IMG/VR virus record: IMGVR_UViG_648276643_000012
Length of the DNA stretch: 4,505 bases
Reading direction: 5' to 3' (one strand)
Origin: a virus
Taxonomy: Duplodnaviria; Heunggongvirae; Uroviricota; Caudoviricetes
This document shows, piece by piece, positions 1-4,505 of the stretch. How positions within the stretch are numbered: the first letter of the stretch is position 1; the number at the start of each line of letters is the position of its first letter. A program made the translations under genes and the position numbers. The notes beneath the pieces are model-generated. The model saw only the letters and a list, made by a program, of their open reading frames with translations. It was not told the origin of the DNA and ran no database searches.

Positions 1-420
1 ATGACGGATTATCAGCCATACAGGAAAGGAACTGTGCTTGCCCCAACTGGGCCATGCAATCATCTTCATGTGATTTGTAATGATCCTGTTTATTACCCCG
101 TTAACGATTGTTATTGTGTTTTAGTTGTTAATATTTCTAGTATCAAGGATGGGGTCCCCCACGATCCGTCTTGCGTCTTGAATTCCGGTGATCATCGCTT
201 TATCAAGCATCCAAGTTATGTTGTTTACGCTGAAGCTATAATTTGGCGAGTGGATAACATGGTTAGAAAGCAGCGATCGGGTGAGATTTCTGTTCATGAT
301 GATATGCCAGAAGCTACATTCAATAGAATTCTGGACGGTTTTGATATATCTGATGAAGTTACGCCAAAGAACCTTAAATTTAAAAATAAATATTGCGTAT
401 CATCTATTGATGATGAGTAA
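1..420 (+). CDS. Hypothetical Cys/His-rich protein (139 aa); low-GC accessory gene; the 5' end coincides with the window start so the true start is uncertain
   Basis: ATG at 1 to TAA at 418-420. Product has clustered Cys/His (CNHLHVIC, CYC, HDPSC, HRFIKH) and an acidic C-terminus. Hand-counted GC is about 39% (163/420), versus about 55% in a sampled 60-nt stretch of the minus-strand operon (1561-1620). No family recognised. Upstream region is not in the window. Confidence 0.5.
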   Translation: MTDYQPYRKGTVLAPTGPCNHLHVICNDPVYYPVNDCYCVLVVNISSIKDGVPHDPSCVLNSGDHRFIKHPSYVVYAEAIIWRVDNMVRKQRSGEISVHDDMPEATFNRILDGFDISDEVTPKNLKFKNKYCVSSIDDE

Positions 421-459
421 ACAACAGGAATTGTTTCGGTATAGCTTCTGGAGTTTTCT

Positions 460-633
460 ATGGAAGATCAAAAAGCAACCAAGCCACAGGTTAAGTTCGA
501 CACAATGAAAGCATTCGCAGGTATGGGTGCTGCTGTTGAAGTTCTGATGAAGGCTGCTCCTAATGCGTTCACTCACGCTACTGTCTCTGGTAAAGAGCTG
601 CAGGGTAAGCTTCGTCGTCGCAAAGCAGCATGA
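460..633 (+). CDS. Small hypothetical protein (57 aa), Ala/Lys-rich with basic tail RRRKAA
   Basis: Found by reading frame 1; it is absent from the ORF track, presumably for length. ATG at 460 is preceded by GGAG (450-453) with a 6-nt spacer; TGA at 631-633. It lies 39 nt downstream of the 1-420 ORF, so probably co-transcribed, and a strong terminator follows about 20 nt downstream. Confidence 0.5.
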   Translation: MEDQKATKPQVKFDTMKAFAGMGAAVEVLMKAAPNAFTHATVSGKELQGKLRRRKAA

Positions 634-652
634 TCATAGCTGGTGCTTTTTG

Positions 653-683
653 AAAACCCGCCTTTAGGCGGGTTTTTTCTTTA
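653..683. terminator. Rho-independent terminator, probably bidirectional, between convergent transcription units
   Basis: Perfect 10-bp stem AAAACCCGCC / GGCGGGTTTT with a TTTA loop, followed on the + strand by the T-run TTTTTTCTTT. On the - strand the same hairpin is followed by a shorter run (UUUUCAAAAAG). It sits immediately after the stop codons of both the + strand 57-aa ORF and the - strand 681-962 gene. Confidence 0.75.
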
Positions 684-962
684 GTGATGTTCTTTGCCCT
701 TCTGTTTGCCTGTTCTGACCTGTTCCCACTCGATACGTCCTTCTTCTCGTCTTTTGTCTATGTATTCCGCAAGATCCTGAATATTGATGCAACGTTTTGC
801 TTTTTGTGATGTGCCGATGCGATATGTTGGAACGGGCAACTTACAAGCGTTTGCTTTTGCTTCTGCCGTGGCTGGACTCATGCCAAAGTACTTTTGGCTA
901 ACTGCTGAGAGTTCAATGTTAGGGGTATTGAATTCAGCCATCAGTAAAAACAAGGTGTTCAT
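681..962 (-). CDS. PrtN-family / excisionase-like small DNA-binding protein (93 aa); last gene of the minus-strand operon
   Basis: TAA at 681-683. ATG at 962 has GGAG with a 6-nt spacer (GATGGAGAAAATTATG). The track's longer GTG start at 989 and the ATG at 974 lack an SD. N-terminus MNTLFLLMAEF... and overall size resemble PrtN-type (pyocin activator / phage excisionase-like) proteins as I recall them; not searched. Confidence 0.65.
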   Translation of the reverse strand: MNTLFLLMAEFNTPNIELSAVSQKYFGMSPATAEAKANACKLPVPTYRIGTSQKAKRCINIQDLAEYIDKRREEGRIEWEQVRTGKQKGKEHH

Positions 963-998
963 AATTTTCTCCATCAAAACCGGCTGCACCCGGGAAAA

Positions 999-1571
999 TC
1001 ATAATTCTGTGCTGGTGGCAGGAATTAATTTCTGCCAGATAGCGGAAACATATTTTACCTGATGACGGGCATCAGCCAGGGCGTTGTGCCGTTCGCCATC
1101 GAAAGGCATGTCCATTTTGGGGTCGAATCCGATGGAACGCCCAAGCGTAACGATCGTGCGTACATCGTGGTCATTCCAGTACGCCCACGGGCAGATTTGT
1201 CCTGCTCGCTCATAAGCTCCACGTAAAATTACGTTGTCGAAGGTGGCCCCGTTACCCCAGACTTTTAAATATTTCGTATTGTCTGCGTGCCGGTTAATGA
1301 AATGGTTTAGTTCTGAGAGAGCATCGCTGATCGACAAAGTATCATCAATACAGATTGCAGCTCGCGCTTCAGGGCTTTGTTTCAACCACCACAGGATGGT
1401 ATCGCCGTCAGGTGTAGCTCCTTGCTTCATAGCACTGTCTAGGCTGACAACCGCATAGAATTCTTGTCCGATGTCTCCGGTTTCTGGAGTGAAGAACACC
1501 GCGCCAATGGAAACGATCGGTGCATCCTTATTTTTCCCCATCGTCTCAAGGTCGATCATTAAGTTGTTCAT
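999..1571 (-). CDS. DEDDh-type 3'-5' exonuclease (DnaQ-like fold), phage-encoded
   Basis: Motif I D-x-E in MIDLETMG, and motif III H-x4-D in ERHNALADAR. ATG at 1571 overlaps the TGA of the upstream gene (TGATG) with AGGAGG 7 nt upstream. The track's GTG at 1574 would have only a 4-nt spacer. Stop TGA at 999-1001. Confidence 0.8.
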   Translation of the reverse strand: MNNLMIDLETMGKNKDAPIVSIGAVFFTPETGDIGQEFYAVVSLDSAMKQGATPDGDTILWWLKQSPEARAAICIDDTLSISDALSELNHFINRHADNTKYLKVWGNGATFDNVILRGAYERAGQICPWAYWNDHDVRTIVTLGRSIGFDPKMDMPFDGERHNALADARHQVKYVSAIWQKLIPATSTEL

Positions 1572-2137
1572 CACTTCACCTCCTGCGGCGGTTCCGGTAG
1601 CGGCATCCAGTGAGTTGCTTGCTCAATACCATTACCCGGCTTAATCGTTGCTTCTCCTCGCTGGAATGTGCTTCCTGTATAGCGTGCGGAGCATATTAGC
1701 GGTTCAACCAGATAGCTATCGAAATTCACCGAAATAAGCACGTTCTGGCCCTTTTCAGGCATTCGATCACTACAGCTTATCCAACTATCCGGAGTTCCCG
1801 GAGAGTTGCCATTTACATCGAAGTTTGGCTCTGCGTCCTGAACCAGGAGGATGTAACCATTCTTGGCTGTATCAAGTTCTAACGCCTCGGTGACGGTACC
1901 GAAATAGCGATTACCTAAATCAGCATCACAAGTGCTTACATCAATGGAAACCTCCATGCCTTCGATTAATTCTGGCATGTTGTAAGTTTGGCTTACAGGC
2001 TCGACTTCCAGTGAGGCTAACGCAATCCGTGCCAGTTCTTCCGCTTCTTCTGCTGGCAGTACAACGTTGCTACCCGATCCGTATGTTTCGCGCCACTGCT
2101 GGATTGTCAGCAGGCGTTCTTTGGTAATAGTGGTCAT
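1571..2137 (-). CDS. DUF551 domain protein (188 aa) with an unassigned N-terminal region of about 110 aa
   Basis: ATG at 2137 with an AAGGTG SD and 8-nt spacer. C-terminal segment WISCSDRMPEKG...THWMPLPEPP matches the DUF551 signature I recall from lambdoid prophage early regions. Stop TGA at 1571-1573. Confidence 0.75.
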   Translation of the reverse strand: MTTITKERLLTIQQWRETYGSGSNVVLPAEEAEELARIALASLEVEPVSQTYNMPELIEGMEVSIDVSTCDADLGNRYFGTVTEALELDTAKNGYILLVQDAEPNFDVNGNSPGTPDSWISCSDRMPEKGQNVLISVNFDSYLVEPLICSARYTGSTFQRGEATIKPGNGIEQATHWMPLPEPPQEVK

Positions 2138-2139
2138 AG

Positions 2140-2328
2140 CTATTTCACCTTAATCTCAACATTTCGCAGCTTTAGCTCTACTGGCAGGTCTGACTTTCCG
2201 GTTAATGCTAATGCGAGATTTTCTGGAGTAATGAGAGCAGTTATTGTTCTACCCATCGCAAGGCGGATAATCAGCCTTATCTCTTCGTCACAAGCGCCAG
2301 GGCGAATAATTGATATTTGTCCGTTCAC
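2140..2328 (-). CDS. Small hypothetical protein (62 aa from GTG; 76 aa if the upstream ATG at 2370 is used)
   Basis: GTG at 2328 lies 1 nt after the TGA of the upstream gene, with AAGGAG 6 nt upstream. The alternative ATG at 2370 would overlap the upstream gene by 41 nt and has no SD. TAG at 2140-2142, 2 nt before the next gene's ATG. It fills an otherwise empty slot in a tightly packed operon. No family recognised. Confidence 0.45.
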   Translation of the reverse strand: MNGQISIIRPGACDEEIRLIIRLAMGRTITALITPENLALALTGKSDLPVELKLRNVEIKVK

Positions 2329-2329
2329 C

Positions 2330-2848
2330 TCACTCTCCTTTAATGCGAATGCCAGCGGCGCGGGAATCATTCCATCGCTTTACTTCTTCACGAATTACGT
2401 CAATGCATTCTTTCGAATCCATTAGGTAATCTTCATCAAAAAGACGTTCCTGTTCGTTTTCTATCGCAACAATGATTGCTTCAACTAACTTTTGTGCCTG
2501 AGAACCACTTTCTAACTCTGCTATGCGCTTACTCCCATCAGAGATAACACCTTCGTAATATTCACGCTGCTCGTTGAGTTTTGATTTTGCTGCCTCCAGT
2601 TCGTCCAGTAGTGCAATCACATCAGGGTCACTGTCATCAACTACTGTTACGCGTGATTTTTCATAATGTTCGTCGGCAAGTGTTCGACCAATTTTGAAAT
2701 CTCCATCACCACCATAACTGGAGCAGGCATAAACGACATGTGCTCCAGATATACGCTGTATTGACATTTCCTCGCCACAAACAGAGCATTCAGGTACTGG
2801 CTTAGGTGAATAACGTTCCCGTAGCGTCTGATAATCAATCTTGCTCAC
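2330..2848 (-). CDS. Hypothetical phage protein (172 aa) with N-terminal CxxC Zn-ribbon-like motif and coiled-coil; possibly ead/Ea22-like
   Basis: GTG at 2848 overlaps the TGA of the methyltransferase gene (GTGA) with AGGAGG 7 nt upstream. Contains PECSVCGEE...H...YACSS (C-x2-C ... H ... C), an acidic stretch (VVDDSDPD) and the segment ALLDELEAAKSKLNEQ, which resembles a motif I associate with ead/Ea22-like proteins (from memory, unverified). Stop TGA at 2330-2332. Confidence 0.7.
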   Translation of the reverse strand: MSKIDYQTLRERYSPKPVPECSVCGEEMSIQRISGAHVVYACSSYGGDGDFKIGRTLADEHYEKSRVTVVDDSDPDVIALLDELEAAKSKLNEQREYYEGVISDGSKRIAELESGSQAQKLVEAIIVAIENEQERLFDEDYLMDSKECIDVIREEVKRWNDSRAAGIRIKGE

Positions 2849-3330
2849 TGGTTGCCCTCCTTCATAAAAATAATCCAGTGGGTCTTGTCACCCTTTCCTG
2901 TTCGTTGACCGATAACAGGCTTTCTGTCGGTCAGTGCCAATATCTGGCGAACAGGTATTTGCGTTTCATTCCATTTAAAAATCAGAACGCCGTATGGCCG
3001 CAACACACGAAAGGCTTCTTTAAATCCCTGCCGCAAATTATCACGCCAGGTATCTTTATTCAGCCGTCCATATTTCTTTCCCATCCAGGCGTTATCACCA
3101 ACACGCTCAAGATGCGGAGGGTCGAATACAACAACCGGAAACGATGCGTCTGCAAATGGTAATGCACGAAAATCTGCTGTCAGGTCAGGGCTAATTATCA
3201 GCCGTCGTCCATCACACAATGTGTGCTCTTCCTTTCTGATATCGCTAAATATCGCCCGGTCGTCATTCTTATCGAACCAGAACATGCGACTGCCACAGCA
3301 CATGTCGAGGATTGTTGCATGTCCAGTCAC
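2845..3330 (-). CDS. Small SAM-dependent DNA methyltransferase (about 161 aa), amino-methyltransferase type with DPPH catalytic motif; probably orphan
   Basis: GTG at 3330 overlaps the TGA of the upstream gene (GTGA) with AGGAGG 6 nt upstream. The track's ATG at 3363 (172 aa) lacks an SD and would overlap the upstream gene by 37 nt. Motif I-like ILDMCCGSRMF (encoded about 3280-3312) is followed some 55 aa later by DPPH (encoded 3112-3123). Stop TGA at 2845-2847. Confidence 0.8.
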   Translation of the reverse strand: MTGHATILDMCCGSRMFWFDKNDDRAIFSDIRKEEHTLCDGRRLIISPDLTADFRALPFADASFPVVVFDPPHLERVGDNAWMGKKYGRLNKDTWRDNLRQGFKEAFRVLRPYGVLIFKWNETQIPVRQILALTDRKPVIGQRTGKGDKTHWIIFMKEGNQ

Positions 3331-3677
3331 TGGCTGCCTCCTTTGCGAATCTGTTCCGCCCATTCTTCAAGGGATTTCTCTGCATATTCACCGGACAGGC
3401 CATCAATTGGATGCGACTCATTAGCTAACTCTTCTTTCGCTGACAGAATCATGCGTGTAACATCGAAAACTTCAGCCAAAGGCTTATTGATAAATCCGTG
3501 ATTGAAAGCAGCAGCAAGACGGCTTGCGGTATAGTTAATACCCTCGTTGCGAGCCTCAGCACGTACTTCATCGAATTTACGCACCAGATACTCAGCATTT
3601 GTTTCATTCACTTTCAGATCTCGTGGTACACATTTCCCGCGAAGAAACCCTTCCATTTCGAAAACATTCATGCGCAT
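3327..3677 (-). CDS. Hypothetical protein (116 aa); YfdS-like by position downstream of the yfdR-like gene
   Basis: ATG at 3677 with GGAG 8 nt upstream; start overlaps the end of the HD gene by 10 nt. TGA at 3327-3329. No recognisable catalytic motif. The assignment rests on synteny with the yfdQ-yfdR-yfdS-yfdT cluster of E. coli K-12 CPS-53/KplE1, not on sequence recall. Confidence 0.7.
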   Translation of the reverse strand: MRMNVFEMEGFLRGKCVPRDLKVNETNAEYLVRKFDEVRAEARNEGINYTASRLAAAFNHGFINKPLAEVFDVTRMILSAKEELANESHPIDGLSGEYAEKSLEEWAEQIRKGGSQ

Positions 3678-4204
3678 TTGCGTAACTCCGATAACTCGTT
3701 AAAACGTTCCATAAACATCCCGTAGGCATGGCCCGGTGCCAGTGGAATCACGTTGAACATCTCTGTTGCCGGGATGCCTTCCAGTACAGGCCAGAAAGAG
3801 CCATCATCAAGCCCGAGATCGCGGCGTTCGGTTGCCAGCATGATGAGATCGGCATATTTCACGGGCGTACTCATAACCGGGGGTAACCCGTATTTCTCAC
3901 GGATTACGGCGTCTATTTTTTCTTCCATCTGTTTATAGTCAGGAAGAAGGCGTTTCAGTGGAGCGGGGATGTCCTGGCAATACGCTTCTGTTGCATCATG
4001 CATTAACGCTTCAAAAGCAAATTCCTGCGGTACCAGCTGGCTGCAAAGAACCACATGTTGGGCGACGCTGTAGAAGTGCGAAAGATGACCGGCAAAGCGA
4101 CAGATATTTGAAAGGGAAACCGCGATATCGTTAATATCGATGTCGTCTTTATTTATCCTGTCATAATAAAAATGCTTACCGGAAAAAGTTTTAATAAATG
4201 ACAT
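3668..4204 (-). CDS. yfdR: HD-domain phosphohydrolase, 5'-deoxynucleotidase YfdR-like (178 aa)
   Basis: HD signature present: H in VAQHVVL, then HD in EALMHDATEAY. The protein as a whole resembles E. coli K-12 CPS-53 prophage YfdR as I recall it. ATG at 4204 is preceded by GGAG with a 6-nt spacer (GTGGAGAACAAAATG). The track's GTG at 4231 is a 9-codon upstream extension without an SD. Stop TGA at 3668-3670. Confidence 0.85.
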   Translation of the reverse strand: MSFIKTFSGKHFYYDRINKDDIDINDIAVSLSNICRFAGHLSHFYSVAQHVVLCSQLVPQEFAFEALMHDATEAYCQDIPAPLKRLLPDYKQMEEKIDAVIREKYGLPPVMSTPVKYADLIMLATERRDLGLDDGSFWPVLEGIPATEMFNVIPLAPGHAYGMFMERFNELSELRKCA

Positions 4205-4297
4205 TTTGTTCTCCACGTATATGCGCTGCACCGCGCTGAATTCTGGTAAAAGGAAGCCCTCACCATCCGGCGATTATTGAGTTAATTACGTTTCCAT

Positions 4298-4319
4298 AAA
4301 TGCCCCCGCAGGGGCATTT
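4298..4319 (-). terminator. Perfect stem-loop in the intergenic gap; possible partial terminator or RNA structural element upstream of the yfdR-like gene
   Basis: Inverted repeat AAATGCCCC-CGCA-GGGGCATTT (9-bp stem, 4-nt loop) at 4298-4319. On the - strand it lies just downstream of the partial ORF stop (4332) and is followed by UUUAUGG, a weak U-tract. The + strand context is not U-rich. Confidence 0.4.
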
Positions 4320-4331
4320 GCAGTAATGAAA

Positions 4332-4505
4332 TCAGGCGGTGAAAGTACCAATAAAGGTTTCTACTTTGCTGTCTTTGAATTTCTCAACAAGCAGATCACG
4401 AAATTCGTTAGCCATTTCTTCCTGCACTGCTTCCAGCTGAATAATGCGCAGAACCAGTACAGGACGATCGCCAGTGATAATGCTGAGGCGTAATTTAAAT
4501 GGACG
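4332..4505 (-). CDS. 3' end of a gene truncated by the window edge (58 codons visible); likely yfdQ-like by synteny
   Basis: The - strand frame is open from 4505 to TGA at 4332-4334, translating to ...[57 protein letters not shown]. It is missing from the ORF track, presumably because the visible part is under the length cutoff. It sits immediately upstream of the yfdR-like gene. Confidence 0.55.

Follow-up and report, generated by a model that had tools for sequence, protein, structure and literature searches.

Do the two small genes at the left edge of this lambdoid prophage form a functional pair, and which of their neighbors do they belong with? The DNA examined here, referred to as the window, is a stretch of 4,505 nt from a member of the Caudoviricetes (IMG/VR record IMGVR_UViG_648276643_000012), and it begins with two short open reading frames, ORF139 and ORF57, named for the lengths of their products. 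A reading of this sequence alone had proposed that they constitute a compositionally foreign, two-gene cargo cassette, possibly a toxin/immunity, defence or anti-defence pair, and that they were the best candidate in the window for an undescribed system. The results described below divide the genes differently. ORF139 very probably encodes PanT, the toxin component of a type II module, PanA-PanT (PanAT), whose antitoxin gene (panA) is located immediately before the first position of the window. The 'two-gene cassette' is chimeric, having been put together from the 3' genes of two separate modules.

Prophage setting and gene layout

The window is 100% identical to the corresponding sequence of Escherichia coli 20Ec-P-124; there, a complete lambdoid prophage has integrated in dusA, and the window makes up its left end. 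An orphan 5' fragment of dusA is carried at attL, while the integrase gene is found at the far right end of the prophage, beside the restored dusA. When this locus (L001) was compared with phage Lys8385Vzw, whose genome is circular, the att crossover fell at about position 5171, so that 830 bp separate it from the first position of the window downstream. The order within the prophage is attL, 261 bp, panA, ORF139, ORF57, a terminator and xis.

Both ORF139 (positions 1–420; 139 aa) and ORF57 (460–633; 57 aa) are on the plus strand and converge with the minus-strand early-left operon, just as the sequence-only reading had described. The last gene of that operon is xis (681–989, minus strand; the RefSeq call is shorter, 681–962), which specifies a PrtN/pyocin activator-type excisionase (PF11112, E = 4.2e-23; phrog_1300 excisionase, 8.4e-40) and forms the right-hand, conserved backbone edge of the cargo slot. 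Besides the excisionase, Pfam matches in the minus-strand operon included an Rv2179c-like 3'-5' exonuclease, DUF551, Ead/Ea22, a SAM methyltransferase and a YfdR-like HD hydrolase. Between the convergent ORF57 and xis there is an intrinsic terminator (652–677, plus strand) of the form GAAAACCCGCC-TTTA-GGCGGGTTTTT followed by a T run. It has an 11 bp stem with six G-C pairs, a U run in the transcript and a centroid fold of -17.3 kcal/mol (z = -2.5 against shuffled sequences), and can be rated a good terminator. No terminator was found between the stop codon of ORF139 and position 652, so that ORF57 is probably co-transcribed with panAT in this prophage. In the region upstream of panA, an operator search detected no inverted repeat, and the sole promoter-like site (L001 5278–5306) was no better than expected from shuffled sequence.

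The base composition of the two ORFs is not alike. ORF139 is 38.8% GC, in agreement with the figure of about 39% that had been counted by hand, and panA is 43.1% GC, but ORF57 (48.3%) matches the phage backbone. Low GC is therefore confined to ORF139 and panA, and the pair as a whole cannot be called compositionally foreign. The comparison value of about 55% given earlier for the operon was also too high, as GC is 46.6% in the remainder of the window (43.5–49.4% for individual genes) and about 51% in the prophage.

The ORF139 family and its conserved residues

ORF139 matches phrog_19071 (3.4e-31), a family of conserved length. The N-terminal sequence MTxYxPYRKGT is conserved and favors initiation at the ATG at position 1, the start used in the sequence-only reading, over the RefSeq start, a GTG at position 34. 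An HMM search of all representatives returned 3258 cluster representatives (50% identity clusters) at E ≤ 1e-3. In E. coli the gene is strongly conserved: it is present in 207 complete genomes with 97.9–100% DNA identity, is full-length with all the family-invariant residues in place, and is also carried by two named phages with deposited genomes. One ORF139 homolog (L028) is disrupted.

Near-universal residues of the family are H21, L22, D55, C58, H65, F67, S72, Y76, G113 and S117. When 133 distant cluster representatives were compared, H21, D55, C58 and H65 proved to be retained in no fewer than 127. Among close relatives the invariant set is H21, H23, C26, D55, C58 and H65, with H23 and C26 restricted to them. 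The clustered Cys/His residues that had earlier suggested metal binding are present, but C19, C37, C39 and C132 are variable. No zinc-finger or zinc-ribbon family of Pfam matched ORF139. The clusters are partly meaningful, but they appear to be set on a predicted barrel of the MazF type (see below), and not in a known zinc-binding family. H21, D55, C58 and H65 might serve in catalysis or might make up a metal site. Searches of Pfam (E ≤ 0.1), NCBIfam and PADLOC with ORF139 gave only sub-threshold noise (ICMT, DapC), and the ORF139 profile run against PDB sequences likewise returned only noise, with no MazF at E ≤ 10.

ORF139 is linked to an upstream Panacea gene

Directly upstream of the window is a gene of 190 aa (L001 5432–6004), annotated in RefSeq as a 'Panacea domain-containing protein' and here designated panA. 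It was invisible to the sequence-only reading because the window begins at the ORF139 start codon; all that the window retains of panA is positions 1–4 (plus strand), comprising the last base of the final sense codon and the TGA stop at 2–4. [quoted passage not shown] The panA stop codon and the ATG of ORF139 overlap as ATGA, which suggests that translation of the two genes is coupled.

The generality of this arrangement is apparent from a scan using one genome per species, which gave 26 loci with ORF139 relatives, 24 of them with upstream DNA. These relatives span the Enterobacterales, Methylococcales, Sutterella, Sphingomonadales, Rhizobiales, Rhodobacterales and others. At every one of these 24, tblastn placed the end of a PanA homolog 0–215 nt 5' of the toxin gene, and ORF57 was found at none of them. 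In Kosakonia and Pluralibacter, xis directly follows the toxin gene. No Pfam family was common to the 82 flanking ORFs at the 23 other-species loci that were scanned for this. Since PanA is always present, ORF57 never, and the flanks share no family, PanA and ORF139 can be regarded as a self-contained mobile pair, and this pair is conserved in Gamma-, Beta- and Alphaproteobacteria within neighborhoods that are otherwise unrelated.

The Panacea domain of PanA is shared with the antitoxin of SocAB, a type VI toxin-antitoxin (TA) system of Caulobacter. PanA scores just 13.5 bits against the SocA equivalog NF047745 (cut-off 190), on which ground membership of SocAB was rejected; ORF139 is unrelated to SocB, and PanA antitoxins neutralise their toxins through direct binding (PMC8832971). 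None of the defence models in PADLOC-DB v2 matched PanA, ORF139 or ORF57 at E ≤ 0.1.

Predicted fold of ORF139

A structure search had been proposed as a check on the function of ORF139, and it was informative. An AlphaFold2 model built from 35 homologs had a mean pLDDT of 91.7, and the best 50 Foldseek matches to it in the PDB were all RNases of the MazF family (MazF, MoxT and Kid). When a viral library was searched, the matches were to 'PemK-like' phage proteins. A fold of the MazF/Kid/CcdB type is accordingly a confident prediction for ORF139.

In other respects ORF139 departs from the classical MazF/PemK/Kid toxins (MazEF, PemIK/Kis-Kid). Sequence similarity is not detectable: there is no match to PF02452, and an hhalign comparison of the ORF139 family with Kid and EndoA gave a probability of 0.1%. 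The partner is PanA and not a MazE/PemI antitoxin of the AbrB/RHH type, and the model has an additional C-terminal region of three helices (residues 84–131). The conserved residues differ as well, the invariant ones being His/Asp/Cys/His and not the Arg/Thr pair of MazF, with no invariant Arg. In a register drawn by eye, H21 lies near R29 of MazF, and S46/S47 near T52. As H21 falls at about the position of the MazF catalytic Arg, by eye only, the chemistry may be His-based, and because H21, D55, C58 and H65 differ from the canonical Arg/Thr, RNase activity of ORF139 is only an analogy.

Another reading is that ORF139 has a MazF/CcdB scaffold but does not act as an mRNA interferase, and would instead be a CcdB-like gyrase poison or, with H21/D55/C58/H65 forming a Cys-His-Asp or zinc center, an enzyme directed at another target. 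We consider this unlikely. CcdB was rejected as the best model for ORF139, as its fold score is below that of MazF; the locus has no CcdA-like partner, and the relative of ORF139 that has been tested blocks translation, not DNA replication as in CcdAB.

Correspondence with PanAT toxin cluster T6

That relative comes from the work of Kurata et al. 2022 (PMC8832971), who reported that Panacea antitoxins pair with dozens of toxin clusters. One of these, T6, has a validated pair from Pseudomonas moraviensis (PanA WP_083354365.1 and PanT WP_083201923.1), in which PanT is toxic and is neutralised by PanA, the two proteins form a complex by pull-down, and toxicity is accompanied by a selective loss of 35S-Met incorporation (PMC8832971). 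A MazF/PemK/EndoA-like structure was predicted for T6, and members listed for the cluster, with overlaps of -4 or -1, are from Pantoea septica LMG 5345, Yersiniaceae bacterium 2016Iso4, Proteus vulgaris and Pluralibacter gergoviae (PMC8832971).

Homologs of ORF139 are present in two of these T6-listed strains, P. septica LMG 5345 (L008, 56% identity) and 2016-Iso4 (L007, 55%). The former reproduces the recorded 4 nt overlap with PanA, and in the latter a PanA match lies directly upstream. A search for WP_083201923.1 itself, using both the extended homolog set and the HMM search of all representatives, did not recover the validated toxin, and reached only a relative in Pseudomonas sp. KK4. The KK4 protein is 40% identical to ORF139, and directly upstream of its gene, with a 1 nt overlap, is a PF13274 PanA beginning V-IFSDQKVAQ, compared with MIFSEQKVAQ in the validated P. 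moraviensis PanA. Judged from these sequences, the ORF139 family corresponds to PanT cluster T6, the tie to the validated toxin running through shared cluster membership and the KK4 relative.

Several features of the validated pair are likewise found at the E. coli locus, including a Panacea (PF13274) antitoxin that lacks an N-terminal DNA-binding domain and has a similar N-terminus, the order of antitoxin then toxin with a 1–4 nt overlap, and a toxin of about 130–140 aa with a predicted MazF-like fold. Two differences should be noted. Of the Pseudomonas relatives examined, even the nearest shares no more than about 40% identity with the E. coli ORF139, and the latter occupies the att-xis slot of a lambdoid prophage, while the P. 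moraviensis pair was scored 'NotPhage'. An accession search of the tables and supplements of PMC8832971 did not find the E. coli PanA/ORF139 pair. The earlier expectation of an undescribed system is nonetheless not upheld, as PanAT and toxin cluster T6 have already been described and, in part, validated (PMC8832971). The toxin/immunity guess fared better: ORF139 is best read as a TA toxin, but the partner is PanA and not ORF57.

Alternatively, the E. coli copy might be non-toxic, or a relic in decay, and serve no function today. There is a precedent in Dataset S1 of PMC8832971, where phage-borne, PanA-linked T1 candidates, including pairs from E. coli and Salmonella phages, are recorded as 'not Toxic', and the disrupted homolog at L028 is in keeping with such decay. 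Against this stand the completeness of ORF139 and of its family-invariant residues, its near-identity across the 207 genomes, its presence in the two named phages and the conserved overlap with PanA, which together make a relic a decidedly unlikely explanation.

ORF57 and the exchange of cargo cassettes

ORF57 encodes a conserved basic protein that is not part of PanAT. It matches phrog_2741 (1.6e-35), a family of conserved length with the invariant core KFDT..AF.GMG.A..L.KA.P, and it found no match in Pfam, NCBIfam or PADLOC. The AlphaFold2 model has a pLDDT of 64 and a single helix at residues 15–32. In a survey of 5426 complete E. coli genomes, ORF57 was present in about 562–565, and the gene upstream of it was PanAT in 205–207 of these and a gene of 177 aa in 357.

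The reason for the two neighborhoods is seen when phages carrying PanAT are compared with prophages of the mEp460/O157:H7 type. Homology is lost about 68 bp rightward of the att core and picks up again at window position 447, 13 nt 5' of the ORF57 start codon, so the boundary of the swap is at 446/447. Positions 421–446 (plus strand) are consequently the 3' end of the 1.2 kb PanAT cargo cassette, and the Shine-Dalgarno-like TGGAG (449–453, plus strand), 6 nt 5' of the ORF57 start codon, belongs to the conserved backbone. Partial matches likewise begin at position 447/450. Across the exchange, 1.2 kb containing PanAT (L031 3239–4446) is replaced by a 0.8 kb cassette (L029 2698–3500) with the 177 aa gene, mEp460 gp23 (phrog_4350). 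The PanAT pair is swappable cargo between attL and xis of an mEp460-like lambdoid prophage, and the earlier description of a cargo locus at the prophage edge was sound to that extent, the same slot holding a different cassette in related phages.

Outside E. coli, ORF57 has a gene of 177–179 aa located 140–200 nt upstream of it in every other genus examined. In Salmonella these two genes are at the att-xis slot, as in E. coli, and in Enterobacter, Franconibacter, Hafnia and two further contigs they are found in the Q-holin slot, so that both of the classic cargo slots of lambdoid phages are represented. The upstream neighbor matches mEp460 gp23 in Salmonella (89% identity) and Hafnia (64%), and was identified elsewhere by size and position only. 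From its neighborhoods in E. coli and the other genera, ORF57 usually travels with phrog_4350 and lost that partner here when the PanAT cassette took its place. Phage Eeyore has a 42% identical homolog of the 177 aa protein, and ORF57 was not detected there.

With these data, the proposal that ORF139 and ORF57 make up a self-contained toxin/immunity or defence pair, the first as a metal-binding Cys/His protein, becomes extremely improbable. Only 39 nt separate these neighbors, which have the same orientation and one terminator for both, and in the E. coli genomes and phages seen with PanAT the ORF57 frame is unbroken. They are not co-inherited, however: ORF57 is absent beside all 24 of the other ORF139 homologs (with xis taking its place directly after the toxin gene in Kosakonia and Pluralibacter), a different gene precedes it both in five further genera and in the 357 genomes of E. 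coli, the 446/447 breakpoint falls between the two, and ORF139 is strictly linked to PanA.

A three-component system particular to E. coli phages, with ORF57 assisting PanAT as a regulator, a chaperone or a second antidote, would accommodate the likely co-transcription and the observation that all 205–207 E. coli PanAT copies of the ORF139 type adjoin ORF57. Every PanAT copy examined is at the same dusA prophage end, though, and these are 94–100% identical, so one swap, in the ancestor of a single phage lineage, accounts for the association. Elsewhere PanAT is a two-gene unit, third genes are not generally involved according to Kurata et al. (PMC8832971), and ORF57 has a conserved partner of its own in other settings. 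We therefore regard a third component as very unlikely.

For ORF57 we offer the tentative, and somewhat doubtful, suggestion that phrog_4350 (177–179 aa) and phrog_2741 (57 aa) make up a two-gene moron module not described before, of which ORF57 would be the small member, left here without its partner. The phrog_4350 protein (mEp460 gp23) had no match in Pfam, PADLOC or PDB sequences, though judged by eye it may have a GNAT-like motif. Together the two genes could constitute a new system for defence, for anti-defence or of the toxin-antitoxin kind. The retention of ORF57 beside PanAT may mean that it still works alone, for example in providing immunity against the 177 aa protein of superinfecting relatives.

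Proposed mode of action and significance

The reading of ORF139 as PanT leads to the following scheme. The panA, panT and ORF57 genes would be transcribed together toward the terminator at 652–677, with translation of PanT probably coupled to that of PanA through the ATGA overlap. By analogy with the validated P. moraviensis T6 pair, PanA would bind and neutralise PanT, and if PanA were lost or triggered, free PanT would arrest growth by blocking translation. On the same analogy, the block would most likely be brought about by RNA cleavage by a MazF-like endoribonuclease. What PanAT does for a lysogen is a matter of speculation, the candidates being phage exclusion (abortive infection), prophage retention, or both. 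Panacea as a sensor domain has been put forward by Ernits et al. 2023, as a hypothesis only.

About 4% of complete E. coli genomes (207/5426) carry ORF139, including those of O121:H19 STEC, APEC and ETEC strains. It is annotated as a 'hypothetical protein', often with a truncated start, and could be relabelled as PanT paired with PanA. The clean exchange of PanAT and the phrog_4350 gene at one att-proximal slot provides a tidy case of cargo turnover among lambdoid phages. The pair formed by phrog_4350 and ORF57 is the least understood piece. For cluster T6, which so far has one validated representative, from Pseudomonas, ORF139 adds a prophage-borne member that is native to E. coli, and this would make both the chemistry of the invariant His/Asp/Cys/His residues on a MazF scaffold and a role in phage exclusion easily testable in the native host.

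Integration site and second cargo locus

The prophage has inserted into dusA at its 5' end (positions 5117-5171 of L001 and 35857-38080 of L002, two loci of this prophage in the host genome). The attL junction keeps an orphan dusA start (MPAESHTVYPAYRFSIAPMLD), and at attR the integrase abuts the restored dusA. Because of this integration site, with the integrase at attR, int and xis lie at opposite ends of the prophage and the cargo slot falls between attP and xis. A second cargo locus of the same prophage is found downstream of the Q antiterminator (L002 8066-9240), where a subtilase-family AB5 toxin binding subunit and a scabin-related ADP-ribosyltransferase are annotated. The two genes sit at the classic Q-holin position for morons and resemble a toxin pair of the ArtAB/pertussis-like kind.

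Annotation and possible decay of PanAT genes

The RefSeq/PGAP start of ORF139 (panT) is a GTG at window position 34, giving a protein of 128 aa. With this start the protein loses 11 family-wide conserved residues (MTDYQPYRKGT), and the ATGA overlap between ORF139 and the upstream antitoxin gene, panA, goes unseen. The GenBank record of phage Lys8385Vzw places the start at the ATG at window position 1. Several Pasteurellales members of toxin cluster T6 (Histophilus, Haemophilus, Pasteurella) carry the RefSeq name 'terminase' (PMC8832971, Dataset S1, cluster T6 rows); these are small proteins of the PanT type, and the name is probably a misannotation. In a Bathymodiolus platifrons symbiont (L028 3980-4273) the reading frame of the PanT homolog is disrupted and closes after about 37 codons, with an intact PanA upstream of it, which suggests that the toxin has decayed and the antitoxin has been kept. 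A cassette variant in NZ_AP027637.1 (4284657-4285646) is 94% identical over only 83% of the PanAT cassette, with two adjacent features annotated as SocA-family and SocA-domain proteins, and may represent a rearranged or split panA allele.

ORF57 and its upstream partner gene

ORF57 (phrog_2741; window 460-633) is preceded by a gene for a protein of 177-179 aa in every context examined outside the PanAT phages (L029 2784-3687, L030 2781-3684, L032-35 2274-3174, and also L036-38, L039-44 and L046-47). In E. coli and Salmonella the two genes lie in the att-xis slot; in Enterobacter, Franconibacter and Hafnia they lie in the Q-holin slot. The upstream gene is phrog_4350 (mEp460 gp23) in the three cases that were checked, mEp460, Salmonella and Hafnia. 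It had no match in Pfam, PADLOC or PDB sequences, and together with ORF57 it looks like an undescribed two-gene moron. By eye, the phrog_4350 protein gives the impression of a putative GNAT-like motif.

In Hafnia prophages, a gene for a RelA_SpoT-domain protein of 319-352 aa is found between the antiterminator and holin, just upstream of the phrog_4350-ORF57 pair (L036 1150-2109, L037 1051-2109, L038 995-1954). The protein matches the PADLOC candidate PDC-S33 (E-value 1.2e-112), and the gene may be a further piece of cargo in the slot that holds the pair, with a toxSAS-like defence role.

Follow-up and report, generated by a model that had tools for sequence, protein, structure and literature searches.

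Lambda Xis, the penultimate function of the pL operon, is a small winged-helix, DNA-bending cofactor of a tyrosine integrase; PrtN of Pseudomonas aeruginosa, the founding member of a different Pfam family, activates pyocin genes under PrtR control. Integrases specific for dusA were defined in genomic islands, 60 of 94 of which carry a prtN homologue that was assigned no role (Farrugia et al., 2015; PMC4482086). The PrtN-domain protein of dusA elements was subsequently named RdfN: deletion of rdfN abolishes excision, Int and RdfN together are necessary and sufficient to excise a minimal dusA element in E. coli, int and rdfN lie on opposite sides of attP, and int is transcribed from a promoter of its own (Durand et al., 2021; PMC8409611). 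The same authors remarked that such modules of recombination directionality factor (RDF) and integrase must be swapped in circular form, and asked what drives rdfN in prophage-like dusA elements (Durand et al., 2021; PMC8409611).

We examined a locus of this kind in a stretch of 4,505 nucleotides, here called the window, all of which is matched at 100% identity by the chromosomes of E. coli 20Ec-P-124 and BCE049; its genomic context was read from these two. In both, zur, a 470-base gap, and a Panacea-domain gene precede the window, as does a 5′ remnant of dusA, and a complete lambdoid prophage spans approximately 43 kb rightward. Its genes follow in the order cI-like repressor, Cro-like gene, replication genes, Q antiterminator, lysis genes, terminase, head, tail, and tail-fiber genes, dinI, and finally a minus-strand integrase of the tyrosine type, 365 aa long and divergent from dusA. 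By sequence, phage 1720a-02 is a relative of the window. Between the Q antiterminator gene and the lysis genes, at 34187-35361 of the prophage locus, lie genes annotated as “subtilase family AB5 toxin binding subunit” and as “scabin-related ADP-ribosyltransferase.”

Within the window, a minus-strand operon runs without gaps from 4505 to 681, comprising the 3′ end of yfdQ, yfdR (an HD-domain 5′-deoxynucleotidase), a 116-aa gene, a SAM methyltransferase, an Ead/Ea22 gene, a small ORF, a DUF551 gene, a 3′-5′ exonuclease and, last, ORF 681-962 (Table 1). The preliminary description of this DNA had recognized an excisionase-like gene at the end of an operon with no integrase beside it, and both observations hold: there is no integrase in the window or immediately to its left, where the neighbors are the Panacea gene, attL, and zur. 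Its expectation of an integrase at the far end of the prophage was borne out by the 365-aa tyrosine recombinase approximately 43 kb away.

Table 1. Features of the locus. Positions are those of the window unless another record is named.
Feature	Position	Strand	Basis or remark
139-aa cargo ORF, low GC, phrog_19071	1..420	+	ATG overlaps (ATGA) the stop codon of the upstream Panacea/SocA-domain gene
57-aa ORF of unknown function, phrog_2741 (E 1.6e-35)	460..633	+	
G+C-rich hairpin terminator between convergent cargo genes and RDF gene	652..677	.	fold z-scores
Probable rdfN-type recombination directionality factor (excisionase) gene, 93 aa, PrtN domain	681..962	-	PF11112, PHROG 1300
RDF-gene leader: 4-bp CCGG stem, GUGCAG loop, Shine-Dalgarno GGAGAA, AUG	963..998	-	fold prediction
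Early-left operon, genes upstream of RDF gene	999..4505	-	would deliver transcription to the RDF gene
Panacea/SocA-domain gene, directly left of window	prophage locus 19432-20004	+	PF13274, E 1.8e-18
Arm repeats	Lys8385Vzw attP 3998-4033, 4220-4239; YeP2 attP 1240-1480		flank dusA-type core

The last gene of the operon very probably encodes the RdfN-type RDF of a lambda-like E. coli prophage residing in the 5′ end of dusA, judging from its family, its neighbors, and its partner integrase. The predicted protein matches Pfam PF11112 (PrtN) with an E-value of 4.2e-23 and 81.7 bits, above the cut-off of 24.2, and PHROG 1300, “excisionase,” with an E-value of 1.1e-39. PF11112 was the sole result of the Pfam search, which gave no Xis-type match, and a search of NCBIfam returned no model for the protein. 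ATG 962 is the true start codon, as a GGAG Shine-Dalgarno sequence lies 7 nt upstream and the opening MNT.F.LMA forms the N-terminus of 15 of 15 aligned homologues, down to 39% identity. At 93 aa the protein falls in the range of about 75-95 aa for small PF11112 proteins of the RdfN type; the same element carries a dusA-specific tyrosine integrase (the 365-aa PF00589 protein), lies in the 5′ end of dusA while supplying a new 5′ end, and has its RDF gene across attP from int, with no xis downstream of int. It has no detectable sequence similarity to lambda Xis or to TorI, and BLASTP against K-12 TorI gave no alignment; the preliminary description had rightly judged the protein not to be TorI-like and proposed a different RDF family in an equivalent position, which RdfN/PF11112 supplies.

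The closest relatives share this setting. Gp25 of phage mEp460 (NC_019716.1), annotated “excisionase,” is 97% identical and has the same neighbors (the 57-aa gene, the terminator, and the exonuclease), integrase, and attP. A PrtN protein from V. cholerae, 76 aa long, shares 61% identity (E 4e-33), a figure that refers to a protein from a V. cholerae dusA element and not necessarily to RdfN of IMEVchUSA3. On its contig the order is a zur-like gene, a dusA remnant (RLSVAPMLD), one gene, the PrtN gene, an OLD/UvrD pair, and a PF12835 gene; the PrtN gene thus lies approximately 1.9 kb inside the dusA-remnant junction of an element with a PF12835 gene, and the V. cholerae dusA element and the E. 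coli prophage have the same architecture. Like RdfN of IMEVchUSA3, the window protein is a small PrtN (PF11112) protein paired with a dusA-specific tyrosine integrase; its gene lies on the other side of attP from int, hence at the opposite end of the integrated element, and a few genes separate it from the att site. The two differ in control, the IMEVchUSA3 gene having an AcaCD-responsive promoter whereas the window gene would be under a cI-like, S24-peptidase repressor; and compared with the V. cholerae homologue the window protein has about 17 extra C-terminal residues.

Structure prediction points weakly in the same direction. A confident AlphaFold2 model built on a 16-sequence alignment (pLDDT 88.9, pTM 0.75) combines a helix-turn-helix and a beta wing with a short helix and, beyond the DNA-binding core, a long C-terminal helix (residues 61-90). 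A sequence search of the PDB with the protein found no match, and Foldseek against the PDB returned nothing at E ≤ 0.001; its matches had TM-scores of 0.43-0.49, with a best E-value of 0.076 for 4lhf, a phage P2 DNA-binding protein (18% identity) that we take to be Cox, the P2 RDF. The list also contains a Klebsiella putative excisionase and Pukovnik Xis, again weak, all at E > 0.05. The model weakly suggests an RDF-like winged helix; Cox itself is an RDF with a winged-helix core, but the match to it is weak and there is no detectable sequence relation to the window protein.

P2 Cox is both an RDF and a repressor, and TorI both an RDF and an inhibitor of the TorR response regulator. The window protein might likewise combine its role as an RDF with that of a transcriptional or protein-level regulator, a second function to which its best structural match, Cox, the presence of the proven activator PrtN in its family, and the extension of helix 61-90 past the DNA-binding core would all point. 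We nevertheless think such a combination unlikely, as the fold match is weak and the C-terminal tail is the least conserved part of the homologue alignment and is missing from the V. cholerae homologue.

Co-occurrence of the RdfN-type protein with dusA-type integrases extends well beyond E. coli. We searched 50,697 phage records by tblastn with the RDF and the integrase separately, and compared the sampled match lists. At least 16 phages appear in both lists, and their range takes in Yersinia, Klebsiella, Vibrio, Shewanella, Ralstonia, Burkholderia, and Pseudomonas. Among them are Yersinia YeP2, Klebsiella Kp4882-1, Salinivibrio SMHB1, Shewanella M16-3, Pseudoalteromonas ACA2, small Vibrio cyclitrophicus prophages, Ralstonia GP4, Gervaise, and RPZH6, Burkholderia BcepIL02 and DC1, and Pseudomonas H66 and E220. 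Among the 20 integrase matches listed at ≥92% query coverage and ≥34% identity, 16 are these same phages, and the remaining four come from phage groups of Vibrio and Ralstonia that have many members in the RDF list. Within E. coli, xis is present in 741 of 5,426 genomes and full-length int in 728 of 5,426, the two genes being counted separately. In strain N47 (NZ_CM165890.1, scaffold-level), rdfN and a dusA-type integrase gene are approximately 2.4 Mb apart, either through a large rearrangement between prophages or as an assembly artifact.

This co-occurrence bears on whether the protein could instead be a PrtN-like transcription activator of other phage or host genes, with no part in excision. 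Its sole Pfam match is named “Pyocin activator protein PrtN,” RefSeq gives it a PrtN-type name, and PrtN, with which it shares the Pfam domain, is a transcription activator. Against this, the gene accompanies dusA-type integrases across unrelated phage types; it occupies the xis/torI position of related operons, in a recombination module with no pyocin-type regulon evident; no prtR-like partner is annotated beside it; the prophage has its own Q antiterminator for late genes; and a homologue has been shown to be an RDF (PMC8409611). We therefore consider a pure activator very improbable.

Phage genomes display the recombination module in its unintegrated form. In Lys8385Vzw, whose integrase is 100% identical to that of the prophage, and in mEp460, which has the same integrase and attP, the order is int on the minus strand, attP, cargo on the plus strand, the terminator, and xis on the minus strand, with attP visible directly between int and the cargo genes. 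After integration this order places xis near attL, and int at attR beside dusA. Yersinia phage YeP2 has no cargo, its xis being separated from int by a 278-bp attP gap with a dusA-like core. In lambda, by contrast, xis overlaps int and attP lies beyond int, whereas here attP and the cargo lie between xis and int.

Repeats flank the core in both types of attP. The E. coli phage repeat, TGGGA(A/G)CCT, occurs twice on the xis side, and twice directly and once inverted on the int side; the YeP2 repeat, AGCACCCC, differs in sequence and has the identical 2 + (2 + 1) layout. As the layout is kept while the repeat sequence changes, the repeats are probably protein-binding arm sites, most likely those of Int by analogy with lambda, whose attP has two P-arm and three P′-arm sites. 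Positions 4150-4180 of the Lys8385Vzw attP read ...CCCATGCTCGAATGCTCGATAGG..., with the core partly duplicated (ATGCTCGA ATGCTCGA) relative to mEp460, possibly an artifact of circularizing a prophage sequence.

We located the prophage ends by comparison with the unoccupied site. At the right end, the integrase is followed by dusA starting MHDNHETQKINQTSVMPEKTGVYWNSRFSVAPMLDWTDRHC; at the left end, a truncated ORF, MPAESHTVYPAYRFSIAPMLD, directly follows zur, left of the Panacea gene, and enters unrelated sequence past ...GATGCTTGA/TAGGATG. Joining the left flank ending GATGCTTGA to the right flank starting CTGGACGG gave a sequence of 433 bases that is found uninterrupted at 99-100% identity in 1,020-1,043 E. 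coli genomes; at ≥80% coverage the junction is present in 1,043 of 5,426 genomes, where the annotation is always dusA. The joined sequence is the empty site, attB. attL carries the dusA 5′ remnant (RFSIAPMLD), and attR is a phage-borne dusA′ 5′ end fused in frame: the phage provides a replacement 5′ end for the gene it enters. attL and attR have the 8-base block ATGCTTGA in common and diverge on either side of it, so crossover occurs within this block. The core, ATGCTTGA/ATGCTCGA, is common to attL, attR, attB, and attP and lies inside the dusA codons for APMLD; the PhiR47_1 record begins exactly there, at GAT/AGGATGT, and the present site corresponds to the dusA att sequence that phage 1720a-02 is reported to use in Citrobacter rodentium (PMC6328086).

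In K-12 MG1655 (4259000-4263000), yjbL-yjbM sit between zur and dusA, and the first 330 bases of the zur-dusA region hold no dusA remnant beside zur. The K-12 dusA 5′ end (MHGNSEMQKINQTSAMPEKTDVHWSGRFSVAPMLD) resembles the phage-borne dusA′ 5′ end, unlike the MPAESHTVYPAYRFSIAPMLD allele of the empty site in approximately 1,040 genomes; the K-12-type allele is either a fossil of an old dusA integration or represents the source host of the phage dusA′ segment.

Between attP and the RDF gene lies a slot whose content varies. The preliminary description had noted convergent, compositionally different genes past the terminator, and indeed ORFs 1-420 and 460-633, on the plus strand, have a GC content of 0.38-0.40 compared with 0.44-0.50 in the operon. 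In Lys8385Vzw the slot reads, from attP, the Panacea gene, the 139-aa gene, and the 57-aa gene, all on the plus strand, then the terminator and xis. The mEp460 slot differs from that of the window prophage: where the latter has the Panacea pair, a single 178-aa gene lies between the 57-aa gene and attP. Homology of mEp460, and of many E. coli prophages, to the window begins at about 447. The 57-aa ORF accompanies the RDF gene and the terminator in mEp460, in Lys8385Vzw, and in numerous E. coli prophages, and is absent from the PhiR47_1 group; in PhiR47_1 and phiSTEC1575-Stx2k the slot is occupied by two unrelated genes that bear the annotation PanA/PanT and have a hairpin of their own ahead of xis. 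Among related prophages, homology breaks at approximately 447 or approximately 705-712 of the window. Because the left-hand genes are found inside the phage genomes of Lys8385Vzw and mEp460, circular and linear, between attP and xis, we conclude that the convergent genes are phage-borne cargo in a swappable slot, not host DNA. The 139-aa protein is rich in Cys and His and is a candidate toxin partner of a PanA-type antitoxin, as its overlap with the Panacea gene would suggest. PADLOC found nothing for the cargo genes, NCBIfam had no model for the cargo proteins or the Panacea protein, and nothing above noise came from Pfam at E ≤ 1 for either the 139-aa or the 57-aa protein.

The hairpin between the cargo and the RDF gene is the top-scoring terminator-like site of the window. 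It begins four bases past the stop codon of the RDF gene and has an 11-bp stem with six G-C pairs and fold z-scores of -2.5 (plus strand) and -3.3 (minus strand). A proper T-run follows on the plus strand only, the minus-strand stem being followed by UUUUC AAAAA, with four U. The hairpin is thus clearly an intrinsic terminator for the plus-strand cargo transcript, which it would end where it converges on the operon, and a weaker one for the minus strand, so that its earlier description as bidirectional stands for the first direction and less well for the second. It marks the mosaic junction of the swappable cargo slot, which accounts for the GC step there.

The preliminary description had placed a possible prophage boundary at this terminator, with the att core in or near 634-690. 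Pattern searches found neither the dusA core nor the TGGGAACCT arm repeat in 634-690, and counts of core and arm patterns across the whole window were at chance level; the attL core lies at about -829 to -822 in window coordinates, some 830 bases left of position 1 and approximately 1.5 kb and three cargo genes from the RDF stop codon. Comparison with genomes lacking the prophage, the test by which the boundary had been proposed to stand or fall, puts the junction elsewhere than the terminator. That the prophage ends at approximately 650-680, with host DNA to the left, has a negligible chance of being right: convergent transcription, the GC drop, and the breaks in homology speak for it, but it is refuted by the empty-site junction, by the presence of the left-hand genes in packaged phage genomes, and by the lack of a core or arm motif in 634-690.

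The operon has a known counterpart. In K-12 KplE1 (CPS-53), a homologous yfdP-yfdQ-yfdR operon ends in an RDF gene, torI, just before attR, and the integrase, IntS, is at the other prophage end; the analogy drawn in the preliminary description is apt. The two differ in that torI lies approximately 70 bases from attR whereas the window RDF gene is not directly adjacent to its att site, 1.5 kb of cargo separating it from attL, and in that KplE1 targets argW with a different integrase whereas the window prophage targets dusA. With a shared operon but dissimilar RDFs, KplE1 and the window prophage carry exchanged RDF and integrase modules, which fits the remark on swapping in circular form by Durand et al. 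(2021).

We suggest that this operon makes excision inducible. The repressor combines an HTH_3 with a Peptidase_S24 domain, and immediately downstream of its gene there is a promoter-like site (10 of 12 matches) directed leftward. SOS-induced cleavage of such a LexA-like, self-cleaving repressor would open the early-left operon, and the leftward transcript would pass yfdP, yfdQ, and yfdR before reaching rdfN. Because the RDF gene ends the early-left operon under an S24-type repressor, its product, like lambda Xis, would be made only after induction; int would need its own promoter, as the early-left transcript could not reach it at the other prophage end. The RDF would then bind an att arm as a winged-helix protein and, by homology with RdfN, act as the inducible switch that turns Int from integration to excision.

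A second layer of control may lie in the leader of the RDF gene. The leader is predicted to fold with -13.1 kcal/mol (z -2.1), and in a longer predicted helix the Shine-Dalgarno sequence and AUG are paired with the final codons of the exonuclease gene. Its motif, GTGCAG-N(4-20)-GGAGAA, occurs three times in 44.5 kb against 0.05 expected, upstream of rdfN (963-998, minus strand), yfdR (4209-4231, minus strand), and a KilA-N gene (prophage locus 31645-31670, plus strand); each copy has a 4-bp G+C stem and a GUGCAG-type loop 9-12 nt before a GGAGAA Shine-Dalgarno sequence. An RNA element common to the three genes might gate translation of the excisionase, a speculative proposal that we would not expect to hold; more ordinarily, the sequence would be one conserved at module junctions, with simple coupling of translation. 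If such gating were true, the element could serve as operator for a post-transcriptional mechanism, so far undescribed, that sets the timing of excision.

The literature already contains the gene and its family, the partner integrase, and the arrangement with int and xis on either side of attP (Farrugia et al., 2015; Durand et al., 2021), and work on phage 1720a-02 likewise covers this arrangement (Balasubramanian, 2019). As mEp460 gp25 is already annotated as an excisionase, the finding is an ordinary one that carries little weight as a discovery. It does bear on annotation: the RefSeq label “pyocin activator PrtN family protein,” applied in approximately 740 complete E. coli genomes, would be better replaced by “RdfN-type excisionase,” and boundary callers that trust a terminator and a GC drop would wrongly cut off the cargo slot. 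For the question of what drives rdfN in prophage-like dusA elements, the layout of this prophage suggests an answer: rdfN would be expressed from the end of an operon under an SOS-cleavable repressor.

Follow-up and report, generated by a model that had tools for sequence, protein, structure and literature searches.

A 161-residue orphan methyltransferase in the early-left operon of a lambdoid Escherichia coli prophage, a probable relative of M.NgoMXV

The stretch of DNA that was analysed, referred to below as the window, comprises 4,505 nucleotides of a Caudoviricetes record in IMG/VR. On its minus strand, at 2845..3330, it carries the coding sequence of a minimal SAM-dependent amino-methyltransferase of 161 amino acids. 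The most probable reading, to which we assign a probability of around 0.6, is that the protein acts early in the lytic cycle as an M.NgoMXV-type orphan DNA amino-methyltransferase and blunts host restriction, with N4-methylcytosine (m4C) as a likelier product than N6-methyladenine (m6A). The gene is a new representative of a family that has already been annotated and catalogued and that has been little studied, and in this respect it is largely ordinary. The central question is how a core of 150 amino acids that lacks a recognition domain chooses its sites, and such a core could be turned into a compact methylation tool. If the enterobacterial clade indeed makes m4C upon induction, this would constitute an overlooked DNA modification of lambdoid phages, of relevance to the evasion of restriction and to the study of lysogen methylomes.

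The gene and its prophage setting

The coding sequence starts with a GTG at 3330-3328 and ends with a TGA at 2847-2845 (minus strand), and translation from the GTG yields VTGHATILDMCCGSRMFWFDK...VVVFDPPHLERVG...KTHWIIFMKEGNQ, a protein of 161 amino acids. These boundaries follow from the open reading frame and its translation. The corresponding RefSeq protein, WP_000145690.1, carries the product name 'class I SAM-dependent methyltransferase' and has the same ends, including the same GTG start. An alternative in-frame ATG at 3363, which would give a protein of 172 amino acids, found no support in the N-termini of the homologues. A Shine-Dalgarno sequence, AAGGAGG (3337..3343, minus strand), precedes the GTG by 6 nt. 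This start codon overlaps the TGA of the upstream gene within the sequence GTGA (3330-3327), an arrangement that implies, as far as can be judged from the letters, translational coupling between the two genes. A second and near-identical junction, AAGGAGGGCAACCAGTGA (2845..2862, minus strand), is found at the other end of the coding sequence; the match is unique, with 0 expected by chance, and within it the stop codon of the methyltransferase overlaps the GTG (2848) at which the downstream gene starts. At both junctions a GTGA overlap is combined with an AAGGAGG site.

Motif I, ILDMCCGSRMF (residues 7-17; 3280..3312, minus strand), covers the end of strand beta-1 and the SAM-binding glycine loop, and its consensus within the family reads LDxCCGSRMFWFDK. 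In an alignment of 71 diverse sequences the residues L8, D9, C11, G13 and M16 were invariant, and C12, S14, R15, F17, W18, F19 and D20 were conserved in at least 90%. Motif IV, FDPPH (residues 69-73; 3112..3126, minus strand), contains the catalytic tetrapeptide of the amino-methyltransferases, with a His at the position that is usually taken by an aromatic residue, namely Tyr, Phe or Trp. D70, P71, P72 and H73 were invariant among the 71 sequences and FDPPH was kept in all of 80 related viral loci; the DPPH is also carried by the streptococcal protein that served as a proxy for M.NgoMXV (see below). With LDMCCG at residues 8-13 and DPPH at residues 70-73, around 60 residues apart, the motif order is of the gamma type. 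The first-pass annotation of this DNA, made from the letters alone, had reported an open reading frame of around 161 codons with ILDMCCGSRMF and DPPH, and upon translation its coordinates, length and motifs all proved correct. Given the match to PHROG 954 (E 1.5e-87), the thousands of homologues and the invariant DPPH, it is confirmed at the sequence level that the frame did not arise by chance.

Over its full length the window is 100% identical to a stretch of the E. coli BCE049 chromosome (corresponding to L001:9157-13661), and in that record it belongs to a lambdoid prophage whose insertion site is close to zur, lexA and dinF. The order of the leftward early block is PrtN-like, 3'-5' exonuclease, DUF551, a small ORF, Ea22-like, methyltransferase, a 116-amino-acid protein of unknown function, yfdR, yfdQ and yfdP, back towards the repressor region. 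The methyltransferase lies on the same strand as yfdR, yfdQ and yfdP, which lead to the region of the XRE-family (cI-type) repressor gene. Directly upstream is the gene for the 116-amino-acid protein (3327..3677, minus strand; phrog_614), and beyond it, in the same leftward early operon, that for an HD 5'-deoxynucleotidase of the YfdR type (3668..4231, minus strand; yfdR in RefSeq), which matched PF12917 slightly under the Pfam cut-off (E 2.3e-5). Downstream lies an Ead/Ea22-like gene (2330..2848, minus strand; an ORF of 172 amino acids that matched PF13935 at E 3e-23), which RefSeq gives as two partial pseudogene pieces. None of these three neighbours showed a nuclease match or a PADLOC defence match, in agreement with the earlier statement that no restriction endonuclease is adjacent, and the cognate endonuclease that would mark a Type II restriction-modification system is not found alongside. 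The same prophage encodes a separate 'phage N-6-adenine-methyltransferase' of the Dam type in its rightward nin region. That enzyme is likewise an orphan phage methyltransferase, but it belongs to a different family and a different operon.

Family assignment and predicted fold

The protein matched the PHROG 954 family, which is annotated as 'DNA methyltransferase'. Furthermore, two models of PADLOC, a model set for anti-phage defence systems, matched it from end to end: MTase_II at E 7e-73 and an orphan methyltransferase model (profile length 153) at 6e-49; the family models are PDLC03288 and PDLC03730. A Pfam scan with E values up to 1 recovered solely Methyltransf_11 (E 4e-4, over 22 residues) and a sub-cut-off match of Methyltransf_25, and neither Dam, MT-A70 nor N6_N4_Mtase. 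Profile searches against Dam-like and MT-A70 enzymes had been proposed in the first-pass annotation as a way to classify the protein; in Pfam it matches neither of these families, and its sequence places it in a separate gamma-type family, apart from both. In NCBIfam nothing came near the cut-offs (best score 18 bits versus a cut-off of 242), and sequence searches of the PDB, with the single sequence as well as with a profile of 13 sequences, gave nothing significant. The weak matches to NCBIfam and PDB profiles concerned HemK/RsmD-like and UbiE/BioC-like enzymes, including RsmD (2ift).

More than 7000 homologues were recovered in a word-indexed search, and an exhaustive search of 50% representatives yielded 2058 clusters, of which 229 had E values below 1e-30. 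Of the 161 positions, 70 were at least 90% identical within the set of 71 diverse sequences. Besides L8, D9, C11 and G13 of motif I and D70, P71, P72 and H73 of motif IV, these highly conserved positions include D30, R32, K86, Y87, G88, E105, R108, K119 and W120. The conserved core of the family measures around 150 amino acids (150-160, as in members of 153 and 155 amino acids). Many homologues are longer (200-320 amino acids), and their N- and C-terminal extensions cannot be aligned with one another. Since these extensions are unrelated, there is no family-wide target-recognition domain (TRD). Judging by the sequences, the N-terminal extensions are probably start-site miscalls or fusions. The longer homologues were considered as carriers of a TRD and rejected as such, as the extensions are unrelated and the portable C-terminal tail of the 248-amino-acid forms is absent from the window. 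The isoelectric point of the 161-amino-acid protein is 9.3 and the family median around 7, a difference that is uninformative on nucleic-acid binding.

A model predicted by AlphaFold2 from the 71-sequence alignment reached a pLDDT of 90.7 and a pTM of 0.87. Its strand order is that of a class I methyltransferase, with motif I after strand 1 (E7-11) and DPPH at the end of strand 4 (E64-70). Helices are present at 82-87, 95-109 and 127-131 only; the usual helices after strands 1-3 are missing, which makes for an unusually stripped Rossmann fold. The model consists of this single domain and has no extra one. The earlier remark that no TRD is visible is thus borne out by the size of the family core, by the unrelated extensions and by the single Rossmann domain of the model. 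A Foldseek search against the PDB retrieved generic class I enzymes only (TM 0.55-0.61), with at the top 2p8j (a methyltransferase of the small-molecule type), nucleomethylin, the tRNA m2G enzyme Trm11 (6zxy, TM 0.61) and Bud23. M.TaqI (1aqi) was found at rank 48 as a weak match, with a TM of 0.49. In a structure search of viral models one family member matched well (TM 0.90) and the remainder was generic. The predicted model confirms the methyltransferase fold but does not discriminate between substrates.

Basically, the protein resembles the gamma N6-adenine methyltransferases of the M.TaqI type in having a class I Rossmann fold in which the SAM loop is followed by a (D/N)PPx motif at the end of strand 4. 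M.TaqI differs in that it has a C-terminal TRD of around 180 amino acids, an NPPY motif and m6A as its product; in the model, moreover, the window protein lacks the usual helices after strands 1-3. The RNA m2G methyltransferases of the Trm11/RsmD type similarly have a (D/N)PP(Y/F) motif after an N-terminal SAM loop. Unlike these, the window protein has no THUMP or other RNA-binding domain, and none of the cut-offs for Trm11, RsmD or HemK-like enzymes was reached.

Kinship to M.NgoMXV and occurrence across phages

The biochemistry of the family appears to depend on a single enzyme, which was studied around 1999-2001. A 2013 NAR review names M.NgoMXV, together with its homologues, as a rare case of cytosine methylation in the gamma class, which is mainly concerned with adenine, and cites Bujnicki & Radlinska (1999) and a mutagenesis paper of 2001 on the catalytic aspartate of M.NgoMXV. 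According to a preprint on Streptococcus iniae QMA0248, the methyltransferase QMA0248_1949 is 95% identical to M.NgoDCXV (AJ004687.2) and has homologues in strain SF1; M.NgoDCXV, the REBASE name of M.NgoMXV, is described there as an orphan gamma m4C methyltransferase with the site GCCHR. The same preprint reports that the S. iniae lysogen lacks specific GCCHR methylation, less than 3% of the sites being methylated. The missing signal could reflect silence of the prophage, or a weak or different activity.

A family member of 153 amino acids (P0372) is encoded by the S. iniae SF1 prophage Javan272, and we used it as a proxy for M.NgoMXV. The tie is provided by the statement in the preprint and by a JGI product name, as a version of P0372 with a shorter start (126 amino acids) falls into the same 90% cluster as a JGI entry that bears the name 'DNA N-4 cytosine methyltransferase M.ngoMXV'. 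The window protein is 49% identical to P0372 over 151 amino acids (E 2e-54). No Neisseria copy was found among the species-representative genomes, in which all matches above 90% identity were from Streptococcus. On the basis of these comparisons the kinship of the window protein to M.NgoMXV/M.NgoDCXV is well supported but indirect. The enzymes have in common a length of around 150-160 amino acids, a motif I that precedes DPPH, the lack of a TRD and the orphan state, and the M.NgoMXV-type family falls under the same PHROG and PADLOC models as the window protein. Differences are that around half of the residues are common to the window protein and the proxy, so that the target base and site of the window enzyme may differ, and that the window copy resides in the early-left operon of an enterobacterial lambdoid prophage. 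By analogy with the M.NgoMXV literature the window enzyme would more probably produce N4-methylcytosine than N6-methyladenine.

The gene is very common, not only in E. coli but also across temperate phages of many phyla. DNA similar to the window was found in 450 phage records, many of which concern Stx-converting phages, and the methyltransferase gene was present in around a fifth of the complete E. coli genomes (1068 of 5426, ~20%), including O157:H7 strains. With tblastn the protein was recovered from 256 phage records, Stx-converting phages among them. The hosts of the phages span at least six phyla (Proteobacteria, Actinobacteria, Firmicutes, Bacteroidota, Fusobacteria and Verrucomicrobia), at identities of 47-64%. 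More explicitly, the identity was 64% for phages of Gordonia, 60% for Acinetobacter, 57% for Fusobacterium, 54-57% for Staphylococcus and 46-55% for Listeria, Porphyromonas, Enterococcus, Streptococcus, Akkermansia and Bacteroides. Such cross-phylum identity is unusually high for a sequence-specific DNA methyltransferase, and we count it against our main reading.

The methyltransferase is under purifying selection: at 80 IMG/VR loci with copies that are 81-97% identical, the median dN/dS versus the window copy was 0.09. Truncated forms of 94 amino acids were found at two of these loci, and there are also two split PHROGs, 11564 and 6151. The flanks vary, with the upstream 116-amino-acid gene present at 14 of the 80 loci and the Ea22-like gene at seven, in five of which it is directly adjacent. 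Considering the retention of FDPPH, the low dN/dS and the varying flanks, the methyltransferase represents a selected and self-contained mosaic module without a fixed partner. In each of ten distant phages the gene was surrounded by genes of replication or recombination or by others of the early phase, which include those for RecT, SSB, RusA, helicase, primase and integrase. Another DNA methyltransferase gene directly abuts the family member in four of the ten, namely in Gordonia phage BatStarr (gp65/66), S. pyogenes Javan522 (0025/0026), Akkermansia phage Chantilly and Pectobacterium phage ZF40 (gp20/21). Beside a streptococcal copy (locus L101) there was no tandem m5C methyltransferase gene. 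The first-pass annotation had interpreted the protein as a minimal orphan DNA methyltransferase, and this interpretation is corroborated by the DNA methyltransferase class of the PHROG and PADLOC matches, by the identity to the M.NgoMXV proxy and by the location in replication/recombination modules, often beside another DNA methyltransferase.

Proposed activity and rival interpretations

In the reading that we prefer, the gamma-order catalytic core of around 150 amino acids would work alone, without a TRD or a partner subunit, and loops of the catalytic domain itself would recognise short or degenerate sites. The gene lies in the leftward early (pL/ea) operon of the lambdoid E. coli prophage, where its translation would be coupled to that of the adjacent genes; it would be silent in the lysogen and expressed early after induction or infection. 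The presumed substrate is DNA, and by homology the methylation would fall on cytosine-N4 more probably than on adenine-N6. Replicating phage DNA would probably be shielded in this way from host restriction enzymes. An anti-restriction role is plausible. The first-pass annotation had cautioned that the letters do not disclose the target base; this caution stands, and it is by inference from homology that N4-cytosine would be favoured over N6-adenine.

The protein might instead be a DNA N6-adenine methyltransferase, possibly one of very low specificity that provides a broad anti-restriction shield like M.EcoGII. The (D/N)PP(Y/F/W/H) motif is typical of m6A enzymes, the gamma class acts mainly on adenine, and the missing TRD would suit a low specificity. 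There is also a precedent: M.EcoGII and M.EcoGI, which like the window gene product are orphan methyltransferases of E. coli prophages, are non-specific adenine DNA methyltransferases; they stay silent in the lysogen and are thought to act upon induction, so lambdoid prophages are able to carry such silent enzymes. Nevertheless, M.EcoGII itself is a beta-class enzyme of 349 amino acids, in which DPPY comes first, the TRD is central and FxGxG comes last. It has no sequence relation to the window protein, whose motif order is the reverse, and an identification of the window protein with M.EcoGII was rejected on these grounds. Considering that the sole studied relative has been reported as an m4C enzyme and that the prophage already has a Dam-type N6-adenine methyltransferase in its nin region, we regard adenine as an unlikely target. 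Quite unlikely, in our estimate, is a substrate other than DNA, such as a tRNA or rRNA base, a nucleotide or another small molecule, the methylation of which would serve to change host translation or to evade RNA- or nucleotide-based defence. The best structural neighbours indeed include Trm11 (m2G10), Bud23, nucleomethylin and small-molecule methyltransferases, and the weak profile matches to HemK/RsmD-like and UbiE/BioC-like enzymes point in the same direction. The absence of a TRD, the high conservation across phyla, which would fit a universal substrate, and the lack of a clear DNA motif in the S. iniae lysogen are consistent with it as well. The structural matches are, however, weak (TM ~0.6 or less) and generic, the NCBIfam scores are far under the cut-offs and a THUMP-like RNA-binding domain is absent. 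Moreover, published work describes the studied member as a DNA m4C methyltransferase, and the genes of the family consistently reside in a neighbourhood of DNA replication and recombination, repeatedly beside DNA methyltransferases. A broader supposition, which we consider doubtful, is that the family does not consist of conventional site-specific DNA methyltransferases at all. It could methylate DNA, perhaps the single-stranded intermediates of replication or packaging, with hardly any sequence preference and in this way provide an m4C shield against restriction at large. Alternatively, its substrate could be a universal one other than DNA, for instance an RNA base or a signal nucleotide. This supposition derives from the helix-poor core of around 150 amino acids, the lack of a TRD and the high identity among phages whose hosts span at least six phyla. 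If it were true, the proteins would be among the smallest self-sufficient amino-methyltransferases of nucleic acids and would engage their substrate in a new way, via the exposed face of the beta-sheet.

Returning to the M.NgoMXV-type reading, two further proposals concern the independence and the activity of the enzyme. Catalytic subunits that lack a TRD, such as HsdM, rely on separate specificity subunits. With this precedent, and with stop/start overlaps linking the methyltransferase to both neighbours, the protein might be the modification half of a restriction-modification or other two-gene system, or might depend on a separate specificity subunit, for instance the 116-amino-acid protein. 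We consider this very improbable, as the neighbours lack nuclease and PADLOC defence matches, the upstream and downstream genes are kept at a minority of the 80 loci and the neighbours in distant phages are entirely different. The variable flanks largely refute the two-gene proposal, and the 116-amino-acid protein, which occurs at 14 of the 80 loci, was rejected as the specificity partner because of this variable occurrence. Finally, the gene could be an inactive remnant in a decaying prophage, without a current function. It does reside in prophages, many of which are defective, and both the truncated 94-amino-acid copies and the split PHROGs are in line with decay. Such a state is hardly credible given the intact open reading frame with its strong ribosome site, the catalytic motifs kept in 80 of 80 loci at a dN/dS of ~0.09 and the identity of at least 90% at 70 of the 161 positions across 71 sequences. 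Furthermore, the gene is carried by functional, plaque-forming phages, among them A006, BatStarr and ZF40.

A portable C-terminal tail in longer homologues

The 248-aa enterobacterial homologues of the window methyltransferase possess around 85 additional residues at the C-terminus (e.g. residues 161-248 of homologue P0010; L039:4481-4744 and L062:4478-4741 in two of the loci that carry it), which are not present in the window. This tail is a portable module. It corresponds to phrog_16025 (E 9e-49) and aligns also with the final ~70 positions of phrog_111, an unrelated 'DNA methyltransferase' family of 345 positions. Searches by tblastn recovered the tail at the C-terminal end of phage genes that are annotated as PAPS reductase (ST64B sb44, 118970_sal3 and Eeyore) and of a Citrobacter phiNP gene that is annotated as N-6-adenine methyltransferase. 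The tail is shared by different DNA-modification enzymes and may constitute a targeting or DNA-binding module.

Origin of the M.NgoDCXV-like protein

The S. iniae prophage protein, taken as a proxy for M.NgoDCXV, was matched against the contigs of species-representative genomes (loci L092-L127). Copies that were more than 90% identical were found only in Streptococcus (mitis, oralis, suis and others) and no Neisseria genome was present among these matches. On this distribution, the gene reported from N. gonorrhoeae resembles one of streptococcal prophage origin, which would reflect either a strain-specific horizontal transfer or a question over the provenance of the clone.

Junctions and neighbours of the methyltransferase gene

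The methyltransferase gene is bounded on both sides by an AAGGAGG-N6/7-GTGA stop/start overlap on the minus strand (upstream 3327-3346, downstream 2845-2862). The two overlaps are near-identical to each other, and in both cases the protein encoded upstream of the junction ends in K(G/E)G(S/N)Q. In addition to a role in translational coupling, the junctions, when set beside the variable flanks of related methyltransferase loci, could act as recombination points for module swaps within the mosaic ea region.

The downstream Ead/Ea22-like gene (2330-2848, minus strand) is an uninterrupted 172-aa ORF in the window, but the RefSeq annotation of the identical record splits it into two partial pseudogenes; the gene probably arose as a chimera from two pieces of the Ea22 family. 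A 76-aa ORF (2140-2370, minus strand) showed a weak match to 35 C-terminal positions of phrog_11564 (E 2e-5). Since positions 1-93 of phrog_11564 represent the N-terminal half of the window methyltransferase, the family appears to have been built from fusions of a truncated methyltransferase with this small gene.

Other genes of the prophage

At the prophage end lie two rightward ORFs, one of 139 aa that is open at the window edge (1-420; phrog_19071) and one of 57 aa (460-633), and no Pfam family was found for either. In the identical record they are preceded by a gene for a Panacea-domain protein, an arrangement that hints at a small cassette of accessory or toxin-antitoxin-like type at the attachment-site end. 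Outside the window, the nin region of the same prophage contains a gene for a Dam-type N6-adenine methyltransferase, and the genes that lie beyond the Q antiterminator include two with the annotations subtilase-family AB5 toxin binding subunit and scabin-related ADP-ribosyltransferase (L001:19452-20105 and 23343-24517).

Follow-up and report, generated by a model that had tools for sequence, protein, structure and literature searches.

The segment from position 3327 to 4505 of the window (the whole stretch of 4,505 nucleotides that was analyzed) belongs to a lambdoid prophage of the mEp460/SfV/ST64B type, within its early-left (pL-side) operon. In this segment, the 3' end of yfdQ and an intact yfdR are followed by a gene that is not yfdS but an EaE-type chimera. 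The first-pass annotation, which had described an intact yfdQ-yfdR-yfdS-like module, was partly right: the yfdQ-yfdR observation is real, and the intact pair is an ordinary one that has been described before. In evolution, yfdP-yfdQ-yfdR is the stable unit and not yfdQ-yfdR-yfdS. To judge from sequence comparison, YfdR of this pL-operon module would be mainly a nucleotide hydrolase with DnaA binding as an additional property, and hairpins in the operon would be regulatory; as a whole, we consider this explanation moderately probable.

The early-left operon

A lambdoid prophage of ~44 kb, located at dusA in E. coli BCE049, contains the window with 100% identity. From the annotated genome context, this prophage looks complete and is equipped with integrase, repressor, replication, Q, lysis, head, and tail genes, which bears out the earlier view that the module belongs to a phage operon and not to a decayed cryptic prophage. 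The minus strand carries every gene of the window. The operon lies between a CI-type repressor gene (upstream) and an excisionase gene (downstream), on the repressor's strand, and the prophage has lambda-like late genes, as expected for a lambdoid early-left placement. From yfdR through the exonuclease gene, neighboring genes overlap or are spaced by 1 to 2 nt, and all open reading frames (ORFs) of the module are intact (Table 1). An NCBIfam search returned no significant family for any protein. We infer from gene order and strand that, upon induction or infection, the operon would be transcribed, with antitermination, from the repressor-controlled leftward promoter.

Table 1. Features of the window discussed in the text
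Feature	Positions	Strand	Evidence
yfdQ 3' end, last 57 codons + stop, DUF2303 family	4332..4505	-	K-12 identity, Pfam, RefSeq
yfdQ-yfdR spacer, 127 nt, three hairpins	4205..4331	-	19-variant alignment, RNAalifold, per-locus folds
Hairpin 1, AAAUGCCCC-UGCG-GGGGCAUUU, directly 3' of yfdQ stop	4298..4319	-	Folds, covariation
Hairpin 3, GUGCAG loop, 8 nt upstream of yfdR GGAG	4223..4236	-	Loop conservation, stem covariation
yfdR, HD-domain 5'-deoxynucleotidase, 178 aa, intact	3668..4204	-	K-12 identity, phrog_318, 2gz4
116-aa EaE-type chimera, start overlapping yfdR stop by 10 nt	3327..3677	-	BLASTP, phrogs, homologue alignment
Mosaic breakpoint versus K-12, codon 36 of 116-aa ORF	3565..3575	.	Pairwise DNA alignment
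Small orphan DNA methyltransferase, DPPH motif; GTGA overlap with upstream gene	2845..3330	-	PADLOC MTase_II 9e-73; phrog_954 1.5e-87; RefSeq class I SAM-dependent methyltransferase
Ead/Ea22-like protein, intact 172-aa ORF	2330..2848	-	Pfam Ead_Ea22 3.3e-23
DUF551-domain protein, 188 aa	1571..2137	-	Pfam DUF551 6.4e-22
Rv2179c-like DEDDh 3'-5' exonuclease	999..1571	-	Pfam PF16473 2.4e-75
Canonical GUGCAG hairpin CCGG[GUGCAG]CCGG	980..993	-	5 nt past exonuclease stop, 8 nt before excisionase GGAG
PrtN-family excisionase-like gene, last of the early-left operon	681..962	-	Pfam PyocinActivator 4.2e-23; phrog_1300 excisionase 8.4e-40

The early-left layout is shared with the phages mEp460 (gp26-gp35), SfV (orf29-31), and ST64B (sb29-sb37), in all of which repressor, yfdP, yfdQ, yfdR, variable 'ea' genes, Rv2179c-like exonuclease, and excisionase are found. 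mEp460 differs from the window in having a K-12-type 120-aa YfdS homologue and no methyltransferase, while ST64B has other variable genes and a YfdR that is just 68% identical. The CPS-53 (KpLE1) prophage of K-12 carries yfdP-yfdQ-yfdR-yfdS-yfdT in like order, with 99%, 99%, and 97% identity for YfdP, YfdQ, and YfdR, respectively, and with the same 127-nt spacer (4 nt differ) and 10-nt overlap between yfdR and the next gene. CPS-53 is without the repressor region and structural genes, whereas the prophage of the window retains both.

YfdQ and YfdR

The window contains just the last 174 nt of yfdQ. The encoded 57-aa fragment (4505..4335) is identical to residues 218-274 of K-12 YfdQ at 56 of 57 positions and matches Pfam DUF2303 (PF10065) with 43.9 bits, above the gathering cutoff of 26.6, confirming that yfdQ stands upstream of the HD-domain gene as in K-12. 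RefSeq names the product 'YfdQ family protein' (WP_000081297). A homology search with the fragment yielded partial proteins only; the complete proteins in the source genome are 98.9% (YfdQ) and 99.2% (YfdP) identical to those of K-12. Fold comparison of YfdQ gave no informative match. The PDB entry 9o7m ('YfdQ Protein') contains 36 identical chains, with a sequence from a Xanthomonas CP2-like phage. Tentatively, yfdP and yfdQ may be a conserved early gene pair, with the YfdQ product forming a large homo-oligomer. We rejected YfdQ as a phage annealing protein, as CP2 has its own Erf-like annealing protein.

The HD-domain protein had been said to resemble K-12 YfdR strongly, and it does so over its full length: 173 of 178 residues are identical (97%), without gaps, and RefSeq calls the gene yfdR. 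The substitutions relative to K-12 are K16R, V23D, A51V, R92Q, and D170E, and the codon differences comprise 17 synonymous and 5 nonsynonymous ones. All HD catalytic residues are retained on alignment, the signature (H50, H69-D70, E73, D78, and D119) being unchanged. YfdR matches phrog_318 at 4e-110, and the nearest solved structure is that of the HD-domain 5'-nucleotidase Atu1052 (PDB 2gz4, 4e-14). The HD signature and the following E/D residues align with both Atu1052 (H50, H69-D70, and D119 in 2gz4) and the E. coli dCMP phosphohydrolase YfbR (H69, D70, E73, and D78). YfdR is only ~24% identical to YfbR, however, and its Pfam YfbR-like score of 24.8 bits is just under the threshold of 25.9. 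The intact HD residues, the 17:5 ratio of synonymous to nonsynonymous codon differences, and the occurrence of relatives in phages of hosts with differing DnaA all point to an enzymatic YfdR.

The gene following yfdR

The third gene had been taken for yfdS, as in K-12. This identification does not hold, as the two genes share only 36 codons and the DUF551 domain is missing from this one. The 116-aa protein is composed of the N-terminal leader of YfdS/EaE (aa 1-36) and the C-terminal module of EaE/Ead/'DUF4752' proteins (aa 37-116). In BLASTP it aligns with K-12 YfdS over residues 1-42 only, with 37 of 42 identical. The leader, MRMNVFEMEGFLRGKCVPRDLKVNETNAEYLVRKF, is identical to that of K-12 YfdS at 36 of 36 residues, with 5 synonymous nucleotide changes, and is also common to EaE-type proteins. 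High DNA identity to K-12 ends at about position 3570 (codon 36), and other family members turn variable past F35. Beyond this codon the two loci are unrelated: K-12 has the DUF551 domain and then yfdT, whereas the window has the EaE/Ead C-terminal module and then the methyltransferase gene.

Residues 1-42 of the 116-aa protein are matched by phrog_583, and residues 36-116 by phrog_614 (2e-58), phrog_14548 (2e-51), and phrog_368. It has no Pfam match, while K-12 YfdS has DUF551 at residues 50-117. A search found 6691 homologues, and a family alignment revealed a variable middle part that is absent here; hits are 90 to 98% identical across 66 to 71% of the query. P22 EaE, which is 36% identical over aa 37-113, has the leader and the C-terminal 80-residue module in common with it, but the central coiled coil and variable part of P22 EaE and lambda Ea22-type proteins are missing. 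The same short architecture is seen in a 117-aa 'Eae protein' (P0016). Sequence comparison with the solved C-terminal domain of lambda Ea22 gave no match, and the AlphaFold2 model had a pLDDT of 48. No YfdT homologue was found within the window. The stretch after yfdR is a mosaic region with interchangeable 'ea' genes.

Distribution of the conserved core

Of 5426 complete E. coli genomes, 2652 carry yfdQ-yfdR. In 67 species-level yfdQ loci, YfdP is adjacent in 64 and YfdR in 48, whereas YfdS is present in 6 and YfdT in 4; gene order and spacing are kept across the 67 species. As had been noted from the sequence, a methyltransferase and an exonuclease gene follow downstream in the tightly coupled operon of the window, but across these loci the former is a rare neighbor (5 of 67) and the latter an optional one (27 of 67). 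Since the conserved unit is yfdP-yfdQ-yfdR, experiments would be better aimed at yfdP than at yfdS or yfdT. The yfdQ-yfdR operon also occurs in the isolated phages mEp460 and ST64B and, further afield, in phages of Morganella and Pseudomonas. YfdR relatives are found in 335 phage records, whose hosts are as far apart as Bacillus, Caulobacter, Vibrio, and Rhizobium, with differing DnaA.

Nucleotide hydrolysis and replication initiation

The literature cited in the first-pass annotation was rendered accurately. Noguchi and Katayama (2016) showed that K-12 YfdR binds to DnaA domain I in a Phe46-dependent manner, in competition with DiaA and DnaB, and that initiation is inhibited both in vivo and in vitro. 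[quoted passage not shown] The inhibition is moderate and multicopy dependent, deletion is without phenotype, and the authors caution that what is seen on overexpression could be artefactual (PMC4776307). A host-takeover role in a propagative ancestor was already proposed there, with SfV orf29-31 named. The setting in a functional phage is therefore not new, given this proposal in PMC4776307 and the same operon in mEp460; yfdQ-yfdR in the functional phages mEp460, SfV, and ST64B is already described.

The minimal K-12 gene set for inhibiting initiation is not present here: yfdQ and yfdR are there, but yfdS exists as a 36-codon piece, the third gene being an EaE-type chimera, and yfdT is absent. 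Because yfdS or yfdT is required besides yfdQ and yfdR, the K-12 inhibition phenotype is not simply transferable to this locus. For anyone testing that phenotype in the phage, this is a correction that matters, since with a third gene other than yfdS the published minimal set is missing. The yfdQ-yfdR finding itself is of little import: the genes are annotated in RefSeq and occur in roughly every second complete E. coli genome, their biochemistry is published, and both the occurrence in functional phages and the possible takeover role are in print.

We favor a reading in which YfdR would be a metal-dependent HD phosphohydrolase, an activity reported for the 97%-identical K-12 allele, and in which its main selected function would be nucleotide hydrolysis in early phage development. 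Binding to DnaA domain I, where the K-12 protein competes with DnaB and DiaA, is a plausible extra that may slow host initiation in a lineage-specific manner. According to a passage in PMC4776307 that cites Zimmerman 2008, K-12 YfdR has weak 5'-deoxynucleotidase activity, with an affinity for deoxynucleoside monophosphates (dNMPs) far below that of YfbR. Because this reported affinity is low, the true substrate of YfdR may be another. A functional analogy is offered by Dmp of phage T5, a pre-early dNMP phosphatase, which likewise is an early phage enzyme dephosphorylating dNMPs and reshaping the host nucleotide pool. T5 is virulent and breaks down host DNA; we know of no such activity for the temperate phages discussed here. 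Dmp as a homologue of YfdR was unsupported in the sample searched by tblastn, where no relationship was detectable, and we retain it only as an analogy.

A doubtful alternative is that the module is a host-takeover device that chiefly blocks chromosomal initiation, through YfdR and DnaA domain I and aided by YfdQ and the downstream gene. The direct biochemistry and genetics on the K-12 alleles, with Phe46-dependent DnaA binding and DiaA/DnaB competition (PMC4776307), speak for it, as does the 97 to 99% identity of YfdQ and YfdR to K-12, and a 2025 paper still refers to the idea (PMC12122000). However, the K-12 effect requires yfdS or yfdT, and this locus has neither yfdT nor the DUF551 part of yfdS, two genes that stand beside yfdQ in just 6 (yfdS) and 4 (yfdT) of 67 loci. 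The moderate, multicopy-only inhibition and the lack of a deletion phenotype (PMC4776307) also argue against it, and so do the YfdR relatives that retain the HD residues in phages whose hosts are unrelated.

It is improbable, in our view, that YfdR, YfdP, and YfdQ counter host defense or act on a noncanonical (signaling or modified) nucleotide, with the dNMPase activity as a side reaction. The low dNMP affinity stated in that passage of PMC4776307 would fit this, as would the early operon position and the adjoining DNA methyltransferase and DEDDh exonuclease in several distant phages; YfdQ lacks an informative fold match yet forms 36 identical chains in 9o7m, and the phage dNMP phosphatase Dmp interacts with a nucleotide-sensing defense (PMC12265719). 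Against it, the proposed genes match no PADLOC model, the methyltransferase link is limited to the 5 loci mentioned above, and YfdR has no detectable homology to Dmp in the tblastn sample. That the genes are decaying, functionless cargo in the manner of a cryptic prophage is very improbable indeed. The K-12 copies do lie in the defective CPS-53 prophage and can be deleted without a replication phenotype (PMC4776307), but the conservation data already contradict such a view: every ORF is intact, most codon differences from K-12 are synonymous, order and spacing are the same across 67 species, and the genes also occur in plaque-forming phages.

The yfdQ-yfdR spacer and the GUGCAG hairpin

The spacer differs from that of K-12 at 4 of 127 nt, and the copy in the window has a minimum free energy of -42.8 kcal/mol (z = -1.94). 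Its structure was derived from an alignment of 19 species variants by RNAalifold and by per-locus folds, which indicate that it is conserved. Visual inspection shows a GC-rich hairpin after the yfdQ stop codon in 39 of 39 distinct spacers, and its stem covaries in RNAalifold. This hairpin 1 is terminator-like with a weak U tract, and a terminator scan made no call at its position; it probably reduces, or acts as a gate for, read-through to yfdR. In hairpin 3, the loop is kept across species while the stems covary (CGCG, GCAG/CTGC, and GCGCT/AGCGC); the stem in the yfdR copy of the window has 3 to 4 bp only. Rfam gave no match in the spacer or at the hairpins.

The canonical GUGCAG hairpin seen before the excisionase gene was found, with its Shine-Dalgarno sequence, in at least 120 IMG/VR contigs. 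Hairpins with this loop, 3 to 9 nt upstream of (U)GGAGAA, precede yfdR, excisionase genes of at least seven unrelated families, and KilA-N/Ant-like genes. As in the window, ST64B has the element ahead of both yfdR and xis, and mEp460 has it ahead of xis; it is absent from lambda and has no description in the literature that we searched. We rejected it as an intrinsic terminator, because most copies have no U tract, and as a nut site, since it lacks boxA and has no copy near pL or pR. Like boxB of lambda and P22, it has a short GC stem of free sequence, a conserved loop, and several copies per early operon. Unlike boxB, it is a hexaloop of another sequence without boxA, and it lies directly before ribosome-binding sites, deep in operons.

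Ahead of the yfdR ribosome-binding site, the hairpin probably works as RNA, on translation or stability. We tentatively suggest, as a possibility short of an expectation, that the GUGCAG hairpin is the operator of an undescribed post-transcriptional control shared by yfdR, excisionase, and KilA-N/antirepressor-like genes in a large group of enterobacterial lambdoid prophages. The hairpin might be recognized by a protein, or else by an RNA that pairs with UGCA, the palindromic core of its loop. If the operator is true, yfdR is a member of a lysis-lysogeny commitment regulon; a real regulatory site would couple yfdR to excision and antirepressor control and could matter more than the gene module. 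The yfdR, excisionase, and KilA-N/antirepressor-like genes are all genes whose untimely expression would harm the lysogen.

Identity and setting of the module

The segment at window 3327-4505 is genuine but unremarkable: a known and very common prophage module is present intact and in a normal phage setting, and one of the three genes that the first-pass annotation had claimed in it is misidentified. The sole part that may be new is a short stem with a GUGCAG hexaloop before the Shine-Dalgarno (SD) sequence, here called the GUGCAG hairpin. All genes of the segment lie on the minus strand. The window occurs with 100% identity in the chromosome of Escherichia coli BCE049 and with near identity in strain 20Ec-P-124, and 4,117 of 5,426 complete E. 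coli genomes match parts of it. From yfdR through the exonuclease gene, neighboring genes overlap by 1 to 10 nt or sit 1 to 2 nt apart, which bears out the description of a tightly coupled operon. The source prophage, about 44 kb from dusA to zur, looks complete apart from a few pseudogenes, with genes for an integrase, a CI-type repressor, a Cro-like protein, replication, RusA, Q, lysis, terminase, portal, capsid, and a lambda-like tail. RefSeq has two partial pseudogenes where the sequence has one uninterrupted 172-aa ORF, the Ead/Ea22-like gene; the split is probably an annotation artefact, with a mosaic protein shorter than the family model.

Features of the window and of related loci (L001, source prophage region; L008, a further locus; L076, Xanthomonas CP2-like phage)
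Feature	Location	Strand	Remark
yfdQ, last 57 codons	4505..4335	-	stop 4334..4332
yfdQ-yfdR spacer	4205-4331	-	127 nt
Hairpin 3 of spacer	4223-4236	-	GUGCAG loop
yfdR	4204..3668	-	
116-aa ORF	3677..3327	-	
Small DNA methyltransferase	3330..2845	-	
Ead/Ea22-like gene	2848..2330	-	
62-aa ORF		-	between Ead/Ea22-like and DUF551 genes
DUF551 protein	2137..1571	-	
Rv2179c-like 3'-5' exonuclease	1571..999	-	
GUGCAG hairpin	980-993	-	5 nt after exonuclease stop, before excisionase ribosome-binding site
PrtN-family excisionase-like gene	962..681	-	
Hairpin	652-677		
57-aa ORF	460-633	+	
139-aa ORF	1-420	+	directly 3' of Panacea/SocA-domain protein (with L001 11432-12004)
GUGCAG hairpin	L001 23640-23655	+	
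GUGCAG hairpin	L008 3462-3475 and 6875-6892		
Toxin genes	L001 26187-27361		
gp38 (YfdQ)	L076 3068-3892		

Comparison with K-12

When the window was aligned to the CPS-53 region of MG1655, the YfdQ fragment was identical at 56 of 57 positions and YfdR, gap-free, at 173 of 178; full-length YfdQ and YfdP of the source genome are 98.9% and 99.2% identical to K-12, and the spacer differs at 4 of 127 nt. The codon differences in yfdR (17 synonymous, 5 non-synonymous) form a pattern of the purifying type. The HD residues of YfdR are unchanged from K-12. In alignments, the solved HD protein Atu1052 (2gz4, E = 4e-14) has counterparts of H50, H69-D70, and D119, and YfbR has counterparts of H69, D70, E73, and D78. 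Of the yfdQ-yfdR-yfdS-like module originally described, yfdQ and yfdR thus stand, while yfdS does not beyond a 36-residue leader.

The third gene, the 116-aa ORF after yfdR, had been called yfdS. Its BLASTP match to YfdS is limited to residues 1 to 42, and DNA identity to K-12 stops at about window 3570, codon 36. K-12 YfdS carries DUF551 at residues 50 to 117, whereas a Pfam search found no domain in the 116-aa ORF. PHROG profiles cut the protein in two, residues 1 to 42 belonging to the YfdS family and residues 36 to 116 to the C-terminal end of EaE/Ead-type families. A database search returned 6,691 relatives under the names "Eae protein," "ead/Ea22-like," and "DUF4752." Most measure 160 to 200 aa and contain a variable middle part, which is missing from the window protein; one 117-aa "Eae protein" is built equally short. 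P22 EaE is 36% identical over residues 37 to 113, and Stx2a phages also carry the exact 116-aa type. No YfdT homologue was found in the window. K-12 YfdT and the N terminus of the DUF551 protein (window 2030-2137) have in common the short motif IALxSLEVEP (YfdT residues 33 to 42) and an MTT start, so yfdS and yfdT of K-12 may have arisen by rearrangement of parts of EaE and DUF551 genes.

Distribution and conserved core

The yfdQ(3')-yfdR segment is present at ≥80% coverage in 2,652 of 5,426 complete E. coli genomes, the K-12-type yfdR-yfdS junction in 2,281, and the window-type junction after yfdR in 364. We counted neighbors at 67 loci with YfdQ 41 to 99% identical, roughly one locus for each species, though a few species supply two. 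YfdP lies directly upstream in 64 loci; YfdR lies directly downstream in 48 and anywhere downstream in 53. An exonuclease follows further downstream in 27, and nearby are YfdS in 6, a methyltransferase in 5, YfdT in 4, and the 116-aa type in 3. The stable unit is yfdP-yfdQ-yfdR, and all genes after yfdR are mosaic. YfdR relatives also occur outside the yfdP-yfdQ context: 335 phage records, spanning very diverse hosts, contain them. In L030, L042, and L075, three loci without YfdR, a distant DEDDh exonuclease lies directly 3' of yfdQ, about 950 nt after the YfdQ start; the slot after yfdP-yfdQ therefore tends to carry a nucleotide- or nucleic-acid-processing enzyme.

Like the source prophage, the isolated phage mEp460 has an early-left operon of yfdP, yfdQ, yfdR, ea genes, DUF551, exonuclease, and excisionase, with a 120-aa YfdS homologue after yfdR, and ST64B has the same operon as the source prophage. 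In more distant phages of Morganella and Pseudomonas, a single early operon still joins YfdQ and an HD hydrolase to a methyltransferase and a 3'-5' exonuclease.

A fold search with the AlphaFold2 model of YfdQ (pLDDT 77) gave no informative structural neighbor. PDB entry 9o7m, with 36 chains named "YfdQ Protein," matches the source-prophage YfdQ at E = 4e-44; a literature search turned up no publication for the entry. The protein in it is gp38 of Xanthomonas CP2-like phages, in which an early operon likewise starts with a gene of yfdP size followed by the YfdQ gene.

Function of YfdR

The first-pass annotation gives the literature correctly: YfdR binds DnaA, an interaction for which Phe46 of domain I is important, and multicopy yfdQRS or yfdQRT inhibits initiation (PMC4776307). 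The minimal set there is yfdQ and yfdR with either yfdS or yfdT, deletion has no phenotype, and the authors concede that the effect may be an overexpression artefact. The same paper proposes a role in the propagative ancestor and names SfV orf29-31 as homologues, so the host-takeover reading repeats a published hypothesis, whose required genes the window does not fully supply. Because the locus lacks DUF551-YfdS and YfdT, the K-12 multicopy phenotype is not one that we would predict for it.

Beyond gene identity, intact catalytic residues, and operon position, which are established, we infer that the operon would be expressed from pL, the early-left promoter, on induction. Nucleotide hydrolysis would be the main selected function of YfdR, since HD-conserved relatives are widespread in phages of unrelated hosts, and DnaA binding would be an additional effect in E. 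coli. The dNMPase activity of YfdR is reported to have a far lower affinity than that of YfbR (PMC4776307). An early phage dNMP phosphatase has a functional precedent in T5 Dmp; no sequence relationship between Dmp and YfdR was found.

A conserved hairpin before ribosome-binding sites

The yfdQ-yfdR spacer keeps its sequence and structure across species whose YfdQ proteins are merely 55 to 75% identical, and it holds three hairpins. Hairpin 1, GC-rich and weakly U-tailed, lies directly 3' of the yfdQ stop in all 39 distinct spacers examined; its stem covaries, and it may gate read-through from yfdP-yfdQ into yfdR. Hairpin 2 has the form CGCC-N4-GGCG. Hairpin 3, just upstream of the yfdR SD, has the conserved GUGCAG loop on covarying stems.

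The GUGCAG hairpin recurs in the same prophage before the excisionase-like gene and the KilA-N gene. At its various sites it is followed, 3 to 9 nt on, by (T)GGAGAA and then a start codon. ST64B has it before yfdR and xis (the excisionase gene) and mEp460 before xis, whereas lambda lacks it and K-12 keeps only the yfdR copy. Sorted by the gene behind it, the hairpin comes in three classes, whose typical stems are CGCG, GCAG, or GCGCT before yfdR, CCGG before excisionase genes (at least 7 unrelated families, among them Exc, DUF1233, DUF4224, PrtN, and HTH_17), and GCGG before KilA-N/Ant-like genes; the CCGG variant with SD occurs in at least 120 IMG/VR contigs. In 1.03 Mb of species-level loci, no other hexaloop hairpin comes near GUGCAG in frequency: it has 52 distinct copies, where the median for a loop sequence is 2, and GGAG follows within 22 nt in 41 of the 52, against a mean of 0.13 for other loops. 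Rfam searches at the spacer and hairpins gave no entry, and a literature search on the GUGCAG hairpin found no paper.

That so many excisionase families stand behind one hairpin would also suit a conserved junction sequence for gene-cassette swapping. The stems, however, argue for selection on structure: in a set of 53 distinct copies, 84.9% of the cells at six stem positions are paired, and none of 500 shuffles reaches the observed covariation. The inner three pairs were a selection criterion, and the fourth and fifth, free of it, pair in 49 and 41 of the 53 copies. The hairpin best fits a candidate RNA-level recognition site, because the loop is conserved over free, covarying stems and is always oriented to the ribosome-binding site.

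Other genes of the prophage

The strong hairpin that comes after the 57-aa ORF is flanked on either side by T runs and resembles a bidirectional terminator that faces the excisionase gene's end. The 139-aa ORF (128 aa in RefSeq; phrog_19071 its sole family match) and the Panacea/SocA-domain gene, at the prophage end adjoining zur, could be a PanA-type antitoxin-toxin pair carried as cargo. The position downstream of the Q antiterminator, which Stx genes occupy in Stx phages, holds an ArtAB-like toxin pair in this prophage: the B subunit of a subtilase-family AB5 toxin and an ADP-ribosyltransferase related to scabin.
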